NCBI GenBank assembly: GCA_013334575.1
Contig: JAAXXG010000005.1
Coordinates: forward strand, 3,080-67,079
DNA length: 64,000 nucleotides
Source of the DNA: Candidatus Moraniibacteriota bacterium
GTDB lineage: Bacteria; Patescibacteriota; Minisyncoccia; Moranbacterales; UBA1568
Direction: 5' to 3'
Shown: piece by piece, positions 1 through 64,000 of the stretch
Numbering within the stretch: position 1 is the first letter of the stretch
How the letters are laid out: the number at the start of each line of letters is the position of its first letter
Made by a program: the position numbers and the translations under genes
Notes under the pieces: generated by a model
Seen by the model: only the letters and a program-made list of their open reading frames with translations
Told to the model about the DNA's origin: nothing
Databases searched by the model: none

Positions 1-372
1 TTGCACGCTGACCGGTAAGGCCTCTTTCCAGATGATTCCCGCAAGCTTTCCCCGCTCCAGCCCGTCCAGTCGATCCGTAATCCTCGCAACCGCCGGACGG
101 ATAGCTCCGACCAGCCTGTCGATCGCGCCGAGGAACCGTTTCCGTTCTTCCATGCCGAGTTTCGCGAACGACTCGCCTTCGGCTTCGGGATCTTCGAAAT
201 CGCCGGATAAAAGCTTGGCCGCTGCAAAACGCGCCTCGATATAGTCACTCGGAAACACCCCTTCCTGCTCGAGCATCTGAAGTTGTTGCGCGCAGGAGTC
301 AAGAAAGACGCGCCTTCTCCGACTCCGTTCCTGTTCCGCTATCGATGAAGCGCCTACGAACTCCCGTTCCAT
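1..372 (-). CDS. hypothetical protein, 5'-partial ORF running off the left edge
   Basis: Minus-strand ORF begins with ATG at 370-372 (MEREFVGASSIAEQERSRRRRVFLDSCAQQLQMLEQEG...) and has no stop before position 1. No recognisable domain. Confidence 0.3.
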   Translation of the reverse strand, partial: MEREFVGASSIAEQERSRRRRVFLDSCAQQLQMLEQEGVFPSDYIEARFAAAKLLSGDFEDPEAEGESFAKLGMEERKRFLGAIDRLVGAIRPAVARITDRLDGLERGKLAGIIWKEALPVSVQ

Positions 373-381
373 GTCGGTCCG

Positions 382-1812
382 TTAGCGTATTTCCCGTATT
401 CCGACAAGACGCATCATGTCGCGCTCGCCGGGGACGCGCCCAAGGAAGACTACCGCCTGGTCTCCGGCCGCGAGACCACCGTCCTCTTTGGCCCGATCGA
501 CCATCTTATCGATGAACGAATCAAGGTTCCGGTCACCCTCGAAAAGGTACGGCCGCGCACCCCACAGCAACGCGAGCCGGTTGTAGGTCGTGCGGTCGTT
601 CGTGGCGACAAGGATACCGGTATCGGGACGGAAGTGCGAGGCGAGCTTCGCCGTGTACCCGCTCATGGACAGGAGCAGGATCGCCTTCGTCCGGAAGCTC
701 TTGGCCAGCTCGTACACGCTGCGGATCAGCATCGCGTATTCGGAATGGACGTTGAGATCAAGCGCGTCGTACACGTCGTCGAATGGCGATTCCTCGGTCT
801 TCGTAATGATTTCCCGCATCATGGCAACCGTCTCGACGGGATACTTTCCCATCGCCGATTCCTCGGAAAGCATCACCGCATCCGCATGGTCCACGACCGC
901 GTTCGTCACGTCGCTCACCTCGGCACGGGTCGGGATAGGCTCCTCCACCATGGATTTCATCATCTGCGTGGCGACGATGACCGGCTTGAGCGCCATGAGG
1001 CTGCGCCGCACGATATCCTTCTGCAGCAGGGTCACTTCGGCTTCCGGCATCTCGATACCCAGATCGCCGCGCGCGACCATGACCGCATCCGTGGCGCCGA
1101 TCACCTCGTCGAGGTTGCGGATCGCCTCCCTGCGTTCGATCTTCGAGACGATCTCCGGCAGCGCGACGCCCTCCGGAAGCATCTCCTTCATCGTCTCACG
1201 GGCACGATCGATATCCTTCGCGGATCCCACGAACGAGAGCCCGACATACTCGACCCCCTCCCCGAGCACGAACGCGAGATCGCGAAGATCCTTCTCCGAC
1301 AGGACCGGCAGGTCGAACGCGGAATCGGGAAGATTGACCCCCTTCCGTGGCCGTATCACGGCGTCGTTCTTCGCTTCGGCGGTCGCGAATCCCCCGTCCC
1401 GGCCGGTCACGACGAGTCGGATGGTCCCGTCCTGGATCAGCACCTCGTGACCCGCTTCGAGCGAATCCGAGATTCCGGCCACATCGAGGACTATAGTCGC
1501 TTCCTTGGAATCGGCAAGCGCCTCCATATGCGCCGTGTCGGAAATACGGACGGACTGTCCGGCAGCGACCGGAATCTCCGTTTCGTTCCCCACGCGGATC
1601 CGCGGTCCCTGCAGATCGGCCAGGATACCGATCGGCGTCGACAATTCTTCGGAAAGCTCGCGCACGCGGCCGATGACCGCCTTGTGCCAGGCATGCTCGT
1701 TATGGGAGAAGTTGAGCCGGACGACGTTCATTCCGGCGCGGACGAGTTCCCGGAGCGTGTCTTTGGACTCCGAAGCGGGACCGATGGTCGCGACGATCTT
1801 GGTGTTTTTCAT
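382..1812 (-). CDS. pyk: pyruvate kinase
   Basis: 476 aa. N-terminus MKNTKIVATIGPASESKDTLRELVRAGMNVVRLNFSHN is the canonical PK motif, and the protein has typical PK length. Confidence 0.92.
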   Translation of the reverse strand: MKNTKIVATIGPASESKDTLRELVRAGMNVVRLNFSHNEHAWHKAVIGRVRELSEELSTPIGILADLQGPRIRVGNETEIPVAAGQSVRISDTAHMEALADSKEATIVLDVAGISDSLEAGHEVLIQDGTIRLVVTGRDGGFATAEAKNDAVIRPRKGVNLPDSAFDLPVLSEKDLRDLAFVLGEGVEYVGLSFVGSAKDIDRARETMKEMLPEGVALPEIVSKIERREAIRNLDEVIGATDAVMVARGDLGIEMPEAEVTLLQKDIVRRSLMALKPVIVATQMMKSMVEEPIPTRAEVSDVTNAVVDHADAVMLSEESAMGKYPVETVAMMREIITKTEESPFDDVYDALDLNVHSEYAMLIRSVYELAKSFRTKAILLLSMSGYTAKLASHFRPDTGILVATNDRTTYNRLALLWGARPYLFEGDRNLDSFIDKMVDRAKEDGGLAAGDQAVVFLGRVPGERDMMRLVGIREIR

Positions 1813-1916
1813 AGGATGTTTTTGGAGGTTTCGTTTCTTGCGGGAGCCCTTTTCCGAAAGGATACCTCCGTAGAGACAGGATACTTCCCATCATTACCAG
1901 TATAATCCGCGCCCCG

Positions 1917-1957
1917 TGAAAAGAAAAACTGCCATGCCGTTTGTCGGCTATGGCAGT
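1917..1957 (-). terminator. intrinsic terminator downstream of hypothetical gene 1982-2410
   Basis: Hairpin ACTGCCAT / ATGGCAGT with a U-rich tail on the minus strand. Confidence 0.5.
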
Positions 1958-1981
1958 CTTCTGTGGAATTTCGTCGGCCTT

Positions 1982-2410
1982 TCATTCAAAAGGTACCGGC
2001 GCCCCCAAAAACACCTCGAGTGAAGCATGAAGAAGCCGCCCTTCCCGAACGATGGCCTCGGGCGACCAGTCCTGATCGCACGACCAGGATGCCGATTGTC
2101 TGATCGCCGTCTTCAATCGCTCAGTTCTCAGGGCTTCGATACTACTCCCCGAGACAGGAAGTTCGCTCAACGCCATTTCGACATTCAACGAATCAGCCAT
2201 GATACCGGCGAGGGCGACGAGTCGCCGTTCGGAAAGATCGGGGATTTCGGCTCGTTCACGAAGTAGCGCTTCAAGGGATTGCCGCAGAAGCCTCCAGCCG
2301 GCCGTCCCGGGCAGGATATCGAGATGGTCGGCATACTCCCTCAGGAGCAATTCATGCTCCAGTCGCAGCTCTACGGCCGGCAATACGGCGTTATTATTAC
2401 CTCGTTTCAT
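1982..2410 (-). CDS. hypothetical protein
   Basis: Start chosen at internal Met (MKRGNNNAV...) because it is preceded by a strong SD, AAGGAGA. No known domain. Confidence 0.4.
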   Translation of the reverse strand: MKRGNNNAVLPAVELRLEHELLLREYADHLDILPGTAGWRLLRQSLEALLRERAEIPDLSERRLVALAGIMADSLNVEMALSELPVSGSSIEALRTERLKTAIRQSASWSCDQDWSPEAIVREGRLLHASLEVFLGAPVPFE

Positions 2411-2556
2411 GATGATATTCTCCTTTTTGAAGGTTCGAAAAAATAATCCATTGTTAAGACCGTCGATACTACCATCGATGTCAAATCGCGTCAAGAATGC
2501 GAAAACCACCCGGAGTCGGGCGGTTTTCGTATCGATATCGAACCGAACGCACGAAC

Positions 2557-3057
2557 CTAGTTCGTATACATGTCCTTCACCTGGAAAAGGATGTACCAGC
2601 CGATGATCGCGCCGACGAGGCCGCCGATCACGTTGAACGACAGGATGTTCCCCACGAGACCGACGAGCGTCGCGTAGTACGAGAGTCGCCAGCCGCGCGC
2701 CGAGCGGGCGAAGAGTCCGGGAATCGCCAACAGGTCGAGCACGAGCGAGATCGCCGCGAAGACGAACGAGATGAATGCTGCAACGCCGTAGTGTCCGCCG
2801 AGGAGCGCGAACGGGGCAAGCAGGGCCGACAGTCCGAGTCCGGCCAGAAGTGCCGGCACCGCGATGATCGCCATCACGATCACGAGATACGGGGCGACCT
2901 TCACGATAAGGTCCTTTCCGTTCTGGGGAATGGCGAACGGCGCCTTCTTCACCATATACTCGTCGAGGATCGCTTCAAGCTGCGCAAGGACGCCCTTCAT
3001 GTCCGACGACGCGGTTCCTTCCGTCTTCTTTTCCTCCGTCTTCGTCTCTTCCGACAT
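2557..3057 (-). CDS. hypothetical multi-pass membrane protein
   Basis: Start at MSEETKTEEKK. Four hydrophobic helices follow a charged N-terminus, and a terminator hairpin lies at 2502-2528. Confidence 0.45.
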   Translation of the reverse strand: MSEETKTEEKKTEGTASSDMKGVLAQLEAILDEYMVKKAPFAIPQNGKDLIVKVAPYLVIVMAIIAVPALLAGLGLSALLAPFALLGGHYGVAAFISFVFAAISLVLDLLAIPGLFARSARGWRLSYYATLVGLVGNILSFNVIGGLVGAIIGWYILFQVKDMYTN

Positions 3058-3068
3058 ATCCGTTGCGA

Positions 3069-3545
3069 TTACAGGATTATTCCTTCCGATTCCAGGATAC
3101 TCCCCTCCTCGATTTCCCGCAAAATCTCTTCGGGGACGGGATTGCGTTTCGGACTCACTCCCGGATACCGCCACGCACTGATAACCCGCAGAGAGCAGTT
3201 AACAGATAATGGATAACGGGAATCCCCAGATGCCGAGTTATTTGTTTTCTGCTTCTTGTTAACTGATTTCCGTTGAGCATACATCACCCATATCTCCTGC
3301 GCCCAGGTCTCCTTACCATCCTTGCGTTTCACGGAAGAAGGCTGCATCACGGCGACGGTATCCTTGGCGATACCCTCCTCGCGCCGCTTCGGATTCCGGA
3401 TAACCGACCGAACGCGCTGCGCGGACAGTCCGTACTGTTTCATCTTGAACTCGGCATGCCGGGTGAACAGGACGTCCGAACGGAGCGCCGCCCCCTTTTG
3501 CCGGCGCTCCCGAGCCATATTCACGAAATCCCGATAATCGGACAT
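3069..3545 (-). CDS. DUF4258-like (RelE-fold toxin-like) protein with low-complexity C-terminal extension
   Basis: N-terminal ~90 aa (..FTRHAEFKMKQYGLSAQRVRSVIRNP..VAVMQPS..WAQEIWVMYA) matches the DUF4258 pattern H-A-x2-R-M, ending in V-x-V-Y. The C-terminal tail reads through a 9-bp inverted repeat. Confidence 0.35.
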   Translation of the reverse strand: MSDYRDFVNMARERRQKGAALRSDVLFTRHAEFKMKQYGLSAQRVRSVIRNPKRREEGIAKDTVAVMQPSSVKRKDGKETWAQEIWVMYAQRKSVNKKQKTNNSASGDSRYPLSVNCSLRVISAWRYPGVSPKRNPVPEEILREIEEGSILESEGIIL

Positions 3546-3611
3546 AAGGGATAGCGATAGGAATCAGGCTTTCAAAAAACGAGGAGATACGTCTTTTTGA
3601 TTCTTTCTTCG

Positions 3612-4526
3612 TTATTCCCCGTCCTCCCCGACCCGCTCGCCGAGCAGGGCCGCGATGCGCTCCTCGACCGGCGGATGGGTCATGAACAGCTTCGCGACCT
3701 TCCGCCCCTTGAAAGGATTCGCGATATAAAGATGTGCGGTCGCACGGTTCGCGGCCTCGAGCGGCTCCGTATCCGCGGATATCTTGCGCAGGGCCGAGGC
3801 AAGCCCTTCGGGATATCGGGTCAGGAGCGCTCCCGACGCGTCGGCGAGGAACTCGCGCTTGCGCGAGATGGCAAGCTGCATAAGCATCGCCGCAAGCGGC
3901 GCGAGAATCGAGAGCGCGAGCGCGAGCAGAAAGAAAATCATCTGAAGCTGCCCGTCGCCTTCCCGATCGTCGCGACGGCGCCCTCCTCCGTACCAGACCA
4001 TGTTCCTGAACCAGTCGGCCAGAAGAGCCACGAATCCGACCAGTACGACGACGACCGTCGAAAGGAGCGTATCCCGGTTCCCGATGTGCGAGAGCTCGTG
4101 CGCGGCGACTCCCTCGATTTCCGACCGGTCGAGGCGCGACAGGAGTCCTGCCGTGAAACAGATGACTCCGTGTTCGGGATCCCGCCCCGTCGCGAAGGCG
4201 TTCATGGCGGTATCGTCGATAACATAGATCCGCGGCATCGGAAGTCCGGCCGCGATGGAAAGGTTCTCGACGACCCGGAACAGCTCACGGTCGTCGTCCG
4301 GACCGATCGGTCGCGCGCCGCTCATGGACAGGACGATCTTATCGCTCCACCAGTACGAGCCGAAGCTCATAAGCGCGGAAAAGATGACCGCGAACGGCAG
4401 TATGCCCGGCGCATCGAGCGCCTGCGCGAATACGTACCCGGCACCGATGACCAGGACGAGAAACCCGGTCATATAGACCCAGGTAAGCGACGTATTGCGA
4501 TCGTAACTCGTATAGACGGATGCCAT
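3612..4526 (-). CDS. htpX: zinc metalloprotease HtpX (M48)
   Basis: HELSHIGNRD zinc-binding motif, two N-terminal TM helices, and the partner gene lemA lies downstream. Confidence 0.85.
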   Translation of the reverse strand: MASVYTSYDRNTSLTWVYMTGFLVLVIGAGYVFAQALDAPGILPFAVIFSALMSFGSYWWSDKIVLSMSGARPIGPDDDRELFRVVENLSIAAGLPMPRIYVIDDTAMNAFATGRDPEHGVICFTAGLLSRLDRSEIEGVAAHELSHIGNRDTLLSTVVVVLVGFVALLADWFRNMVWYGGGRRRDDREGDGQLQMIFFLLALALSILAPLAAMLMQLAISRKREFLADASGALLTRYPEGLASALRKISADTEPLEAANRATAHLYIANPFKGRKVAKLFMTHPPVEERIAALLGERVGEDGE

Positions 4527-4610
4527 AGACGGAAACGTTAGGAAGAAGAAAGGAGCGCCCACGCGCCCCTCCTTTATAGCCGATTCGGAACCGACTTTCC
4601 AGGGAGCGCC

Positions 4611-5162
4611 CTAGAACGAGACCTCGACCGGCTTCTTCGCCGCCTCCTCCTCGAGCTCGAAGAAGTCACGCTTCCGGAAACTGAACATCGAGGCCGCGAT
4701 ATTGGTCGGGAACGACTCGATCATGGTATCGAGATCGCGAACGTTCGCGTTATAGAAACGGCGGGCGGACTGGATCTTGTTCTCCGTGTCCGACAGCTCA
4801 CGCTGAAGCTCGAGAAAGTTCTCGTTCGCCTTCAGTTCCGGATAGTTCTCCGCGACCGCGAACAGGCTCTTGAGCGTCCCGGAAAGAGCGTTCTCCGCCT
4901 CCATCTTGGCATGCGCATCACCGGCAGCCATCGCGCGCGTGCGTGCCTCGGTCACCTTCTCGAAGACACCGGACTCGTGCGCGGCATACCCCTTCACGGT
5001 GTTGACCAGGTTCGGAATGAGGTCATATCGACGCTTGAGCTGCACGTCGATATCGCTCCAGGACTCGTCGGTGCGGTTCTTGAGCGTGACAAGGCGATTG
5101 TAAGCGATCGCCGCCCACGCCGCGACCGCGACGATGACAACGAGAAGTATGGGCATATTCAT
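4611..5162 (-). CDS. lemA: LemA family protein
   Basis: N-terminal TM then LemA core (YNRLVTLKNRTDESWSDIDVQLKRRYDLIPNLV...). Conserved htpX-lemA pair. Confidence 0.85.
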   Translation of the reverse strand: MNMPILLVVIVAVAAWAAIAYNRLVTLKNRTDESWSDIDVQLKRRYDLIPNLVNTVKGYAAHESGVFEKVTEARTRAMAAGDAHAKMEAENALSGTLKSLFAVAENYPELKANENFLELQRELSDTENKIQSARRFYNANVRDLDTMIESFPTNIAASMFSFRKRDFFELEEEAAKKPVEVSF

Positions 5163-5274
5163 ACGGTTTCAGATACGAATTATCCGGACACGCCCAGTAT
5201 AGCCGAAGGCTCCGGACGGGGCAAACCCGGAAAAACGGGGTATAATCCGGTACGGAACCGCATAAACATCGCCT

Positions 5275-6957
5275 ATGGAACCGAGACAAACCGCGCGCCG
5301 TCTTTTGAAAAAAAGCCTCCGTGCCACGAAGTCGTTCGTCGCGACGATCGAAGACGCGCAACTCTCTCCAACCCTGTTCATCGCGACGTTCCTTGCTATC
5401 GTCATATCGCGGATCCTCATCGAGACCGTCCTCTCGGGATTCGCACCTCGGTCAGATTCATCCTTCTTCCTCCTCTTCGCACACTACTTTCTCGAATTCC
5501 TCTTCACGCTGCTCCTTCTGATCCCTATCGTCCGCCGGGCCGGTAGCGTGACGCTCCGCGCCGCCGCGAACGTCTCCCTTCTCGCGTTCCTGCTCGTCCT
5601 CACGCCGCCGATAACCGACGCGATCATCTCGGGCGGCGCCGCCCTTCTTTCCACGTACGAGGTCGGCAGTCTCACCGAACTGTTCCGCTCGTTCATCGGC
5701 TTTTTCGATTCGACGCCGGATTCAGGGATTACCTATGGCATCCGTCTCGAGGTCGCCCTCTCGGCCGTCGGAATAGCCGGGTATACGCTCATACGAAGCC
5801 GGAAACGGGGCCCGCTCCGCGCACTCGCGGCAGCCGTCGCAACATATTCCGTCCTGTTCGTCGTCTCGACATTGCCCGCCTGGATCGCGATCCTGTTTCT
5901 CGGTCCCTCGAAAGGGTTTCTCTCGGTAACCGGAGCCGACGCGATCGGAATGTTCTTCTCGCCTCGCCAACTCTTCTCCCTGCCCGTCCCAAGTCTTTTC
6001 GACGCGACGCATGTCACGATGATCCTCGTCTATTCGGTCCTGCTACCCGTCGTCGTCGCTGCGATCCTGTTCCGGTTCGAGCGGACCTATTTCCTCGCTC
6101 TCCTGAAAAACGTCCGATGGCCGCAGGTTTTGTGGCACGGAGGACTGCTGTTCCTGGGAGGCACCCTGGCGATCGTCTATGCGGGCGCCGACCAGTCGTT
6201 CTCGCCATTCGAGCTAATCGCGACCGCGGTCATGTCGATAGCAGTCGTCTGCGCCTGGCTCGCCTCGGTCGTCGCCAACGATCTTGCCGACCGCAGGATA
6301 GACGAGGTGACGAACGCGAAACGGCCGCTTCCGACCCGCGATATCCCGGCCGCGCTCTACCGCGAAATCGGGGTGTTCTTCTTCGCCGGTTCCATCCTAC
6401 TTTCGCTTTCCGTCTCATCAAAGGCAGCCTTGCTCATCCTCGCATATCAGGGAATCGCCTGGATCTACTCCGTTCCGCCTCTTCGGCTCAAGCGGATACC
6501 GGTCATAGCTACACTCCTCTCCGCCGCCGCCGGCATGACGATCCTCTTCGCCGGATACGAGTTCGCCTCGCCGATAGCCTCCATATCGCCGATCCCCTCC
6601 TCCCTGCTCGTCTATCTTTTCATCTGTTACGCCGTCACCATCCCGCTCAAGGACTTCAAGGACATGGAGGGCGATCGGAAAGACGGCGTCATCACGATTC
6701 CGGTCCTACTCGGAGAGGAACGGGCGAGATTCCTGGTCGGAATCCTATTGTTCTTCTGCTATGCCGTAAGCCCCATCGCATTGCACGACGCCGGACTGTT
6801 CGTTCCCGCCTTCCTGTTCGCAAGCCTCTCCTTTCTCTCGGTCCGCCGGGCGAACCGGCCTGGCAGCCGATGGGGATCGTTCCGATCGCTCCCGGCCTGG
6901 AACATGTTCTTCATCATCCTATACGGCTGCATCACCGCGGTCTTCCTCCTGAACTGA
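5275..6957 (+). CDS. UbiA-family prenyltransferase with ~300-aa N-terminal polytopic membrane extension
   Basis: C-terminal half carries the UbiA Asp-rich motif NDLADRRID and a second D-rich motif KDFKDMEGDRKDG. The N-terminal half is an additional multi-TM domain. Confidence 0.65.
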   Translation: MEPRQTARRLLKKSLRATKSFVATIEDAQLSPTLFIATFLAIVISRILIETVLSGFAPRSDSSFFLLFAHYFLEFLFTLLLLIPIVRRAGSVTLRAAANVSLLAFLLVLTPPITDAIISGGAALLSTYEVGSLTELFRSFIGFFDSTPDSGITYGIRLEVALSAVGIAGYTLIRSRKRGPLRALAAAVATYSVLFVVSTLPAWIAILFLGPSKGFLSVTGADAIGMFFSPRQLFSLPVPSLFDATHVTMILVYSVLLPVVVAAILFRFERTYFLALLKNVRWPQVLWHGGLLFLGGTLAIVYAGADQSFSPFELIATAVMSIAVVCAWLASVVANDLADRRIDEVTNAKRPLPTRDIPAALYREIGVFFFAGSILLSLSVSSKAALLILAYQGIAWIYSVPPLRLKRIPVIATLLSAAAGMTILFAGYEFASPIASISPIPSSLLVYLFICYAVTIPLKDFKDMEGDRKDGVITIPVLLGEERARFLVGILLFFCYAVSPIALHDAGLFVPAFLFASLSFLSVRRANRPGSRWGSFRSLPAWNMFFIILYGCITAVFLLN

Positions 6958-7015
6958 GATGACTACCTTCCGGCGCGCTCCGTTCCATAGCAAAGAATGG
7001 ACCTGCGGATCGGCA

Positions 7016-7046
7016 AAAGAAAAAGACCGGGTACCCGGTCTTTTTC
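7016..7046. terminator. bidirectional intrinsic terminator
   Basis: AAAAGACCGGGTACCCGGTCTTTTT lies between the convergent UbiA-family and ksgA genes. Confidence 0.6.
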
Positions 7047-7056
7047 GCATCCGTAT

Positions 7057-7866
7057 TCAGGAACGCGATTCCCCGATCCGACCGACGAGGCCTATCCAGT
7101 CCGCAACGGACAGCTCCTGCGCCCGAATCCTCGTATCAAGCCCCATTCCGGACAAGATCGCCTCTACCTCTCCGCGAGGAATCCGCCGACTTGAGGAAAG
7201 ATTGTTCGCGAGCGTCTTGCGCCGGGCAGCGAACCCGGCCCGCGCGAGACCGAACAGTTTCCGGTCGTCCTCCTTGAGAAACGGCCTCTGCGGCACCAGC
7301 TTTACGACCGCACTGTCGACATTCGGCTCCGGAAAGAACGCCGTCCGCGGAACGAACAGTTCCTTCGATACCGTCGCGTAGTACTGTGCCATGAGCGACA
7401 GAAGGCTCATGCTTCCCGAGGGTGCGGCCAACCGGTCGGCGACCTCCTCCTGAACCATGAGAACGATCCGCTCCGGCCGTATCGGAAGCGACAGCAAAAG
7501 ACGGATGATCGGCGCCGTAATGTAGTACGGGATATTCGCGACGACCTTGTATGCCCCGTCCTCAAAACCGGATTCCCGAAGCAGCGCGGCGACATCCAGC
7601 TCGAGGATGTTCCCTTCGAGGAGCGACAGGTTCGCGGACGCGGCGAAGGTCTCGCCGAGACGGGTCACGAGGTCGCGGTCGAGTTCCACGGCCAGCACCG
7701 ACGCTGCCCGCTCCAGGAGATGCGACGTAAGGGCTCCCGTACCGGGGCCTATCTCAAGGATCCGGTCTTCCGGTCGGACATCGGCGACGGAAAGGATTCC
7801 CTCGACGATATCCGTGTCCCGAAGAAAGTTCTGCCCGAGCGATTTTTTTGCTTTCACCTGTTCCAT
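7057..7866 (-). CDS. rsmA: 16S rRNA (adenine1518/1519-N6)-dimethyltransferase
   Basis: MEQVKAKKSLGQNFLRD...ILEIGPGTGALT is the KsgA/RsmA signature. Confidence 0.9.
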   Translation of the reverse strand: MEQVKAKKSLGQNFLRDTDIVEGILSVADVRPEDRILEIGPGTGALTSHLLERAASVLAVELDRDLVTRLGETFAASANLSLLEGNILELDVAALLRESGFEDGAYKVVANIPYYITAPIIRLLLSLPIRPERIVLMVQEEVADRLAAPSGSMSLLSLMAQYYATVSKELFVPRTAFFPEPNVDSAVVKLVPQRPFLKEDDRKLFGLARAGFAARRKTLANNLSSSRRIPRGEVEAILSGMGLDTRIRAQELSVADWIGLVGRIGESRS

Positions 7867-7911
7867 ATGCCCTTATGATATCTCATTCTCGCCCCTTCGC
7901 CAGCGTCGAAC

Positions 7912-8898
7912 CTAATTGAGCACCGGTTCGACCTTCACTTCGATCACGCCGGAACCGAGCGAGGCGATCTTCTCGAAGGCGACCTTGTCGAGGTCGATGA
8001 TCCGCCCCTTGCCGTACGGACCACGGTCGTTTATGACCACGATGACCGACTTTCCGTTCGCCGGATTCGTAACCCGCGCATAGCTCCCCAAAGGAAGCGA
8101 GAGGCTCGCGGCCGCAAGTTTCCCCGTGTACGAATACCAGGTACCGAGCCCCTTGTCCGCCTTTCCGACCTTGACGTACGTCCCCTGGACGACGACTTCG
8201 GCCACCGGCTCCTTCGTCACTTCGGTACCGAGCAGCTTCCGCGAGACCTCCTTTCCGTCATGATAGCTTACGCGGTACCGATAAGTACGGACACCGTTCT
8301 CCCCCTTCGTCTCAACGACTTTTTTCCGCCAGCTGAGCGAATCATCCTCCTTCGTCTTCGTCTCGTAGGCGATCTTCTTATCCGCGGACTCCTCGCGCAC
8401 TTCGACACGGATCACCGTAAGTTTCGCCCGTCTTCCGACCAACAGGGTTTCCTCGGCCGGATCGGCAAGATCGTCCTCACGAAGCGAAATGCCCGCCTCG
8501 ATAAGTGCCCCTCCGACGCTCCGCGCATCCGTCGAAAGATCCTTCGTTTCCCCGTCCGCAGTCACCCGAAGTTCCTTCCTCCGGGAAACCGTCACCCGCA
8601 TACCGGACGAAAGCGGCGTCTCCCGGGAAGGGATGACGGTATCGTCCGGAGAGAGTCCGTCGATCGACGTGTCGACCAGGCTCCCGATCGTCTCCGCCGT
8701 GACCCGCTCGAACGTCATAGGAAACCCGTCGAGGATGATCGTCACATCCTTCGATCGGGACGGGTCATAAATCCGATTCTTCCCATGGGACAGCAAAAAA
8801 ACGGCGCCGATCGCGCCTCCTATCAACAGAACAGGAATGAAAAACCGTCTCCTCATACGTCTTTTAGGGTACCCGAAAAGAAGGTGAAAGAAAAGCAC
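7912..8898 (-). CDS. YabE-like cell-wall protein (DUF348 / G5 / 3D-DPBB domains)
   Basis: C-terminal 3D/RlpA-like barrel (YTGKLAAASLSLPLGSYARVTNPANGKSVIVVINDRGPYG), N-terminal TM, and G5-like middle region. Confidence 0.7.
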   Translation of the reverse strand: MLFFHLLFGYPKRRMRRRFFIPVLLIGGAIGAVFLLSHGKNRIYDPSRSKDVTIILDGFPMTFERVTAETIGSLVDTSIDGLSPDDTVIPSRETPLSSGMRVTVSRRKELRVTADGETKDLSTDARSVGGALIEAGISLREDDLADPAEETLLVGRRAKLTVIRVEVREESADKKIAYETKTKEDDSLSWRKKVVETKGENGVRTYRYRVSYHDGKEVSRKLLGTEVTKEPVAEVVVQGTYVKVGKADKGLGTWYSYTGKLAAASLSLPLGSYARVTNPANGKSVIVVINDRGPYGKGRIIDLDKVAFEKIASLGSGVIEVKVEPVLN

Positions 8899-9192
8899 TC
8901 ACGATGGAGTGCTTCCCGTACGTTTGTAGCGTATAACCTGATATACAAGCAGATATGCGACCAGGGCACCCGATGCCTGAGAGTATCCGAGATAATAATC
9001 AGGCGTCTGCTTTGTCCAGGCATATCCGGCCCACAGGGAGTAAGCCAGCGCTCCGACATACGGAATAGACGGAGAAAATCCTTCCGTGCTTTTCCGCTTG
9101 TAATTCTTCCAGGCCTGCAAAGCCAAACTGCCGACGACCGCAATTGAAACAAGTGCGACAAGCATTCCAAGGATGTTGTTAACGTTCTCCAC
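8899..9192 (-). CDS. SemiSWEET (PQ-loop) sugar transporter, GTG start
   Basis: 97 aa with 3 TM helices and the PQ-loop-like motif LQAWKNYKRKSTEGFS (x-Q-x5-K-x-K-S-T-x-G-x-S). SD GGAGGGGGGG lies upstream. Confidence 0.5.
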   Translation of the reverse strand: MENVNNILGMLVALVSIAVVGSLALQAWKNYKRKSTEGFSPSIPYVGALAYSLWAGYAWTKQTPDYYLGYSQASGALVAYLLVYQVIRYKRTGSTPS

Positions 9193-9291
9193 CCCCCCTC
9201 CTTTTGTTTACGTGTTTAAAGAAAGAAACATGATTCTAATCCGCGAAGACCGTATCGACAAGCTGCCGATATTTACCCGGAAGGCCTTTCT

Positions 9292-10815
9292 TTACTCGCT
9301 CCGGAACCGGTACTGCAGCGCCTCGGCGACATGTGCCGGCGTGATGTCATCCATATCGGCAAGATCGGCGATAGTCCGTGCGACCTTGAGGATACGATGG
9401 TAGCTCCGCGCGGAAAGCCGCAGTTCCGAGACCGCGCGGCGGAGCAGTTCCCTGGACGGATCATCGAGCACGCAGTGCGTCCGGATAAGCTCCGGGCCCA
9501 TCTCGCTGTTCGTCAGCACCCCGGAATCACGGAGGCGGACGATCTGCCGCGCCCGCGCCGACTCCACCCGCCCGCGTATCTCGGCGCTCGATTCACCTTT
9601 CGGGCCATCCTCGAGCTTCTCGATCTTCTGCCGCGGAACGGAGACCTGCAGGTCTATCCGATCCAGGATCGGGCCGGAAATCTTCTCCTTATACCGGTTC
9701 ACCTGAAACGGCGAACACGAACACATGCGCTCCGGATCGCCGGCATAGCCGCACGGGCAGGGATTCATGGCGGCGACCAGGGTGAAACGTGCCGGAAACC
9801 GACTCGTGCCCCTGATCCTGGACACCGAGACATGTCCGTCTTCGAGCGGCTGGCGCAAGTTCTCCAACACGGCCTTCGGAAACTCCGCGAACTCATCCAG
9901 AAAAAGGACGCCGCGATGCGCAAGGCTCACCTCACCGGGCTTCGGAACGCTTCCACCGCCGACAAGCGAGATCGCCGAAGCGCTATGATGCGGTGAACGG
10001 AACGGCCGGCGGTCGACAAGCGCCTTCCCGCCTCCGAGTTTTCCGGCCACGGAGAAGATCTTGGTCACTTCGAGACTCTCCGAAAGGGAGAGGGCCGGCA
10101 TGATAGTCGGAAGCGCACGGGCCAGCAGAGTCTTTCCCGAACCGGGCGGCCCCACGAGTATCGCGTTATGTCCGCCGGCTGCGGCGATCTCGAGCGCGCG
10201 CTTGGCATGTTCCTGCCCCCGCACTTCGGACATGTCCATCCCCTCGTTTTTATCCTCCCGTCTTTCGCTTTCGTCCTTTACGAAGGGCTCGATCCGCTCC
10301 CGACCCAGAAGATGGGAAACGAGCGAGAACAGATTCCGAACGGGATAGACCGTAAGGTCCGGGATAAGCGAGGCTTCCTCGACGTTCTCCGTCGGGACAT
10401 AGAGTTCAGCAAAACCGGCATCGCGGGCGAACACTGCCGCCGAAATGACGCCGTTTACGCGCCGCACCGCCCCGTCGAGCGCGAGCTCGCCGAGAAACAG
10501 TTTTCCTTTCGGATCGAACTCGAGCTGACCGGTCGCCCGGAGGTATCCGAGTGCGATCGGCAAATCATACACCGGCCCCTGCTTCGGCAGGTCCGCCGGC
10601 GCAAGGTTCACCGTGATCCGGCCGTTCTGATGCGGAGGCTTGAAACCGCTGTTCTTTATCGCGGAACTCACGCGGTCGCGTGATTCCTTGACGGAGGCGT
10701 CCGGAAGTCCGACCAGGGTGAAGGCGTGTAATCCCTGCGACAGCACGTCGACTTCGGCTTCCACCGCCACCCCGTCGAGTCCCACCGTCGCGACCGAATA
10801 GATCCGTGCTGGCAT
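9292..10815 (-). CDS. YifB/ComM family Mg-chelatase-like AAA+ ATPase
   Basis: 507 aa with Walker A GPPGSGKT, an N-terminal Lon-like domain and a C-terminal ChlI-like region. Confidence 0.9.
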   Translation of the reverse strand: MPARIYSVATVGLDGVAVEAEVDVLSQGLHAFTLVGLPDASVKESRDRVSSAIKNSGFKPPHQNGRITVNLAPADLPKQGPVYDLPIALGYLRATGQLEFDPKGKLFLGELALDGAVRRVNGVISAAVFARDAGFAELYVPTENVEEASLIPDLTVYPVRNLFSLVSHLLGRERIEPFVKDESERREDKNEGMDMSEVRGQEHAKRALEIAAAGGHNAILVGPPGSGKTLLARALPTIMPALSLSESLEVTKIFSVAGKLGGGKALVDRRPFRSPHHSASAISLVGGGSVPKPGEVSLAHRGVLFLDEFAEFPKAVLENLRQPLEDGHVSVSRIRGTSRFPARFTLVAAMNPCPCGYAGDPERMCSCSPFQVNRYKEKISGPILDRIDLQVSVPRQKIEKLEDGPKGESSAEIRGRVESARARQIVRLRDSGVLTNSEMGPELIRTHCVLDDPSRELLRRAVSELRLSARSYHRILKVARTIADLADMDDITPAHVAEALQYRFRSE

Positions 10816-10848
10816 AGTTGCTCTTTATTCTCACTATATCATACGGTG

Positions 10849-11271
10849 TCACCCGTCCGATCGTTCGGACAGATATGCGAACACGAACCATACGGCACCC
10901 ACGGTAAGCCAGACATCGGCGAGATTGAAAGCCGGAAACCAGGAGACGACCGAGAAATCCCGGACACATCCCCACAGGATACGATCGACGAGATTTCCGA
11001 TTCCTCCGGCAAGAATGAATATGAGAGGCAGCCTTCCGTACCGCATATCTCCCCGAAACGATACGACCGCAAGACCTCCGAGCACGATCGCCGAGACGGC
11101 CGCGTACGTCGACGAGTCACCGGAAACGCCCAACGGCCCGAACGGATTGCACGACGAACCCGGGTGCCCCATGAAGACCGCCTTTATGGACAGATCCGAA
11201 AACAAAAGGGCCGCGAACGCCATCGCGTCACGACCCTTTTCCGTCGATGGGACATGGTACCTCACCTTCAT
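10849..11271 (-). CDS. lspA: lipoprotein signal peptidase II
   Basis: GNLVDR...FNLAD motifs. Start taken at MKVRYH. Confidence 0.8.
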   Translation of the reverse strand: MKVRYHVPSTEKGRDAMAFAALLFSDLSIKAVFMGHPGSSCNPFGPLGVSGDSSTYAAVSAIVLGGLAVVSFRGDMRYGRLPLIFILAGGIGNLVDRILWGCVRDFSVVSWFPAFNLADVWLTVGAVWFVFAYLSERSDG

Positions 11272-11275
11272 CACG

Positions 11276-11629
11276 CTAAGCCTTCGCGCAGGATATGCAC
11301 TCCTTTGCGGCCGGATACGCTCGGAGACGACCCTCCTCGATTTCCTGACCGCATTCGGCACAGATACCATAGGTCCCGGCCTCGATTCGTCCAAGCGCTT
11401 CCTTCACCTCGTTAAGCTGACTTTCCAGATTCTCCTCGAGCGCCACGTTATCGGAGTACTGTTCGACCTCGGTCGCGTTATCATCCCGGTCCGTGCCGAT
11501 ATCCTCGTATCGAGCCTCGTACTCGCCGTCTTTCTTGTCCGCAAACAAGCCGAGTTCGGATTCGAGCCGACTCTTCGAGGCGAGCAATGCCGCCTTCATC
11601 TCCTCGCGGAACGCTTCGGTCATGGTCAT
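11276..11629 (-). CDS. DksA/TraR-family C4 zinc-finger protein
   Basis: C-terminal CAECGQEI...CISC zinc finger following a coiled-coil acidic region. Confidence 0.7.
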   Translation of the reverse strand: MTMTEAFREEMKAALLASKSRLESELGLFADKKDGEYEARYEDIGTDRDDNATEVEQYSDNVALEENLESQLNEVKEALGRIEAGTYGICAECGQEIEEGRLRAYPAAKECISCAKA

Positions 11630-11714
11630 ATCGTTGCAATTTCCGGTTACGAGGTCATTGTACGCCCCAAAATCCCCGAAGTAAAGCCACATGAAAACAC
11701 CGGGGCCGGAGCGA

Positions 11715-12113
11715 TCAGATGAATATCCCTTCGAAATGTCTGATATTCGGATCCTTCTCCCCGACCCGAAAGACGATCAGAACGGCATCGAAACGGTATG
11801 ATACATCCCGCTTCCCTCGTTCCCGGAGATACTCCTCGGCGACCCTGGCCAATTTCCTAAGTTTCGAAGGCGTAATCGCCTCCTCGGGAAAGACCTCTTC
11901 CACCGAGGCATCGGCAATACGAGCCTTCACTTCCACGAAGACGATTCCCCTATCGTCCGAAGCGACGATATCGACTTCGCCCACCGCTTTCCCCCGCCCG
12001 TTACGATAGTTCCGTTCCAGTATACGGTACCCCTTTGAACGCAGATATCGGGCGGCCGCATCCTCGCCGCGCCTACCGGTCTCGTCCCGAAGGTGGAATC
12101 TCCGCGTCATCAT
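11715..12113 (-). CDS. yraN: YraN/UPF0102 family endonuclease
   Basis: GEDAAARYLRSKGYRILERNYR...GEVDIVA...VFVEVKAR is the YraN core. Confidence 0.8.
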   Translation of the reverse strand: MMTRRFHLRDETGRRGEDAAARYLRSKGYRILERNYRNGRGKAVGEVDIVASDDRGIVFVEVKARIADASVEEVFPEEAITPSKLRKLARVAEEYLRERGKRDVSYRFDAVLIVFRVGEKDPNIRHFEGIFI

Positions 12114-12752
12114 ATTGGCATGATATCCCGTTCAGGCATTCCAGCCAACAAAAAAACGCCCTCTCAGGCATCCGCTTACCGCACCCGCCGCTTCCGTCTC
12201 CGCCCGACAGCCCTCCGTATGGATATTGTTGGGTTGTCGGGCGCCAGGCCCGTAGTCCAAATAAATAAATATATGACTGGAGCACCGACGCCCGACCGCA
12301 TGTCCCAACACGCGATCCTGCGATATAACCCTTCGGGTGATGAGGGTATCTATCGTCAATAAAGACCTCGTGTAGTTTGTGGATATGCTTTTCCCTTTTG
12401 CCGTCTTGTCTGACTTTTCGACAGCTTTTTTCTTTCACCGTTCTCTGGCGCTTGGCCTTTGGAGTAAAAAGAACGGATTTTCCCTTTTTGTTTTTGTATA
12501 AACGCGCCGAGTATTTATTGTTTCGGCGTTGTTTATGTTTGTTTTGGGTCCCCGTGTCAGATCCGGGGCGACGGAAGAGGGATCTCGTACTCGCGGAACG
12601 GAACGTGAGCGGTCCGCGTGCCGATCCGCGAGTACAAGGAACTTCCATACTTGAACAGTGAAAGAGGTCTCAGCCACAAACAGGGGGAGTATCGTGGCTG
12701 AAACTTCTTTCCCCGTTCACTCGTTCTCGGGTTTTCAACGTACTTACAGGTC

Positions 12753-12781
12753 CATTATAGCATGCGAAACGACGAGGGTCA
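12753..12781 (-). promoter_or_regulatory. consensus sigma70 promoter (TTGACC-17-TATAAT) heading a ~630-nt untranslated region upstream of yraN
   Basis: Minus strand reads gaTTGACCctcgtcgtttcgcatgcTATAATgg with exactly 17-nt spacing. Confidence 0.55.
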
Positions 12782-12916
12782 ATCGTAACATGCATTCCAC
12801 TCAGCATTCATCGGGAATTTCGGACACTCGCACGATCATGAACGGAAGTCTGCCGGTTCATGTCCGAAAAAGAAGTCGCCCACTTTCTTTTCGTTCCCCG
12901 TTCAAGCCGTTTTCCG

Positions 12917-13987
12917 TCACTTCTGTATCGCACGACCGAGCACGGCGCGGAACGAATCCTTGCTCGTTCCGACGACAAGACGATCGCCGAGAAGCATGTA
13001 GTCGAACGAAAGATCCGAATCGGACGAGATGATAGCGAAGCGGGTCTTCGACGCGCCGAAAGATCCGTCGCGAAACGCCGCCTGCGACGGAACGTTCGTA
13101 TCTGCCGTATACAGGACCGGAGCGAATGCCGACGGCATAGCCGATTCGGTCTCCGGCGCCTCGGAAAGAAGGATGTTCCGCATCGCCTCCTTATCCTTTA
13201 CGGAAAGAGCCAATGCGCGACGGACACCGCCGGCCTCCGGAATCATATAGACGGAAAACGATTCATCCAGATCGGACAGCACGGTCTCCGGCACCTTAAG
13301 GCCGAGCAGATAGGCGAATCGCGAGAACGCGATAGGGTTGTTATCCGTATCGCGGACGAGGAATTCCACGGGAACGAGCGGAGACATGGAAGAAACTCCC
13401 GTGGCCGCCTTGTCCAATACCGACAGTATCGCCTCACGTGACGACGACTCCGTGTCGATATTGAGGTAGTTCGGCTTTGATGCGGAGTATGTTCCGGCAT
13501 CTTCGACCCCGAGGTCTCCCGACCGAGTCGGAGAAACGGCCTGCTCCGCTACATTTCCCGCTTCCCGGACGTCGGCATTCCGATTCGTCATATACGCGAA
13601 TGCCGCCACACCGAGCACCGCCAGGGCGACCAGGGCCCCGATCAGTCGCAGGTTCTCACGCTTCGGAACGAACATCGAAAGAGAGGAAAGAAATGCGAGA
13701 GGATTCGTCTTCTCGCCGCCTTTTGACCGATTTCCGGAAACGGATGCCGGCGCAACGGCTCCATCCGCCGAAGCATCCGCGCCAAGAAACGGATTCCCGG
13801 CAAGAGCCGAACCGCCGCGTGCCGCGCTCACATCGTCATGATCCGACTCCTTCGAGGTCTTCCCCTTGCCGGAAAGCTCGTCGAGATCATCCTGCATCAC
13901 GCGAACATGACGAAGATCCTCGACCGGAACCGCATTCGGATCATCCTGATGGCTGTGCTTATCGAAAATCTCCTTAAGATCGCTCAT
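12917..13987 (-). CDS. hypothetical single-pass membrane protein
   Basis: 356 aa with an acidic N-terminus, one TM (LIGALVALAVLGVAAFAYM) and a large extracytoplasmic domain. Confidence 0.5.
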   Translation of the reverse strand: MSDLKEIFDKHSHQDDPNAVPVEDLRHVRVMQDDLDELSGKGKTSKESDHDDVSAARGGSALAGNPFLGADASADGAVAPASVSGNRSKGGEKTNPLAFLSSLSMFVPKRENLRLIGALVALAVLGVAAFAYMTNRNADVREAGNVAEQAVSPTRSGDLGVEDAGTYSASKPNYLNIDTESSSREAILSVLDKAATGVSSMSPLVPVEFLVRDTDNNPIAFSRFAYLLGLKVPETVLSDLDESFSVYMIPEAGGVRRALALSVKDKEAMRNILLSEAPETESAMPSAFAPVLYTADTNVPSQAAFRDGSFGASKTRFAIISSDSDLSFDYMLLGDRLVVGTSKDSFRAVLGRAIQK

Positions 13988-14088
13988 AGGGCCATGCTTG
14001 ACGGTAACGGCTCCAGTATATCACCGTCGCAAGCGGAAAAAAAGCGGCGCCCGGCGCGCCGCTTCCTTTTCTCCTCCGAGAGAGGCCG

Positions 14089-16224
14089 CTATTCCTGCGT
14101 CCCTTCGGTCTCTTCGCGCTTGAGCGCCATCCGACGGGAGAGGTTGATGCGACCCTGAGCGTCGATCTCCTTGACGACGACCGGAACGACATCACCCACC
14201 TTCACGATGTCTTCCACCTTCTCGACGCGGTAATCCGCGAGTTCCGAGATATGGATAAGCCCTTCCTGGTTCGGCAGGACCTCGGCGAAGGCGCCGAAGT
14301 TCATCAGCCGGGTAATACGGCCCTGGAACAGCTCTCCGGCCTTCACCTCGCGGGTCAGGTTGCGGATCCATTCCGTGGCCTCCTTGGCGCTCGTTTCGTC
14401 GGTCGAGGTGATGAAGACCGAGCCATCATCCTCGATGTCGATCGATACCCCCGTCTCGTCGATGATCCGGTTGATCATCTTGCCGCCGGGCCCGATGACA
14501 TCGCGGATCTTGTCCGGGTTGATACGCAGCGTGATAATGCGCGGCGCGTACGGAGACATCTCCTTGCGCGGCTCAGGAAGCGCCTCGAGCATCTTCCCGA
14601 GAATGAAGAGCCGGCTTTCCTTGGCCTGCGTAAGCGCCTCGGCAAGGCGCTCAGGCGTCAATCCGTCGATCTTCACGTCCATCTGCATCGCGGTGATACC
14701 GTCAGCCGTCCCGGCAACCTTGAAGTCCATGTCGCCGAAGTGATCCTCGAGACCCTGGATGTCCGAGAGTACGCGGTATTCCCCATCGCCCTCGATGATA
14801 CCCATCGCGATGCCCGCGACCGGCTTCCGGATCGGAACGCCCGCGTCCATGAGTGAGAGCGTGGAGCCGCAGGTCGAAGCCATCGACGAGGAGCCGTTGG
14901 ATTCGAGCACCTCGGAAACGAGGAGGATGGTGTACGGGAACTCCTCCTGCGGCGGAAGCACTGGCAGGAGCGCCTTTTCGGCGAGCGCCCCATGTCCGAT
15001 TTCGCGCCGTCCGGGGCCGCGCATCGGCCGGACCTCTCCCACGGAATACGGCGGGAAGTTGTAGAAGTGCATGTAGCGCTTCTTCATATCCACTTCCATG
15101 GTATCGACGATCATCTGGTCGCCGGGAGCGCCCAAGGTCGTCACGGTCAGTGCCTGCGTTTCGCCGCGGGTGAAGAGTCCCGTCCCGTGCGTTCGCGGAA
15201 GCACGCCGACATGCGCCGAGATCGGACGGATCTCGTCCATCTTGCGTCCGTCCGGACGGCGTCCCTCGCGGAGGACCTTCTCGTGCAAGATCTCATCGGA
15301 AAGTTCGTCCATCACCAGATGCGAGATCTCGCCGAGCGAGCCCGCCTCGGCCGGATACTTTTCGGCGACATACGCCTTCATCTTCTCCTCGATCGCCCCG
15401 AGCGCCGCATACTTCTCCTCCTTCTTCTTGTCGGAGAACAGCGCATCGGCGAGTCCCTCGTTCCGAAGGAACGCCTTCAAGTCCTCATCGAAACCCTCCG
15501 GCCCCGAAAGCACGATCGCCTTCGCCTTCGGCCTGCCGATCTCGGCACGGATATCCTCGATGAACCGCGCGATCTTCTGGACGTTCTCGAATCCGAACCG
15601 GAACGCCGCGGCCATGTCGGCTTCCGGAAGTTCGTTCGAACCGGCCTCGATCATGTTGATCTTGTCCTTCGTGCCGGAGAGGACGAGATCGAGTGTGTTT
15701 CCGCCGTTTTCCCGTTCCTCCGTCGAGGGGTTGAGCACGAATTCCCCGTTGATCCGCCCGACGCGGACAGCCGCGACCGGCCCGTTCCACGGGATGTCGG
15801 AAATAGCAAGTGCCGCCGACGCTGCGATGATCGCGACGATGTCCGGATCGTTCTCTCCGTCGATCGAAAGCACGGTCGCGACGACCTGTACCTCGCTGCG
15901 CATCCGCCCATCGAACAGCGGGCGTATCGTGCGATCGACCGCGCGACCCGAGAGGATCGCGTCGTCCGACGGCCGACCCTCACGCTTGATAAAGCGGGAT
16001 CCCTTTATCTTTCCAGCCGCGTAATACCGCTCCTCGTAATCGACCATGAGCGGGAAATACCCGCGAGACTGCCCTGCGCTCTTGGACATGACCGCCGTCG
16101 CGAGGACGACCGTCTCGCCGTAGCGAACCGTCACCGCCCCGTTCGCCTGCTTCGCGAGCAGACCGGTCGAGATGCGGAGCTCCCGGCCGCCCAACTGGAG
16201 CGACCAGCTCTTCAGTTCCTGCAT
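14089..16224 (-). CDS. pnp: polyribonucleotide nucleotidyltransferase (PNPase)
   Basis: Two RNase PH domains plus KH and S1 domains. Follows rpsO. Start taken at MQELKS. Confidence 0.95.
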   Translation of the reverse strand: MQELKSWSLQLGGRELRISTGLLAKQANGAVTVRYGETVVLATAVMSKSAGQSRGYFPLMVDYEERYYAAGKIKGSRFIKREGRPSDDAILSGRAVDRTIRPLFDGRMRSEVQVVATVLSIDGENDPDIVAIIAASAALAISDIPWNGPVAAVRVGRINGEFVLNPSTEERENGGNTLDLVLSGTKDKINMIEAGSNELPEADMAAAFRFGFENVQKIARFIEDIRAEIGRPKAKAIVLSGPEGFDEDLKAFLRNEGLADALFSDKKKEEKYAALGAIEEKMKAYVAEKYPAEAGSLGEISHLVMDELSDEILHEKVLREGRRPDGRKMDEIRPISAHVGVLPRTHGTGLFTRGETQALTVTTLGAPGDQMIVDTMEVDMKKRYMHFYNFPPYSVGEVRPMRGPGRREIGHGALAEKALLPVLPPQEEFPYTILLVSEVLESNGSSSMASTCGSTLSLMDAGVPIRKPVAGIAMGIIEGDGEYRVLSDIQGLEDHFGDMDFKVAGTADGITAMQMDVKIDGLTPERLAEALTQAKESRLFILGKMLEALPEPRKEMSPYAPRIITLRINPDKIRDVIGPGGKMINRIIDETGVSIDIEDDGSVFITSTDETSAKEATEWIRNLTREVKAGELFQGRITRLMNFGAFAEVLPNQEGLIHISELADYRVEKVEDIVKVGDVVPVVVKEIDAQGRINLSRRMALKREETEGTQE

Positions 16225-16427
16225 AGCCGTCGTCCCGGCTCGGAACGACGAAGACCCGAAACGCAAAAAGGAGAGAAGAAAGGCTTTTCCTGCCTCTTTT
16301 TTGAGTTTGAGCCGCCGCGATCCGCCCGAGAATATGAATGATTACCTTCACCGCCACTCTAGGGGGAAGCGGAATGAAAGTCAATGAAGGCGCCCCGCGT
16401 GGGACGCCTTCGTGAAAATCAATCCCC

Positions 16428-16934
16428 TTATCTCCCTCCGAGCAGGAACTTCCTCCGGTCCGAGGAGAGATTCAGGAATTCGTCGGCGATCTCGACGAGC
16501 TTCCCGCTCGCGGATTCCGAGAACCCGACCACCTCGACCCGGCACCCGAAGGTACTCTGGAGGTATTCGACGAGCGGAATGTAGTCCCCGTCACCCGAAG
16601 CGAGAATGATCACATCGAGCTTGGGCGCCATCTTTACCGCATCCACCGTGATACCGACGTCCCAGTCCCCTTTCTTGGACCCGTCCGGAAAGATCTGCAG
16701 GTCCTTCGTCTTTACGTCGTACCCGTAGGTACCGATCGTCTCGAAGAACTTCTCTTCGGTCGCCTCGGCCGTCGAGATGCCGTAGGCGATGGCGCGGATA
16801 AGCTTTCGTCCCGCGACCGTCTCCGTAAGGACGTTCTTGAAATTGACCTTCTTCTTATAGACCACCTTCGCGCTGTGATAGAGGTTCGAGACGTCCACGA
16901 ACACTCCGACGCGCTGTTCTGCCAGTTTTGCCAT
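16428..16934 (-). CDS. NYN/LabA-like domain protein
   Basis: RVGVFVDVSNLYHS...DVIILASGDGDY is a NYN-type PIN-like motif. Located between rpsO and pnp. Confidence 0.75.
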   Translation of the reverse strand: MAKLAEQRVGVFVDVSNLYHSAKVVYKKKVNFKNVLTETVAGRKLIRAIAYGISTAEATEEKFFETIGTYGYDVKTKDLQIFPDGSKKGDWDVGITVDAVKMAPKLDVIILASGDGDYIPLVEYLQSTFGCRVEVVGFSESASGKLVEIADEFLNLSSDRRKFLLGGR

Positions 16935-17104
16935 ACATGTATGAATAAGACCTTATCAACATCATCCCGAGCGAAGTCGGGGGATCCGTGCGATAAGTAT
17001 AACAGATTCCTCCACTCGAAGACTCCCCCTGCATTCGCCGGGCTCCGGGTCGGAATGACAATCACTACTGAAAAGATTTCCCCGAAAACCTCCGGGTTCG
17101 CCGG

Positions 17105-17131
17105 AAACAAAGCGCCGCCCATACGGGCGGC
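17105..17131 (-). terminator. intrinsic terminator after rpsO
   Basis: GCCGCCC-ATAC-GGGCGGC stem followed by GCUUUGUUU on the minus strand. Confidence 0.55.
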
Positions 17132-17138
17132 CTCCGCG

Positions 17139-17402
17139 CTAGAGCGCGAGCTTCTTCCGAAGACCCTTCGCCGCCTTCTCGTCCGTCTTCTCGAGATAGG
17201 CGAGGAGCTTCTTGCGCTTGGCGACCATCTTGAGGAGGCCGCGGCGGGAATGGAAGTCCTGCTTGTTCTTCTTGAGATGGGCCGTAAGCCGCTTGATCTT
17301 CTCCGTGAACATCGCGATCTGGTACTCCGGCGAGCCGGTGTCCTTGTCGTGCCGGACGACTTCCTTGGTCACCCGGACTTTCTGCGCATGCGTGAGCGCC
17401 AT
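17139..17402 (-). CDS. rpsO: 30S ribosomal protein S15
   Basis: [70 protein letters not shown]. Confidence 0.92.
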
Positions 17403-17578
17403 ACCGTTACGTAAGCCATACCGCCGTGCCGTGACGACTGTCACGCGATCCCGAAGGACCTCCACCCGCACCGCTGTACGCTTCACCCTATGAAATTAAC
17501 CTCCACACGATAACACGAGTACGAAATGTTGGCAAGTTATTGCAAAAAAACCATAAGTAATCTTGGCAAGACTACTGA

Positions 17579-17902
17579 TTAGTCAGTCATTTCGATTGTC
17601 TTTTCAGATTTTGTTTCATGAACCTTCTTCCAAAAATATACCATAAAACCGACTAAAACTACTGTGAACAGAGAAAAGCAAATCGCGCTAAACAACAACG
17701 CCCCCTCAGCAGGCTCCGGCAGACTCAAATAGGCCGTCCAAAAACTAACGGCTGTTGATAAGCAAATTGAAGCGAGACCAGAAAATATTTCATATGACCT
17801 CAAATCATTTCCTTGAACAAGCTCAATGCGCATGATCGAAGGCATGCCCACTTTGATGACCGGGTGGCAATTCACTGAATGTATTGCGACCTTGCTTTTC
17901 AT
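17579..17902 (-). CDS. hypothetical small membrane protein (low-GC islet)
   Basis: 107 aa with 2 TM helices, in a ~42% GC segment. Confidence 0.35.
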   Translation of the reverse strand: MKSKVAIHSVNCHPVIKVGMPSIMRIELVQGNDLRSYEIFSGLASICLSTAVSFWTAYLSLPEPAEGALLFSAICFSLFTVVLVGFMVYFWKKVHETKSEKTIEMTD

Positions 17903-17923
17903 AGAAACCGTTTTTTCACTACA

Positions 17924-18691
17924 TTATTCAGAAGATTCCGAACAGTACTTTTCCGAGAAAACCTTGATTTCAGATCGTAAGTCCTTCAAGGCACCATCCA
18001 AAATTGCCTCATCAACGGACTCTGATTTCGGGATTACTAGTCTTACTCCGCCCTTGAAGACGAACTCGTGGTACCTTTCCATAGAGACAATCTCCTTCAC
18101 GGATTCAGAAGGGGTCTCGTTTTCAGTAGCAAAATTTCCCAGCTTCTCAGACTCGACAGGGCCTTGAATGTCTGAGTCTAACTCAGTAACCTCATCAGGA
18201 TTTATAACTATGTCATTCTTAAGTAATCCAGAATAAATCAAGGATTCTCGAAACGTCTCCGAGGCCTCCTTAGCAACACTTGGGGTTATCTTCTCTCGAA
18301 TGAAAATATTGTCTAGCATGGCAGGAAGCGCCTGATTTTGAAACCGCTCAATGAAATTCATGTAGAGCTTGGGCGTCTTTATTGCCTGAATTATGGCCAA
18401 CCGCTTCTCAGACTCATTTATCGGATTAAGAATGTGACGTGCTAGTTCGCTCTGGTTATACGCATTTCCAGTACGATCGAGTAATCCATAGTGAACTAAC
18501 GCTGCAACCTTTCTGGCAGCTGGACCTGATAGCCGGTCGTGTCCAATTCCGCGAGCAACCATATCTCTAGAATATGGTCCCTTTCCGAGCTCTCTCGAAA
18601 GCTTCCCCGAAAGTTCAATAGCCTTCTCCAGAGTCAAGGATGGGTATGCAACGCTGCGACTCCTTACTTTTGACATAATTGCTTCTTCCAT
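17924..18691 (-). CDS. hypothetical protein (low-GC islet)
   Basis: ~250 aa with no recognisable domain. Codon usage and GC are atypical for the surrounding genes. Confidence 0.45.
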   Translation of the reverse strand: MEEAIMSKVRSRSVAYPSLTLEKAIELSGKLSRELGKGPYSRDMVARGIGHDRLSGPAARKVAALVHYGLLDRTGNAYNQSELARHILNPINESEKRLAIIQAIKTPKLYMNFIERFQNQALPAMLDNIFIREKITPSVAKEASETFRESLIYSGLLKNDIVINPDEVTELDSDIQGPVESEKLGNFATENETPSESVKEIVSMERYHEFVFKGGVRLVIPKSESVDEAILDGALKDLRSEIKVFSEKYCSESSE

Positions 18692-18825
18692 AGTACTTTT
18701 ACAATTAGCTTAACACCTACCTAATGGTAGGTTTTATCGCGTGCCTTGTCAAGCTTGCCTTTAATAAGCCATATATTAATTAAAATAATAGTTATATACT
18801 CTGCTTCTGTAAGTTACGGATAATT

Positions 18826-18858
18826 GAAAAAACCCGCCTTTCGGCGGGCTTTCGTTTT
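18826..18858 (-). terminator. intrinsic terminator after gyrA
   Basis: GCCCGCCGAAAGGCGGG followed by UUUUUU on the minus strand; A-run on the other side makes it bidirectional. Confidence 0.7.
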
Positions 18859-18875
18859 CTTATCTTCCGTTCCCC

Positions 18876-18910
18876 GTTGTCAGTTGTCAGTTGTCAGTTG
18901 TCAGTTGTAA
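18876..18910. repeat. tandem heptamer repeat (GTTGTCA)x4 + GTTGTAA in the gyrA 3' UTR
   Basis: Direct reading of the sequence. Lies between the gyrA stop (18922) and its terminator. Confidence 0.9.
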
Positions 18911-18921
18911 GCTCCCCGATA

Positions 18922-21378
18922 TCAGAGCATCGTAAACGCTCCGACCTTGTCGCCCGCCTGGGGCTTCATGACGCGGACACCCTGCGTGACGCGAGAGAGA
19001 AGCGGAACGGAATTGAACGGGATCCGAATGATCGTCCCCTTCTCGGAGGTAAGAATCAGATCGTCCTCGATATTGCCCATCGAGGTGATCGCAGCTCCCA
19101 CGAGTTTGCCGGTCTTGTCGGTCACCTTCATCGTCTTGATGCCGGAGCCGCCACGCTTCTGGACCTTGTAGTGTTTCAGCTCGGACCGCTTTCCGAGGCC
19201 GTTCTGTGAGAGGATCAGCAGTTCGAGCCCCTTCTCCCCCTTGGCGATGACATCCATCGCGACCACCTCGTCCCCGTCAACGAGCCGGATACCGCGGACT
19301 CCCGCCGCGGAGCGGCCCATAGCGCGAACATCGGTCTCCTTGAACCGGATCGCCTGACCGTCCTGGGTCGTCAGGATGATGTCGTCCCCGCCGGTCGTCG
19401 GACGGACCCAGTTAAGGAGGTCGCCCTTCTCGAGGTTGATGGCGATGAGTCCGGAGCGACGCACGTTCTCGAACTCCTCGATCTTCGTCTTCTTGACCGT
19501 TCCTCCGCGGGTCGCCATGAAAAGATACTTCGTATCGTCACCCTTCTTCCGGGCTACCATCTCGGTAATCTTCTCTTCGGGGCTGATCTGGATGAAATTC
19601 ACGACCGCGGCACCCTTGGCCGTCCGCGAGGACTCGGGAATCTCGTACGCCTTGAGCTGGAAGACCTTTCCGGTGTTCGTGAAGAACATGAGGTCCGCAT
19701 GCGTCTCGAGCGAGAGCACCATGGAGATCTTATCCTCGTCCTTCGTGACCGCGCCGATAACCCCCTTGCCGCCGCGCTTCTGCACGCGGTAGACGGAGGG
19801 GTTCATCCGCTTGATGTAACCGTCCTCGGAAAGCGTGATGATGGCGTCCTCGTTCGGAATAAGGTCCTCCTGCTTGAACTCGCCCACGCCGCCACGGACG
19901 ATCTTCGTCTTCCGGGCGTCCCCGTACTTGTCACGGACCTCGATGAGTTCGTCCTTCACGACGCCGAGCAGCTTCTCGCGGCTCCCCAGAAGGTCCTCGA
20001 GGTGCGCGATGAGCTTGCGCTTTTCCTCGAGTTCGTCTTCGATTTTCTGCCGCTCAAGGCCGGAGAGCGTCTGCAGCCGCATCTCGAGGATCGCGGTCGC
20101 CTGCCGTTCGGAAAGCCGGAAGTTCTTCTGCAGGTTTCCGTGCGCCTCCTCCTTGGTCTTCGACTTCTTGATGGTCGAGATGATCTCGTCGATATGGTCG
20201 AGCGCCTTCTTGAGCCCCTCGAGGATATGCGCCCGGTCCTTCGCCTTCTCCAACTCGTACTTGGTCCGCCGGGTCACCACCTGCTCTCGGTGCGCCACAT
20301 AGTGCTCGAGTATAGGCTTGAGACCGAGAACCTGCGGATCGATCCCGTCGACCAGCGCGAGCATGTTGACGTTGAAGTTCTTCTGCAGGTCGGTCAGGGA
20401 GTAGAGCCGGTTGAGGACCTTCTGGGGATAGGCGTCCTTCTTCAGCTCGACGACGATCCGTACGCCGTCCTTGTCGGACTCGTCGCGCAGGTCGCGTATA
20501 CCCTGAATCTTCCCGTCCTTCACGAGCTCGGCGATCTTCTCGATGAGCGTGGCCTTGTTGGTCGCATACGTCATTTCCGAGACGACGATCTGGTACGCTC
20601 CAGCCTTGGTCTCGACGATGTCGGCCTTGGCGCGGGTCACGATCTTACCTCGGCCAGTCGCGTATGCCTCGCGGATATCCGCCTGATTGTACGCGATACC
20701 GCCCGTCGGGAAGTCCGGCCCCTTGACGAATCCCAGGAGGTCGTCGACGCTCGCGTCCGGGTGGTCGATCAGGTGGCAGATGCCGTCGACGAGCTCGCCA
20801 AGATTATGCGGGGCGATGTTCGTCGCCATACCGACCGCGATACCGACCGTCCCATTGAGAAGCAATTGCGGCAGCTTGGCCGGAAGCACCGTCGGCTCCT
20901 GGTGAACCCCGTCGAAGTTCGGCACGAAATCGACCGTGTCCTTCTCGATGTCGACCAGCATCTCCTCGGCGATCTGGGCGAGTTTGGCCTCGGTGTAGCG
21001 GTAGGCGGCGGCGCTGTCGCCATCCATCGAACCGAAGTTCCCCTGTCCCCAGACAAGCGGGTAGCGAAGCGAGAAATCCTGTGCCATGCGGACCATCGTG
21101 TCGTACACGGCCGTGTCACCGTGCGGGTGATACTTGCCAAGCACCTCGCCGACGACCGTCGCCGACTTCCGAAATTTGGCCCCGGACCTGAGTCCCGTTG
21201 ACCACATCGAGTAGAGGATGCGGCGATGAACCGGCTTAAGACCGTCCCGCACGTCCGGAAGCGCCCGCGAGACGATGACACTCATCGCGTAGTCGAGGTA
21301 CGACTGACGGACCTCGTCGGTAATCTGTCGGGGCTCTATCCTCCCGTGGATATCGACTTCGTTTCTCACCTCTTCCAT
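18922..21378 (-). CDS. gyrA: DNA gyrase subunit A
   Basis: 818 aa. N-terminus ...[38 protein letters not shown] with active-site Tyr region. C-terminal beta-pinwheel repeats. Confidence 0.95.
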
Positions 21379-21417
21379 ATGGCCGTTCGGTTATCGTGAT
21401 TCGTTCCGTCCACTACC

Positions 21418-21699
21418 CTATCGTGTCGCCCCCGTCCCGATTCCCTCGCCGAGATACGGCTTGGCGGCGGAACGTGACGCGGAATCCTCCTCCGTATCCC
21501 CGAACACCGTCGGCGCCGCGGACTTCCGAAGCGTATCGGCATCGGCGGGAATGGATTTTCGAAGACTGTCCCGCAGAGTCACCACCCAGAGCAGCACTAT
21601 CATCGTCATGACGACGGCTACCATCGCCCACACGTACCGGACACGGACATGCTCCGGCTCGCGCCGGATACGATCGACCCGCTCATGAATGGAATTCAT
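21418..21699 (-). CDS. hypothetical small membrane protein
   Basis: 93 aa with a single TM (WAMVAVVMTMIVLLWVVTL). Confidence 0.3.
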   Translation of the reverse strand: MNSIHERVDRIRREPEHVRVRYVWAMVAVVMTMIVLLWVVTLRDSLRKSIPADADTLRKSAAPTVFGDTEEDSASRSAAKPYLGEGIGTGATR

Positions 21700-21706
21700 A
21701 TCCGTT

Positions 21707-22366
21707 TCAGGACTTCTGCAGGAAGACTATCTCCATGCTCTTCCCATCGAGGTCCTTCTTCTTGAAATTGAGTTTCGGAAGATCCTCGGCGACCTTGCAT
21801 CCGGTCTCACGACAGAAAGTCTCGCGGCCTTCGGCGGAGATAGACGCTCCGGAAAGCGCGTAGTGCATCGGAATGACCAGTTTTGGCTCTATGTCACGGA
21901 TGATGCCGTCTATCTTCTTCGGATCGAGCGCCTCGCCGCCGCCGACCGGAACGAAAAGGATATCGACATCGCCGATGCGCTCCACCGTCTTCTCGTCGAG
22001 CGGGTGTCCGATCGCGCCCAAATAGGCGAGACGGACATCTTCGGAATCGAAGACGAAAACCGTGTTCTGCCCGCGATCGACACCGCCGTTCTGATCCCTG
22101 AAGGACGGATAACCGAGTATTCCCACTCCCTTGGCGGCAAATTCGCCGGGCGTGTGGATAATGACCGGATCATCCTTCAATCCGGACAGAGCGTCGTCTG
22201 CGGGATCGAGATGCGACAGAAGAACGATATCGGCATGACCGAACGGCGACCGGATACTGGTCGACTTTCCCGGAAGGTCCGTAAAGATAACCACGTCCTC
22301 GGTGGCGCGTCCGGCGGGCTTGGTCGTGATCTTGAAGCAGTAGTCGCCGTAGTACTGGATGTTCAT
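21707..22366 (-). CDS. MBL-fold metallo-hydrolase
   Basis: HADIVLLSHLDPADD is a HxHxD-like motif, with beta-lactamase-fold layout. Confidence 0.75.
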   Translation of the reverse strand: MNIQYYGDYCFKITTKPAGRATEDVVIFTDLPGKSTSIRSPFGHADIVLLSHLDPADDALSGLKDDPVIIHTPGEFAAKGVGILGYPSFRDQNGGVDRGQNTVFVFDSEDVRLAYLGAIGHPLDEKTVERIGDVDILFVPVGGGEALDPKKIDGIIRDIEPKLVIPMHYALSGASISAEGRETFCRETGCKVAEDLPKLNFKKKDLDGKSMEIVFLQKS

Positions 22367-22584
22367 GGCAGTCTGTCATGACTGAAAAAGGCCGTACCGG
22401 CCACATCAAGTCTAGCATGCCGCGTTTCTCCCTGCCAAGAGTCACCCCTCTGCCCCGGACTTGCCAGAATGCGCGATACGATGTATCATTTCCCGTACGC
22501 TTTTCCCGGCTGTCAGGGAAACCGTCAGGCGGGCATTAATCCCATAATGGAGCCTTTTCCGCCGGGCTCCGACCGCAGAAGCAT

Positions 22585-23739
22585 ATGAGTACCGCAAAAA
22601 AGCAGGATCTTGAGACCCTCCTCTCGGAGGACACCGTCATCATCCCGGCTATCGGAGACGTCGTCACCGGAACGGTGATCCATGTCTCGTCGAATCATGC
22701 CCTCGTCGACCTCGGCCCCCTCGGGACCGGCGTCGTCCTCGGCAAGGAGATGAAGAGCGGCCTCGGCGGCAACGCCAAGCTCCGCGTCGGCGAGGAAGTG
22801 AGCGGAACGCTCATGAGCTTCGAGAACGAGGACGGCGATATCGAGATCTCCATCCGTGAAGCTTCCTACGAGAAGTCCTGGGAAGACCTTATCGACAAGC
22901 TCGAGAACAAGATTGTCATCGAGACGAAGGTGCTCGATGCCAACAAGGGCGGCCTCATGGTCGAACTCAACGGCATCATGGGCTTCCTCCCGGTCTCCCA
23001 GCTCGCCAACGAGCACTATCCGCGCGTCGAGGACGGCGACAAGAACAAGATCCTGGAACTGCTCCGCGCCCTCATCGGCCAGACGATCAGCGTCCGGCTT
23101 CTCGACGTGGACCGCGAGAACGAGAAGCTCATCGTGAGCGAAAAGGCGGCTCAGAGCGAGCGTGACCGCGAGCTCATCAACCGGCTCCGTGTCGGCGACG
23201 AGATCGAGGGAGAGGTATCCGGCGTCGTCGACTTCGGCGCGTTCGTCAAGTTCGACGCCCCGATTTCCGAGGACGGAAAGAAGGCCGGACAGAAGCTCGA
23301 GGGACTCGTCCACATCTCCGAACTCGCCTGGCAGCTGATCGACGACCCGCGCGAGATCGTGAAGACCGGCGACCAGGTCCGCGCCAAGATCATCGGCATC
23401 GAGGAGACCCGCATCTCGCTTTCCATGAAGGCCCTCAAGGAGGACCCGTGGACCAAGGTGGCAGAACGGTACGCGGTCAACCAGACGGTCACCGGCAAGA
23501 TCGACAAGATCAACCACTTCGGAGCCTTCGTCTATCTCGACAAGGACATCCACGGCCTCGCGCACGTCTCCGAGTTCCACGATGTCTACCCGGGACGCAA
23601 GATGGAAGACGTCTTCCGTGTCGGCGAGACCTACGACTGGAAGATCCTCTCGATCGAGCCGCGCGCCCACCGCATGGGACTCCTCCCCATCAAGGAAGGC
23701 AAACGGAAGAAGGATTCCGGGGAACAGGACGAGAAATAG
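22585..23739 (+). CDS. rpsA: 30S ribosomal protein S1-like (four S1 domains)
   Basis: Repeated S1 domain pattern (GDVVTGTVIHVSS..., ...ELAWQLIDDPREIVKTGDQVRAKIIGIEE...). A terminator follows. Confidence 0.8.
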   Translation: MSTAKKQDLETLLSEDTVIIPAIGDVVTGTVIHVSSNHALVDLGPLGTGVVLGKEMKSGLGGNAKLRVGEEVSGTLMSFENEDGDIEISIREASYEKSWEDLIDKLENKIVIETKVLDANKGGLMVELNGIMGFLPVSQLANEHYPRVEDGDKNKILELLRALIGQTISVRLLDVDRENEKLIVSEKAAQSERDRELINRLRVGDEIEGEVSGVVDFGAFVKFDAPISEDGKKAGQKLEGLVHISELAWQLIDDPREIVKTGDQVRAKIIGIEETRISLSMKALKEDPWTKVAERYAVNQTVTGKIDKINHFGAFVYLDKDIHGLAHVSEFHDVYPGRKMEDVFRVGETYDWKILSIEPRAHRMGLLPIKEGKRKKDSGEQDEK

Positions 23740-23807
23740 CTTCGGACCGGGTCCCGCCGCGCGCGGGACCCTTTCGTTTCGGGAAACATCGACATAAGGC
23801 CAGGAAT

Positions 23808-24386
23808 ATGAACGCTTCAAACCTCTTCATCCTTTCGGGACCGTCCGGTGCCGGCGAGGATTCCATCATCGACGGGCTCTCGAAGAGACTCCCTACCGAA
23901 CGTGTCATAACGACGACGACGAGAGTGCCCCGAAAGGGCGAATCGGAGGGTATGCCGTACTACTTCGTCTCCCGCGAAACGTTCGAATCACGCATCGACG
24001 CGGGAGAATTCGCAGAATGGGCGGAAGAATACAACGGAAACTTCTACGGCGTCGCCATGGCCGAGCTCGAGCGCGTGATTTCATCGGGCAGGATCGGCAT
24101 CTGGAAGATAGAATGGAAGGGCGTCATGACGGCTAAGAGACTCTTCCCAGAAATTATCGCCATCCTCATAACCGCTCCGCTTTCAAGCATTGAGGCGCGT
24201 ATCCGGAACCGGGATAACGCATCCGATGCATACATCGCGGAACGTATGGCGTATACGGAAGAGTGGATGCGACATACGGAAATCTATGACTACACGATCG
24301 AAAACCGCGACGGAGAGCTCGAAAGAGCCGTCTCGGAAGCGGAAAACATCATCCGTGCGTGCCTCTCCCGCACAGACGGACGCTAA
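23808..24386 (+). CDS. gmk: guanylate kinase
   Basis: P-loop SGPSGAGEDS and TTTRVPRKGESEGMPYYFVSRETFE. Confidence 0.9.
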   Translation: MNASNLFILSGPSGAGEDSIIDGLSKRLPTERVITTTTRVPRKGESEGMPYYFVSRETFESRIDAGEFAEWAEEYNGNFYGVAMAELERVISSGRIGIWKIEWKGVMTAKRLFPEIIAILITAPLSSIEARIRNRDNASDAYIAERMAYTEEWMRHTEIYDYTIENRDGELERAVSEAENIIRACLSRTDGR

Positions 24387-25386
24387 GGACTGGCGACCGA
24401 CCTCCTACGAAGGGCGGTCGTTCCTGAAGCGTGTCCGGACTCGTGACACGGATAACCGGCTCCTCGGTTCCGACACCTCGGTACTCATCGCGGTCTCAGG
24501 CGGACCGGACAGCGTCGCCTTGCTCCATTTTTTCCTGTACCTCCGGGATAAGCTCCGACTCCGGATCGGCATCGCCCACGTGAACTACCGTCTCCGCGGA
24601 AAGGATTCGGGCCAAGACGAGCTTCTGGTCCGCGAATATGCCTCCCGATACGATATCCCCTTCTTCCTCGCTCGTCCGCACCGAGCCGCATCGTCAAACG
24701 AGGAAACGCTTCGGGATATCCGTTATGCATTCTTCGATCGTATCGCCAAGAAAGAAGGGTTCGATTCGATCGCGGTAGCCCACACGGCGGACGACCAGGT
24801 CGAGACCATCCTGATCCGACTCCTCCGTGGAACCGGACCGGAAGGATTGACCGGTATGCGACCGCGAAAAGATCGCGTCATCCGCCCCTTTCTCAGCACG
24901 ACAAAGCGGGAAGTCCTTTCGTTCCTTGAAACGGAACGGATAGAATACCGGGAAGACGCTTCTAATCGGGACCTCTCCATCCTTCGAAACCGCATCCGAC
25001 ACGAACTCATCCCTCTCCTCGAGCGTGACTACCGGCCGGGAGTCTCGAAGGCTATCGTTCGACTGGCTTCCATAACGGCACGAACACGGAGCGAGAGCGG
25101 TGACGCACCTATTTCGCTCCGTATGGACGAAGTACGATCCGATACCTCTTCCTTCTCACGCGACGACTACCTTGGCCTGACGGAGAACGGCCGTGCCGAA
25201 ACGCTTCGGAGCCTGTTCAGACGACTCTCCGGAACCGGGAAAAACCCCTCCGAGACATTCGTCCGCGAGGCAGATAGGCTCATCCGGAGCGAATCTCCGA
25301 AAATCCGCGTTTTTACGTCAAAACGGTTGAGTATAAGGGTCAGAGGTGATAAAGTAAGCATGATACGGACGGAACATAACGTATAA
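24286..25386 (+). CDS. tilS: tRNA(Ile)-lysidine synthetase (start uncertain)
   Basis: PP-loop VLIAVSGGPDSVALLHF. The only in-frame ATG upstream of the motif overlaps gmk by ~100 nt, and no ATG/GTG/TTG occurs between the gmk stop and the SGG motif. Confidence 0.75.
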   Translation: MTTRSKTATESSKEPSRKRKTSSVRASPAQTDAKDWRPTSYEGRSFLKRVRTRDTDNRLLGSDTSVLIAVSGGPDSVALLHFFLYLRDKLRLRIGIAHVNYRLRGKDSGQDELLVREYASRYDIPFFLARPHRAASSNEETLRDIRYAFFDRIAKKEGFDSIAVAHTADDQVETILIRLLRGTGPEGLTGMRPRKDRVIRPFLSTTKREVLSFLETERIEYREDASNRDLSILRNRIRHELIPLLERDYRPGVSKAIVRLASITARTRSESGDAPISLRMDEVRSDTSSFSRDDYLGLTENGRAETLRSLFRRLSGTGKNPSETFVREADRLIRSESPKIRVFTSKRLSIRVRGDKVSMIRTEHNV

Positions 25387-25402
25387 CCTTCAGACCAACG
25401 CT

Positions 25403-27265
<1,863 letters not shown>

Positions 27266-27439
27266 GCAGCGGAGACCGTTCATCAGACGAAGCGCCGACA
27301 CGCATAGTCGGCGCTTTTTCGACTCCGCTTCTTCGGCTCATCGGAGGTGTCTTCCGAAGCCCCTCTTCACAAGCTCTCCGTATCGTGCTACAAAGGAATT
27401 CGGAGCGATACGGCGGAATGAGATGCTCCGACGGTATGT

Positions 27440-27513
27440 GGGCGGCTAGCTCAGTTGGTTAGAGCGCCACATTGACATTGTGGAGGTCACAAGTTCGAAT
27501 CTTGTGTCGCCCA
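27440..27513 (+). tRNA. tRNA-Val (GAC)
   Basis: Cloverleaf folded by hand. Acceptor GGGCGGC/GTCGCCC with A73, anticodon loop ttGACat, T-loop TTCGAAT. Confidence 0.8.
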
Positions 27514-27526
27514 CATACCGCATAAG

Positions 27527-27550
27527 AAAAACCGGCAATGCCGGTTTTTC
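27527..27550. terminator. bidirectional intrinsic terminator
   Basis: AAAAACCGGCAATGCCGGTTTTT. Confidence 0.7.
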
Positions 27551-27579
27551 TATATCCGAAAGACTGCCTGCAGATACTA

Positions 27580-28599
27580 TCAACGCACTCCGACCGGAGC
27601 GACCCCTCCTTGCTTCGTGGTACTTATCTGCGTCGTAAGCTGCTGGTTAAGTTCGGATGAATAGGCTGCTCCGCGTCCAAGCGTCTGGTTCGCAAGATCG
27701 ATCCTGGAACCGATCTGGGCGTCGACACTCGCTACCTCACGAAGCAGCTTCGACTGGATACTGCCAAGACCGTTCTGAATGACATTCGTTATCATCCGGT
27801 TCGCAAGCGTTGCTATCGCGCCGCTTATCAGTTCGCTCGGATTCTGCGCCTCCGCTATGATCTTGTTTCCGATATCCTGGACGTTCGAAACGATCTGACC
27901 GATCGTACTTCCCGGAAGAATGGTGTTTCCGTTGGCATCCTTGACCCCTTTATATCCGGACGCCATCGCCTGAACCTGGGCTGCCTGGGTATTCTTCGCA
28001 TTTTCTTCCATCACGAAACGCTCCGCTCTCAGCGAATATCCGATCGGATCGCTTCCGGTCGAAAACATTTCCGACAAGACGCGAAAATCCCCACTTCCTA
28101 TGGATGTGATCGGATCACCGCTCAATTCGCTCAGCCTCGCCGTCGAACCGACCGTCCCCGATCCGCCGGAAAGGTGAAGATCGGCGATCTTCGAGAGCTT
28201 CGACTCGTACGAGCCGCTCGATCCGGCCGCATTGAATCCGCTCGCCCTCCCCTGCAGGGTCAATGGTTTAAACGTGCTTTCGTAAGCCAGCTTCGTCTTC
28301 TGCTGCGACTCACCATAAAGATACTGCCTCCAATCGGTAATGATCAGTGATTGCTTCGTCGAATTTCCGACGACCATGCTCATCACGCGGGTATTGAGAA
28401 GGCTGATCGTCGTCGATTTCAGCGTTGCAAGCAGGACGCCGTCGATTTGTGCCTGAATCTTCTCCAGAGTCTGCTTCAGAATGGCCGCCGGAATCGCATC
28501 GCCCCATGCGTAAGCCGGCCGGGCCGAGAGTGACAGGACGCAGACCAGCAACAGCGCCACCGCGACGGGACGAGTTTTTTTTGAGGATGTCTGTTTCAT
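27580..28599 (-). CDS. hypothetical secreted protein
   Basis: Signal peptide (…LLLVCVLSLSARPAYA). Composition is Ser/Thr/Gln/Asn rich. Confidence 0.5.
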   Translation of the reverse strand: MKQTSSKKTRPVAVALLLVCVLSLSARPAYAWGDAIPAAILKQTLEKIQAQIDGVLLATLKSTTISLLNTRVMSMVVGNSTKQSLIITDWRQYLYGESQQKTKLAYESTFKPLTLQGRASGFNAAGSSGSYESKLSKIADLHLSGGSGTVGSTARLSELSGDPITSIGSGDFRVLSEMFSTGSDPIGYSLRAERFVMEENAKNTQAAQVQAMASGYKGVKDANGNTILPGSTIGQIVSNVQDIGNKIIAEAQNPSELISGAIATLANRMITNVIQNGLGSIQSKLLREVASVDAQIGSRIDLANQTLGRGAAYSSELNQQLTTQISTTKQGGVAPVGVR

Positions 28600-28621
28600 A
28601 CGCCGATGCTTGAGCGTGATA

Positions 28622-29629
28622 TTACTGAAGCTCGAGCGGGATAGACGTTATCCCGTAGTCGGAAAGCTTCGACTGCACGTCGGTCACGAACACACCGACC
28701 ACTCCGAGCAGCCCTTGAACCTTTGAAAGCGTCTTGATCGTCATTACCGGATCATCCTGTATCGAATCACCGACGTCGTCCTTCAGTTTCGCCATGTACG
28801 TCGCAAGCTTGAGCGCCTTAACGTGCGTGTCGAGCATCTGCTGAGGAACTTCGACTTCGTTGATCTGCTCGAGCATACGCTGCCCGCTCTCCACATAGGT
28901 ATCCAACGAAGAGACATTCCCCATCGAGACGGCGGTGATCGCCTCGTTCGCAAACGACTCCGATACGCTCTGCAATTCGCTCTGGTTCGTGATCTGAACC
29001 GGAGAGTTGCTCGCAAAGATGAAGGAGACGGTCGTAAGATACTCCGTTATATCCTCCTTGATGCGCTCTTTTCGCTTCGATTCCGAGAGCCCGGCATAGG
29101 TCTCATCCTTGACTTTGATAGCGCTCAAATCGACATCCGGGAGCGAGACTTCTTCGGCTCCGCCGGATATTTCCTGCGCGATGGATGTCAGATCCTCTAT
29201 CGACACCTCGGTGGTACCGTCAGATGTCACGTTTGACTCCGACGCCTTCACCAAGGCAGCCAATTTTTCGCTTACCGTGTCCGTCAAATTGTCACCACCC
29301 ATTCCGCCCGACGAAGTCTCATCCCTTTTTTCAGCCTTTGTTTCCTGTACGATTTTATCGCCAGGCGCAGCTTTCAACGGATCGTACCCTCCCCGGATCT
29401 CCACGCCGTCAGAATATCCGTCACTATCGGTATCCCGATTCGCCGGATCCGTTCCATATAGCCGCTCTTCCGCGCCAGTTAGGCCGTCCTGATCGGAATC
29501 ATCCACGATATTCGCGGCACGCATCTCCTCCGCCGATGTCACGAAAATGCCGTACCCGATAGCGACAAGACACGCTAACAGAAGAAAATCGGCACGAAGA
29601 CCACCCACCAGGTTCTTCATTCGATTCAT
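28622..29629 (-). CDS. secreted protein with thrombospondin type-3-like Asp-rich Ca-binding repeats
   Basis: N-terminal TM/signal, then DDSDQDGLTGAEERLYGTDPANRDTDSDGYSDGVE (DxDxDG repeats). Confidence 0.5.
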   Translation of the reverse strand: MNRMKNLVGGLRADFLLLACLVAIGYGIFVTSAEEMRAANIVDDSDQDGLTGAEERLYGTDPANRDTDSDGYSDGVEIRGGYDPLKAAPGDKIVQETKAEKRDETSSGGMGGDNLTDTVSEKLAALVKASESNVTSDGTTEVSIEDLTSIAQEISGGAEEVSLPDVDLSAIKVKDETYAGLSESKRKERIKEDITEYLTTVSFIFASNSPVQITNQSELQSVSESFANEAITAVSMGNVSSLDTYVESGQRMLEQINEVEVPQQMLDTHVKALKLATYMAKLKDDVGDSIQDDPVMTIKTLSKVQGLLGVVGVFVTDVQSKLSDYGITSIPLELQ

Positions 29630-29796
29630 ATCAATAGGTAATTTTGTTTATCGATACTGTACCACTTTTTTTTCTCTTTTACCAGTTCATGGTTCATTAT
29701 GATCTTTTTACCACTTTATGTAATAAAATATATATTTTGTCAATAATCAACAAATCCACCAGAAACACTTTTCTATAATATGCTTTTCTTTACGAT

Positions 29797-30271
29797 TGTT
29801 CCACGTGGAACATTTCCTCATATCATGTGAAAATCTATATAAATCATTTTCTATAAATATGTTTCAATCTATTCTTACGATATCTGCAAATTTATTATTG
29901 TTCCACGTGGAACATTTTTTCATATCCCACGATCACAGTTATTCATTCTTAAATAATATATAACTCTACATGTTCCACGTGGAACATTCAGCAATTTAAT
30001 TCTTAAACGAGGAAGCGTATATTGATGATAGTGCATATTGTTCCACGTGGAACATTTACCATATTTATGATTAAGAAATTTGTTCCACGTGGAACAAATA
30101 TTTACTAAAAAGATTCATTTAAAATATCAAATGTTCCACGTGGAACAAATTCAAAATTGGTTGATATTCCTTACATTGTTCCACGTGGAACAATGACATT
30201 TATTGATAGTAGAAAATAATATCCGACCAAATTTTCATTACTGAATCTTATTAAATGTTCCACGTGGAACA
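29797..30271. repeat. array of eight perfect parS-type palindromes TGTTCCACGTGGAACA in an AT-rich intergenic region
   Basis: Copies at 29797-29812, 29899-29914, 29971-29986, 30039-30054, 30081-30096, 30132-30147, 30177-30192 and 30256-30271. The repeat is 1 nt from the B. subtilis parS TGTTCCACGTGAAACA. Flanking bases are also conserved (..ACATTT..TCATATC). Confidence 0.85.
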
Positions 30272-30315
30272 ATATATATAATTGACATATATAGTGTTCT
30301 GTGTTTTTATGACTG

Positions 30316-30344
30316 TTGACGGGAGCCTCTTCTCCGGTTAAAAT
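30316..30344 (+). promoter_or_regulatory. sigma70-like promoter (TTGACG-17-TAAAAT) for the tRNA-Ala/tRNA-Arg operon
   Basis: The -10 element ends 9 nt before tRNA-Ala +1. Confidence 0.5.
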
Positions 30345-30353
30345 TGCCTCATT

Positions 30354-30426
30354 GGGCCTGTAGCTTAGTTGGTAGAGCGCCTCCATGGCATGGAGGAGGT
30401 CAGGAGTTCGAGTCTCCTCAGGTCCA
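30354..30426 (+). tRNA. tRNA-Ala (GGC)
   Basis: G3:U70 identity pair, anticodon loop atGGCat, T-loop TTCGAGT. Confidence 0.8.
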
Positions 30427-30477
30427 CACCCATACCGTATTCATGCCATTTTGACGCTCTATACGGCCATCGGTTCC

Positions 30478-30549
30478 GCCTCGATAGCTCAATGGATAGA
30501 GCGAATCCGTCCTAAGGATGAGATCTAGGTTCGATTCCTAGTCGGGGCA
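30478..30549 (+). tRNA. tRNA-Arg (CCT)
   Basis: Acceptor GCCTCGA/TCGGGGC, anticodon loop gtCCTaa, T-loop TTCGATT. Confidence 0.7.
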
Positions 30550-30641
30550 CAAAAAACCTTTCTCAGGCGAATACGACCCATCTTTGACAAAATACCGAGA
30601 TTGCGCGACAATGCTCCGATTAGACACCGAAAGGAAACTCC

Positions 30642-30974
30642 ATGTCGCGAAGAATCCTGCAAATCAACGAGCTCCTTCGGGAGCGGCTCGGCGAAATCAT
30701 CCTTCGGGAGGTCAGTTTCAAGCCGGGAGTACTCGCCACTTTAACGAAGGTCTCCGTCTCACGGGATCTCCGCCATGCATCGGTACATATCAGCCCGTTC
30801 CCGGAGACGGAAAGCGAATACGTGATGCGAACGCTCGAGCACGAACGAAAGCGCATCCAAAAAATCCTGCACGGGGGACTTCATATGAAACCGCTGCCGG
30901 CCATCGCGTTCCTTACGGATACGACGGAGCGGGAAGCCGACATCGTGGAACGGATCCTCCGGGACCTGGACTGA
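30642..30974 (+). CDS. rbfA: ribosome-binding factor A
   Basis: MSRRILQINELLRERLGEIILREV...ATLTKVSVSRDLRHASVHIS. Confidence 0.85.
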   Translation: MSRRILQINELLRERLGEIILREVSFKPGVLATLTKVSVSRDLRHASVHISPFPETESEYVMRTLEHERKRIQKILHGGLHMKPLPAIAFLTDTTEREADIVERILRDLD

Positions 30975-31001
30975 CGTATTTTTCGGAGTTATACACCGGT
31001 T

Positions 31002-31967
31002 ATGCGAGAGTACCTCACGGAATTCCGAAACATCGACTACGTCATCCGGAATGCGGAGAAAATACTCCTCTTCGCTCATACCCGGCCCGATTCCGACACC
31101 GTCGGAGCGAATATCGCCCTTCAGGAACACATAGAGACTCTCGGGAAGCAGGTAGACATCGCCTGTCAGGACGTCTTTCCGGAGTTTGCCAAGGCGCTGT
31201 TTCCCTCCACGAAGTTCATCACGCCGGATCAGCTCGATTTCGGAGAATACGACGCGTTTATCGCGTCGGACAGCGTGAATCGCGGTTTTCATGCCGTCCG
31301 CAACCGGATTTCTGAAGAGAAGGTCGTCATCCTGATCGATCATCACCCCATAGAGGACCCCGAGGGGGACGTCATCATCATCGATACCGGATTCTCGTCC
31401 GCCTGTGAAATCGTCTATCGCTACTTCGAGTTCGCGAATGTGCGCTTATCGCATCGGATGGCAACCGCCCTCCTGCTCGGAATCCTGGGGGATACCGGAA
31501 ATTTACAACACTCCTCGACGACTCCCGCGACCTTTTCCGCCGCGGCAGCACTTATCCGAAGCGGCGCCCAACTTCCGAAGATCACGAATGACGTCTTCTC
31601 GAACAACAAAATCAGCACGCTTAAGCTGTGGGGGAGGGCACTTTCCCGAGCTCGCATCAATCCGCAGAACGGGATGATCTATTCCGCGATCACGGGACGA
31701 GACATCGAGGAACTCGGAAACCCTTCGACCGAGGATCTCTACATCGCTTCCGCGCTTCTCAATAACGTTCCGGATTCACGTTTCTCGCTTCTCTTCTATC
31801 AGATTTCTCCCGATTCGGTCCGCGGCAGCCTCCGTACGGAGCCTCACAAGGGAGTGGATGTCTCCGCTATCGCCCAGTCCCTCGGCGGCGGGGGGCACAA
31901 GTATGCGAGCGGTTTCGAGATTCCCGGCCGGATCGTCGAGACGGAAAATGGCTGGGAGGTGCGGTAA
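31002..31967 (+). CDS. DHH-family phosphoesterase (NrnA-like)
   Basis: HTRPDSDTVGA and DHH motifs, followed by a DHHA1-like C-terminus. Confidence 0.75.
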   Translation: MREYLTEFRNIDYVIRNAEKILLFAHTRPDSDTVGANIALQEHIETLGKQVDIACQDVFPEFAKALFPSTKFITPDQLDFGEYDAFIASDSVNRGFHAVRNRISEEKVVILIDHHPIEDPEGDVIIIDTGFSSACEIVYRYFEFANVRLSHRMATALLLGILGDTGNLQHSSTTPATFSAAAALIRSGAQLPKITNDVFSNNKISTLKLWGRALSRARINPQNGMIYSAITGRDIEELGNPSTEDLYIASALLNNVPDSRFSLLFYQISPDSVRGSLRTEPHKGVDVSAIAQSLGGGGHKYASGFEIPGRIVETENGWEVR

Positions 31968-31987
31968 AACGGAGTTATCAACCACTT

Positions 31988-32593
31988 ATGAACGATGCGG
32001 TTTCCGACATCAAGAAACGTCTCCTGCTCGACCTGAACGGACGCATGTCGGAAGACTGCGTATGTTCGCTACGCCGTACCGCGACGCAGGCCGTGCCCGG
32101 AGCGGGGAATGCCTCAGCGGAGGTCCTATTCATCGGCGAAGCCCCGGGTAAGAACGAGGATCTGCAGGGAGTGCCGTTCGTAGGCGCAGCCGGAAAGTTC
32201 CTCGACGAGATGCTCGACTCGATCGGGATGAGGCGCGACGACATCTATATCACGAACATCGTCAAATATCGGCCGCCGGATAACCGCGATCCGCTTCCGG
32301 AAGAGATCCGGGACTGTTCCGAATGGCTGCACGAGCAGATCGGGATCATCGATCCTCTTCTGATCGTAACGCTCGGACGGCACGCTATGAACCATTTCTT
32401 CCCGGACCTGCGCATATCGGAGTCTCACGGAAAGGCTTTTCGCAGGGAATTCCCGCAAGGAAGGGCTCAAGTCTTTTACGCGCTCTATCATCCGGCGGCT
32501 GCGCTGTACAACGGGGGAATGCGCGAAACGCTCAAGCAGGACTTCCTCCGAATCCCGGCGCTCTTACGTAAACTCCGCCCTGAGCGTGAATAA
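31988..32593 (+). CDS. uracil-DNA glycosylase, family 4
   Basis: GEAPGKNEDLQGVPFVGAAGKFL and HPAA motifs. Confidence 0.8.
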   Translation: MNDAVSDIKKRLLLDLNGRMSEDCVCSLRRTATQAVPGAGNASAEVLFIGEAPGKNEDLQGVPFVGAAGKFLDEMLDSIGMRRDDIYITNIVKYRPPDNRDPLPEEIRDCSEWLHEQIGIIDPLLIVTLGRHAMNHFFPDLRISESHGKAFRREFPQGRAQVFYALYHPAAALYNGGMRETLKQDFLRIPALLRKLRPERE

Positions 32594-32672
32594 ACGGAGG
32601 ACAACCGCCTTCATGCGCGTTTCGTTGACGTTCCGTGACCGTTTCTGGTACCCTGGGTTTGTTTTGAGGTAC

Positions 32673-32743
32673 GGTCCGATGGCCGAGTGGTCAGGCACGG
32701 GTCTGCAAAACCCTTCACGGCGGTTCGATTCCGCCTCGGACCT
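32673..32743 (+). tRNA. tRNA-Cys (GCA)
   Basis: Acceptor GGTCCGA/TCGGACC with U73 discriminator, anticodon loop ctGCAaa. Confidence 0.65.
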
Positions 32744-32775
32744 CAAGCAAATGAATCGGCCCTTTGAGCGGATAT

Positions 32776-32859
32776 GCCGCGGTGGTGGAACTGGTAGACA
32801 CAGGAGACTTAAAATCTCCCGGCCGCAAGGCCATGCGGGTTCGATTCCCGCCTGCGGCA
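32776..32859 (+). tRNA. tRNA-Leu (TAA)
   Basis: Long variable arm, anticodon loop ctTAAaa, acceptor GCCGCGG/CTGCGGC with A73. Confidence 0.8.
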
Positions 32860-32896
32860 CAAGAGTCGATGGCGATTTCCGAAACAAAACGAACAC

Positions 32897-35689
32897 ATGG
32901 CTCTCTGCCACAGCCTCCGCTGCGAACATTCCGTGACGCCGCTTGGCGTCGACGAACCGAATCCGCTTCTCGAATGGCACATCGAAAGCGAACAAGCCGG
33001 CTTTCTTCAGACGGCCTATCGGATTCAGGCAGCCCTTTCGAAGGAAGTCCTCGAACAGGAGCGTGACCTCACATGGGATACGGGAGAGGTCGAATCGTGG
33101 CACACGTTCGATATCCCGTACGAGGGTCTTCCCATCGCAAGCGCGCAACGTTATTTCTGGCGGGTCGCATCCCGGAATCAGGACGGCATATGGACGCCAT
33201 GGAGTAAGACTAGCTGGTGGGAAACCGGCCTTCTCAGGACCGAGGACTGGCACGCAAAGTTCATCGAACCTGGAAAGGAGGACGGCGTCGGCGCCGAGCG
33301 TCCGGCACCATATTTCCGCGCCGTGTTCGATATCGACCAGCCGATCAAGTCCGCAAGGGCATATGTGTCCTGTCACGGCATATATGAACTTTCCCTCAAC
33401 GGAGCACCCGTCGGAGACGCGGTATTCGCTCCGGGGTATACGAATTACCCCGATAGACTCCAATACCAGACCTACGATGTGACGGAATTTGTCCGCTCCG
33501 GAGGCAATGCCGTCGGCATGATTGTCGGCGACGGATGGTACAGAGGACGACTCGGTATCACCTCGCAGCGGGATACGTATGGCACCGTTCTGGGCGCGCT
33601 ACTACACCTCGACATCCTTCATACTGACGGGACTCATACGGTCGTGGCAACCGGGGAGGACTGGAAGTACGCGTTCGGCCCCATCAGAAATTCCGATTTG
33701 AAGGACGGCGAGACCTACGATGCCAGACTGGAATTCGACGGGTGGGATATTTTCGGATTCGATGATTCCGACTGGAAACCGGCTCAAGTCGCCGAACACA
33801 GGCTCGGCACGCTCGTGGCCTCGTCCGCCCCTCCGGTCAGGCGGAAGGAGCGCTTTCGACCGATCAACATCACGAAGTGTTCCCACGACACGTTTCTCCT
33901 CGATTTCGGTCAGAATATCGCCGGACGCGTCCGATTCCGGATTACAGGACCCCGTGGAACACGCGTCCGGATCCGACACGGAGAGACGCTCGACCAGAAC
34001 GGGCGACTCTCGCTCAAACATCTGCAGCCGACCGCGCCAGGCCTCCCGAAACTCCGCCAGGAAGACCTTTACATACTGAAAGGGGATGATTCGGAGGAAT
34101 ATGAGCCGCGATTCACATACCATGGATTCCGCTACGCGGAAGTCTCTGGATGGCCGTCGGACATTCTCGTTGCCGATTCATTCGAAGCGATCGCGATACG
34201 TACCGACTTTGAACGAACGGGCTATTTCCGCTGTTCGGATCCGGACCTGAACCGCCTGTATCGAAACATCCTCTGGAGCATGCGGGGAAATTCCGTCGAT
34301 ATCCCGACGGACTGCCCGACCCGTGAACGATCAGGATGGACCGCGGACGCGCATTTGTTCGCTGCGACTGCCACCTACGCTTACGATACCAGGACTTTCT
34401 ACGAAAAGTGGCTCTCTGACCTTTACTCGGACCAGCATCCGGACGGCCTCGTTCCGGATACGATTCCGGATCCGGGAGGCGCCCGCGCGAACGCCGTTTC
34501 CAGAATAACGGACGGATCATCAGGCTGGGGAGATGCGGCCGTCATCATACCATGGATACTCTATTCGCAAACCGGAGACCACCGAATCCTGGAGCGACAA
34601 TACCGCAGCATGAAGAACTGGGTCGACTACGGGAAAAAAAGGTTGTCGAGAACGGGATGGTCTCACCGGATGAACCCCGTCGAGCGCCTGAACGCATCCC
34701 GAATGCATCGGGAGCCGTATATCCTGGACAGCGGCTATCATTGGGGAGAATGGCTCCGTCCTGGCGAACGAAAGTCAGTCCCTCTCACGATGGGAAAGAA
34801 CATCCTGCTCGATGACCGCAGCGAAAGCGTAGCTGCGACCGCCTATCTGGCACATTCGGCCGACCTCCTCTCGCGCATCGCGAACATACTAGATGTTCCC
34901 GACGACGCCAGACGCTATTCGGAACTGTTCGATCACATTCGAAAGGCGTATTCCGAAGAGTTCATAAGAGATGGCCGCATGAACCCGGACGATCAGTCCG
35001 TGTACGTCAGGACGCTCGCCTTCTCCCTGGCACCCGACGCACTCCGGCCGATGCTTGCGAAGCGGCTCAATGAACTCGTCGAACACGGCGGCTACCATCC
35101 GGATACGGGCTTCCTTTCAACCGCATACCTTCTCGAGGCGCTCAACGATGCCGGATTCGCGGATACCGCCTACCGGCTCCTGAAGACGGACACGTACCCC
35201 TCCTGGCTCCATCAGATCAGAAACGGCGCAACGACCATCTGGGAAAGCTGGGATGGGATAGACAGCAAAGGGCAGGCGCATTTTTCGCACAATCACACGG
35301 CGCTGGGATCCATCGGACGATGGTTTTTCGAATCCATCGCGGGAATAAAGGTCGACGCCACGAAAGATGATCCCACCGTCTTCCGCATCGCTCCCGCTCT
35401 TGGCGGCGGATTGACATATGCCGCCGCGACGTATCATTCGCCATTCGGGATCGTCCGAACACGCTGGGACCTCATGGAAGACCGTTCGGCACGACTCCTT
35501 GTTTCCATCCCGCCAAATACGAGAGCGGAAATCAGCTTTCCAACACAAGATCGAGACACCATAACCGAATCCGGTTTTCCTGTACACGGCCGAAAGGACA
35601 TCCTCCCTATCCGTCGAGAAGAAACGCGATCCGACTACCTTGTCGTAAGCGGCACATATGTCTTCGAGTGGCCGCATGAAAGGAAGTAA
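32897..35689 (+). CDS. alpha-L-rhamnosidase (GH78)
   Basis: 930 aa. The N-terminus matches the rhamnosidase N-domain (..LLEWHIES..QTAYRIQAA..), followed by a six-hairpin catalytic domain and C-terminal domain. Confidence 0.8.
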   Translation: MALCHSLRCEHSVTPLGVDEPNPLLEWHIESEQAGFLQTAYRIQAALSKEVLEQERDLTWDTGEVESWHTFDIPYEGLPIASAQRYFWRVASRNQDGIWTPWSKTSWWETGLLRTEDWHAKFIEPGKEDGVGAERPAPYFRAVFDIDQPIKSARAYVSCHGIYELSLNGAPVGDAVFAPGYTNYPDRLQYQTYDVTEFVRSGGNAVGMIVGDGWYRGRLGITSQRDTYGTVLGALLHLDILHTDGTHTVVATGEDWKYAFGPIRNSDLKDGETYDARLEFDGWDIFGFDDSDWKPAQVAEHRLGTLVASSAPPVRRKERFRPINITKCSHDTFLLDFGQNIAGRVRFRITGPRGTRVRIRHGETLDQNGRLSLKHLQPTAPGLPKLRQEDLYILKGDDSEEYEPRFTYHGFRYAEVSGWPSDILVADSFEAIAIRTDFERTGYFRCSDPDLNRLYRNILWSMRGNSVDIPTDCPTRERSGWTADAHLFAATATYAYDTRTFYEKWLSDLYSDQHPDGLVPDTIPDPGGARANAVSRITDGSSGWGDAAVIIPWILYSQTGDHRILERQYRSMKNWVDYGKKRLSRTGWSHRMNPVERLNASRMHREPYILDSGYHWGEWLRPGERKSVPLTMGKNILLDDRSESVAATAYLAHSADLLSRIANILDVPDDARRYSELFDHIRKAYSEEFIRDGRMNPDDQSVYVRTLAFSLAPDALRPMLAKRLNELVEHGGYHPDTGFLSTAYLLEALNDAGFADTAYRLLKTDTYPSWLHQIRNGATTIWESWDGIDSKGQAHFSHNHTALGSIGRWFFESIAGIKVDATKDDPTVFRIAPALGGGLTYAAATYHSPFGIVRTRWDLMEDRSARLLVSIPPNTRAEISFPTQDRDTITESGFPVHGRKDILPIRREETRSDYLVVSGTYVFEWPHERK

Positions 35690-35692
35690 CTG

Positions 35693-35720
35693 AAAAGACC
35701 CCGGTCAGACGGGGTCTTTT
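35693..35720. terminator. bidirectional intrinsic terminator
   Basis: AAAAGACCCCGGTCAGACGGGGTCTTTT. Confidence 0.7.
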
Positions 35721-35750
35721 CCTTGGATATACGATCGGATCACGGCGATA

Positions 35751-36320
35751 TCAGTCGAGGACGACCTGCGCGACAAGGTGCCGTCGGCCGAACGCAAAGG
35801 CCTCTTTCTTGGTCTCCATGTAGATATCGAAGCGGTTTCCCTTTATCGCGCCGCCGCGATCCTCGCACCGGAAGACCCCGAGCCCGTCGATATCGATCTT
35901 GGCACCGAAAGGAAACTGCGGGGGACATGCGAGCGTACGGTTCTCCGCGACACGGAGACCGGAAGCGGTGACGCCGTCGGACTTTCCGCACTCATCGGCG
36001 GATGCGGTATATGCCGACGCATTTATCTCGAACGCCCCTTCGGGAAGCGCCTCCCAACGGTCAAGCTGCTTCTGCTTCCATCGTGCGAGGATGCGCTCCT
36101 CGGGCGAGGGAGTCGCGCGCTCTTCGGATACGGTCGACCGATCCGCCTCCGGAAGACCGAAGGCCGTCTTCAGCGAAAAGATGTCGTCGATACTCATCCG
36201 AGACGAGCTCTGCCCGTTCGACAGAGCATCGGAACGGTCGTCTACGGATTCGGCATTCGCGGCGTTCGCCCATGACAGGATCACTATCGATAGGACGAAC
36301 GCCAGACGTTTACCATGCAT
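35751..36320 (-). CDS. secreted 3D-domain (RlpA/MltA-like DPBB) protein
   Basis: Signal peptide MHGKRLAFVLSIVILSWANAANA. C-terminus ...GVTASGLRVAENRTLACPP..IDIDGLGVFRCEDRGGAIKGNRFDIYM. Confidence 0.7.
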   Translation of the reverse strand: MHGKRLAFVLSIVILSWANAANAESVDDRSDALSNGQSSSRMSIDDIFSLKTAFGLPEADRSTVSEERATPSPEERILARWKQKQLDRWEALPEGAFEINASAYTASADECGKSDGVTASGLRVAENRTLACPPQFPFGAKIDIDGLGVFRCEDRGGAIKGNRFDIYMETKKEAFAFGRRHLVAQVVLD

Positions 36321-36503
36321 ACGATACTGACAGTGCTTATCCAAGCCCTCCGCTTGGGCCATGCTCCCAGGTTTTTCCGAGCATAACTGACAATGCTAGC
36401 ACATATTTGTAATAATGTCAATATTGCGAAGCAGGGGAAAACACGAAAGAATCATGATATGATTTGAAACAAGCCAAAAAGCATCCTAAGGAGGGGATGA
36501 CCT

Positions 36504-36647
36504 CATGGCAAGAATAGCCCAAAAGCAACGCCACGTCGTTCCTCGCGGAGCCCGGAAGTCCGGGAAGTTTCCGTGCAAATGGCGAGTGTCCGGGAAACGA
36601 TTCCGAATCGTCGAGAGAGCAGATCGGAGCCGAAAGAATCTGGAATG
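36504..36647 (+). CDS. hypothetical small, highly basic protein (47 aa)
   Basis: Strong SD AAGGAGGGG 7 nt upstream, ORF MARIAQKQRHVVPRGARKSGKFPCKWRVSGKRFRIVERADRSRKNLE, then terminator AAAAGCCCTTGAACAAGGGCTTTT. Too short to appear in the supplied six-frame ORF track. Confidence 0.45.
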
Positions 36648-36772
36648 ACCTCGCCAAACCAAAAAGAAAAGCCCTTGAACAAGGGCTTTTCTCACTTATA
36701 CACGGGATATCAACCTTCGGAATCCTCTTATTCGGAATAGTCGAAGCAAAATGCCGGATTCAACGAACGCAG

Positions 36773-36985
36773 CTAGAATTTTCCATCCAGATATTTACCC
36801 GCGACACTGAGTGCAAACGACGGCAGGATGATGAAAACAGTGATCATGAGAAACCGGATAAACATCTCCTGAAGCGGCGTATCGGGCTGATCCGGACCGA
36901 AAGGCCCGATCAGTATCATCGTTATCCCTATGAGACCAAAAGCGATCGAGGCGTAAATAAACACCCTTGTTGCGATCCTTTGCAT
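36773..36985 (-). CDS. hypothetical small membrane protein
   Basis: 70 aa with 2 TM helices, in an AT-rich segment. Confidence 0.3.
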   Translation of the reverse strand: MQRIATRVFIYASIAFGLIGITMILIGPFGPDQPDTPLQEMFIRFLMITVFIILPSFALSVAGKYLDGKF

Positions 36986-37306
36986 GACAAGTCAAAAACA
37001 ATGATTGCACTGATTGTAGCACAAAGAGACACCGGATATGACAGCAAACCCAAAATAAACCCAATTGCCCCTTACGCCCCACGTCCGCAGCGTATCGCCC
37101 CCTCGAACGCGGCAAGCGTATTCTCGGGCGCATATCCGGACGCCTCTCGACGAGCGATAATCGGCATACGCCTATTTTCATAAGCATACGTCCTTCTCCC
37201 TCACAAGTTATGCTCGGAATATTCCGCAAAATATATCCCCCGGCATCCTATATGGACCCGGGGGATAACACATTAGATCCGACCGGCGCCGGATAACCAG
37301 CTTCTT

Positions 37307-38065
37307 CTACCTGGCTCCGAGCGTGATTGCGGGAAGGACCGAATCCTCGATCCGCTTCAATCGCTCGTAACGGTCAGGCTTGCCGAAATCGATTACGTAT
37401 CTGTTCATGCCGACAACGGCATCTACAAGACCTCTTGAAACGAACAACGGAAGCAATTCCCGCTCAAGCGACAGTTGTGATGTCCGTTCGCCGAAAGTCT
37501 CGAAGTTTTCGAGAACAAACCGCCTGTTCATGATATAGCACCCCGTACTACTCGCATTGTCCCAGCGGATCCTCCGTTCACCCTTCCCTTCGTCGAAACC
37601 GATAACTAGATTGTCGCGAACGGTTATCGCTCCGCAGTTCTGCACCATATCGTCATTTTTCGTCAGAACGGCGGTAATCTGGGAGCGTCTCATCACGTGT
37701 ATTTCGGCAATACGACGCACATCCACGTCGCTGACGACGGTATCGCCGTTACATACGAAGATGAGCTCGTTGGACGCCCGGGTAGCTGCAAGGCGGATAG
37801 CACCGCCAGTCCCCAACGGAGACTGCTCTCCGACGACACGAATGCCCATCCCTCTCCAAACCTCCTGTCTGAAAATAGACGAGATGCCATCAGAATTATG
37901 ACCGGCAGCGATGATTATCTCGTTACAGACTCCCATCAACCAGAGCACCTGGTGGACGATGAATGGAGAGCCATTAAATTCGAGAACCGCCTTCGGAACA
38001 CCCTTACAGACTCCCTCCATCCTCGTTCCTAAGCCGCCAGCGAGAATAATGCCCGTTATGCTCAT
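37307..38065 (-). CDS. sugar-phosphate nucleotidyltransferase (NTP_transferase fold)
   Basis: GIILAGGLGTRM N-terminal motif and strong SD GGAGGAGG. A hairpin terminator lies at 37227-37267. Confidence 0.75.
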   Translation of the reverse strand: MSITGIILAGGLGTRMEGVCKGVPKAVLEFNGSPFIVHQVLWLMGVCNEIIIAAGHNSDGISSIFRQEVWRGMGIRVVGEQSPLGTGGAIRLAATRASNELIFVCNGDTVVSDVDVRRIAEIHVMRRSQITAVLTKNDDMVQNCGAITVRDNLVIGFDEGKGERRIRWDNASSTGCYIMNRRFVLENFETFGERTSQLSLERELLPLFVSRGLVDAVVGMNRYVIDFGKPDRYERLKRIEDSVLPAITLGAR

Positions 38066-38472
38066 GTTAAGATCCTCCTCCGTTTAAGGTTCCTTTCGAT
38101 TCGTCTTATACAATTTCTACCCATGTAAAACAACATAATATTATAAATTAATAACTTTTATTTGTCAATATTTTCAGGCACTTCTTACTGTGCAACCGAA
38201 AAGACCGCTTGTTCACCTCATCTTTTTCCTCAACAATTTTCTGCGACACCCGGAATATTCTTGGCTTAGACGGAATCAACCGGAAGGGCTGCAGCGAAAA
38301 CCTCATAATCGGTAGCTATCGCCCCCTTTGGCCCGGAGCAGAGTCTGGAAAATCTGGATTTCCTCACACTCGCTTCTTCCCGTTCGGCTCCAGTTCCCCA
38401 TAAGAAAGAAGAAAAGTCTCATATGAGCCTCTTCTTTCCTTTGGGCTGGGCAGTGGATGCTATTGGAATCCA

Positions 38473-39054
38473 TTATTTGCAAAACAATGCCTTAACCCGC
38501 TCATAATCTTTGAGCACTTCCGTTCTTACTTCGTCAAAAAATATCTTGTCATTGTAATCGCGCTCGATCTTTGAGAGGGCCCATGAGGCAATCTCTTCGG
38601 AAGACTTGCCGGCTCTTCCCATGGCTTCACGCACATAATCATAAAAATTTGTTGACAAGTGAGCGACCGCATCAGCGGTTGCCATGACTTTTCCTTCACT
38701 TGTTACCGGCGCCTTCCCATCGCGACACCCATGGTGATTTATCGCGTCAATTACTGTTGCGATTTCCCGATCTGGAAAACCAGCATCTTTTAATAAGGTT
38801 TCTGCAATTTCCCGACTTCTCTTGGTATGCCTTTCGTCAAAGCGGCTCATCTCAGCATCGGCAATGTCATGAAGCATACCTGCGGCCATGGCCAATTCTT
38901 CCTTTGCGTGGATTTTCTTCGCTATTGCCTCGGCATAATTCACAACGACAAAAACATGGTTTTGGAAAAGCCAATCCGCCCAATCAGCACGATCAGGATT
39001 CTTTGCTTCGTAGAGCTGACAAACTTTTTCTTTCAGGAAATCAATCTTTTTCAT
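38473..39054 (-). CDS. HD-domain phosphohydrolase
   Basis: MLHDIADAE ... HH motifs typical of the HD superfamily. Sits in a lower-GC segment. Confidence 0.65.
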   Translation of the reverse strand: MKKIDFLKEKVCQLYEAKNPDRADWADWLFQNHVFVVVNYAEAIAKKIHAKEELAMAAGMLHDIADAEMSRFDERHTKRSREIAETLLKDAGFPDREIATVIDAINHHGCRDGKAPVTSEGKVMATADAVAHLSTNFYDYVREAMGRAGKSSEEIASWALSKIERDYNDKIFFDEVRTEVLKDYERVKALFCK

Positions 39055-39111
39055 ATATGAAATATATCATGAACATGCTTCCCGTTCGACTTCCAGAACT
39101 CCAGCAAAACT

Positions 39112-39140
39112 AAAAATCACCCCGATGCGGAGTGATTTTT
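39112..39140. terminator. intrinsic terminator following a tRNA-Gly 3' fragment
   Basis: AAAAATCACCCCGATGCGGAGTGATTTTT. It is a paralog of the hairpin at 39403-39428. Confidence 0.6.
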
Positions 39141-39148
39141 AGTTTCCT

Positions 39149-39166
39149 GAGCGGGTAACGGGAGTC
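39149..39166 (-). repeat. 18-nt exact copy of the tRNA-Gly 3' end (acceptor + T-arm half)
   Basis: GAGCGGGTAACGGGAGTC is identical to 39437-39454 of the intact tRNA-Gly gene. Confidence 0.85.
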
Positions 39167-39244
39167 CTCCGTGATCCAACCTGCCTTGACGGCGTGACAG
39201 GCGCGGAGCCAGGGTGCTACACACAGGAAGCGAAATGCATATGA

Positions 39245-39394
39245 GAGGGTAACGGGAGTTTCGTCCTCGGCGCCTGGTGGCGCCTCGTAGTCCGGGGCAG
39301 AGCCGGATACTCGGACTTCCTCGCATCCGTCTACACTCGATTCGCTCGCCTCCGCTCGCATCTCGCTTCTGCCCGTTCGACTCCCGTTACCCTC
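39245..39394. repeat. inverted-repeat element: 15-bp perfect arms (GAGGGTAACGGGAGT / ACTCCCGTTACCCTC) derived from the tRNA-Gly 3' end, enclosing ~120 bp
   Basis: Arms at 39245-39259 and 39380-39394. The interior contains the GGCGCC-TGGT-GGCGCC hairpin. Confidence 0.8.
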
Positions 39395-39402
39395 AGAAAA
39401 CC

Positions 39403-39428
39403 AAAAACTCCCCGAATGGGGAGTTTTG
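39403..39428. terminator. intrinsic terminator downstream of tRNA-Gly
   Basis: AAAACTCCCCGAATGGGGAGTTTT. Confidence 0.6.
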
Positions 39429-39437
39429 GTTCTTTTG

Positions 39438-39509
39438 AGCGGGTAACGGGAGTCGAACCCGTATTTCGTCCTTGGCAAGGACGCGTAATAGCCGCTATAC
39501 GATACCCGC
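39438..39509 (-). tRNA. tRNA-Gly (GCC)
   Basis: Acceptor GCGGGTA/TACCCGC with U73, anticodon loop ttGCCaa, T-loop TTCGACT. Confidence 0.75.
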
Positions 39510-39559
39510 TTACTTCCTGGACATGCTACCGACTTTCCCTCCATCCGGCAAGAGGAGTG

Positions 39560-39632
39560 TGGGACTGGCTGGATTCGAACCAGCGACCAAGCGGTTATGA
39601 GCCGCCTGCTCTAACCGCTGAGCTACAGTCCC
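39560..39632 (-). tRNA. tRNA-Met (CAT), elongator-type (could be tRNA-Ile2/lysidine)
   Basis: GGGACTGTAGCTCAGCGGTTAGAGC..., anticodon loop ctCATaa, and G1:C72 excludes an initiator. Confidence 0.7.
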
Positions 39633-39699
39633 GGCCCCATCGCGGATCGGAAACGGTGGATAAACGGTGATATTCCCGAGTTATCCACAGGATTTCCTG

Positions 39700-39771
39700 T
39701 GCCTGGAGACAGAATCGAACTGTCGACACGAGGATTTTCAGTCCTCTGCTCTACCACTGAGCTACCCAGGC
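39700..39771 (-). tRNA. tRNA-Phe (GAA)
   Basis: GCCTGGGTAGCTCAGTGGTAGAGC..., anticodon loop ctGAAaa. Confidence 0.8.
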
Positions 39772-39861
39772 GACTTTCCCCATTATACACGCTTTCTGTG
39801 CACGCTCAAGGACTCGTCCAGCATTCGCCGGACGCCCCGCGAATGCGGGGCGAACCCCGTG

Positions 39862-39935
39862 TGCACGCTGAGAGATTCGAACTCCCGACCCCCTCGGTGT
39901 AAACGAGGTGCTCTAACCAACTGAGCTAAGCGTGC
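39862..39935 (-). tRNA. tRNA-Val (TAC)
   Basis: GCACGCTTAGCTCAGTTGGTTAGAGC..., anticodon loop ttTACac. Confidence 0.8.
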
Positions 39936-40126
39936 GGCCCATTCAACCGTCAGTATAATCGACCCCGAGAATCATGCAACCCGGACAACGAAAGAGGGTG
40001 GCCTTCCACCCTCGCTGCGTTCGGTTGTTGTCCAGGTGAGCCCGCCTCGCTTCGCTGCGGCCTTCTCGTCCTCCCGCACGTCGAATCGTCGACGTGCTTC
40101 CTGGCCACTCTCACTCCGTTCGATTG

Positions 40127-40210
40127 TGCCCAGGAGAGGACTCGAACCTCCAATCCCTTGCGGGAACTAGCACCTCAAGCTAGCGCGTATACCAATTCCG
40201 CCACCTGGGC
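40127..40210 (-). tRNA. tRNA-Leu (GAG)
   Basis: Long variable arm, anticodon loop ttGAGgt. Confidence 0.75.
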
Positions 40211-40226
40211 AGGTGGGGGAAGGAAA

Positions 40227-40700
40227 CTATTCCTCCTTCCCGGCTTCCGACACGACCTCGGCTTCCGCACCTTCCTGGCTCGCCACATCCTCGGCGACCT
40301 CCGGTTCCATCTCTTCCTGGGACTTCACGCCTCCCTTGCCGACCTTGAGCGCTACCTCCTTCAGTTTGCGGCGGAGGAGCTTCGCGGACTTCTCGCGGAC
40401 ATAGTAGAGCTTCGCGCGGCGCGAACGGGTGCTCTTCACGACCTCGATCTTCTCGATATTGGGGGAATAGAGCGGGAAAACGATCTCGACCCCGGTCCCG
40501 AACGAAACCTTCCGGACCGTCACGGTCGGCGACGAGCTCTGCCCACCGCGCATCGCGATGACCATACCCTGGAAGACCTGGGTACGCTCCTTTCCGCCCT
40601 CGACGATACGGCGATAGACCTTCACGACGTCCCCGGAATGAAGCTCCGGAACGTCCTTGGTGCGGCGAGCCGCGTTGAATGCGATGAGATCCTTGTGCAT
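40227..40700 (-). CDS. rplS: 50S ribosomal protein L19 with acidic C-terminal extension
   Basis: ...GDVVKVYRRIVEGGKERTQVFQGMVIAMRGGQSSSPTVTVRKVSFGTGVEIVFPLYSPNIEKIEVV... Confidence 0.9.
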   Translation of the reverse strand: MHKDLIAFNAARRTKDVPELHSGDVVKVYRRIVEGGKERTQVFQGMVIAMRGGQSSSPTVTVRKVSFGTGVEIVFPLYSPNIEKIEVVKSTRSRRAKLYYVREKSAKLLRRKLKEVALKVGKGGVKSQEEMEPEVAEDVASQEGAEAEVVSEAGKEE

Positions 40701-40764
40701 ACGGTTATGTCCTCATTCCAAGCGGTTTCCGTCTCGGAAATACGGTATGATAGAAAAAAGCGAA

Positions 40765-41766
40765 TCAGGCCCCGCCATGCCGATTCGAAGCCTCATCAGG
40801 ATAGCCCGCTTCTTCCGCGCCGTCAAGAGCTCCGAGAAATTCCCGGAAGTCCGGGGGAAGCGGCGCCTCGAAGACGAGATCGCGCCCTTCGAAAGGGAAC
40901 GAGAGCCGAAACGCGTGCAGCAACTGCCTATCTGGCATGCCTTCGCGACGCATCTGACGACCGCCGTAGAGCCGGTCTCCCATGACCGGGTTCCCGATCG
41001 CGGCGAGATGGATCCGGATCTGATGAGTCCTTCCGGTCTTCGGGAAGATTTCCAACAGGTCGGCATCGCAATACCTGCCGATAACGCGGTACTCCGTCAC
41101 CGCATCGCGGACCTTGCCGGAAATCTCGGACGGATCCTTCACGACCTGTCGCCTCAGCGTTCCGGTCCGCGCAGCCAACGGCAGATCGATGACGCCCGAC
41201 TCCTCGCGCACGCGTCCGCTTACGAGAGCCAGATATGTCTTCCGGATTACACGGGAACCGAACAAGTCTCGCAGACGTTCGTACGCGGAAACCGTCTTCG
41301 CCAATACCACGACACCGCTCGTATTCCGGTCGAGCCGATGAACGATTCCGGGCCGCAGCGGATGAGAGCCGACCTCGCGCATGGACGGGTATTCCGCGGC
41401 AATGCGGTTCGCGACGGTTCCGGTCGTGTCGGTGCCTCCGGGATGCATCTGCACTCCGGCCGGTTTGTCGATGACAAGCAGGTCCCTATCCTCATACAGG
41501 ATATCGAACGGAACGTCCGGATTCGGCGTAAGCGTCTCCTCGACCCGCTCCGGAAGCCTCGATTCGACCCGGTCACCCATCCGGACGCGCTTCCGCGGCT
41601 CGGCTACCGGTTTACCGTTTACCGATACCAGACCCGACTCGATACCCTCACGAACCTCCCTGCGCGAGCGACCGCACGAACGCGACCCATCCGAGAGAAA
41701 GGCGTCGAGGCGCTTTCCGGAATCACGCTCCGGCACGACGAACGTTTCGCAAATCATCGGGTCCAT
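40765..41766 (-). CDS. RluA-family 23S rRNA pseudouridine synthase (RluD-like)
   Basis: N-terminal S4 domain and HRLDRNTSGVVVLAKT catalytic motif. Confidence 0.85.
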   Translation of the reverse strand: MDPMICETFVVPERDSGKRLDAFLSDGSRSCGRSRREVREGIESGLVSVNGKPVAEPRKRVRMGDRVESRLPERVEETLTPNPDVPFDILYEDRDLLVIDKPAGVQMHPGGTDTTGTVANRIAAEYPSMREVGSHPLRPGIVHRLDRNTSGVVVLAKTVSAYERLRDLFGSRVIRKTYLALVSGRVREESGVIDLPLAARTGTLRRQVVKDPSEISGKVRDAVTEYRVIGRYCDADLLEIFPKTGRTHQIRIHLAAIGNPVMGDRLYGGRQMRREGMPDRQLLHAFRLSFPFEGRDLVFEAPLPPDFREFLGALDGAEEAGYPDEASNRHGGA

Positions 41767-41986
41767 ACGGTCACGACATACATCGAAATCGGATTCTACG
41801 ACGGGTTCCGGCTTATGGCAAGGAAAATTTAACCCTGGTAAGTTTGAGCATCATGAGGACGCACCTGAAGGAAGTGACATCGGAATGTCCCCGACGAACA
41901 TCGACTCTCCGCACATACGCCTGCCTCTTTGACACCCATTGTACTGCCGAACTATCATGAAGCCGTAATCGGTATCACGCAATACT

Positions 41987-42616
41987 ATGTCTTGCGAACA
42001 GTGCGCCTGCGGTTCCGAATGCTGCGAATCCGAATGGGACGAAACCTTCGTCGGTCCCGTCATCGGAGAGGAAATCCCCGATTTCGAAGGGGAGATCTTC
42101 CATCAGGAAGCGTTCCGGAAGGTGAGGCTCTCGGACTATCGGGGGACGTGGCTCATTCTCTTCTTCTATCCGGCGGATTTCACGTTCGTCTGCCCGACGG
42201 AACTCGAGGACCTCGCCGAAAACTATGCGAAGTTCCGGGAGCTCGGCGCGGAGATCCTCTCCGTCAGCACCGATACGGTCTTCGTCCATAAGGCGTGGCA
42301 CGATCATTCCGAAGCCATCAGGAAGGTGGACTATCCCATGTTCGCCGATCCGACCGGCATGCTTACCAGGATGCTCGGCGTATATATCCCCGACGAGGGA
42401 GTCGCCCTGCGCGGAACCTTTATCGTGGATCCGGACGGCATCCTTCAGTCGTTCGAGGTGAATGCCAATACTATCGGGCGAAGTTCCGACGAGCTCCTGC
42501 GAAAGCTGCAAGCGGCGCAGTTCGTCCGGGAACACGGCGGGGAAGTCTGCCCGGCCAAGTGGAAACCGGGTGCCAAGACGCTCAAGCCGGGAATCGACCT
42601 CGTCGGGAAGATCTGA
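41987..42616 (+). CDS. peroxiredoxin (AhpC/Tsa, 2-Cys) with Cys-rich N-terminal extension
   Basis: FTFVCPTELEDL peroxidatic Cys motif. N-terminus MSCEQCACGSECCESEWDE. Confidence 0.85.
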   Translation: MSCEQCACGSECCESEWDETFVGPVIGEEIPDFEGEIFHQEAFRKVRLSDYRGTWLILFFYPADFTFVCPTELEDLAENYAKFRELGAEILSVSTDTVFVHKAWHDHSEAIRKVDYPMFADPTGMLTRMLGVYIPDEGVALRGTFIVDPDGILQSFEVNANTIGRSSDELLRKLQAAQFVREHGGEVCPAKWKPGAKTLKPGIDLVGKI

Positions 42617-42635
42617 TCTAAATACGAAAACCGAT

Positions 42636-43211
42636 ATGTACGAGCCACAAGACTTCTCACGGCTTCTCGGGGCGTCTGGATTCTCGGACACTCTTCTTTC
42701 GGACCACTTCAAACTCTACGAGGGGTACGTGAAGAACGTGAATACGGTCGTAGAGCGATTAAAGACGATCGAGCCCGGCTCGATCGAGGGTTCGGAGCTC
42801 CGACGTCGCTTCGGCTGGGAATGGAACGGCATGAGACTTCATGAGCTCTACTTCGGAAACCTCACGTCCGCACCCGAACCGCTCGATCCGGAATCCGGAC
42901 TTGCGAAAGCGATCGTAGGACGGTTCGGGAGTCTCGACGGGTTTTTGCAGGATTTCCGGAGAGCCGGCACCATGCGCGGCATCGGCTGGGTCGTTCTCGC
43001 ATACGACCTGCCGTCGGGAGAACTCTTCAACCTCTGGATCAACGAGCACGACGGAGGACACCTCTCCGGCACGACACCGCTTCTCGTCATGGACGTCTTC
43101 GAACACGCATACCTGAGGGATTACGGCCTGGCGCGGGCCGATTACGTCGACGCGTTCATGAACGCCGTTGATTGGCATACCGTGCTATCGAGGTATTCCC
43201 ACGCATCGTGA
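42636..43211 (+). CDS. sod: Fe/Mn superoxide dismutase
   Basis: DVFEHAYLRDYG... C-terminal motif. The N-terminal HH motif is partly degenerate (DHFKLYEGYV). Confidence 0.8.
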   Translation: MYEPQDFSRLLGASGFSDTLLSDHFKLYEGYVKNVNTVVERLKTIEPGSIEGSELRRRFGWEWNGMRLHELYFGNLTSAPEPLDPESGLAKAIVGRFGSLDGFLQDFRRAGTMRGIGWVVLAYDLPSGELFNLWINEHDGGHLSGTTPLLVMDVFEHAYLRDYGLARADYVDAFMNAVDWHTVLSRYSHAS

Positions 43212-43220
43212 CCCGCACCG

Positions 43221-43246
43221 AAACCCCGGCCCAGCCGGGGTTTTTT
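43221..43246 (+). terminator. intrinsic terminator after sod
   Basis: AAACCCCGGCCCAGCCGGGGTTTTTT. Confidence 0.7.
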
Positions 43247-43292
43247 GAGGATGCGGAAGATGGTATACTGAAAACGAACATAAAACCGTCGT

Positions 43293-44261
43293 ATGACAAT
43301 CTTCCATAAAACCGTTTCCCGACTCCTCATCGCGTTCCTTGTCGTTTTTATGCTCGCCTCGGTCCGTCCGGCGTTCGCTGCCGACGGATTCACGTACGAG
43401 CCGCTTGAACCGATTCCAGGAGCGGAAGACGCCGCGAAGCTTCCCGACTACATCACCGGTATCTACAAATTCGCCCTGTGGGCCGTCGGTATCGCTGCCA
43501 TGTTCATGATCACGATCGGCGGAGGCATGTATCTTACGAGCGCCGGAAACACTTCCGCGATGGGAAACGCGAAAGGCGTCATTACCGACGCGATCATCGG
43601 GCTCGTACTCGCGCTCTTCGCGTGGTTTCTGCTCAATCTCATCAATCCAAGCATCCTCAGCGGCGACCTTTCCGTCTTCAGCACGGTCGGAGTCGCTTCA
43701 TCCGGCAGTCAGGCAGCAGGCGGAACGACGTCAGGAGCAACGGGCACTTCAGGTCAGGGCGCCGTCAGTACCGTCAATCAAGCCTCGACTCTTTCCGCAG
43801 CCGCGGCCGCAAAGGCGCTTCTTGCGAGCTCCAACGTGACCATCAGTTCTTCCGGCGACTGTAAATCCGCTTCCGGCGCCGTATCACCTTCTTCGAATCT
43901 CACGGAGATGTCCTCCGGAAAGGCGATGACCACCTGTCATGACGGTTGTAAATCCGGCAGCCTCTGCACCGGATCGAGCTATGCGAACGCCACGCTTCTC
44001 AATGCTCTTTTCACCGCTTCAAACTCCGCATCCCTTACGATAAACAGCCTTGCGGGAGGCGATCATTCTGCGGGCTCCGCCCATTATTCCGGGAACGCCG
44101 CCGACATCGATCTTCCGAATGCCGCCCTTACCTCCTATCTCCAGAAGAGCAGCTCGACGACCTGCACCTATAAGGGTGGCGCACAGTATCGCGTGAACGG
44201 CGTCTACTGGTGGTACGAAGACTCGTCGCATATCCACGTACAGATGACCCCTCTCTGCTAA
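43293..44261 (+). CDS. TrbC/VirB2-like membrane protein fused to a C-terminal LAS/M15-type zinc peptidase-like domain
   Basis: Signal peptide plus two TM helices and a Gly/Ser/Thr-rich linker. C-terminus SAHYSGNAAD (H-x6-D) and HIH (HxH) match LAS metallopeptidase zinc ligands. Confidence 0.5.
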   Translation: MTIFHKTVSRLLIAFLVVFMLASVRPAFAADGFTYEPLEPIPGAEDAAKLPDYITGIYKFALWAVGIAAMFMITIGGGMYLTSAGNTSAMGNAKGVITDAIIGLVLALFAWFLLNLINPSILSGDLSVFSTVGVASSGSQAAGGTTSGATGTSGQGAVSTVNQASTLSAAAAAKALLASSNVTISSSGDCKSASGAVSPSSNLTEMSSGKAMTTCHDGCKSGSLCTGSSYANATLLNALFTASNSASLTINSLAGGDHSAGSAHYSGNAADIDLPNAALTSYLQKSSSTTCTYKGGAQYRVNGVYWWYEDSSHIHVQMTPLC

Positions 44262-44283
44262 CCGATTCCCAGGCTTCCATCCC

Positions 44284-45435
44284 ATGAAAAAGGTCTTTAC
44301 CGTTTCCATCGCGCTGTTTGCAGTCACGCTTTTGTTCGTAGGGGCGTATTACCTTATCTTCCGGAAGACGGGGAATACCGCAATCGTAGACGCGACGAAA
44401 CACGAAGAGTCGAGACAGGAAACGGAACAGGCATTCCTCGAGGGAGCGACCGAATCAGACATCGTTGCCGTGACGGATTTTGCCGTCATAGGTGCCACCG
44501 ACCTGGACGAATCGCATCTCGCCTATTTCCACGGCCGGAATCTGAAGCGATCGACTCTTGGAGGCGGCGCCGAGGAGATCCTCATTGATAATCTTCCCGG
44601 AACGGCAGCCGACGCTTCGTGGTCACCGGACCGAAGCAAGGTTCTCGTCCTCCTTGGTACGGAATCCGGCGATCGCTGGCATCTCGTCACGCTTTCCGAT
44701 CGGAAGGTGACACCGCTCCGAAACGGGATATCCTCTCCGAAATGGTCGAATCTCTCCGAGAGGATCTACTATTCCTACACTGATCCGGGAACCGGAAAAG
44801 CGGAACTCGACTCGGCAAAGCCCGACGGGACCGACTGGAAAAAGATCTCGAGTCTCACGTCTCCGACGAGCTTCCTTCAGACGATACCCTCTTCGGCAAC
44901 CCTTTCGTTCTGGAGCCGACCGTCCGCCTTCGAGGAGACGTCTATGTCCATCGTCCCCGCGACCGGAGGCGAGCCTAGGCGGATATTCTCTGGAAAGTTC
45001 GGTGCGGACTACCTTTGGTCTCCGGACGGCTCGAAGGTTCTTATCAGCAATACCGTGACGAAGGGGGGGGCCGATGTCCGGCTCGGGATAGCGAACCGTG
45101 ACGGTGGCGAGTTTCGCACACTCCTTGTGCCGACCATCGTTTCAAAAGCCGTTTGGTCCAAGGATGGAAAGACTGTTTATTATGCACTTCCTCTTTCCAT
45201 TCCGGAAAATTCCGTCCTTCCGAACGACTATTACAACCGACCCATCCATACGCAGGACTCCTTCTGGAAAATCGATACGTCTACAGGTAAAAGCGAACGC
45301 ATCATAGATCCCGAGGCGATCGGAGGAACATACGACAGCATCGATCCGTTCATGGATCAGAGCCAGAGCTATCTTTTTTTCACGGACCGGACGAGCGGCA
45401 AACTCTTCCGCATAAGACTGAACGCATCCTCCTGA
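44284..45435 (+). CDS. TolB-like periplasmic WD40/PD40 beta-propeller protein
   Basis: N-terminal TM then repeated WSPD(G/R)SKV motifs. Confidence 0.6.
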   Translation: MKKVFTVSIALFAVTLLFVGAYYLIFRKTGNTAIVDATKHEESRQETEQAFLEGATESDIVAVTDFAVIGATDLDESHLAYFHGRNLKRSTLGGGAEEILIDNLPGTAADASWSPDRSKVLVLLGTESGDRWHLVTLSDRKVTPLRNGISSPKWSNLSERIYYSYTDPGTGKAELDSAKPDGTDWKKISSLTSPTSFLQTIPSSATLSFWSRPSAFEETSMSIVPATGGEPRRIFSGKFGADYLWSPDGSKVLISNTVTKGGADVRLGIANRDGGEFRTLLVPTIVSKAVWSKDGKTVYYALPLSIPENSVLPNDYYNRPIHTQDSFWKIDTSTGKSERIIDPEAIGGTYDSIDPFMDQSQSYLFFTDRTSGKLFRIRLNASS

Positions 45436-46646
45436 CCCGTATCCCGAGGATTCCACATGCTTCCCGCGGCGGCTATCATGCCCAGTAGAGCGAAATATCC
45501 CATTGAAAGATCGTTTCGTAACAGCGGAGTATCAACCGATCCGTGGACGACAAAAGCGACAAGAACAGCAAGATACAACGCCCCCTCGCGCATGAGCATG
45601 GGGGCGTTTTCGCGGCAAAGGATGCGGAACGATACCCGGAACGCTCCTACCGTGAGTACGGCGAAGCCGGAAAGCCCGAGTAATCCGGTTCCAAGCCAAA
45701 CCGAAAGGACGACGTTGTTCGGATGAGGAACGGCCCACTCGAGATATCTGGGAAATAACGGCTGCAGTGCGAGGTATTCGGCCTCGAAATTCCGAAGGCC
45801 GATACCGGTGATCGGATGTTCGACGATCATTCTCCCTGCCGCGTTCCAGATCATCACCCGCGAAGCGACCGAGTTCCTGACCTCGCCGCTTCCCAGTCTC
45901 GTGACCGTCCCATTCATAAACAGGAACGTCGCGCCAAAAACCAAAACGGCGATGATGGCGGATGCGATGACAAGTCGTCGGGGTTTCGAAGCCGACAGGA
46001 GCCAAAGGAATCCGAATCCGGCCAGTATCGCGACATACGCACCTTCGGAGCCGGTCCGAAGGACGGCAACGGAAATAAGAATCGTTCCGGCCGCGGCAAG
46101 CAATCCATTACGCCTCAGGGAAGCGGTCGCGGCGAGGTATGTTCCGAAAAATATTCCGGCCTCAAGAAACATAGCCAGATGGTTCGGCGACGGATAGAAC
46201 GATGATAGCCTTCCATCATAAGTCATCGACGAAAATCGCCCCCCGAAAAAGGATACGGCACTGACCACGACTATCCCGAAAAACCACCACGTGATCATTC
46301 GATGCCGGACAACCCTGTCGACTGCTGTCGAGCTAAGAAGAAAGCCGAGACCCAGTGGGAAGACGATCCAGCTCTTCACCGCGCCAAGCGCCTCGCGATC
46401 CGCTCCGCCGACATATGCGGTAAGGATCGCCCCGACCATCAGAAGCAGTATCCCGGAGACAAGCCAAAACGGGGTATGAAATCGTCGTGTGGAGCCGTTA
46501 CGAAATCCGAACAGAAACACGATACCAGACAAGAAAACGAGCGCTTCCGGAACGTATATCGGGATATCGGCGATCGTAAACCGGACCTGAGCGAGCGGTA
46601 AGGAAAGGAAGACGAGCCGGAGAAGGATTTCGAGTAAGAGACTCAT
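45369..46646 (-). CDS. O-antigen ligase/polymerase family (Wzy_C) membrane protein
   Basis: Multi-TM, with HPITGIGLRNFEAEY loop and NHLAMFLE motifs. Confidence 0.7.
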   Translation of the reverse strand: MSLLLEILLRLVFLSLPLAQVRFTIADIPIYVPEALVFLSGIVFLFGFRNGSTRRFHTPFWLVSGILLLMVGAILTAYVGGADREALGAVKSWIVFPLGLGFLLSSTAVDRVVRHRMITWWFFGIVVVSAVSFFGGRFSSMTYDGRLSSFYPSPNHLAMFLEAGIFFGTYLAATASLRRNGLLAAAGTILISVAVLRTGSEGAYVAILAGFGFLWLLSASKPRRLVIASAIIAVLVFGATFLFMNGTVTRLGSGEVRNSVASRVMIWNAAGRMIVEHPITGIGLRNFEAEYLALQPLFPRYLEWAVPHPNNVVLSVWLGTGLLGLSGFAVLTVGAFRVSFRILCRENAPMLMREGALYLAVLVAFVVHGSVDTPLLRNDLSMGYFALLGMIAAAGSMWNPRDTGQEDAFSLMRKSLPLVRSVKKR

Positions 46647-47986
46647 ATGATACCGGGGTGTTTTTCTCGCTGACCGACTTCCTGCCGATCCGCCATCGAA
46701 AGTAACAGGAGTAGAACCGGAAGGATGTGCACCGAATACAGCGGCATTTCGAAAAGAGCGTGACCCGAAAAGACGGCCAGAGATACCGAGATCGCGAACA
46801 TTGGACCGCTCGCGGATCTCTTCGTCTCCCGTATCGCGGAGAAAATCGCAAGAAGGAAGACGGATGCTCCGAGAATTCCGGACTCCGTCGCGATATCAAG
46901 CGGAAGATCATGGACATAGATCGGCTCACGGTATTCCGCCGTCGGTTTGACGACGAGAGGATAATTTCCAGGCCCGTACCCGAACGGATTCCGTCGGATA
47001 TGACCGAGAGATTCCGCATAGAGACTCATCCTCGCATTGTTCGAACCGTCCGAAGAAGAGAAAGCGGATACGAAACGATCACGGACCTGCGGCAGAAGGA
47101 AAAGAACGGACACGAAGACCGTCGCGAAGGAAAAAAGGATGAGTACCGTCTTCGGTCGGAATCGGACCGATCCGATCCTTGTCGAAAGGAAAACACCCGA
47201 TCCGACGACAAGCCCGATATACCCCCCTCGCGAGAAGGTCAGCAGGTCCGCAATCAGTAACATTCCCGAAAAAACCGCATACATCACCTTCCGGGCGAGG
47301 CGTCGCTCCGAGAACGCATACGAACAGGAAAGCGGGAGCGCCATGCCGAAATAGAACGCGGCGATATGAGGATCCGGAAAGAACGCACTCGCACGAAGTA
47401 CGGTCGAACCTCCGATATTGGCTAAAAGACTGGGATACCTGGCAACCGCATCGGAAAACGACGGCCCAAGGAAGACGGGAAGTACGGCTCCGGTCCAGAA
47501 GTCGAACAAACGGCTCACCCCGAAGATATACTGAGAACACCACTCCGCTATCGCGACGAATGCCGCGACGGCGGCACCGACAACGAATGGACGTACGAGA
47601 CGATCGCCGGAGACCCCCTCCTGACGCAATCCCGAAAAGAGAGGAAAGAGAGGGAAAAACGACAGTAAAAACAGGACCCGTCGAACCGCCCACACCGTAT
47701 TTTCCGCCCAGAGAACCGAAAGAAAAGTAATCGAAAGGTATATCGCCAAAAATATCGCGATCCGCGACCATGGGATATGAAGACGTCGCCGAATAAGGCT
47801 TACCGAAAGGAAAAGCAGAAAGAGTATCGGAGCAAACGCTCTCGAAAAAGGAAGATCGACACCAGGGTACGGAGAAAGCGCGACCTGGAAAGGCAGGAGA
47901 ACGAGAAAGGACTGTGTCAGAAAGAGAAGAACGTTCATACCATCATAATTCGCGATCGCAACCGTCGCAGCAAGGCTGCCTCCCAT
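46643..47986 (-). CDS. O-antigen ligase/polymerase family membrane protein (paralog)
   Basis: Multi-TM, with TFSRGGYIG...PFGYGPGNYPLVV...HDLPLDIATESG motifs. Confidence 0.65.
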   Translation of the reverse strand: MGGSLAATVAIANYDGMNVLLFLTQSFLVLLPFQVALSPYPGVDLPFSRAFAPILFLLFLSVSLIRRRLHIPWSRIAIFLAIYLSITFLSVLWAENTVWAVRRVLFLLSFFPLFPLFSGLRQEGVSGDRLVRPFVVGAAVAAFVAIAEWCSQYIFGVSRLFDFWTGAVLPVFLGPSFSDAVARYPSLLANIGGSTVLRASAFFPDPHIAAFYFGMALPLSCSYAFSERRLARKVMYAVFSGMLLIADLLTFSRGGYIGLVVGSGVFLSTRIGSVRFRPKTVLILFSFATVFVSVLFLLPQVRDRFVSAFSSSDGSNNARMSLYAESLGHIRRNPFGYGPGNYPLVVKPTAEYREPIYVHDLPLDIATESGILGASVFLLAIFSAIRETKRSASGPMFAISVSLAVFSGHALFEMPLYSVHILPVLLLLLSMADRQEVGQREKHPGII

Positions 47987-48744
47987 CCCGGCCTATGCTT
48001 GTTGAAATATCTGTCCTGAGCTCCGTAATAAGCGCTTTTCTGTTCCTCGTGAGACCGGAAGCTCGCTCCTCCGCGATGAAGAAAAGAGATTCCTGGATGA
48101 AATACGGTCCTATATCCGCGCTTCCGGGAACGGATACAGAAATCCATATCCTCGAAATACAGGAAGAATCCCTCATCAAAACCGCCGAGATCTCGGAAGA
48201 GTGCGCTCCGAACGAACAGAGCGCCACCGCTCACCCAACCGACGGACACGGCATAATCGTACTCCCAGTACTTCCGAAGGAAGGAAGGTTTCAGCTTTCC
48301 AATGAGAATTCTCAAGAGATTCGCCGGATATCCGACACTCCACGGCTCGGGATTTCCGAAACCATCTACCAGACGGGCGCCGAGAACGCCTACTTCCGGA
48401 TGCGACCGAAAGAAGCGCGCCGGTAAATCGAACGAACCGTGAAGATGTTCAGTATCTGGATTCAGGAACAATAGGAATTCGCCAGAGGCCTGACCCGCTG
48501 CACGGTTCGCGGCCGCGCCGAATCCGAGATTCTCCGTAGCTACGATAACCGAGACGGGGAAGATGCCGGATAAGGCCTCCAGTCGTTCCCTCTCTTCCGG
48601 ATCGTTTCCTACGATAATCACTTCGATCGAACCCTCGGAAGCCTGCAGGGTCGAACAAAGAGACCGGAGCGACCTCTCAAGAAGTCCGGCACTCCGGTAA
48701 CTTACGAATATGACCGACAATTCAGGCTGTCCGGGAGTCGGCAT
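47935..48744 (-). CDS. family 2 glycosyltransferase
   Basis: LSVIFVSYRSAGLLERSL...EVIIVGNDP...GFGAANRAAGQA...FLNPD (DxD) is GT2 architecture. Confidence 0.75.
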   Translation of the reverse strand: MPTPGQPELSVIFVSYRSAGLLERSLRSLCSTLQASEGSIEVIIVGNDPEERERLEALSGIFPVSVIVATENLGFGAAANRAAGQASGEFLLFLNPDTEHLHGSFDLPARFFRSHPEVGVLGARLVDGFGNPEPWSVGYPANLLRILIGKLKPSFLRKYWEYDYAVSVGWVSGGALFVRSALFRDLGGFDEGFFLYFEDMDFCIRSRKRGYRTVFHPGISFLHRGGASFRSHEEQKSAYYGAQDRYFNKHRPGWEAALLRRLRSRIMMV

Positions 48745-49585
48745 AAGCGGAGGAAACGGGAAGAGCCTCCTTCTTTCCCCGCGATACATCGATAGCGTTC
48801 TTCACCTTCCGAAGCCGAAGGTATGCCCATACCCACGGTCGGAAGTACCACGGCGTATGCCTCACAAAAAAACGCACACCGGAACGGACCAGCCAGTATG
48901 TCTTCTCCGGATTGGATACGCTCTGTTCTTCATGGACGACTTCGGCTTCCGGAACGACCAGTAACCGGTATCCTTTCCGTTTTGCGCGTACCGAATAATC
49001 GGCATCCTCATAATACAGGAAATAGCCCTCATCCAGCAGACCGACCCGTTCAATCGCAGACTTCGGCAATAACAGGGCACACCCCGAAAGATATCCGGTC
49101 CGATATGGCTCTTTTCCGTGCTTTTTTCTCTGCTCGACATGGACAGTCCGCATCCGGAGAAAATCGATCTTCCCGCCGGAAAACCATGTCTTTCCGTCTT
49201 TTTTTCGGATGATCGGACTCAGAAGAGAACGGCTTCCACCGGAAACAGCCACGGAGACCAGCCTTGAAAGCGTACTTCGATGACAGACGGCATCGTTATT
49301 GAGAAGGAAAAGGTATGCCGCACCGCGCGAAAGGGCGAACCGAATACCGACATTCATACCGGCCGCGAATCCGACATTATCCGGATTCAGGATGAAATGA
49401 GCTTTTGGGAAAAGCCTCTTTGCTTCCTCGATCGATCCGTCTTTCGAGGCATTATCAACGACAACGACCTCGAAATTATCGTATGAAAGCGAAAAAACCG
49501 AACGGAGAGCGGCTACTAACCGCGTCCGGCCGTCGAAATTGAGGATAATGACGAATACCTTCGGAGATGACCCCATGCCCTCCAT
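48722..49585 (-). CDS. family 2 glycosyltransferase
   Basis: VFVIILNFDG...VVVVDNASKDGS...GFAAGMNVGIRFA...LLNNDA. Confidence 0.8.
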   Translation of the reverse strand: MEGMGSSPKVFVIILNFDGRTRLVAALRSVFSLSYDNFEVVVVDNASKDGSIEEAKRLFPKAHFILNPDNVGFAAGMNVGIRFALSRGAAYLFLLNNDAVCHRSTLSRLVSVAVSGGSRSLLSPIIRKKDGKTWFSGGKIDFLRMRTVHVEQRKKHGKEPYRTGYLSGCALLLPKSAIERVGLLDEGYFLYYEDADYSVRAKRKGYRLLVVPEAEVVHEEQSVSNPEKTYWLVRSGVRFFVRHTPWYFRPWVWAYLRLRKVKNAIDVSRGKKEALPVSSAYADSRTA

Positions 49586-49609
49586 GATATCATCCGGAAC
49601 GGATGTTTT

Positions 49610-51061
49610 CTAGAGGACTTCCTCGACGAACGCCGCCTCGCGTTCCGACCGCTTCGAGAAGAGACCGGCGACTTCACCGCTTGTAACAGCCCTCAGAAAC
49701 CAAAGCGCTGCCAGATACGCCAAAACACCCAATAGACCGGCGAGGACGAACGGAATTCCCCTTACGAAGAAGAGGACGCACGCCATCAGCATCGCCGATA
49801 GGGTTACCCGGCCGATTTTCGCGAACGAGGGACGGTATCCGAGCAATCTGAAGGTCAGGATTCCCGTTACGAGAGCCACGACGATCTCGGTAGCGAGGGA
49901 AGTCGTCGCGGCTCCGAGGTACGAATACCGCGGAATAAGTATCAGGTTCGCGACGATATTCCCCAACGCGACGAAAAACAGCGTCTTCATGAGGTCCTTC
50001 TGCCGATTCCCGACGACGAGGAGCATGTTGAAGAAGCTTCCGAAAAAGATGAAGGCAAGCGATACGATCAGAAGCTCGAGAACGGGAACGGAATCCTCGA
50101 ATCCGCTCCCGGAAACGATCCCGATGACCTGATCCGAAAAGAAGAGTCCTCCGAGAACGATCGGCGCGGCGATGATCGTGAAAACCCGGAAAGTCGTATC
50201 GGCTATGCCGCGAAAGGCCTCCTTATCGACGGAGAGCGCCCTCGAAAGAAGTGGGAGGATCAGACCGGCAAGAAGTGCCGGGAAAAATGTCAGGTTTTCC
50301 ATGACCTTATACGCCACCCCGTACGTTCCGACCGCGGAACTTCCCTTCAAGACCGAGAGGAGGATGGTGTCCATCTTGAAGTAGAAGAACGTGATGAGCG
50401 CGCTTCCGCCAAGCGGGAGAGAATCGCTCAGGAACCGTTTCCAGAAGGGGACGTCCACGACGAGACGGAAACGGACGTATTTCCGACTCAGTACGAGTGC
50501 TATCACGGCATTGAACGACAATGAGAGGATGAGGGTGGACGCGATACCGAGGAATCCCAAGTCGAATCGCACGACCGCATAGACACCAAGCACCTGCACC
50601 ACCTTCCCCATGAACTCGGTCATCGCGATCCGATCCATGGCGATATTCTTCTGAAAGACACCGTTAAGGAATATCGAGAACGACGAGAAGAGGATCGCGA
50701 CAGCGGCGATCCAAATGCCGATCTTCACCGGAAGCGGATAGGAGAAGAGGGGGAGGAGAAGAGGGACGATACACGTCAGCGCTGCGGACACCGTAAGTCG
50801 CAATGACGCGACCCGACCGAGTATACCGACCTCGTCGGCGCCCTCGCGGGATATCTCACGGGCCGTGATCGAACCGATACCGAAGTCCGCTATGGCTGCG
50901 AAAAATGCGAAAAATGCGAGTACCGTAGCATAGTCACCGAACCCGTCCTTTCCGAGATATCCGGTTATAAGCCGAATCGAAACCAGCGACAGGACAACCG
51001 TCGTCACGACCTTCATGGCCGAGTTGAAGACGATATTGTAGGCGATTTTTCTCGTCGACAT
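49610..51061 (-). CDS. polysaccharide flippase (Wzx / MOP superfamily)
   Basis: 483 aa with ~12-14 TM helices and the characteristic Wzx N-terminus. Confidence 0.75.
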   Translation of the reverse strand: MSTRKIAYNIVFNSAMKVVTTVVLSLVSIRLITGYLGKDGFGDYATVLAFFAFFAAIADFGIGSITAREISREGADEVGILGRVASLRLTVSAALTCIVPLLLPLFSYPLPVKIGIWIAAVAILFSSFSIFLNGVFQKNIAMDRIAMTEFMGKVVQVLGVYAVVRFDLGFLGIASTLILSLSFNAVIALVLSRKYVRFRLVVDVPFWKRFLSDSLPLGGSALITFFYFKMDTILLSVLKGSSAVGTYGVAYKVMENLTFFPALLAGLILPLLSRALSVDKEAFRGIADTTFRVFTIIAAPIVLGGLFFSDQVIGIVSGSGFEDSVPVLELLIVSLAFIFFGSFFNMLLVVGNRQKDLMKTLFFVALGNIVANLILIPRYSYLGAATTSLATEIVVALVTGILTFRLLGYRPSFAKIGRVTLSAMLMACVLFFVRGIPFVLAGLLGVLAYLAALWFLRAVTSGEVAGLFSKRSEREAAFVEEVL

Positions 51062-51166
51062 AGAGGTACCGTATAGGCATCATTGTACGGTCGGGTCCGA
51101 CAAATGGCAAATGAAAAGGCCTGTCGGCGCGACACGGTCCGACAGGCCAGTCCTTGTTATTGCATC

Positions 51167-51652
51167 TCAGGAGAAAACCGCTTTCGGTTTCACGACTACC
51201 CTCCGATCCTCACCCTTCCCGACGCTACCCGTCTCAACCCGCTCGCTTGCCGAAAGTACCGCGTGAACCACTTTCCGTTCGTAAGAGGACATGGGGCGCA
51301 TCTGTATCGGACGTCCAGTCGCGACCGCCTCGTGAGCCGCGTCCTCGGCATCATGACGGAGATGCCGCTTCTTTTCCTTCCAATACCGGTTCACGTCAAT
51401 TCCGAAATCCGCATGTTCCCGGTATTTCCGTCGGACAATCGTCTGGATAAGATGCTGGAAGGAAAACAACCCCACTCCTCGCTGTCCTATGAGTACCTTC
51501 GAGTCGCTCCTATCAACCGTTACCGAGAACATGACCGGCTCACGGTCACCGGAACCGGCATACACGTCTATTTTTGCGTCCCGAATCCCCATCGTCTCCA
51601 ATATTTCCCTTATGGTCGATGAGACAGCTTCTTGAAACTCCCGTTCATTCAT
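51167..51652 (-). CDS. jag: Jag/KhpB R3H-KH RNA-binding protein
   Basis: ...VLIGQRGVGLFSFQHL (KH) and ERKVVHAVL (R3H). Located downstream of yidC. Confidence 0.8.
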   Translation of the reverse strand: MNEREFQEAVSSTIREILETMGIRDAKIDVYAGSGDREPVMFSVTVDRSDSKVLIGQRGVGLFSFQHLIQTIVRRKYREHADFGIDVNRYWKEKKRHLRHDAEDAAHEAVATGRPIQMRPMSSYERKVVHAVLSASERVETGSVGKGEDRRVVVKPKAVFS

Positions 51653-51664
51653 ACTCGTTGACGG

Positions 51665-52408
51665 TTATTCACTCGCCTTATCCCCCGCTCCGGAACGGAG
51701 CACGTACCACTGCTGTACGATAGCAAACGCGGTGGAGACGACCCAATACAACGAAAGTGCCGATGGAAACCGGATTCCGATGAACAGAGTCAGAACCGGC
51801 CCCATATAGAGCATCTGCTTGTTCATAATCGTCGCGAAATCCGGCTCCCCGCCATTCTTCGAGGGCTTCTCTTTCCCGTTCTGACCCAGGGAAAGCATCT
51901 TCATCTGATAGAACTGACCTATCGCCGCGAGTACCGCAAACGCGATACTCGGCTTTGCAAGGTCTGCCAATCCGAAGAATGCACCGGAAAGAAGCCCGGG
52001 ATCAGCCACGAAACGGTAGAGAATACCGCCATCGACACGGAATCCGGTCTCCGATATATGCATGATGACGCTGTATATCGTGATCAGGAACACGATCTGG
52101 ATTACGATCGGAAGGCATCCCATCACCGGATTCACTTTGTGTTTCCGATAGAGTTCCATGATTTCACGCGACTGCCGTTCCTTGTCATCCTTGTAACGTT
52201 CCTGGACCTCCTTCATCTTCGGCTGCAGTTCCTGCATCTTCCGCTGCGCCTCGATCTGCTGCTTCGAAAGCGAAAGAAAGACGAGCTTGATAACGAGCGT
52301 CGAAGCGATGATCGCCAGACCGAAATTCGCGACCGGAAACAGTCCGGCAAAAAAGACCAGCAGATTATAGACCGGCTGATACACGAGAGCGGTGAATATC
52401 TCATTCAT
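51665..52408 (-). CDS. yidC: membrane protein insertase YidC (short form)
   Basis: 247 aa with YidC/Oxa1 core helices. Part of the rnpA-yidC-jag operon. Confidence 0.85.
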   Translation of the reverse strand: MNEIFTALVYQPVYNLLVFFAGLFPVANFGLAIIASTLVIKLVFLSLSKQQIEAQRKMQELQPKMKEVQERYKDDKERQSREIMELYRKHKVNPVMGCLPIVIQIVFLITIYSVIMHISETGFRVDGGILYRFVADPGLLSGAFFGLADLAKPSIAFAVLAAIGQFYQMKMLSLGQNGKEKPSKNGGEPDFATIMNKQMLYMGPVLTLFIGIRFPSALSLYWVVSTAFAIVQQWYVLRSGAGDKASE

Positions 52409-52766
52409 ACTGTTTTCGTCCGGAAAAACCGGAATTTATGGCTTTTACAAGCCCTTCAATATCATTCATCGTCGAAACCAGACCCACTCCACCCTCCGGC
52501 TTCCGCTTAAAGGATAGCACTACATACGCATTCGAAGGAAACCCACCAAGAAACGGCTTGATCGATTCGGAGAGGATTCTCCTGGCACGGTTCCGATCGG
52601 TCGCCAGGCGAAAGGTCTTTTTTGCCGAAACACAGGCGATTTTAGTCGTATCATCCACATTGAAAAGGATCCGAGCACTGACGTTTCCGAAGAAAAAGGG
52701 CTTTCCGTAACGAAAAGCCTTCTGCACCGAGAGAGGATTTTTGAGCCGATAAACACGCGGCACCAT
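52401..52766 (-). CDS. rnpA: RNase P protein component
   Basis: 121 aa basic protein (…KKTFRLATDRNRARRILSES…) between rpmH and yidC. Confidence 0.85.
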   Translation of the reverse strand: MVPRVYRLKNPLSVQKAFRYGKPFFFGNVSARILFNVDDTTKIACVSAKKTFRLATDRNRARRILSESIKPFLGGFPSNAYVVLSFKRKPEGGVGLVSTMNDIEGLVKAINSGFSGRKQYE

Positions 52767-52774
52767 ACCGATCC

Positions 52775-52909
52775 CTACACGGACAACTTCTTTCTCCCTT
52801 TCTGCCGGCGGCTCCGGATGACATTCCGACCACCAACCGTACTCATCCGCTCCAAAAACCCGTGACGACGGGTCCTTCTCCTGGTTTTCGGCTGATATGT
52901 ACGCTTCAT
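52775..52909 (-). CDS. rpmH: 50S ribosomal protein L34
   Basis: Hand translation gives [44 protein letters not shown] (44 aa), which is canonical L34. It is below the 60-aa ORF-track cutoff. Confidence 0.9.
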
Positions 52910-53147
52910 AACAGTATATGGATAGAAAACTTTCCCTCTTCGGAGGGTCGAATAACAGGATACTTCATATTTCGTATCTCGTCAATGCCATACCGTTCCC
53001 ACCCGAAACCACTGAAAATATTCGCTCTCTTTCATATGAAATAGCTACTTTCATCTCTTTCAAGACTTCATATCAACTTATACACCTATTATTCACCGGT
53101 CATCGTGACCAGGATATATCCGCGTGTTATAATCTGCATCACGGCAT

Positions 53148-54578
53148 ATGAACCACCAGGAACTCTGGAAATCCGTCCTCGGGCAGATCGAGCTTTCCAT
53201 TTCGAAGGCTAATTTCGTCACCTGGTTCCAGAACACATCGATCCTCTCTATCGAAGACGGATCCGTCGTTATCAGCGTCCCGAACGGATTCGCCAAGGAA
53301 TGGCTTGAAAATAAATATAATCACACCATCATACAGTCGCTCCGCTCGTTTGAAGGAGACGCGGTACGCTCTATACGCTGCGTCATATCCGGCCCACAGA
53401 CCATAAAGAAATCGATCGACGCCATAACACAGCCCGTACAACAGATCGACATCGCTTCGAAATCCTCCCCGCTTCCACCTCGCATACAACCGTTCAATCC
53501 CACCGCTCCCGTCCCTACACCAAAACTGGCGACGGCGATGTTCCATGAATCGAATCTCAATCCGCGATACACTTTCGACGACTACGTCGTCGCCGAAAAC
53601 AACGAACTCGCCCATGCGGCCTGTGTCGCCGTTTCCAGGAATCTCGGTCAACTTTACAATCCGCTCTTCATCTACGGCGGCGTAGGACTCGGGAAAACCC
53701 ACCTCCTCCAGGCACTCGGAAACGAAGTGAAGCGGCAGCACCCTGAAAAGACGATCAAATACATCACTTCCGAGCGTTTCACGAGCGAACTCGTCGATTC
53801 CATCAAGAACCAGAAGACCGACAAGTTCAAGGAATACTACCAGCAGATGGACCTCCTCATCATCGACGACGTCCAGTTTCTTTCCGGCCGGGAAAAGACT
53901 CAGAACGAATTTTTTCACATCTTCAACGCCCTCTACCAGATCAACAAACAGATCGTGATATCAAGCGATCGCCCCCCGAAATCGATTCCTACCCTCGAAG
54001 ACCGTCTCCGATCCCGATTCGAAGGAGGAATGATCACCGATATTAGCCAGCCGAACGAAGAAACCAGACTCGCTATCCTTAAGAAGAAAGTGATCGAAAA
54101 AGGCGTTTCCATAGACGAGGAATCCCTCAGGTTCATCGCGGAAAACATCACCCAGAACATCCGGGAAATCGAAGGGGCGCTTAATCGCGTCATCGCCTAC
54201 TCGGAATTCTACAAGACACCTCCGTCGATATCACTCGTTGAAAAGGTGCTCTCCCAGCTCATTATTCAGAATAAGAAGACCATTAGCACCGAGGATATCG
54301 TTTCAGCTACCGAGAAGCTCTTTTCGGTCACCAAGGACGATCTCCTGAAAAAAGGACGGAAGAAAGGCATCGCACATGCGAGGCAGGTTGCGATGTACCT
54401 CATGCGAAGCGAACTCAGCATGCCGTTCTCCTCGATTGGCGACTATTTCGGTGGACGAGATCATACGACCGCTCTCCATGCATTCGAAAAGATATCCGCC
54501 GACATCGAAAAGAATCTCCGTCTCAAGGGTGATATTTCGACTCTAAAAAATGAGCTGTACCATCAAAATGGTGGATAA
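53148..54578 (+). CDS. dnaA: chromosomal replication initiator DnaA
   Basis: N-terminus MNHQELWKSVLGQIELSIS..., Walker A GGVGLGKTHLL, and C-terminal DNA-binding domain. Confidence 0.95.
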   Translation: MNHQELWKSVLGQIELSISKANFVTWFQNTSILSIEDGSVVISVPNGFAKEWLENKYNHTIIQSLRSFEGDAVRSIRCVISGPQTIKKSIDAITQPVQQIDIASKSSPLPPRIQPFNPTAPVPTPKLATAMFHESNLNPRYTFDDYVVAENNELAHAACVAVSRNLGQLYNPLFIYGGVGLGKTHLLQALGNEVKRQHPEKTIKYITSERFTSELVDSIKNQKTDKFKEYYQQMDLLIIDDVQFLSGREKTQNEFFHIFNALYQINKQIVISSDRPPKSIPTLEDRLRSRFEGGMITDISQPNEETRLAILKKKVIEKGVSIDEESLRFIAENITQNIREIEGALNRVIAYSEFYKTPPSISLVEKVLSQLIIQNKKTISTEDIVSATEKLFSVTKDDLLKKGRKKGIAHARQVAMYLMRSELSMPFSSIGDYFGGRDHTTALHAFEKISADIEKNLRLKGDISTLKNELYHQNGG

Positions 54579-54843
54579 GTTGTGGATTAACCAGGATTCG
54601 ACCTGGAGAGAGCGTGAATAAATAACCGACTTATCTACACAAATAAAATGGATCCTCTCCATATACACCATTCGGTGTATATCGAAAATAGAAACGTGCT
54701 CACGAACCGTACAGAAAAAACACTTCTACGGAGCCAAAAATCGAAAATCTCCACTTATCCACTCCGCTAATAATCATAATAAAATATATATATATAATAT
54801 ATATAATAATACCTATAACCCGTGGAGGGATCAGTATACGTCT
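54570..54843. promoter_or_regulatory. oriC candidate: DnaA boxes and AT-rich DUE in the dnaA-dnaN intergenic region
   Basis: DnaA-box-like 9-mers GGTGGATAA (54569-77), TGTGGATTA (54581-89), TTATCTACA (54630-38) and TTATCCACT (54755-63). AT-rich run with (TA)n at 54775-54815. Confidence 0.7.
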
Positions 54844-55995
54844 ATGAAAATCATCTGTACTCAAGAAAATCTCTCGAAAGCACTGTCTTACCTTGAACGG
54901 GCTACAGGAAAGCAATCGACTTTGCCTATTCTTTCCAACTTCCTTCTCAGAGTCGATCACGGTCGCCTGAAGCTATCTTCGACGAATCTTGAAATCGGGG
55001 TGACTGCGACGGTAAACGCGAAGATCGAGGGGGTGGGTGAGATCGCGGCGCCGGTGAAGATCATATCCAATTTCGTCGGGAATCTTCCTGGGGATGATGT
55101 CGTATCGATCGATGTGCAAGGGAATTCCGTTTCGGTCGCGTCGGGCGGCTATGATATGCGTGTCCGAGGGCTCGATTCGAAAGATTTCCCTATCATTCCG
55201 GAAAGGAAAGGTGAACATTCCTTTCTGCTGCCCGCTCAGGATCTGAAAACGGCCCTGCAGCGCATTCTCCCGTGTGCCTCATCGAATGAAAGTCGCCTGG
55301 AGTTGACCGGTATCAGTATGCAGTTTCTGAAGGGGGAGGTCCACCTTGCTGCGACGGACAGCTTCAGGCTTGCCGAACAGGTTCTCCGTCTTCCAGATGA
55401 TGTCGGATCGGAGGGGTATGAGGTGTTCCGGGATCAGAATCCGTCTCTTATTCTCCCTCATATCACCATGCAGGAGCTTTCCAGGATCATCTCTCCTGAG
55501 ACTGTTTCCGTGTTCGTGGCATTCGAGGAGAATCAGGTGTTTTTCGATATCGACGGGGTATCGATTGTTTCACGGGTTATTAATGGAAAATATCCCGATT
55601 ATAAGCAGATTCTTCCGAAAGAGTTCTCGTATGTCGCCAGACTTTCCCGGGATGAGTTTCTTCGGGCTGTCAGGATGGCGGGAGTATTTGCGTCTCAGAT
55701 GACCGGAGAGATGATGATCGTGGTCTCTCCGGAGAAGGGTGAAGTGCAGGTTTCCGCCAGGTCGTCCGAGATTGGTGAGAATCGTACGGTTATAAAGGCC
55801 GAGGTGTCCGGAGGGGATCCGGTTCAGATCGTCTTTAATCCCCGTTATGTGATTGATGGCTTGAACGCGGTCTCTTCCGAAGTGGTTGCGTTCCTCCTGA
55901 ATTCCTCGTCGACTCCGGCTGGGTTCAGGTCGGTTGGCTCTGACGGGATTGAAGATCCTTTCTTCCTTTATATCGCGATGCCTATCAGGAAATAG
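54844..55995 (+). CDS. dnaN: DNA polymerase III beta sliding clamp
   Basis: MKIICTQENLSKALSYLERATGK... and three-domain clamp length. Confidence 0.93.
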   Translation: MKIICTQENLSKALSYLERATGKQSTLPILSNFLLRVDHGRLKLSSTNLEIGVTATVNAKIEGVGEIAAPVKIISNFVGNLPGDDVVSIDVQGNSVSVASGGYDMRVRGLDSKDFPIIPERKGEHSFLLPAQDLKTALQRILPCASSNESRLELTGISMQFLKGEVHLAATDSFRLAEQVLRLPDDVGSEGYEVFRDQNPSLILPHITMQELSRIISPETVSVFVAFEENQVFFDIDGVSIVSRVINGKYPDYKQILPKEFSYVARLSRDEFLRAVRMAGVFASQMTGEMMIVVSPEKGEVQVSARSSEIGENRTVIKAEVSGGDPVQIVFNPRYVIDGLNAVSSEVVAFLLNSSSTPAGFRSVGSDGIEDPFFLYIAMPIRK

Positions 55996-56018
55996 GTATC
56001 GATTGAAAGAGGACTCCT

Positions 56019-56324
56019 ATGAAGAGACTTGGGGACATGATGAGCGGTCCGGTGTCCGTTGCGGGCGGTAGGGCGCCTCGGAGAGCTGTTGTCGCGGACG
56101 AAAAGACGGTTTTTTTCCTGGCTGAGCGGGTGATAGGCGGTATGTATGGCGATCGTGGTCGGGAGAATCTGAAGCCGCGGTTTTTTCGTAACGGAAAGTT
56201 GTTTATCGCCTGTTCCGGTCCGTTATGGGCGAATGAGTTGTGGATCGGACGGGAGGCGTTTCGGGAACGTATAAACCGCGAGCTGGGAAGCGACGGAGTA
56301 AGGGGGGTCGGCGTATCCGACTAA
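56019..56324 (+). CDS. DUF721 (DciA-like) protein
   Basis: VFFLAERVIGGMYGD...GKLFIACSGPLWANELWIGREAFRERINRELG matches the DUF721 pattern. Conserved position downstream of dnaN. Confidence 0.6.
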   Translation: MKRLGDMMSGPVSVAGGRAPRRAVVADEKTVFFLAERVIGGMYGDRGRENLKPRFFRNGKLFIACSGPLWANELWIGREAFRERINRELGSDGVRGVGVSD

Positions 56325-56387
56325 GGGGGATGATAAAAAGACGGCTTGAGCCGCCTTTTTATCATTGAGCCGCCTTGCCTTTTCGGG

Positions 56388-58952
56388 TCACCAGCTTACC
56401 GAGACGCTTGACTCACGTCCGTCCTCATTCCCGTTATCATCCTTCACGATCGCTTCTATGTGGATCGTAGAATGATTCTTCCCATCCGGGACCTGATAGG
56501 TCGTCTCCAGCGAATCATTGCTTGTCGAGGCGATCTCGTTCCCGTCGGCAAGGATCCGGAGTGAACTGATGCCGTACGGTGCCTCCGTCTTTGCCTTAAC
56601 GGTAAACGATTGTCCTGCGGAATCCGGAGTGGAAAGGCTTACTTTCGCCTTATAGTCGGAGAAATCACTCTCCTTACACTCGTCTTCCGGCGCTCCTCCG
56701 GTAACTCCACCCTTCACTTTGTTCTTCTTGTACCATTCCTTGACACCGTCTTCCCATCGTTTGAACTGAGGATCGTTTTCCGGATGCTCAGGCTTCGTTC
56801 CAAGCGGGTCGTTTCGGTCGATGTAGTAGAGGATAGTGTGCGTGTTGACGAAATCCTTCTTGTCAGCCTTGCTGTCGGGGCAGTACTTGTTCGCAAGACA
56901 GTATTTGTCCTTTCCGGGAATCTTACAGACCTTCACGTTCTCTTCCTGATCAAGTTTTCCGTCAAGAAGGGGCTTCTTCATCCATTCCGCATCCTTGTTT
57001 TCCTCGAAATAGGAATCCTTGGAATATTCGGGAAACTTTTCTATTGCCTGATTCTTGAGCGCGAAATCGATGAATTTCCGGAAGATCGGCGCCGCGACAT
57101 TGACACCGTCCGCGCCGGTTCTCATGGGAGAATTGTCGTTGTTTCCGGCCCAGACGCCGACGGCTATCTGCGGAGTGAATCCGACCGTCCAGCCGTCACG
57201 GAACTCGTTCGTCGTCCCGGTCTTCGCCGCGACGGGTCTATCGTCGAACCGGAGGGGACTGTTTGTCCCGAAAACCGGAGCCCGATAGTCGTTCGTGGAC
57301 ATGACATGGTCGAGCATGGCGACGTATTTCTCGTCGACAACCCGTTCTCCCGTGGTATCCTGATACTGTTCCAGGACGTTTCCTTTCGTATCTTCGATCC
57401 GGAGAATCGCCGTCTTATCGCGTCGTACGCCGCCTTGGGCAAGCGTCGAGTAGGCGTTCACGTGGTCAAGTAGGGTAATTTCTCCGCCTCCGAGGACAAG
57501 GGAGAGTCCGTATCGGTCCGGATCGTTGAGACTGGTGATCCCGAGGCTCTTCGCGAACGCGACCGCATCCTTCGCGCCGACAAGATACAGGGTCTTAACC
57601 GCTGGTATGTTGAGGGACTGGGCGAGCGTTTCCTTCATGGGGAGCGGTCCTCGGAATTTTCCGTCGTAGTTTTGCGGGGTATAGTCCTTCCCGTCATCGG
57701 TCGAAAAGTTCGTCTCGGTGTCGTAGAGGATCGTTTCGGGGCTGTAGCCCTTGGTGAAGGCGTCGAGATAGACGTACGGTTTGAAGGACGATCCCGGCTG
57801 ACGTTCCCTGATCGCCACGTTTACTTGGCCGTCAATCGACTTATCGAAATAGTCGCGCGAGCCGACCATGGTAAGAATCTGCCCCGTCTTCGGGTCCATG
57901 GCGACGAGCGCCGCGTTCTCGGCGTTCCAGCGCTTCTCGTTATCGAGTGCCTGGTCGCGTACGAGTCGTTCGGCTTCCTGTTGTTTGTCCCAGTCGAGCG
58001 TGGTATAGACCTTGAGACCCATGGATTCCACTCCTTCGCCGTATTTCTGCGAGAGATAGTCCTTTACGTACATCACGAAGTGCGGTGCCGCGATGATATC
58101 CTTCTGTGTCTGTATCCGGTCGAGAGTCTTTTCCGCGACGGCCGAGTCGGCCTCTTCCTGGGAGATATAGCCGAGCTTCGCCATTTGCTGGAGCACCCTG
58201 TCCTTCCGGGCAATCAGTTGTTCGGTATGCGATCCATACGGCGAATAATAAGTCGGCGCGTTCGGGAGCGACGCGAGTACGGCCGCTTCGTCGAGCGAGA
58301 GATCCTTGGCGGACTTTCCGAAGAATGTCTGCGCCGCAGCCTCGATGCCGTAGGCGTTCGATCCGTACGGGATCTCGTTGAGGTACATCGCGAGGATCTC
58401 GTCCTTGTCGAATTTCTGCTCGATCTCGATCGAGAGGATGACCTCCTTCACTTTTCGGATGACCGTCTTTTCGTTCGAGAGAAGGGAATTCTTCACGAAC
58501 TGCTGCGTGATGGTCGATCCGCCTTGTGCCGCGCCACCTTTCACGACATCCTTGAAGACGGCCCGGAGGATAGAGGAGAGCTTGATGCCGTGGTGCGAGT
58601 AGAAATCCTGGTCCTCGAGGACGATTGTCGCGATCTGGACGCTTTTCGGGATATCGGCAAACGCGACGATAGTCCTTTTTTCCTCGCCGTGAACGTCATA
58701 GAGCAGGTGTTCGCCGGATCGGTCGTAAATCTTCGTGGATTCCGGTATGACGCGAGAGTTGACCTTCCCGGGGCTCGGCAAATCCTTCGCGACCCATGCG
58801 AAGAGCGCGATCGCGATGATGAACACCGTTCCGGCGCCCCAAAGGGCTATACGCCCGAGGATTTTCGGCCATTCGCGCCTGTCAGCTTCGGACAATCTGC
58901 GCCACCTGCCGTCCGATGGCCGGAATCGGTCAAAAAGTCTTTTCATAAGCAA
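56388..58952 (-). CDS. class A penicillin-binding protein (PBP1A-type transglycosylase/transpeptidase) with C-terminal extension
   Basis: N-terminal TM, GT51 motifs (EDQDFYSHHG, GGSTITQQ), and TP motifs (SSFKP, SLN, KTGT). Confidence 0.9.
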   Translation of the reverse strand: MLMKRLFDRFRPSDGRWRRLSEADRREWPKILGRIALWGAGTVFIIAIALFAWVAKDLPSPGKVNSRVIPESTKIYDRSGEHLLYDVHGEEKRTIVAFADIPKSVQIATIVLEDQDFYSHHGIKLSSILRAVFKDVVKGGAAQGGSTITQQFVKNSLLSNEKTVIRKVKEVILSIEIEQKFDKDEILAMYLNEIPYGSNAYGIEAAAQTFFGKSAKDLSLDEAAVLASLPNAPTYYSPYGSHTEQLIARKDRVLQQMAKLGYISQEEADSAVAEKTLDRIQTQKDIIAAPHFVMYVKDYLSQKYGEGVESMGLKVYTTLDWDKQQEAERLVRDQALDNEKRWNAENAALVAMDPKTGQILTMVGSRDYFDKSIDGQVNVAIRERQPGSSFKPYVYLDAFTKGYSPETILYDTETNFSTDDGKDYTPQNYDGKFRGPLPMKETLAQSLNIPAVKTLYLVGAKDAVAFAKSLGITSLNDPDRYGLSLVLGGGEITLLDHVNAYSTLAQGGVRRDKTAILRIEDTKGNVLEQYQDTTGERVVDEKYVAMLDHVMSTNDYRAPVFGTNSPLRFDDRPVAAKTGTTNEFRDGWTVGFTPQIAVGVWAGNNDNSPMRTGADGVNVAAPIFRKFIDFALKNQAIEKFPEYSKDSYFEENKDAEWMKKPLLDGKLDQEENVKVCKIPGKDKYCLANKYCPDSKADKKDFVNTHTILYYIDRNDPLGTKPEHPENDPQFKRWEDGVKEWYKKNKVKGGVTGGAPEDECKESDFSDYKAKVSLSTPDSAGQSFTVKAKTEAPYGISSLRILADGNEIASTSNDSLETTYQVPDGKNHSTIHIEAIVKDDNGNEDGRESSVSVSW

Positions 58953-59007
58953 AAATCAGCTTTTGTAGGCTGATTTTACCATGAAACAAGTAAAAAATCC
59001 ATCTATG

Positions 59008-59952
59008 TCAAATACCTGTCGAAGCCTTTCTTCCAAGGGATTTCAGTGTCCGACGTATGAATTCCTCGTAATCCATATCTTCTGATGGGAATCCTATCTG
59101 ATCGTTCAACTCGAAGACGAACGGTGTTTTTCCGCCCGCAACTCCGAAATCTATCGAATAGAGAGGGAGGTCGAACTCAGTATCTATACTTTCCTGTATT
59201 TCTGAAACCCGATCAAGAATGAAGGCCGGGATTTCTTTTAGCGGGACTTCCCGAATCGATCCTCCCTGGGCGACATTCGCAAGAAAGGAGCCTTCTTTCG
59301 GGGTCCGAACATGACAAAGGACGATTTGTCCCTCAACGATGATAATCCTAAGGTCATGTCGGCCATCGATGACACCAGGAATCCCTTTGGAGGTGTCGAC
59401 GAATTCCTGTAAGGAATACTCTTTTTCCGGTTCGAGTGTCGAAAGGGCTATTTCCGAAGCCGGTCCGATGAGGATCCCGTTTCCCTGCATGCCTTTCGAG
59501 GGTTTCAGGACAACGATATCCCCAGCATCGAATTCGTCGAGTGCGGATCGAAGCTCCTCTTTGCTCCGGATAGTGATGTTTTTCGGCATGAAATCGGAAA
59601 GATGTCCGTACATGGCGTTTTTGTCGTTGCAAAGACGCTTGAAAACGATGCTATTCAAGGTTTTTTTACCGATTTTCTCGGGAGGGAAGGAAAGTCCGCC
59701 GCTTCGGTCGAATATTGCATCGGCGTCAATCGACCCATAATCCAAGAAGGTGCCGGAGTCATACCGATACGCGTTCCTGAATGTCAGCGGGGATTCGTAA
59801 TTTTCCTTTCCGCTCGCAACGAACATATCGAAACCGAGTTCCGTTCCGAGTTCGAAAAGGCGATGATAAACCATCTTCTTTTTCCCGAACGTCGCGAACG
59901 GATCTCCGCCTATCGTCCGCCGGTGAAAATACATCACTATCTTTTTTCGCAT
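59008..59952 (-). CDS. ATP-grasp domain protein
   Basis: Central VVLKPSKGMQGNGI...EGQIVLCHVR...NVAQGG...FELNDQIGF is ATP-grasp architecture. Confidence 0.6.
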   Translation of the reverse strand: MRKKIVMYFHRRTIGGDPFATFGKKKMVYHRLFELGTELGFDMFVASGKENYESPLTFRNAYRYDSGTFLDYGSIDADAIFDRSGGLSFPPEKIGKKTLNSIVFKRLCNDKNAMYGHLSDFMPKNITIRSKEELRSALDEFDAGDIVVLKPSKGMQGNGILIGPASEIALSTLEPEKEYSLQEFVDTSKGIPGVIDGRHDLRIIIVEGQIVLCHVRTPKEGSFLANVAQGGSIREVPLKEIPAFILDRVSEIQESIDTEFDLPLYSIDFGVAGGKTPFVFELNDQIGFPSEDMDYEEFIRRTLKSLGRKASTGI

Positions 59953-60848
59953 GAAACAAGGTATTTTGCGAGCTCTGAAATTTCGGGGGACACTGTCTCG
60001 TCGGTGGTGAAAGCGGGGCAGCTGTTAACTTCGAATATGAATGGTCCGCGTTCCGGATGATCCACTATATCGACTCCGGCAATCTCGATATCCGTAATTT
60101 CCGCGCCGAGGACGGCGGCCATCCTCACCTCCTCCCGGACCTTGGACGGGTCGATGAATTCCTCATCCGCTCCAAGGTGGACGTTGTTCCGGAATTCCTC
60201 TTTCCCGGAACGGGTTTTCTTTTCCGCTACGGAAACATGATTTCCCATGACGAGAAGGCGATATTCGAATGTATTCGGTATGAATTCCTGCAGGAAAATC
60301 TCCCTTCCACCGTTGTTTTCAAGCCGGTCGCATATGATTTTTGAGAGTTCTTCCCCTGTTTTCGCTAGAAATACACCGGATCCCTGCGAGGAATTCGTCT
60401 CTTTCACGACGATTGGAAAGCCGAGGAACGCGATGGCGTTTTCCCTTTGCTGTCCGGAATATCCCGCCGAATGATATGTTTTCGGAACGGGTGCTCCGCT
60501 CAGGGCGAGATTGAAGATCTGGATGATTTTCGCCATATCCGAAGCGTCCTTGGTCCGATTATGGAATCCGTCCAGGAATCTGACCCCTTTCCGTTCCGAG
60601 AGGCGACAGAGCATGTGCGCCAACCCTCTGTACTTCCCGACTTTTCTCGGGTATATAGTCGTCCATTCGTCGACGGGCTTTTCTTCAACTCGTATCTCGA
60701 CACTCCCTTTTTCTATGAAGACCTCGAGATCCTCGAAACTGGAGACGGAATAAGGGGTGCCGTCTTCGGAGAGCTTTTCACCGAGTGCGTCGAGAAATCC
60801 TGTCATTTTCGGTCCCGTCTCTCTTTTGCTTTTCAATATGAGCAACAT
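59937..60848 (-). CDS. RimK-like ATP-grasp ligase
   Basis: FPIVVKETNSSQGSGVFLA...LLVMGNHVSVAEKKTRSGKEEFRNNVHLGA...AGVDIVDHPERGPFIFEVNS. Confidence 0.7.
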   Translation of the reverse strand: MLLILKSKRETGPKMTGFLDALGEKLSEDGTPYSVSSFEDLEVFIEKGSVEIRVEEKPVDEWTTIYPRKVGKYRGLAHMLCRLSERKGVRFLDGFHNRTKDASDMAKIIQIFNLALSGAPVPKTYHSAGYSGQQRENAIAFLGFPIVVKETNSSQGSGVFLAKTGEELSKIICDRLENNGGREIFLQEFIPNTFEYRLLVMGNHVSVAEKKTRSGKEEFRNNVHLGADEEFIDPSKVREEVRMAAVLGAEITDIEIAGVDIVDHPERGPFIFEVNSCPAFTTDETVSPEISELAKYLVSCEKR

Positions 60849-60861
60849 AGGTTCTTGATCG

Positions 60862-62256
60862 TTATTTACTGACGTCGACGAGAAATTTTCTGAGGCTTTT
60901 CCGTCCGATGATGACGGGGTATTCCAACCCGGTCCGATCTATCGCGGAAACCTTCGCTGGAATGATCACCTGGTCGATCGAGAGGTCGATCCGGAACATG
61001 GGCCGATAACTTGTGCCGTGTGACGATTTGATTTGGGCCGTATCGGCAAGGTCGGGTATTCCGGAAAAAAGGACCTCGCGTTCCCGTTTTGAGAGGTCAT
61101 TGAGGACGTCGCGGTCTCCCATGCGATTCTCAAACAGCGCTATGGCATCCCTAAAGCCGAGCTTGCGGGCGAGTTCCGTGTCTACGGAAGTCGAGTCGGC
61201 TCCCGTGTCTATCTTGGCCTCGACCGTGATTTCCTTTCCGTCCTTTCCGAAGAGGCGAACCTTTTCTACGGACCCGATGACACGCTTTCCGGAGAGTTCC
61301 TCGATTTCCTCCTCGATCTCTCCGCCGAAGAGGTTCTTCCCGAGGAGGATGCCTCGCTCGGTCGTCTTCACCTTGAGGCCTTTCACACGATCCAGCCGAC
61401 CTTTGAGTCCCGTGAGGTTGGCGATCTGTATGGAGAGGCCCGGACGGGCGTTAAGTTCGAGAAGGACCGGTCCGCGGTCCCGGTCGATAGCGATGTCCGC
61501 GCCGAGGAAACCGAGTCCGGAAACGGACTGCGATTCCACCGCGATGCGGAGGATCTCGTTCCAGTAGGGGATGCGGATACCGGAGAGGGCGAGCCGTGTC
61601 CCGGGGACATAGTCGATGAGATGCGATTTCCCGACGACGGCCGAGGTCGTCGTTCCGGTCGCGAGGTCGATCCCGGTCCCGATGGCACCCTGCTGAAGGT
61701 TGGCTTTTCCGTCGGATTCTCGCGTCGGGAGGCGGAGCATAGCCATGACGGGGACGCGGTTGAAGACGATGACGCGGATGTCGGGGATGCCCTTGTACGC
61801 GTACGGCTTGAAGAGCTTAAGCAGCTTCAGTCTCTCCTCGAAGAAAGCGATATCAGGAGTATTCGTCAGTGAGAACGATCCGTCGAGGATGTTTCGGATA
61901 TGCGTACGGAGGTCTTCGACGGTCACCACGGCGCCGCTCGCCTTCACCCAGGCGTCGTTCCGGCCGCGTTTCCGACCGTAGACGATGAGGATTCCTTCTC
62001 CGCCGAATCCGCGGTTCGGTTTGAGCGCGAAGCTTCCCGGAAGCGACGACCAGTCGAAGTCTTCGAGTTCGGCATGGGTGCGGATACGGGCGATAAGACC
62101 CGGGACCGGAAGCCCGTTCTTCCGGAGAAGCCGCTTCGCGCGCAGCTTATTGTCCGCGAACTCGCGTCCGCTCCGCTTGTTAAGCGGGCGGATGTAGTCG
62201 AGGTTTCGGGCGTTCATCCCGAGCAGTTCCCGGCTGTTTCGAAGGAGTTCGAACAT
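60862..62256 (-). CDS. alpha-L-glutamate-ligase-related ATP-grasp (RLAN + ATP-grasp) fused to C-terminal retropepsin-like (DUF785/Zn_protease) aspartic peptidase domain
   Basis: N-terminus MFELLRNSRELLGMNARNLDYIRPLN. C-terminal domain has the DTGAD catalytic motif (ITVEAKIDTGADSTSV). Confidence 0.65.
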   Translation of the reverse strand: MFELLRNSRELLGMNARNLDYIRPLNKRSGREFADNKLRAKRLLRKNGLPVPGLIARIRTHAELEDFDWSSLPGSFALKPNRGFGGEGILIVYGRKRGRNDAWVKASGAVVTVEDLRTHIRNILDGSFSLTNTPDIAFFEERLKLLKLFKPYAYKGIPDIRVIVFNRVPVMAMLRLPTRESDGKANLQQGAIGTGIDLATGTTTSAVVGKSHLIDYVPGTRLALSGIRIPYWNEILRIAVESQSVSGLGFLGADIAIDRDRGPVLLELNARPGLSIQIANLTGLKGRLDRVKGLKVKTTERGILLGKNLFGGEIEEEIEELSGKRVIGSVEKVRLFGKDGKEITVEAKIDTGADSTSVDTELARKLGFRDAIALFENRMGDRDVLNDLSKREREVLFSGIPDLADTAQIKSSHGTSYRPMFRIDLSIDQVIIPAKVSAIDRTGLEYPVIIGRKSLRKFLVDVSK

Positions 62257-62263
62257 AGGTCTG

Positions 62264-62920
62264 TCACTTCTGCCGGAGGACGGTCAGGAATCGGAAGTAC
62301 TCCGTGAGCCGGAGGCCGGTCCATTTTCCGAGGACGACGTTGAGCGGGATGGTGAGGAGGACTGTCCAGGGATGCGCGAGGATGAATCGGACGAACGCCG
62401 GCCAGGAGATAAGCGCGTAGCCGACGAGGGAGATGGCAAGCGTCTCCGCGGCGAGGATGACCGCGGCGCGGGTGCCCTTTTCGAGCTGGACGGCGACGAA
62501 CTTCTCCGTGATGGTGATCATGATGAGGAGCGGGAAGATCGAGACCGACGCGAGTCCGGTGCGGTGTGTCGCCCCGCCAAGGACCAGGATGCCGAGCATC
62601 GAGAAGGAGATTACCGAGAGGGTGATGGCTACGCGGGGGAGATACAGGAGCCGGAACCGCCGGAGGACGTACCGGGTTACCATACCGATCAGGATGACGC
62701 TTCCGAAGATGGCGATGCCGTATTTAAGCCCGTTCGGGTCGAACGCGAGCAGGGCGAACGTGACGATGGACGGCGCATAGATGCCGAACGCTTTGATACC
62801 GACGACCTGTCGGAAGAACGAGGCGAGTGTCGCGACGACGGGGAGCAGGAGAAGAAGTGCCATCGTCTGAGCGGGTACGTTCTGACCGACGATGAATTCG
62901 GTGATCGGGCTGTAGTCCAT
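62264..62920 (-). CDS. multi-pass (7TM-type) membrane protein associated with ATP-grasp/retropepsin systems
   Basis: 218 aa with ~6-7 hydrophobic helices. Directly upstream of and co-oriented with the ATP-grasp trio. Confidence 0.5.
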   Translation of the reverse strand: MDYSPITEFIVGQNVPAQTMALLLLLPVVATLASFFRQVVGIKAFGIYAPSIVTFALLAFDPNGLKYGIAIFGSVILIGMVTRYVLRRFRLLYLPRVAITLSVISFSMLGILVLGGATHRTGLASVSIFPLLIMITITEKFVAVQLEKGTRAAVILAAETLAISLVGYALISWPAFVRFILAHPWTVLLTIPLNVVLGKWTGLRLTEYFRFLTVLRQK

Positions 62921-62986
62921 ACGGTTCTTCGTGCGTCTTATGCGTTTCCATTATCCCCGTATCCGGAACGCGCCGCAAGCGAAGCG

Positions 62987-63472
62987 TCATCGACAGAGTC
63001 GCGATTTCCGCGAGAATGCGTGACAGAGTCCGATGGCGAGCGCGTCGGCGGTGTCGTCCGGCTTCGGTATCGCCGGAAGCCGTAGGACGTTCTTCGTCAT
63101 GAACTGCATCTGCCGTTTCTCGGCGGAGCCGTATCCGGTGAGTGCCTGCTTGACCTGATTAGGGGTATAACCGGATATGATAACACCGAAACGATTCAAT
63201 GTCAAGAGTATGACGCCTCTTGCCTGGGCGACCGCGATAGCCGTTTTGGCGTTGTTCGAAAAGAAAAGTTCTTCGACAGCGGCCTCTTCCGGTTGGTGGA
63301 CCGTGAGAATCTTCTCGAGGTCGTCTGCCAGGGTACGGAGTCGGGTCGCGGGATCGAGATCCTTGTCGGTCGAGATATGGCCGTAGGCGACCGCGGAGAC
63401 GTTACCGGAGCGTTCCTCGAGAACGCCCCAGCCGATGGTGGCCGTGCCGGGATCGATACCGATGATGCGCAT
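62987..63472 (-). CDS. ruvC: Holliday junction resolvase RuvC
   Basis: MRIIGIDPGTATIGWGVLE...ADALAIGLCH. Confidence 0.9.
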   Translation of the reverse strand: MRIIGIDPGTATIGWGVLEERSGNVSAVAYGHISTDKDLDPATRLRTLADDLEKILTVHQPEEAAVEELFFSNNAKTAIAVAQARGVILLTLNRFGVIISGYTPNQVKQALTGYGSAEKRQMQFMTKNVLRLPAIPKPDDTADALAIGLCHAFSRKSRLCR

Positions 63473-63517
63473 ATCTTCGGAACTTATTCCGTCTTTCGTC
63501 CGTAACGGCGTCCGTCG

Positions 63518-64000
63518 TCAGCCGTGGGTGTTTTCCAGGTTATCCCAGACGGTCTGGACATCCGCGTGGTCCTCGAGTATCTCGAGAAGTCGATCAAGCG
63601 CGTTCCATTCTTCGTCCGTCACGGTGACGCGTTGGGTCGGGAGGAATGAAAGGGAGGCGGAAGTAACGGTAAATCCGGCCGTTTCGAGCGATTCCTTGGC
63701 CGACTGGAGGGACTCCTGCGGTACGTAGGCGTAGAGCGAACCGTCCGCACGCTCGATATCCTCCGCTCCGGCCTCGATGGCGGCGAGTTCGGCTTCGTCC
63801 GGATCGCGTCCGTCAAGGGAGATTTCGATTTCTCCGACAGGACGGAAGAGATAAGAAACCGATCCTTCGGGGACGATCTTCCCGCCGTTCTTCGTGAGCA
63901 GGGTCCGGACCTCTCCGAATGTTCTGTTCCGATTGTCTGTCGCAGTGCCGATGAGAAGGGCGACCTGCCCCGGTCCGTAGGCCTCGTAGACGAGTTCCTC
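63518..64000 (-). CDS. yebC: YebC/PmpR-family transcriptional regulator, 3'-partial in window (N-terminus beyond right edge)
   Basis: The C-terminal translation ends ...DHADVQTVWDNLENTHG. Classic yebC-ruvC linkage. Confidence 0.7.
   Translation of the reverse strand, partial: EELVYEAYGPGQVALLIGTATDNRNRTFGEVRTLLTKNGGKIVPEGSVSYLFRPVGEIEISLDGRDPDEAELAAIEAGAEDIERADGSLYAYVPQESLQSAKESLETAGFTVTSASLSFLPTQRVTVTDEEWNALDRLLEILEDHADVQTVWDNLENTHG

Follow-up and report, generated by a model that had tools for sequence, protein, structure and literature searches.

To our knowledge, bacteria have few RNAs that are both large and intricately folded, with about a dozen classes known. Most of these classes are ribozymes, essential ribonucleoprotein (RNP) cores or RNA-only assemblies. 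The closest counterparts of the RNA that we describe here from Moranbacteria are OLE RNA (RF01071), ROOL and GOLLD, which resemble it in size class (~500–800 nt), in the presence of many helices with invariant single-stranded stretches between them, in their lineage restriction, and in having a function that is not readable from genomic context. OLE RNA shares a further trait, namely a membrane-protein gene as its neighbor: ole lies beside oapA, and the Moranbacteria RNA lies beside a gene that we denote hyp356. A published cryo-EM account (PMC12286853) reportedly shows kissing-loop contacts in homo-oligomers of OLE/ROOL/GOLLD-type RNAs; a similar kissing loop is predicted here from covariation and could be intra- or intermolecular. 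OLE, ROOL and GOLLD are found in Firmicutes, Lactobacillales and phages and lie inside operons, whereas the Moranbacteria RNA belongs to CPR bacteria and has its own promoter and terminator. The A-rich linkers and the three-strand exchange proposed below have not been described for these classes, and evidence of phage association is likewise lacking for the Moranbacteria RNA: a scan of viral contigs yielded 5 pattern matches, all of them chance occurrences inside a viral coding region.

Partial parallels extend to other RNAs. Bacterial RNase P RNA similarly combines a universal single-copy distribution with a conserved core, lineage-specific helix insertions, and a long-range helix with loop contacts, and in rRNA, too, a preserved core accommodates hairpin insertions at permissive tips. 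Attenuators and riboswitch expression platforms share the arrangement of one strand complementary to two alternative partners, but on a far smaller scale than the 14-nt strands located ~220 nt apart within the ~600-nt RNA analyzed here, where the competing strands lie outside the terminator and the lineages do not all share a regulated gene downstream. In the literature on Patescibacteria, Moranbacteria and Parcubacteria, we found no RNA of such a kind described.

A predicted stand-alone transcription unit next to yraN

The window that we analyzed, that is, the whole stretch of 64 kb (64,000 nucleotides), includes a gap between hyp356 and yraN-dksA-lspA with a GC content of 0.38–0.45, compared with ~0.56–0.62 in the flanks. 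A preliminary description treated this entire gap (12114–12916) as one element; the element is real, but the functional unit comprises only 12150–12782 on the minus strand. The unit opens with a sigma-70 promoter (12782–12754) that matches 11 of 12 consensus positions and carries an extended -10 TG, its 17-nt spacer ending in TG-C. This TTGACC-17-TATAAT promoter had been recognized earlier as a textbook sigma70 promoter and assigned to the minus strand, although its coordinates (12753–12781) were one base off. Among 67 orthologous gaps, 66 contain exactly one occurrence of the pattern TTGAC-N12-16-TGnTAnAnT. Some 598 nt downstream of the promoter lies an intrinsic terminator, with its U7 run at 12156–12150 and the yraN ATG (12113) 37 nt further on. 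The hairpin plus U7 reported ~35 nt before yraN is thus present, but the label "weak" does not fit a conserved intrinsic terminator whose homologs have covarying stems and U6–8 runs.

Transcription is inferred to start at a conserved G 7 nt past the -10 box and to end within the T-run. The resulting RNA would be 598 nt long, and its relatives span ~500–750 nt. For the region 12140–12750, the folding z-score was -7.1 on the minus strand vs -3.5 on the plus strand. The features of the unit are collected in Table 1.

Table 1. Predicted features of the RNA gene in the direction of transcription (window coordinates)
Feature	Position	Strand	Evidence or remark
-35 element of the RNA promoter, TTGACC	12777..12782	-	TTGAC in 66/67 orthologous gaps
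Extended -10 TGcTATAAT	12754..12762	-	TG-n-TATAAT / TATACT near-invariant in 44 full-length homologs
Predicted primary transcript, 598 nt	12150..12747	-	single nhmmer match 12748–12150, E = 5e-95; alignment A1
S1, purine-rich 5' strand of P1, GAACGGGGAAAGAA	12705..12718	-	93.6% of cells paired with S2; both sides change in 13/17 helix pairs
Inner P1 helices TCAGCCAC/GTGGCTGA, C-rich apical loop CUCCCCCU	12668..12703	-	helices 1–2; pair 104:145 = UA 23 / CG 18
S2, pyrimidine-rich strand, CTCTTTCACTGTTC	12653..12666	-	complementary to S1 and S3 alike
P2 helix ATGGAAG/CTTCCGT	12571..12648	-	all 7 pairs covary
P3 hairpin CCCC-GGAUCUGACA-GGGG	12550..12568	-	helices 4, 5; loop UCUGAC kisses P4
A-rich single-stranded linker 1, AAAACAAACAUAAACAA	12529..12545	-	invariant A columns in A1; also in low-GC lineage
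Variable hairpin CGCCG...CGGCG	12503..12528	-	long insertions here in L003, L047, L044
A-rich single-stranded linker 2, UAUACAAAAACAAAAAGGGAAAAU	12477..12500	-	invariant A columns; also in low-GC lineage
GUUCUUU motif, near-invariant	12467..12474	-	complementary to 5' part of S3; candidate pairing
Small hairpin GGC-loop-GCC	12447..12457	-	helix 6; 293:299 = CG 71 / UA 9 / GC 7 (97 sequences)
S3, second purine-rich strand, AGAGAACGGTGAAAGAA	12430..12446	-	near-identical to S1; complementary to S2
P4 hairpin, loop GUCAGA	12400..12425	-	pairs with P3 loop: kissing loop or pseudoknot
P6-P7-P8 domain	12298..12388	-	helices 8–11; 586:658 = UA 20 / GC 16 / CG 7
P9, X GTCGGGCGTC / Y GGCGCCCGAC, around AU-rich P10 hairpin	12236..12296	-	97.9% of cells paired, 8/10 pairs covary
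Conserved CCAACA	12226..12233	-	95–100% complementary to UGUUGG of P6; candidate pseudoknot
X', second copy of X strand	12199..12209	-	can take the place of X on Y
Intrinsic terminator GCC-UGAGA-GGGC + U7	12150..12173	-	stem covaries, T-run invariant across homologs

Covariation supports 14 helices and a kissing loop

Our main alignment (A1) comprised 43 sequences, the RNA from this window and 42 relatives, and was MAFFT-based and partly interpreted by hand. Covariation across related intergenic regions, an analysis that the preliminary description had suggested, supported 14 helices and a kissing loop by compensatory changes. In the curated structure of 88 pairs, 92.3% of the cells were paired, compared with 36–42% when the partners were slid, and both sides changed in 67 of the pairs. 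The covariation score of 0.446 stood against 0.05–0.12 in the controls (shuffles and slid partners) and was reached by none of 500 shuffles, all these controls being blind to kinship among the sequences. Of the 55 pairs predicted by RNAalifold, 43 show compensatory changes, and the top-scoring pairs of a separate all-against-all G-test on 97 sequences fell in the same helices. The large excess of G·U over A·C cells (299 vs 80) fixes the RNA strand.

All the hairpins named in the preliminary description were found in the sequence, and three of them are conserved, covarying helices, but the most striking one, GTACTCGCGGA...TCCGCGAGTAC, sits in a genome-specific 64-nt insertion (12578–12641) at the tip of P2 that is missing from the 42 aligned relatives. 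Across the family, the core is kept and extra hairpins enter at permissive tips; the low-GC lineage retains the RNA, including the A-rich linkers. The contact between the P3 and P4 loops, with 96% of cells paired and 4 of 6 pairs covarying, appears in the variants UCUGAC/GUCAGA, CCUAAC/GUUAGG, UCUGGU/ACCAGA and UCGAC/GUCGA.

In the 3' part, the P6-P7-P8 domain includes an invariant internal loop, CACAAACU / UGG, and a hairpin loop, UCAUCACCCG. The candidate CCAACA:UGUUGG pairing is unproven because it is invariant and thus offers no variation to test. A second, weaker exchange might operate in this domain, with Y pairing with either X or X'; 21 of the 43 sequences can form an X':Y duplex of at least 8 bp, in which compensatory variants occur, whereas the others lack it.

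One pyrimidine-rich strand covaries with two purine-rich strands

The long-range helix S2:S3 had 97.1% of its cells paired, with changes on both sides in 7 of 12 pairs, and in all 66 sequences compared, no downstream site formed a better duplex with S2 than S3 did. In a lineage-by-lineage table, S1, S2 and S3 change jointly, and in the 97-sequence test, S2 positions 87 and 88 covary both with S1 and with S3. The most striking property of the RNA is that a single pyrimidine strand covaries with two purine strands of nearly the same sequence, which points to two mutually exclusive pairings. The inner half of S2 is the better match to S1 and the outer half the better match to S3, and S1:S2 and S2:S3 may alternate in time, coexist as half-helices, or form intermolecularly.

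In the mechanism that we propose, S2 would first pair locally with S1 while the RNA is being transcribed, forming the 22-bp hairpin P1. S2, either whole or through its 3' half, would then be passed to S3, which is made ~220 nt later, and the S2:S3 long-range helix would enclose the central region, which contains P2, P3 with its half of the kissing loop, and both invariant A-rich linkers. Candidate triggers of the switch include processing of the P1 hairpin, a protein, and intermolecular pairing. On theoretical grounds, we discarded a triple helix of the purine-motif type between S1, S3 and S2: the identical strands S1 and S3 would need opposite polarity, and their sequence lacks symmetry. The pairing of the GUUCUUU motif with AGAGAAC of S3 is unproven because the GUACCUU clade has lost the complementarity with no compensating change.

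The RNA is present at all informative Moranbacteria loci

The RNA was found as a single copy in 72 of 72 informative loci of Moranbacteria GTDB species, and the 64-kb window contains one copy only. Every orthologous gap gave a full-length nhmmer match. Among metagenomes, 120 pattern matches were obtained, of which 71 were due to chance and were dropped by nhmmer; the RNA was thus present in 49 contigs, always downstream of pnp-hyp356. This upstream context is constant, with pnp followed by the lineage-specific membrane-protein gene hyp356, and the RNA is still there at loci where hyp356 is just 28% identical. Neither Pfam nor NCBIfam gave a match for the flanking 356-aa protein, and its named homologs are all hypothetical proteins of Moranbacteria, so that it offers no hint of function. 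Homologs of the RNA are known from this one lineage only.

Alternative explanations

A universal, single-copy, strongly promoted RNA with a long-range helix, variable insertions in its helices and a contact resembling a pseudoknot could be a highly diverged version of RNase P RNA, tmRNA, 6S RNA or SRP RNA. RNase P RNAs of CPR bacteria are diverged and often missed. In 10 of 35 circular CPR genomes, the RNase P RNAs fell under the Rfam thresholds (Lui et al. 2021, PMC8172020). A motif scan for canonical rnpB in 1.96 Mb of locus sequence (64 kb from this genome) gave no convincing match, too limited a sample to weigh either way. The preliminary description, which matched no RNase P, tmRNA or SRP consensus, held that a confident Rfam match would speak against a new RNA; none emerged with the covariance models of Rfam 15 (4227 models), which at gathering thresholds detected only tRNAs across the window and nothing in the L032, L005 and L058 homologs. 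At E ≤ 10 with lax filters, the RNA from three lineages (30–58% GC) gave only sub-threshold, chance-level hairpin matches and no match to the RF00010, RF00011, tmRNA, 6S (RF00013) or SRP models; the OLE, ROOL, GOLLD, raiA and HEARO models did not match at E ≤ 10 either. ARAGORN found no tmRNA, and hallmark motifs were scarce, with CR-I, CR-V, T-loop and SRP motifs in 0–4 of 97 homologs: RNase P CR-I (GAGGAAAGUCC) occurred in strict form in 1 and as GAAAGTC in 4, CR-V (ACAGAAnCCGGCUUA) in none, the T-loop motif in 1 and CCACCA in 2. An RNase P-type terminal P1 helix was not detected, the duplex between the 5' and 3' ends having a median z of +0.35, with 8% of the sequences below -2. The RNA differs from bacterial RNase P RNA in lacking CR-I/CR-V of P4, the terminal P1 and any RF00010/RF00011 score, as well as in topology, its helix order (local 22-bp hairpin, two A-rich linkers, 3' hairpin domains) being unlike P1-P4-P15; from 6S RNA, it differs in length (500–750 nt vs ~180 nt), in having no closing helix and in the missing RF00013 match. 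We consider a disguised housekeeping RNA of a known type very unlikely. An outsized base-pairing sRNA, RNAIII- or RsaE-like, that would use its A-rich linkers or the C-rich loop of P1 to titrate mRNAs or an RNA chaperone is also unlikely. Many homologs have a C-rich apical loop, UUCCCCCU, and thus a C-rich-loop hairpin as in RsaE/RoxS (RF01820), to which the hairpin of the L032 homolog gave a weak partial match (35 bits, E = 4e-4); the A-rich linkers gave faint CrcZ-like matches of ~10 bits. However, the RsaE match lies far under the gathering score of 79 and spans 68 of >500 nt (~12% of the RNA), and the C-rich loop, though frequent, is replaced in several clades (the L058 group and the low-GC lineage). 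Conservation peaks in the structured internal loops and in the long-range helices rather than in the C-rich loop.

Two further explanations were weighed. In most lineages, yraN follows the RNA directly and in the same orientation, the terminator is only 37 nt from the yraN ATG, and the RNA contains mutually exclusive helices. The region might accordingly be a long 5' leader or attenuator of yraN-dksA-lspA, with transcripts from the 12782 promoter reading through unless the 12150–12173 terminator forms, and with alternative helices making the decision. Both options had been raised in the preliminary description, and neither fared well. The 5' arm of the terminator has no enriched complement within 140 nt on its upstream side (median z -0.47, 7% below -2), and no antiterminator signal was found; the terminator itself is conserved, and the competing strands S1, S2 and S3 are 250–500 nt distant from it. 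The yraN gene has its own promoter, which overlaps the T-run and is placed for a leaderless mRNA; in L011 and L014, ~300 extra nt separate the terminator from yraN, and the low-GC lineage (L165, L127, L180/L086) keeps the RNA even though it has no yraN at this place and the gene that follows is convergent. In L147, the next ORF is co-oriented but has no yraN match. We know of no precedent for a 500–750-nt, 14-helix leader on the gene for a 132-aa nuclease. A leader or attenuator thus appears quite improbable, although some read-through from the RNA promoter may add to yraN expression in most lineages. A missed protein-coding gene is barely credible. Contrary to the earlier statement that the gap holds no credible ORF, a 191-aa ORF (12073–12648, minus strand) runs uninterrupted in this genome and was annotated by gene callers in two assemblies, but it is not conserved. 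The frame of this ORF contains 1–9 stops in all 42 aligned relatives, column entropy by codon position (0.86, 0.85, 0.81) reveals no 3-nt periodicity, and indels in the alignment are not multiples of three. The ORF has no Pfam match and would cross the terminator and overlap the yraN start. A small ORF fares no better: the longest ATG-ORFs of the relatives are mostly 21–90 aa and lie at non-homologous places. Gene callers place spurious ORFs on the RNA, and current annotation misses the RNA wholly.

Interpretation and implications

We put the probability at roughly 0.8 that 12150–12782 on the minus strand encodes, as a gene in its own right, a large structured non-coding RNA with a housekeeping role in trans and with the strand-exchange module as proposed. 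Among the options in the preliminary description, a structured non-coding RNA is the one borne out by a conserved promoter and terminator of its own, a universal single copy, and 14 covarying helices with a kissing loop. Judged by its sequence, the RNA represents a new family of large stand-alone RNAs with extensive structure and, being present in every sampled Moranbacteria genome with no match to a known family, probably a new housekeeping RNA. Sequence signals suggest that it would be abundant and act in trans, as a protein-binding scaffold or a catalytic or assembly RNA, rather than as a cis leader.

More tentatively, we propose, as possible rather than probable, that the RNA represents a Moranbacteria-universal new class whose activity requires S1:S2 pairing to give way to S2:S3, a swap that would be obligatory and protected by evolution. 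The swap could belong to a processing-activated or ligand- or protein-gated ribozyme or RNP core, or to a self-assembling RNA-only complex like ROOL, GOLLD or OLE, in which the kissing loop and the swapped strands would connect molecules. In another version, the invariant A-rich linkers would recruit an S1- or KH-domain protein, for example, the neighboring PNPase.

CPR genomes are ~1 Mb in size and contain very little non-coding DNA. That all sampled Moranbacteria devote 0.5–0.75 kb and a near-perfect promoter to this RNA points to an important function. The three-strand exchange would offer a case, found in nature and validated by evolution, of an RNA that switches conformation on a large scale, testable by probing and mutagenesis, and the RNA family could serve as a lineage marker and as a target for metatranscriptomics and cryo-EM in organisms not yet grown alone.

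A conserved RNA gene downstream of pnp in Moranbacteria

Querying with the PNPase encoded in the window retrieved 80 species-representative loci (67–89% identity), nearly all labelled Candidatus Moranbacteria or Moraniibacteriota (CPR/Patescibacteria). In the 66 loci containing both flanks, the gene order is pnp - hyp356 - gap - yraN - dksA-like - lspA - comM, where hyp356 is a 356-aa hypothetical gene. Searches confirmed that the flanking genes encode YraN/UPF0102, a DksA/TraR zinc-finger protein and signal peptidase II. For hyp356, neither Pfam nor NCBIfam gave a match, and its named homologs are all Moranbacteria hypothetical proteins. The gap, analysed on the minus strand between the hyp356 stop (12917) and the yraN ATG (12113), spans 475–1213 nt in these 66 loci (median 768), with a GC content below that of its own locus in every case; in the window, GC is 0.38–0.45 in its A-rich middle vs ~0.56–0.62 in the flanks.

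The sigma70-type promoter that the preliminary description placed here is present, with TTGACC-17-TATAAT matching the consensus at 11/12 positions and carrying a TG extension, as are all four hairpins quoted with it. A single TTGAC-N12-16-TGnTAnAnT promoter occurs in 66/67 gaps, followed ~500–750 nt downstream (median 522) by a GC-rich hairpin with U6-8, the stem of which shows compensatory substitutions between lineages. Searches with blastn and then with an HMM trained on the 11 nearest sequences found a full-length homolog of the RNA in every gap (E 1e-159 to 1e-24). The window holds one copy, as does each of 72/80 GTDB loci; the other 8 all stop <1.6 kb past pnp. Scanning metagenomes with a degenerate 3'-domain pattern yielded at least 120 loci, and among the matches listed at least 49 are true homologs, every one downstream of pnp-hyp356. 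The RNA and the same promoter were also found at loci reached via the most divergent hyp356 homologs (28% identity), and the viral contigs scanned gave chance matches only.

Several features of the neighborhood were also noted. The hyp356 product, which seems limited to Moranbacteria, combines an acidic N-terminal region with a single predicted transmembrane helix and a C-terminal domain that is conserved; its gene still adjoins the RNA where yraN is lost. The longest lspA ORF overlaps the dksA-like end by ~120 nt, its Pfam match starts at residue 95, and a 140-aa product is called in another assembly; the true start is probably an internal codon. Ten tRNA genes form four clusters, and the 64 kb contain no rRNA, RNase P RNA, tmRNA or SRP RNA.

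Features in and around the RNA gene (window positions)
Feature	Position	Strand	Remark
PNPase	14089-16266		query
hyp356	12917-13987	-	
hyp356 terminator-like hairpin	~12866-12890		hairpin + T5
RNA promoter	12782..12754	-	promoter scan
RNA copy	12748-12150	-	n=1
S1	12705-12718	-	near-identical to S3
S2	12653-12666	-	pyrimidine strand CUCUUUCACUGUUC; complementary to S1 and to S3
S3	12430-12446	-	near-identical to S1
P2-tip insertion	12578-12641	-	64-nt GC-rich hairpin
Strand Y	12236-12245		3' domain
RNA terminator	12173..12154	-	hairpin + T-run
yraN -35-like box	12148-12143	-	TTGGCT
yraN -10-like box	12125-12120	-	TATCAT, N17 after TTGGCT
ORF191	12073-12648	-	191 aa, overlaps yraN start
dksA-like	11276-11692	-	
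lspA, longest ORF	10849-11394	-	
tRNA cluster	27440-27514		
tRNA cluster	30354-30550		
tRNA cluster	32673-32860		
tRNA cluster	39437-40210		
Five-gene tRNA cluster (one of the four)		-	
Co-varying triplet, example 1			CUCUUUCACUGUUC / GAACGGUGAAAGAG / AACGGUGAAGGGAG
Co-varying triplet, example 2			AUCUUCUGCUGCUU / AAGAGCAGAAGAC / AGCGGUAGAAGAU
Co-varying triplet, example 3			UUCUUCUACUAUUC / CUGGUAGAAGAAA / AAAAGUAGAGGA

A covarying fold with lineage-specific insertions

The promoter-terminator region folds at -235.5 kcal/mol on the minus strand (z = -7.1 vs shuffles; z = -3.5 on the plus strand). In an alignment of the window with 42 relatives (A1; mean column identity 45%), RNAalifold predicted 55 pairs, 43 with compensatory changes, and the curated structure comprises 88 pairs in 14 helices, with 92.3% of cells paired, dropping to 36–42% when the 3' partners were slid by 1–3 columns. 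Both sides change in 67/88 curated pairs, and the covariation score is 0.446 vs 0.05–0.12 in controls (shuffles and slid partners), the observed values being reached by 0/500 shuffles. In an all-against-all G-test with APC correction, the same Watson-Crick pairs ranked top in A1 and in an independent 97-sequence MAFFT alignment. G.U cells exceed A.C cells (299 vs 80), and therefore the RNA strand is the minus strand of the window. The loops of hairpins P3 and P4 covary (UCUGAC/GUCAGA, CCUAAC/GUUAGG, UCUGGU/ACCAGA, UCGAC/GUCGA; 96% paired), which indicates a kissing loop. Almost no variation is seen in the two A-rich single-stranded linkers, which are kept even in the window's 58% GC genome.

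Hairpin insertions at helix tips and in linkers distinguish the lineages and behave like rRNA expansion segments. The P2-tip insertion of the window, which contains the previously quoted GTACTCGCGGA hairpin, is absent from 42/42 aligned relatives; three other loci (L003, L047, L044) have long hairpins inserted in linker 1, and four (L045, L041, L020, L059) in the 5' region. A low-GC sister lineage, represented by metagenome loci (L165 2223-2830; L127 2894-3440; L180 2705-3300; L147 3040-3685, minus strand; and L159), retains the promoter, hairpin P1 with S1/S2, the linkers, S3, the 3' domain and the terminator in a trimmed RNA, with P2 reduced, the P4 hairpin missing and a P3 loop reading AAACAU, so that the kissing loop is not family-wide.

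Three strands with two pairings

Strands S1, S2 and S3, the only three occurrences of their motif in the 64 kb, allow S2 to pair with S1 in P1 (93.6% paired) or with S3 in a long-range helix (97.1%, both-side changes in 7/12 pairs). S3, directly after CCAGAG, is the top duplex partner of S2 within the downstream 300 nt in 66/66 homologs tested, and the S2:S3 duplex energies (-13 to -19 kcal/mol) are similar to those of S1:S2. Compared lineage by lineage, the three strands change together, and in the 97-sequence alignment S2 positions 87 and 88 covary both with S1 (38, 37) and with S3 (313, 312). S1 is the better match for the inner half of S2, and S3 for the outer half; in the native state, two half-helices may therefore be stacked and able to branch-migrate, or the RNA may alternate between two states. 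We infer that S2 is exchanged between S1 and S3 and that the exchange is functional. A second strand competition exists in the 3' domain, where Y pairs with X throughout (97.9%) and, in 21/43 sequences, could instead join the downstream copy X' in a duplex of ≥8 bp. Further complementarity is conserved between GUUCUUU and the 5' portion of S3, and between CCAACA and UGUUGG; these pairings are putative.

Known families, coding potential and the relation to yraN

The Rfam search proposed earlier returned no known family for the RNA at Rfam 15 family thresholds, either in the window or at three further loci, and no match to RNase P, tmRNA, SRP, 6S, OLE, ROOL, GOLLD, raiA or HEARO with lax filters (E<=10) in three lineages (58%, about 45% and about 30% GC). 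The top lax match was a partial RsaE (35 bits vs a gathering score of 79) to a C-rich-loop hairpin of one homolog. Because the RNase P RNAs of CPR bacteria are diverged and frequently overlooked (PMC8172020), we looked explicitly for RNase P hallmarks; the CR-I and CR-V motifs, the T-loop and the 5'/3' closing helix are absent as family features from the 97 homologs searched. Our literature searches turned up no account of an RNA of this type in Patescibacteria, Moranbacteria or Parcubacteria. OLE, ROOL and GOLLD are nearest in kind, but the Moranbacteria RNA belongs to none of these families.

The gap had been described as lacking a credible ORF. An ORF does exist, ORF191, which gene finders annotate in two assemblies of this organism, but its frame is interrupted by 1–9 stops in 42/42 aligned relatives; together with flat column entropy over codon positions (0.86, 0.85, 0.81), longest ORFs that vary in position and length among relatives, and indels that are not multiples of three, this rules out a protein-coding gap. 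Automatic callers also place spurious ORFs over the RNA in L001/L002 (2090-2665), L208 (7432-7581) and L210 (7182-7364 and 7472-7690), with lengths of 49–72 aa in other contigs against 191 aa in the window; such 'hypothetical proteins' are annotation artefacts. The preliminary description also offered a very long regulatory leader or an attenuator as readings. The 140 nt upstream show no enrichment for a competitor of the terminator 5' arm, and a conserved TTG(C/T)T -35-like box directly follows the T-run in 44 loci. In the window, 6 nt separate the TATCAT from the yraN ATG, implying that yraN has a putative promoter of its own and a separate, probably leaderless transcript; this geometry recurs in L003, L005 and L006. 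In L011 and L014, ~300 additional nt separate the terminator from yraN, and the low-GC lineage (L165, L127, L180/L086, L147, L159) keeps the RNA with yraN gone, the next gene being convergent in L165, L127 and L180/L086. These observations make a leader or attenuator very unlikely.

A new family of large structured RNA

On comparative grounds, the locus is shown to be an RNA gene that stands alone, is single-copy and universally conserved, and has a complex predicted fold supported by covariation together with protected three-strand complementarity; we have filed it as a new family among the large structured RNAs of bacteria. The quality of its promoter suggests strong constitutive expression. 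The RNA would act in trans, as a housekeeping RNA or RNP; because it adjoins pnp and has A-rich linkers, an S1- or KH-domain protein might, speculatively, be its partner.

What the first reader, a model, noticed from the sequence alone, without database searches (positions are those of the whole stretch)
29797..30271. Dense array of eight perfect parS-type palindromes in a 480-bp AT-rich intergenic island
The 16-mer TGTTCCACGTGGAACA occurs eight times between 29797 and 30271, on both strands by symmetry, at spacings of 42-102 bp. The surrounding ~700-bp intergenic stretch is ~25% GC in a ~60% GC genome. The 16-mer is one substitution from the B. subtilis parS consensus TGTTCCACGTGAAACA and is the perfectly symmetric version. 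Chromosomal parS sites are normally a handful of dispersed, often intragenic, copies near oriC. Eight clustered intergenic copies plus conserved flanks (ACATTT / TCATATC) resemble a plasmid-style centromere or iteron block. The array sits ~24 kb from the dnaA-dnaN origin, immediately upstream of the tRNA-Ala/Arg promoter, and no parA or parB gene is in this window. It could be a concentrated ParB loading/nucleation platform, a relic of an integrated replicon partition site, or the binding array of an unrelated HTH regulator.
Basis: partly seen in the sequence, partly recalled or inferred. Interest (0 to 1): 0.8.

Follow-up and report, generated by a model that had tools for sequence, protein, structure and literature searches.

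The report
Dense chromosomal parS centromere array
Eight perfect copies of the standard bacterial centromere sequence (parS) sit in one 475-bp gene-free stretch about 24 kb from the replication origin of an uncultured Moranbacteria (CPR) genome; it is an unusually dense but recognisable chromosome-segregation site, not a plasmid relic or a new kind of element.

Summary
TGTTCCACGTGGAACA occurs exactly eight times, all perfect, at 29797-30271, against 0 expected by chance. The copies lie in a 724-bp spacer of 29% G+C between a secreted-protein gene and a tRNA-Ala/tRNA-Arg-rbfA operon.

The 16-mer is the published chromosomal parS of Pseudomonas putida and P. aeruginosa, and almost that of Myxococcus xanthus. 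M. xanthus already has 22-24 sites in 3.1 kb, about 30 kb from its origin.

The window comes from a Candidatus Moranbacteria MAG. The same spacer in five relatives (GyrA 82-90% identical) holds from at least 4 to 9 parS-type sites. More distant relatives have 3-8 perfect sites upstream of tRNA-Arg-rbfA. Only the 16-mers are conserved, and their variation falls on the known degenerate parS position.

The predicted oriC is the dnaA-dnaN spacer, 24.3 kb away. Nothing supports an origin, iterons, an integrated replicon or a local operator.

The best reading is a high-density ParB loading platform. The main gap is that no ParB or ParA gene was found in the window or in about 750 kb of related DNA, and the rest of the genome could not be searched.

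This is a new member of a known kind, of moderate interest. Related lineages thread 3-13 parS sites in-frame through one O-antigen-ligase gene.

The parts
29797..29812 (.). parS site 1 (TGTTCCACGTGGAACA)
   Evidence: Exact match. Shares 36 nt of context at 89% with site 2.
29899..29914 (.). parS site 2
   Evidence: Exact match.
29971..29986 (.). parS site 3
   Evidence: Exact match.
30039..30054 (.). parS site 4
   Evidence: Exact match.
30081..30096 (.). parS site 5
   Evidence: Exact match.
30132..30147 (.). parS site 6
   Evidence: Exact match.
30177..30192 (.). parS site 7
   Evidence: Exact match.
30256..30271 (.). parS site 8
   Evidence: Exact match.
29630..30353 (.). AT-rich spacer between divergent transcription units; it carries the whole array
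   Evidence: 29.3% G+C overall and 22.2% between the sites. Rfam matches above the gathering score in the scanned stretch 29400-30700 are only the two flanking tRNA genes, so none lies inside the spacer. No tandem repeat. Cannot be aligned with relatives except at the 16-mers.
30316..30344 (+). Promoter-like site (TTGACG-17-TAAAAT) for the tRNA-Ala/tRNA-Arg-rbfA unit, downstream of the last parS
   Evidence: Consensus scan, 10 of 12 positions matched. This is a consensus match only.
30354..30550 (+). tRNA-Ala(ggc) and tRNA-Arg(cct), transcribed away from the array
   Evidence: ARAGORN and Rfam. tRNA-Arg(cct)-rbfA also follows the array in L104, L172 and L176.
30642..30974 (+). rbfA, the first protein-coding gene to the right
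   Evidence: Pfam RBFA, E = 5.9e-17.
28622..29629 (-). TSP3-repeat secreted protein gene, transcribed away from the array; left boundary of the spacer
   Evidence: Pfam TSP3_bac. Hydrophobic N-terminal segment, read by eye from the translation, suggesting a signal peptide. Borders the array in the same way in L221, L222, L231 and L232.
54570..54763 (.). Predicted oriC core (four DnaA-box-like 9-mers in the dnaA-dnaN spacer), 24.3 kb from the array
   Evidence: DnaA-box search, AT-rich island 54541-54940, G+C-skew sign change at 54-55 kb, and dnaA and dnaN identified by Pfam.

Best explanation
The array is the chromosomal centromere (parS cluster) of a Candidatus Moranbacteria genome. It consists of eight independent, full-strength binding sites for a canonical ParB dimer, packed into a non-transcribed, AT-rich spacer 24 kb from oriC.

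Inferred mechanism, taken from what is established for ParABS systems:
1. Each 16-mer nucleates a CTP-bound ParB dimer.
2. The dimer closes into a sliding clamp and escapes onto flanking DNA.
3. Eight adjacent loading sites multiply the loading flux, so a dense ParB partition complex forms over the origin-proximal region.
4. That complex then serves origin segregation through ParA, SMC loading, or both.

The smallest spacer between sites is 26 bp, so all eight sites can be occupied at once. The irregular spacing (4.0 to 9.7 helical turns) argues for independent sites rather than a phased cooperative structure.

Shown: the identity of the motif, its strict confinement to the array, its origin-proximal position, its conservation in relatives, and its linkage to parAB in other phyla.

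Inferred: ParB binding, clamp loading, and the downstream partners.
For: 1. The 16-mer is the experimentally used chromosomal parS of P. putida and P. aeruginosa, and is nearly that of M. xanthus.

In 50 of them soj and in 50 spo0J lie inside the 8-kb locus.

3. Position: the array is 24.3 kb from the dnaA-dnaN spacer. That spacer holds four DnaA-box-like sites and the G+C-skew sign change. No DnaA box and no skew change occur at the array.

4. Conservation in close relatives: the same TSP3 | tRNA spacer in relatives with 82-90% GyrA identity holds 9 sites (L221), 6 (L231), 9 (L232) and at least 4 (L222, locus cut).

5. Conservation in distant relatives: genomes of 28-40% G+C have 8 (L176), 4 (L172) and at least 3 (L104) perfect sites upstream of tRNA-Arg(cct)-rbfA-DHH.

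6. The spacers do not align; only the 16-mers are conserved.

7. Among 70 sites from 10 Patescibacteria loci, 16 of 24 half-site changes hit position 5, the N of TGTTNCACGTGNAACA. Variants include the textbook TGTTTCACGTGAAACA.

8. The half-site is not dispersed in the window. In the scanned stretch 29400-30700 only the two flanking tRNA genes reach an Rfam gathering score, there is no tandem period, and the island matches no plasmid or phage record.
Against: No ParB or ParA gene was found in the 64-kb window, in about 5 kb beyond its left end in a near-identical MAG, or in about 750 kb (with overlaps) of Patescibacteria DNA fetched around arrays. None of the roughly 14 array loci in this lineage has parAB within 4-10 kb, unlike about 40% of loci from other phyla.

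Whether the genome encodes ParB at all was not testable here. I found no paper describing ParABS in CPR bacteria.

About 45 metagenome relatives of the neighbouring DHH gene show no site within reach, so the position is not universal in the phylum. No binding data exist.
Confidence: 0.8

Rival explanations
1. The palindromes are read by a protein other than a canonical ParB. Candidates are a lineage-specific HTH protein or a ParB derivative without the CTPase domain. The array would then act as an operator or nucleoid-organising site rather than a ParABS centromere.
For: No canonical ParB or ParA was seen in any Patescibacteria DNA examined. The only ParB-like protein found is L136 8238-9233(-), which has a Cys-rich N-terminus, a Pfam HTH_ParB match (35.6 bits) and, by eye, a second similar segment, but no ParBc domain. 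TrmB-family HTH genes recur near gyrA in relatives.
Against: The sequence is identical to validated parS, and its variation follows the parS consensus. That is hard to explain without the conserved ParB HTH. The L136 protein has no homologue in the window and no parS within 12 kb of it. An operator role does not fit eight sites spread over 475 bp, nor arrays lying inside a coding sequence in sister lineages.
Confidence: 0.1
2. The array is a selfish or neutral palindromic repeat (REP/MITE-like) that expanded locally by duplication and has no segregation role.
For: There are signs of local duplication. Window sites 1-2 share 36 nt. L172 is two copies of a two-site module. L104 has a roughly 60-bp tandem unit. 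L015 has three repeats of a three-site module.
Against: The motif is not dispersed: only one half-site lies outside the array in 64 kb, which is the chance level. The array keeps its place and its motif, but not its spacers, across genomes of 28-58% G+C. The motif equals a functional protein-binding site known from other phyla.
Confidence: 0.05
3. The array is a relic of the partition site of an integrated plasmid or prophage.
For: Dense centromere repeats are typical of plasmids. 19 IMG/VR contigs carry close pairs of the same 16-mer, and one has parAB beside them.
Against: The flanks are tRNA, rbfA, ftsH, tilS and gyrA, with no integrase, rep or par genes. The synteny with the array is shared by relatives. 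The AT-rich composition matches the genome's other spacers. There is no match to 72,556 plasmid or 50,697 phage records.
Confidence: 0.03
4. The island is a replication origin, or an iteron block of a second origin.
For: It is an AT-rich spacer with repeated protein-binding sites, and the half-site contains TCCAC, as a DnaA box does.
Against: There is no DnaA box with up to 1 mismatch in the island, whereas four cluster in the dnaA-dnaN spacer. The G+C skew stays negative across the array and flips at 54-55 kb. There is no constant repeat period.
Confidence: 0.02

Closest known systems
Myxococcus xanthus chromosomal parS cluster (22-24 sites, consensus TGTTCCACGTGGAACG, in a 3.1-kb stretch)
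   Same: Practically the same 16-mer. Many sites packed in one short stretch. Located a few tens of kb (about 30 kb) from ori rather than at it. ParB binding was shown there by EMSA (PMC3899335, PMC3778016).
   Different: The M. xanthus cluster lies directly upstream of parAB, and its density is about one site per 140 bp. Here the density is one per 66 bp, all eight sites are perfect, the host DNA is an AT-rich spacer, and no parAB lies within 29.8 kb to the left or 33.7 kb to the right, the limits of the window.
Pseudomonas putida / P. aeruginosa chromosomal parS
   Same: The identical sequence TGTTCCACGTGGAACA is used as the high-affinity ParB site near oriC (PMC7022226).
   Different: Only 3-4 origin-proximal sites, spread over kilobases, plus heptamer half-sites genome-wide. 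In this window half-sites are at the chance level.
Bacillus subtilis parS (TGTTNCACGTGAAACA)
   Same: The same family of 16-bp palindromes; the window's site differs at one base from the spo0J-internal site (read from the sequence, with my own knowledge of that site). Intragenic placement also occurs in relatives of the window organism.
   Different: From my own knowledge, not checked here: B. subtilis has roughly eight to ten dispersed single sites, mostly within about the origin-proximal fifth of the chromosome, not one array.
Plasmid centromeres such as F sopC (12 tandem 43-bp units, each with a 16-bp inverted repeat)
   Same: Many palindromic ParB-family binding sites in a few hundred bp; works as a multi-site nucleation platform.
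   Different: sopC is a true tandem repeat with a fixed period, lies next to sopAB, and has an unrelated sequence (my own knowledge). Here there is no period, the spacers are unrelated, no par genes are adjacent, and the motif is the chromosomal parS.

Membership tests
Chromosomal parS (centromere of a type Ia ParABS system) | 16-bp palindrome fitting tGTTNCACGTGAAACa | tested here: met
   8 of 8 sites are TGTTCCACGTGGAACA, the published parS of P. putida and P. aeruginosa.
Chromosomal parS (centromere of a type Ia ParABS system) | Origin-proximal location | tested here: met
   24.3 kb from the dnaA-dnaN spacer, which holds the DnaA-box cluster and the G+C-skew switch.
Chromosomal parS (centromere of a type Ia ParABS system) | Sites conserved in related genomes while the surrounding DNA diverges | tested here: met
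   Arrays lie at the same spacer in L221, L222, L231 and L232, and upstream of tRNA-Arg-rbfA in L104, L172 and L176. Only the 16-mers align.
Chromosomal parS (centromere of a type Ia ParABS system) | Cognate ParB (ParBc CTPase domain plus HTH_ParB) encoded in the same genome | not testable with these tools
   Absent from the window and from all fetched Patescibacteria DNA. The rest of the genome could not be reached. The ParB profile search returned only the 120 best hits, those with a named organism being Firmicutes and one Acidobacteria.
Chromosomal parS (centromere of a type Ia ParABS system) | Specific ParB binding and spreading at the sites | not testable with these tools
   Needs EMSA, BLI or ChIP. 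Indirect support only: 50 of 120 loci from other phyla with the same paired motif carry soj and spo0J alongside.
Plasmid-type centromere or iteron block | Tandem direct repeats with a constant unit length | tested here: not met
   Tandem Repeats Finder gave 0 rows at minimum score 30. Spacings range from 42 to 102 bp, and the spacers are unrelated.
Plasmid-type centromere or iteron block | Adjacent par or rep genes, or mobile-element context | tested here: not met
   The neighbours are a secreted TSP3 protein, tRNAs, rbfA, a DHH phosphoesterase and UDG. No plasmid or phage similarity.
oriC | Cluster of DnaA boxes at the G+C-skew switch | tested here: not met
   No DnaA box with up to 1 mismatch lies in 29630-30353. 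The cluster and the skew switch are at 54.6-54.8 kb.
Operator array of a neighbouring transcription factor | Regulator gene next to the sites, and sites tied to one promoter | tested here: not met
   No DNA-binding domain in the flanking genes. In sister lineages the same array lies within a Wzy_C coding sequence.

The most novel reading that the evidence does not exclude
Moranbacteria and related Parcubacteria concentrate their whole centromere into one ultra-dense parS array that is unlinked to any parAB operon. The array has moved during evolution between an intergenic island (this window) and the loop-coding parts of an O-antigen-ligase gene.

The most novel version of this reading is that the lineage has lost canonical ParA/ParB. 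The array would then be read by a non-canonical ParB-HTH protein without the CTPase clamp domain, like the L136 protein with a Cys-rich (possible zinc-binding) N-terminus and ParB-type HTH. That would be a ParB-CTP-independent way of marking the origin region.
Probability: 0.1. Interest if true: 0.75.

Novelty: new member of a known kind. Interest (0 to 1): 0.4.

Why it matters
As far as I could find, chromosome segregation in the Candidate Phyla Radiation has not been described. These organisms have genomes of about 1 Mb, very small cells and mostly no cultures.

The array gives a concrete, testable handle on that question. It defines a centromere in a Moranbacteria genome. Such dense arrays are also conserved in several related Moranbacteria/Parcubacteria lineages. 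The arrays are denser than any in my capped sample of other phyla, and none of them was found within 4-10 kb of a parAB operon.

For the ParB-CTP clamp field, it is a natural multi-site loader: eight perfect sites in 475 bp. It can be compared with single sites in loading and roadblock assays.

The intragenic arrays in the O-antigen-ligase gene show how compact genomes can fit cis-acting DNA sites into coding sequence.

The element itself is an ordinary kind of thing, a parS cluster, so the finding extends existing knowledge and does not overturn it.

Tried and rejected
1. ParB and ParA in the window. tblastn with Spo0J and Soj, and HMMs built from 46-47 ParB and ParA sequences taken from fetched loci, gave nothing.

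2. ParB in Moranbacteria through a profile search of the 5.8-billion-protein set. Only the best 120 hits are listed; those with a named organism were Firmicutes and one Acidobacteria, so the search could not reach CPR ParBs.

3. Extending past the window ends by exact-protein look-ups.
- The left side gave about 5 kb more, with no ParB.
- The right side gave only a 2-kb contig or no record.

4. Contexts of 10 kb either side of gyrA or of the Wzy_C gene in eight relatives showed no ParB.

5. Literature searches for ParABS in Patescibacteria, CPR, Parcubacteria and Saccharibacteria found nothing relevant. A 'chromosome partitioning' mention in a TM7x paper refers to the host's genes.

6. The origin reading was rejected on DnaA boxes and skew.

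7. The tandem-repeat or iteron reading was rejected.

8. The RNA-element reading was rejected. Only tRNAs pass the Rfam thresholds; the sub-threshold miRNA-hairpin matches are artefacts of neighbouring palindromes.

9. The terminator reading was rejected. The region lies between divergent transcription units, and only one site is followed by a T-run.

10. Plasmid or phage origin was rejected.

11. The L136 HTH_ParB protein was considered as an alternative reader. It has no ParBc domain, no parS nearby and no homologue in the window.

Full report
**Observation**

The 16-mer TGTTCCACGTGGAACA occurs exactly eight times in the 64-kb window, at 29797, 29899, 29971, 30039, 30081, 30132, 30177 and 30256. 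No further copy exists even when two mismatches are allowed, and 100 dinucleotide-preserving shuffles gave none.

The 8-bp half-site occurs only once outside the array (33954), which is the chance level of 0.88.

The sites lie in the 724-bp spacer 29630-30353. This spacer separates a gene for a secreted TSP3-repeat protein (28622-29629, minus strand) from tRNA-Ala(ggc), tRNA-Arg(cct), rbfA, a DHH-family phosphoesterase and a uracil-DNA glycosylase, all on the plus strand.

The spacer is 29.3% G+C, and 22.2% between the palindromes, against 56% for the window. AT-rich spacers are a general habit of this genome: seven other islands of 36-40% G+C were found. This one is the longest and the most AT-rich.

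The spacing is irregular, from 42 to 102 bp (4.0 to 9.7 helical turns). Tandem Repeats Finder reports nothing, and apart from sites 1-2 the spacers are unrelated.

**Whose genome**

GyrA of the window is 100% identical to a protein of a 'Candidatus Moranbacteria bacterium' MAG on a 75.9-kb contig. The next 100 or so best hits, where they carry an organism name, are almost all Moranbacteria or other Patescibacteria.

The window holds the classic origin region. rnpA, yidC and jag lie on one side and dnaA-dnaN on the other.

Four DnaA-box-like 9-mers cluster in the AT-rich dnaA-dnaN spacer (54570-54763), and the G+C skew changes sign at 54-55 kb. The array is therefore 24.3 kb from the predicted oriC and is not an origin itself. 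It has no DnaA box, and the skew does not change there.

**What the motif is**

The exact 16-mer is listed as the chromosomal parS of P. putida and, apart from two lower-case (less conserved) positions, of P. aeruginosa. M. xanthus uses TGTTCCACGTGGAACG and binds it in vitro (PMC7022226, PMC3899335, PMC3778016).

M. xanthus already provides a precedent for a dense chromosomal cluster: 22-24 sites in a 3.1-kb stretch, about 30 kb from ori.

In 50 of them soj, and in 50 spo0J, lie within the same 8-kb locus.

In that capped sample most loci have 2-3 sites per 600 bp, and the maximum is 7. The window's eight sites are therefore at the top of a continuous distribution, not outside it.

**Conservation**

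Relatives with 82-90% GyrA identity keep the same gene order: TSP3 gene, a 340-aa gene, ftsH, tilS and gyrA. In the TSP3 | tRNA-Ala spacer they carry the following:

| Locus | parS-type sites |
|---|---|
| L221 | 9 |
| L231 | 6 |
| L232 | 9 |
| L222 | at least 4 (locus cut) |

Most of the sites in L221, L231 and L232 are 1-2-mismatch variants, such as TGTTCCACGTGAAACA, TGTTTCACGTGGAACA and the textbook TGTTTCACGTGAAACA.

The spacers cannot be aligned; only the 16-mers line up.

More distant genomes of 28-40% G+C, with RbfA and DHH about 35-42% identical, show 8 (L176), 4 (L172) and at least 3 (L104) perfect sites directly upstream of tRNA-Arg(cct)-rbfA-DHH.

Over 70 sites from ten Patescibacteria loci, 16 of 24 half-site changes fall on position 5. 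That is the degenerate N of TGTTNCACGTGNAACA.

This is the pattern expected for sites kept by selection for a canonical ParB helix-turn-helix.

The position is not universal. About 45 metagenome contigs with a DHH homologue of 40-53% identity show no site within reach.

**A second home for the array**

In L013, L015, L134 and L064 the sites lie inside a homologous ORF. That ORF is an O-antigen-ligase-family gene (Wzy_C, 500-630 aa) sitting convergent to gyrA.

- Of the 120 best homologues, 96 contain three or more of the peptides that the palindrome encodes in its three frames: CSTWN 150 times, VPRGT 281 times and FHVE 195 times. None occurs in 240 control proteins. The query itself carries these motifs, so the fraction is biased upward, but the counts are real.
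- In L227, L229 and L230 the gene holds 12, 7 and 8 sites. Apart from one 2-mismatch match inside gyrA in L229, no other site lies within 10 kb on either side.
- In a 95-protein alignment most motifs fall in poorly occupied, hydrophilic insert regions. These lie between fully conserved hydrophobic blocks, that is, in loops between membrane helices.
- Use of all three frames shows that selection acts on the DNA, not on the peptide.

Dense, single arrays near gyrA-tilS-ftsH are thus a trait of several Moranbacteria/Parcubacteria lineages. The window's subclade carries its array in a spacer instead of in this gene.

**The gap**

No ParB or ParA was found in any of the following:
- the window (tblastn best E about 1; profile HMMs no hit at E<=10);
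- the 5 kb beyond its left end in a near-identical MAG;
- the roughly 750 kb (with overlaps) of Patescibacteria DNA fetched.

The only ParB-like protein is L136 8238-9233(-). It has a Cys-rich N-terminus, one Pfam HTH_ParB match and, by eye, a second similar segment, but no ParBc domain, and no parS lies nearby.

A ParB profile search lists only its 120 best hits; those with a named organism were Firmicutes and one Acidobacteria. Whether the genome encodes ParB therefore remains untested.

I found no paper on ParABS in CPR bacteria.

**Rivals**

- *Operator for a neighbour.* The neighbours are secreted proteins and tRNAs, and sister lineages carry the array in a coding sequence.
- *Integrated replicon.* The flanks are housekeeping genes, the synteny is shared with relatives, and there is no similarity to plasmid or phage records.
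- *Origin or iterons.* Rejected above.
- *RNA element or terminator.* The region lies between divergent transcription units, and only tRNAs pass the Rfam thresholds.
- *Selfish palindromic repeat.* The motif is not dispersed and stays in place across deep divergence. Local duplication clearly helps arrays grow, though.

**Mechanism (inferred)**

Each 16-mer should nucleate a ParB dimer. With CTP the dimer closes into a clamp and slides off, so eight adjacent sites raise the loading flux and build a dense partition complex over the origin-proximal region. That complex would serve ParA-driven segregation, SMC loading, or both.

The immediately adjacent units on both sides are transcribed away from the array: the TSP3 gene and the 339-aa gene to the left, and tRNA-Ala through the rhamnosidase gene to the right. 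This leaves the loading zone free of RNA polymerase traffic. That last point is my inference, not a tested result.

**Verdict**

The plasmid-like, relic and unrelated-regulator readings are not supported.

It is a new member of a known kind: a chromosomal parS cluster, closest to that of M. xanthus. It is notable for its density, its perfection, its lack of linkage to parAB, and its host, an uncultured CPR lineage.

Interest is moderate (0.4). The intragenic arrays in the Wzy_C gene are the more surprising by-product.

Noticed in passing
L227 10001-11653; L229 10001-11677; L230 10001-11617; L015 6840-7934 (minus strand); also L013 and L134: In many Moranbacteria and Parcubacteria an O-antigen-ligase-family gene (Wzy_C) convergent to gyrA carries 3-13 parS sites in-frame. 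The sites are read in all three frames as CSTWN, VPRGT and FHVE. Most of them fall in variable hydrophilic loops between conserved membrane blocks. 96 of the 120 best homologues have three or more such motifs, against none in 240 control proteins.
   Followed up: partly
L136 8238-9233 (minus strand): A 331-aa protein of a CPR relative with a Cys-rich N-terminus, one Pfam HTH_ParB match (PF17762, 35.6 bits) and, by eye, a second similar segment, but no ParBc/CTPase domain. It is the only ParB-like protein seen in about 750 kb of Patescibacteria DNA.
   Followed up: partly
window 54541-54940: Likely oriC. The AT-rich dnaA-dnaN spacer has four 1-mismatch DnaA boxes (54570-54763), and the G+C skew changes sign at 54-55 kb. 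jag is followed by polysaccharide-synthesis genes and two Wzy_C genes in place of the usual parAB.
   Followed up: partly
L221 162-739; L231 182-708; L232 252-728 compared with window 29797-30271: The window's array is perfect at 8 of 8 sites. The same array in relatives with 88-90% GyrA identity is mostly 1-2-mismatch parS variants (1 of 9, 0 of 6 and 2 of 9 perfect). Homogenisation of the sites in the window's genome (gene conversion, or a recent re-expansion of the array) is one possible explanation; this was not tested.
   Followed up: no
L172 3852-4038; L104 7144-7303; L015 7008-7815: Arrays are partly built from duplicated modules: two copies of a two-site unit in L172, a roughly 60-bp tandem unit in L104, and three copies of a three-site unit in L015. 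Two of the arrays (L104, L176) sit at contig ends, which may mean they break short-read assemblies.
   Followed up: no
L064 (CAZQLN010000002.1, labelled Bdellovibrionales): The contig end carries homologues of the window's TSP3 protein (50% identity) and of the parS-bearing Wzy_C gene, with 7 perfect sites. It looks like Patescibacteria DNA, so the contig may be mis-binned or chimeric.
   Followed up: no
window 39655-39689 and 22153-22161: Two DnaA boxes, one of them perfect, face each other between tRNA-Met and tRNA-Phe in a five-tRNA cluster. Another perfect box lies at 22153. Their significance is unknown.
   Followed up: no
window 32897-35689 and 43293-44261: A 930-aa GH78 alpha-L-rhamnosidase and a T4SS-pilin-domain protein (PF18895) are encoded in this small-genome CPR organism. 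At 56% G+C the genome is also well above the 28-53% G+C of the Patescibacteria relatives fetched here, except L222 at 58%.
   Followed up: no
L202-L220 (IMG/VR contigs): 19 contigs classed as viral carry two copies of the same 16-mer 20-50 bp apart. L205 has parA-parB immediately beside them. These may be phage-plasmids or misclassified chromosomal pieces.
   Followed up: no

Follow-up and report, generated by a model that had tools for sequence, protein, structure and literature searches.

In the window, by which is meant the whole 64-kb stretch of DNA analysed here, derived from a Moranbacteria-like Patescibacterium, the 3′ end of a tRNA-Gly gene recurs several times within a few hundred nucleotides downstream of the gene. 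The locus raises the question of what these repeats are: the scar of an excised island or a MITE-like element, as the original prediction proposed, or a part of the tRNA trailer itself. The analysis inclines, with somewhat more confidence than doubt, to the last of these, in which the interval is the trailer of tRNA-Gly(GCC) and contains a conserved, structured unit of about 150 nt, once complete, once in part and again as more degenerate copies.

Repeats and hairpins behind tRNA-Gly

tRNA-Gly(GCC) is the final gene of a Leu(gag)-Val(tac)-Phe-Met-Gly cluster, and its 3′-terminal 19 nt are the repeated sequence. On the minus strand it is followed by the hairpin T1, the 150-nt unit (39394 to 39245), a partial second unit, the hairpin T2 and an HD-domain gene (Table 1). 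The 19-nt end, TGAGCGGGTAACGGGAGTC, occupies 39436-39454 and is copied with 100% identity at 39148-39166 and with 89% identity at 39242-39260. An inverted copy, ACTCCCGTTACCCTC, lies at 39380-39394 and pairs perfectly over 15 nt with 39245-39259, the arms being 120 nt apart. All four exact occurrences of the 13-mer GGGTAACGGGAGT in the 64 kb fall within about 300 bp, the chance expectation for any given 13-mer being about 0.002 per 128 kb of sequence.

Most of what had been described from the letters alone is borne out: the duplicated tRNA end and its degenerate third copy are present, far beyond chance, as are the oppositely oriented copy that closes a 15-bp stem around some 120 nt and, inside that stem, the GGCGCC-TGGT-GGCGCC hairpin (39269-39284). 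The DNA holding the HD and NTP-transferase genes downstream is, as had been noted, of lower GC content (45-53%, against a background of 55-61%). The claim of a near-identical terminator after each copy holds only in so far as a hairpin does follow each; the hairpins have diverged, and the proximal and distal copy-plus-hairpin blocks are 81% identical overall, with the 19-nt tRNA end unchanged. T1, a G+C-rich hairpin followed by a T-run on both strands (39404-39427), has the form of an intrinsic terminator in the terminator scan, whereas T2 fell below the passing level. Together with the copy at 39148-39166, T2 probably represents the ancestral tRNA trailer, judging by its likeness to a related locus, L004, where GCTCAGG and a hairpin precede the HD gene.

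Other features had been missed. When extended, the inverted copy of the tRNA-Gly end reaches 26 nt; it and T1 make up a palindrome of 84 nt (39375-39458), in which the tRNA 3′ end serves as one arm and the unit's 5′ arm as the other. Within the unit, 13 nt at 39259-39271 match the anticodon-stem and variable region of tRNA-Gly with 92% identity. More related pieces lie at 39076-39096, 38263-38399, 39990-40104 and 39798-39815.

Table 1. Features of the tRNA-Gly locus and its surroundings, in window coordinates.
Feature	Positions	Strand	Basis and remarks
NTP-transferase gene	37307-38065		domain search of ORFs
Hairpin T3 (38402-38442) and short paralogous unit (38263-38399) behind HD gene	38263-38442	minus	nhmmer E=0.016; alignment
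HD-domain gene	38473-39054	minus	Pfam HD, E=1.7e-10; opens variable block between tRNA-Gly and tRNA-Leu(taa)/Cys
Degenerate restart of a further unit, CTGGAAGTCGAACGGGAAGCA (arm end and interior start)	39076-39096	minus	read from sequence; stops before HD gene
T2, second terminator-like hairpin	39107-39145	minus	inverted repeat, 18-nt arms, 94% complementary
Partial second unit (segment B)	39148-39244	minus	direct repeat family; terminates in perfect 19-nt tRNA-end copy 39148-39166
Complete unit, interior type G1	39245-39394	minus	covariance model R1, 169 bits on minus vs 19 on plus strand; consensus fold; pair counts
T1, terminator-like hairpin between A-run and T-run	39395-39436, core 39404-39427	minus	terminator scan; inverted repeats; centre of 84-nt palindrome
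tRNA-Gly(GCC)	39437-39509	minus	ARAGORN; Rfam tRNA 60.6 bits
Partial tRNA-Val 3′-end copy, GAGTCCTTGAGCGTGCAC, 46 nt behind tRNA-Val	39798-39815	minus	spacer sequence
Truncated G2 unit, tRNA-Leu to tRNA-Val spacer	39990-40104	minus	model R2, 30.5 bits, E=4.4e-5

A structured unit and its relatives

The complete unit begins 42 nt behind tRNA-Gly and has an RNA fold z-score of -5.6. Its outer helix, P1, joins a 5′ arm (39380-39394) that is the reverse complement of the tRNA T-loop, T-stem and acceptor 3′ strand, matching the reverse complement of the T-loop at 8/8 positions, to a 3′ arm (39245-39259) that is a degenerate copy of the tRNA-Gly 3′ end. Helices P2-P5 are enclosed, P5 being the GGCGCC hairpin. 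The final 30 nt or so derive from a partial tRNA-Gly copy, in which the 3′ strand of the anticodon stem and the variable region run straight into the 3′ strand of the T-stem. This anatomy is general: units lie on the tRNA strand, 21-50 nt behind the tRNA, with a reverse complement of the tRNA end at the 5′ side and a direct copy at the 3′ side, and the two arms form a 12-15-bp helix which copies the stacked acceptor and T stems around several covarying helices. In the window unit the outer helix takes in the discriminator base and bases of the trailer as well, and so is not a clean mimic of an acceptor end.

Other origins considered for the arm were rejected. A primer-binding site, with the 5′ arm set against mature tRNA carrying CCA, is contradicted by arms that match the genomic trailer (TGAG..., TTGCTAGC...) and not TGG plus tRNA; a copy of the tRNA's own 5′ strand is contradicted for the tRNA-Leu of L005, in which the arm has an A at the place where the tRNA has the G of a G-U pair. 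Inspection by eye revealed no self-cleaving ribozyme core (hammerhead-like CUGAUGA/GAAA), and Rfam was likewise silent.

About 1.5 Mb of related DNA was searched in addition to the window, its contigs and loci being denoted by L-numbers. Model R1 finds the G1 unit behind tRNA-Gly in the window, L002, L135, L157, L172, L184 and L008, and in L206 at a distance of 1.4 kb downstream of tRNA-Gly. In an alignment fitted to the model, with eight sequences that are few and related, 95.1% of cells are paired, as compared to 87.3% after shuffling and 36-41% with the partners slid, and compensatory changes on both sides occur in 16 of the 42 pairs of the six helices, a number reached by none of 500 shuffles. 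G-U pairs outnumber A-C mismatches by 20:5. The outer helix is 99% paired across the eight sequences. In L184 it has an A-U pair where the others have G-C, though the tRNA of L184 retains its C, and in L002 it is maintained through three G-U pairs; these replacements indicate that the outer helix is itself under selection.

A second interior type, G2, recurs after tRNA-Gly(tcc/ccc), Leu(gag), Val(tac), Ser(gct) and Gln, and its 3′ end matches the upstream tRNA every time. Its alignment, again fitted to the model and comprising 17 related sequences, has 89.5% of cells paired (63.9% when shuffled), compensatory changes in 42 of 45 pairs and a ratio of G-U pairs to A-C mismatches of 34:15. The truncated G2 unit of the window contains a degenerate tRNA-Leu 3′-end copy at 40027-40040, and the corresponding Leu-Val spacer of L002 holds at least one more complete 136-nt unit than the window between flanks identical to those of the window. 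All model matches with an identifiable tRNA lie on the same strand as that tRNA. Of the related contigs' 256 distinct tRNAs, 34 are followed within 30-300 nt by a copy of their own 3′ end, and none is preceded by one; in most of the 34 cases, the distal copy starts at a distance of 160-180 nt from the tRNA.

Interiors of at least three types were seen behind many tRNA genes of Patescibacteria, and in L128 units of different types stand in tandem. L184 retains segment B twice, following the first unit, and the L005 element at tRNA-Gly retains it in its 3′ half. The paralogous unit at 38263-38399 has no adjoining tRNA and ends in a foreign, tRNA-like GGTTGATTCCGTC; its counterpart in L002 is detected by nhmmer at E 5.5e-7.

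Comparison of loci shows that the DNA behind tRNA-Gly is variable. The close relative L002 retains the 150-nt unit and differs from the window solely downstream of it, where a 1.9-kb two-gene insert replaces the 77-nt interior of the partial second unit and most of its distal 19-nt tRNA-end copy; no homology was found between the 77-nt segment and the insert. L184 carries 4.7 kb at the hotspot, including a Dsr1-like gene, and L172 has the unit and lacks the HD-to-rhamnosidase block. L056 and L008 likewise have an HD gene downstream of tRNA and element. L004, a distant relative whose HD protein is 61% identical, has the tRNA, one terminator and the HD gene without the element. L106 has two convergent, complete tRNA-Gly genes around one terminator. 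Although the HD proteins of the window and L005 are only about 60% identical, each tRNA is followed by the same type of element in both, which points to long vertical persistence. Homologues of the window HD protein carry the names Moranbacteria and Patescibacteria; their synteny is informative for close relatives only, and in most of 80 genome loci the HD gene has no adjoining tRNA.

Comparison with known elements

In its design, the closest known analogue of the 150-nt unit is the RtT repeat (rttR, RF00391) of the E. coli tyrT operon. The E. coli rtT RNA, 171 nt long, is reported to be released by the tRNA-end maturation machinery, and RtT is not known outside tRNA-Tyr of enterobacteria. The tyrT-tyrV-rttR locus (NC_000913.3) contains six copies of a 19-nt tRNA-Tyr end at a spacing of about 178 nt; every unit contains, as GGGGAAGGAT-GAGAA, a reverse complement of ATCCTTCCCC, and the Rfam consensus pairs those same arms (GgGaaGGAU with AUCCuuCcC). 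Three features of RtT were found here: location in a tRNA-operon trailer on the tRNA strand, a copy of the tRNA end, and an outer helix formed by the arms. The window unit (39245-39394, minus strand) resembles RtT in its place in the trailer or spacer of a tRNA operon. The two systems further share units of roughly 130-180 nt, arranged in tandem arrays and each closing with the final 19 nt of the tRNA, exactly reproduced; a complement upstream in the unit, which together with the tRNA-end copy forms an outer helix around internal hairpins; and GAGAA after the complement, which is shared with type G2.

However, there is no detectable sequence or profile homology between the two, and both the host phylum and the folds of the interior are different; in the present units the tRNA is usually separated from the first unit by a terminator-like hairpin, and the design, in three or more interior types, stands behind many tRNA species. 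RF00391, which as a positive control scores 133-137 bits in E. coli, gives no match in the window at the gathering score, in 39050-39520 at E≤10 or in L005 1700-3320 at E≤1. Rfam as a whole, run on the entire window at the gathering score and leniently on the same two segments, returned just tRNAs and chance hairpin matches. Homology of type G2 to RtT was also rejected, as model R2 has no match to the E. coli locus at E≤1. According to the passage of PMC3318445 that cites Bosl & Kersten 1991, one repeat unit of tyrT gives rise to rtT RNA, and a role for RtT in the stringent response is suspected but not proven (bioRxiv 10.1101/2024.07.17.603846).

The literature search found no prior description of such repeats in Patescibacteria. 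The unit may resemble minihelix RNAs of the mascRNA type: as in mascRNA from MALAT1 and viral tRNA-like structures, its outer helix copies the stacked acceptor and T stems, which makes release by tRNA-end-processing enzymes plausible. Unlike those RNAs, it has no T-loop or D-loop elbow, and the helix in the window spans the discriminator base.

Features of mobile DNA are also present. Direct repeats of a tRNA 3′ segment flank inserted DNA, as at tRNA att sites, and the unit has the terminal inverted repeats of a MITE (15-bp perfect arms). However, instead of many dispersed copies with short target-site duplications, the flanking repeats measure 15-70 nt and are tRNA-derived. Models R1 and R2 found no dispersed copies in the window and the approximately 1.5 Mb of related DNA, all matches lying behind tRNAs or in the same hotspot, on the tRNA strand. 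No integrase, resolvase or transposase domain was detected by Pfam in ORFs of at least 150 aa between 17.9 and 60 kb or in the cargo of L002 and L184, five ORFs having no Pfam match; a HUH/Y1 domain was likewise not found, either within 20 kb or in that cargo. Viral contigs scanned for the interior start and for the tRNA-Gly end yielded only chance coding-sequence matches and an unrelated phage tRNA.

The conservation of the unit in eight contigs with compensatory changes, its uniform size and the negative search of the ORFs for integrase and transposase domains do not support the collapsed remnant of a single excised island that the original prediction had suggested as one possibility. The other proposal, a MITE-like element built from tRNA-end arms, was right in describing a discrete 150-nt inverted-repeat unit with tRNA-derived arms, but the unit is not dispersed: in the window and about 1.5 Mb of related DNA, additional copies proved to lie only in tRNA trailers or the same hotspot. 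It had been stated, too, that a mobile origin would become unlikely if the same repeats occurred at this locus in all relatives with no variable insert and if no further copies existed; the recurrence of the repeats in relatives is largely borne out for the 150-nt unit (eight contigs).

With attL/attR elements in tRNA genes and integrase-less CIME-type remnants the locus shares a partial direct copy of the tRNA 3′ end, from the T-loop, downstream of an intact gene, and a hotspot with variable cargo. It departs from them in having no integrase, a conserved, structured insert of fixed size in place of a decaying island, an extra inverted copy that is always present, and one interior behind different tRNAs. 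MITEs and REPIN-type palindromic repeats are similarly short, non-coding units with perfect terminal inverted repeats, located outside genes near terminators; yet the arms here copy the neighbouring tRNA and not a transposon end, no short target-site duplication is present, and the units are undispersed and fixed in strand relative to the tRNA. In the CTX phage attP hairpin and integron attC, as here, two inverted target-like copies fold into a duplex mimicking the chromosomal site, and structure is conserved above sequence, but the present units have no linked Xer- or IntI-type target or enzyme, their target is a tRNA end, and their interior is multi-helical.

Explanations and implications

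On balance, the reading to be preferred is an RtT-like tRNA-trailer element that probably acts as RNA, with the repeated tRNA ends driving gain and loss of units and thereby producing a variable hotspot. The 5′ arm probably arose by inverted duplication across the terminator hairpin, a process of which L106 preserves the intact form. By analogy with RtT, the unit would be transcribed with the tRNA operon, here through read-through of T1; it would fold as RNA from the tRNA-sense strand, and, because its 3′ end resembles a tRNA 3′ end, it might be released by the tRNA-end maturation machinery, as reported for rtT RNA. The repeated ends could serve as substrates for homologous recombination: close strains do differ in unit number, and the same repeats would account for the different set of genes behind tRNA-Gly in each of the relatives compared. 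Several observations count against this reading. T1 is a good terminator-like hairpin ahead of the unit, there is no space for a promoter of the unit's own, and T1, if efficient, would leave the unit untranscribed. Furthermore, for one interior type whose arms match different tRNAs, some mobility is a natural answer, and conserved structure with a G-T bias could also serve a single-stranded DNA intermediate.

A rival explanation, judged rather unlikely, is a miniature mobile DNA element that inserts at tRNA 3′ ends, either by site-specific recombination with a recombinase acting in trans or by integrating as a folded single-strand hairpin, as CTX phage and integron attC sites do. A new tRNA end and terminator would displace the old, the direct copies would correspond to attL and attR, and recombination would act on the arm helix. 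The direct repeats indeed run from the T-loop to a few bases beyond the end of the tRNA, as att cores in tRNA genes classically do (PMC9897764); the distal copy with T2 is like the single-copy state of L004 (GCTCAGG, hairpin, HD); the perfect 57-70-nt repeats around the interior in L157 and L116 fit the integration of a circle of about 188 nt; and the order of tRNA end, spacer, inverted copy, interior and direct copy is that expected after hairpin integration. One interior type behind five tRNA species, tandem units of different types in L128 and the variable cargo adjoining the copies point in the same direction. Against this, five different tRNA cores, with each tRNA kept intact, exceed what a classical integrase can serve, and the searches described above for integrase, transposase and HUH/Y1 domains, for copies on viral contigs and for dispersed copies were all negative. 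The types shared by the window and L005 behind the same tRNAs speak for long vertical persistence, and an interior of several helices whose junction sequences are conserved goes beyond what a recombination hairpin requires. Local rearrangement followed by decay is the likely origin of the E. coli tyrT repeats, and here, too, the units might be non-functional debris of rearrangements at a highly transcribed tRNA, namely inverted duplication by terminator fold-back and tandem duplication of tRNA and trailer, followed by decay. The complete inverted tRNA-Gly pair about one terminator in L106, the mirror register of the 5′ arm with the tRNA end across T1, the decayed tRNA-Gly pieces within the unit and the abundance of truncated units (in the window 39076-39096, 39990-40104 and the tRNA-Val copy) would all follow. 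Neutral decay, however, does not keep six helices by compensatory changes in eight G1 and seventeen G2 sequences, hold length at 160-180 nt or retain one interior behind different tRNAs; in view of the covariation, the debris explanation is disfavoured, and it is considered improbable.

The position of the element between the tRNA and the HD gene, which recurs in L056 and L008, and the two alternative partners of the 5′ arm, the tRNA end or the distal copy, might also suggest a cis-regulatory leader or attenuator of the HD gene which senses tRNA-Gly through complementarity to its 3′ end. Units nevertheless lie between tRNA genes (Leu-Val and Val-Phe in L005, Leu-Val in the window) and ahead of unrelated genes, L172 has the unit without an HD gene, T2 stands between the unit and HD, and in L002 1.9 kb intervenes. 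An attenuator is accordingly regarded as very improbable.

For decades, RtT was an unexplained peculiarity of a single enterobacterial tRNA operon. The RtT-like trailer element favoured here places the same design in a distant phylum with tiny genomes, behind many tRNA species; that range of tRNAs, the strong covariation of the interiors and the tracking of the local tRNA by the arms indicate a general, selected solution rather than an accident. Two alignments and the covariance models R1 and R2 now make the units searchable and testable. Partial tRNA copies should not automatically be taken as att scars or signs of a lost island. The repeats would account for assembly breaks at these loci and for the gene-content hotspot at tRNA-Gly in the clade, which in one relative holds a Dsr1-like defence gene.

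These observations raise the more tentative possibility, at present more doubtful than probable, that Patescibacteria possess an undescribed class of structured, tRNA-end-mimicking RNAs of RtT-like design, with at least three interior families and a closing helix set by the neighbouring tRNA. The interiors, always bounded on both sides by T-loop-derived sequence, would move between trailers by way of the universal T-loop, and the units may be decoys specific to a tRNA or may regulate its processing, its charging or stress signalling, or may instead be self-propagating modules that copy the end of the local tRNA.

The repeat region behind tRNA-Gly and tRNA-end copies elsewhere

All of the sequence elements listed in the original prediction were found in the window, confirming the observation from which it started, while its interpretation is supported in part. 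The exact 13-mer GGGTAACGGGAGT is present four times inside some 300 bp and is absent from the rest of the window. Both of the paired terminators exist, but their description as near-identical was too strong, since the hairpins themselves have diverged; the blocks of tRNA-end copy plus hairpin share 81% identity between the proximal and distal positions. A Logan assembly (L001) covers the matching contig end and breaks within the repeats.

Features of the tRNA-Gly region and related sites in the window
Feature	Position	Strand	Remarks
tRNA cluster Leu(gag)-Val(tac)-Phe-Met-Gly(gcc)		minus	
Truncated G2 unit	39990-40104	minus	tRNA-Leu(gag)-tRNA-Val spacer; model R2, E=4.4e-5
Partial tRNA-Val 3' end copy	39798-39815	minus	46 nt past tRNA-Val
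Promoter-like TTGAGC-16-TATAAT	39782-39809		upstream of tRNA-Phe; -35 hexamer overlapped by the partial tRNA-Val copy
tRNA-Gly	39509→39437	minus	
Hairpin T1	39436→39395	minus	terminator score on both strands
5' arm GAGGGTAACGGGAGTCGAAC	after T1		reverse complement of tRNA T-loop, T-stem and acceptor 3' strand
Unit interior	between GAGGGTAACGGGAGTCGAAC and ACTCCCGTTACCCTC		~105 nt
3' arm ACTCCCGTTACCCTC	after interior		tRNA 3' end copy, slightly altered
77-nt segment	between ACTCCCGTTACCCTC and GACTCCCGTTACCCGCTCA		
Distal copy GACTCCCGTTACCCGCTCA	after 77 nt		19 nt, perfect match to tRNA 3' end
Hairpin T2	after GACTCCCGTTACCCGCTCA		
Short motif restart CTGGAAGTCGAACGGGAAGCA	after T2		followed by the HD-domain gene
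Terminator hairpin, then short unit paralogue	38263-38442	minus	behind HD; counterpart in relative L002 at 3700-3900
Perfect sigma-70 consensus promoter (TTGACA-17-TATAAT)	38140-38168	minus	AT-rich spacer before NTP-transferase gene

Among the loci fetched via homologues of the HD protein, many different tRNAs have their 3' end repeated in direct orientation 110-180 nt downstream (among them Leu, Val, Phe and Gly in L005; His in L032 and L080; Ser in L037; Gln in L056 and L058); the copy starts in the T-loop and ends a few bases beyond the gene. Another 120 loci came from scanning metagenomes for the tRNA-Gly end. Own-end copies lie 30-300 nt downstream of 34 of the 256 distinct tRNAs in these, the tRNA-Gly cases among them having been chosen by the search pattern and 9 cases on other tRNAs not, and upstream of none of the 256. 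Their distances cluster at 160-180 nt, and folding reveals a common layout of tRNA, hairpin or short spacer, 5' arm, two to four hairpins, and 3' arm.

The partial tRNA-Val copy in the window carries CCTTG as its T-stem strand, where the present tRNA-Val has CTCTC; the tRNA-Val of L005 matches the copy. Another, far shorter kind of duplication is seen in L054 (2867-3040), where the variable arm, T arm and acceptor end of tRNA-Ser(gga) are repeated directly as a 42-nt stretch only 33 nt behind the gene.

Conserved folds and the origin of the unit

The interior type of the window unit (G1) can be aligned with units from L002, L135, L157, L172, L184, L008 and L206, and a covariance model (R1) built from five sequences picks up the remaining members at 64-144 bits. 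In alignments fitted to the models, whose sequences are few and related, 95.1% of G1 cells are paired in eight sequences, versus 87.3% in shuffles and 36-41% with slid partners, and 16 of 42 pairs have changed on both sides, a count reached by 0 of 500 shuffles. The GGCGCC hairpin noted in the original prediction corresponds to helix 6 in the pair counts (P5), and covaries as GCGCC/GGCGC, ACACC/GGTGT and GTGTC/GACAC.

A second interior type (G2, model R2) is found behind tRNA-Gly(tcc/ccc), Leu, Val, Ser and Gln, its 3' end always being that of the respective tRNA. A hairpin whose loop is conserved (AACUGCUU) interrupts the 5' arm of this type, and its junction motifs read GAGAA-GCC-G-GA ... 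GA-GGC-GGGGUCG ... GUGACCGA. In 17 similarly fitted sequences, again few and related, pairing reaches 89.5% of cells versus 63.9% for shuffled alignments, and compensatory changes are seen at 42 of 45 pairs. Across both families, G-U pairs outnumber A-C mismatches by 54 to 20, and all model hits with an identifiable tRNA lie on the tRNA strand; together, these observations point to a single-stranded structure of the sense strand. Further interior types, including the tRNA-Phe unit of L005 and several tRNA-Gly and tRNA-Gln units, share the motif GGGGTCGGG-hairpin-CCCGT(G/T)GA(A/G)GG (L005 2603-2870, L137, L152, L156 and L058).

The 5' arm has two possible partners, namely the tRNA across T1, in an 84-nt palindrome, or the distal copy. 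In L184, one pair of the outer helix has changed from G-C to A-U, the 5' arm and the distal copy both being substituted there, and the tRNA retains its C. This double change favours the helix closing the unit as the pairing probably under selection.

The 5' arm and the tRNA end lie in mirror register on either side of the terminator. The final ~30 nt of G1 correspond to the anticodon-stem 3' strand and variable region of tRNA-Gly, which run straight on into the T-stem 3' strand with 11 bases missing. The arm register and this tRNA-Gly-like end thus suggest that the unit was built from tRNA parts. In L106 (1-140), two complete convergent tRNA-Gly(GCC) genes share one terminator hairpin in a perfect large palindrome; the inverted arm may have arisen from an intact pair of this sort.

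Unit turnover and variable gene content

The relative L002 (GCA_013336155.1), whose HD protein is 96% identical to that of the window, retains the tRNA, T1 and the 150-nt unit. Two substitutions distinguish this unit from that of the window, as does a CCC>TTT change in the 3' arm, where pairing is preserved as G-U. After the unit, a 1.9-kb insert encoding a 273-aa protein without known family and a TrmB-like regulator occupies the place of the window's 77 nt and distal copy, and is followed by T2 and HD. In L004 (HD 61% identical), the tRNA is followed by a single terminator and HD, without the element. The element of L005/L006 (60% identical) is 135 nt long, its arms match the tRNA-Gly of these contigs, and 1.2 kb of small ORFs come after it. 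L172 keeps the unit and lacks the entire HD-to-rhamnosidase block, whereas in L184 the unit and 77-nt segment are followed by 4.7 kb of cargo and a second unit plus segment; this cargo includes a LexA-like HTH gene and encodes a protein of 1072 aa that matches Dsr1 (PADLOC E=2e-33). The unit is shared by relatives and the genes behind it differ, and it is thus the unit that is stable and the gene content that is variable.

The genes between tRNA-Gly and tRNA-Cys/Leu(taa) (window 32897-39054) differ in each of L002, L004, L005, L172 and L184; those absent from L172 are the GH78 rhamnosidase, NTP-transferase and HD genes. Modules made up of a hairpin, an arm and the start of an interior lie on both sides of the HD gene, much as in a cassette, and the paralogue behind this gene ends in GGTTGATTCCGTC, resembling the T-arm of another tRNA. 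The nearest homologues of the HD protein carry the names Candidatus Moranbacteria and Patescibacteria, and a T4SS-pilin-domain protein, typical of this group, is encoded in the neighbourhood. The G+C content of the window (~58%) is high for a Patescibacterium, with islands of 44-50% at 17-19, 29-31, 36-39, 52-55 and 59-61 kb. Clustering of yidC, dnaA and dnaN (51665-55995) and a cumulative GC skew minimum at ~54-55 kb together place the replication origin probably ~14 kb from the tRNA cluster.

The units themselves also vary in number. The Leu-Val spacer of L002 exceeds that of the window by at least one complete 136-nt G2 unit, with flanks 100% identical; the L002 contig start (1-363) falls inside this array. 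Perfect repeats of 57-70 nt, comprising the tRNA end and entire terminator, flank the interior in L157 and L116, and L128 holds a tandem pair of units of differing types. The simplest cause of such turnover would be recombination between the repeated tRNA ends.

Likeness to the RtT repeats and competing explanations

In E. coli K-12, tyrT-tyrV are followed by rttR and tpr, and the last 19 nt of tRNA-Tyr occur six times at a spacing of ~178 nt. This 178-bp repeat structure was reportedly described by Egan and Landy in 1978 and by Rossi et al. in 1981. Each E. coli unit has GGGGAAGGAT-GAGAA, the reverse complement of ATCCTTCCCC, and the RtT consensus (RF00391) pairs exactly those two arms around internal hairpins. 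The arm design is as in the Patescibacteria units, including GAGAA after the 5' arm in G2. Homology was undetectable in either direction (RF00391 on the window and L005, R2 on the E. coli locus), and the window element is therefore called RtT-like and not placed in the RtT family. The rtT RNA derives from one repeat unit (Bosl & Kersten 1991, as cited in PMC3318445), and it is suspected, though not proven, to take part in the stringent response (bioRxiv 10.1101/2024.07.17.603846).

It is moderately probable that the window element is an RtT-like trailer element. As proposed, it would be co-transcribed with the tRNA operon, in the window via read-through of T1; the sense-strand RNA would fold into a domain whose closing helix imitates the acceptor and T stems of tRNA-Gly, and would be released by the enzymes of tRNA-end maturation, whatever cellular role it may then have. 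At the DNA level, the repeated tRNA ends may drive unit gain and loss and help to create the hotspot of variable genes. What the analysis itself demonstrates is the anatomy, conservation, covariation, strand and generality of the units, the difference in their number, the lack of a recombinase among the ORFs scanned, and the parallel with E. coli. This reading has two weak points: terminator T1 directly precedes the conserved unit, and one interior type bears arms fitting different tRNAs. Interiors always have T-loop-derived sequence at both borders, and it is therefore conceivable, as one idea, that they were exchanged through the universal T-loop.

Both weak points keep alive an explanation as mobile DNA, which we nevertheless consider rather unlikely. 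The more specific suggestions of an island scar or a MITE-like element fared poorly: no integrase, resolvase or transposase domain was found in ORFs of at least 150 aa across 17.9-60 kb or in the L002 and L184 cargo (five ORFs had no Pfam match), a scan of viral contigs gave nothing relevant, and the models revealed no dispersed copies in the window and ~1.5 Mb of loci. Copies not beside a tRNA all lie within the hotspot (window 38263-38399, behind HD; L184 8747-8858; L206 1471-1631). Covariation speaks against the units being pure debris, which is accordingly less probable still, and their occurrence between tRNA genes makes it very improbable that they serve as a leader for the HD gene.

With this element, a known but little-noticed design, so far the curiosity of a single E. 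coli locus, is seen to recur in a distant phylum, where it can be put to the test.
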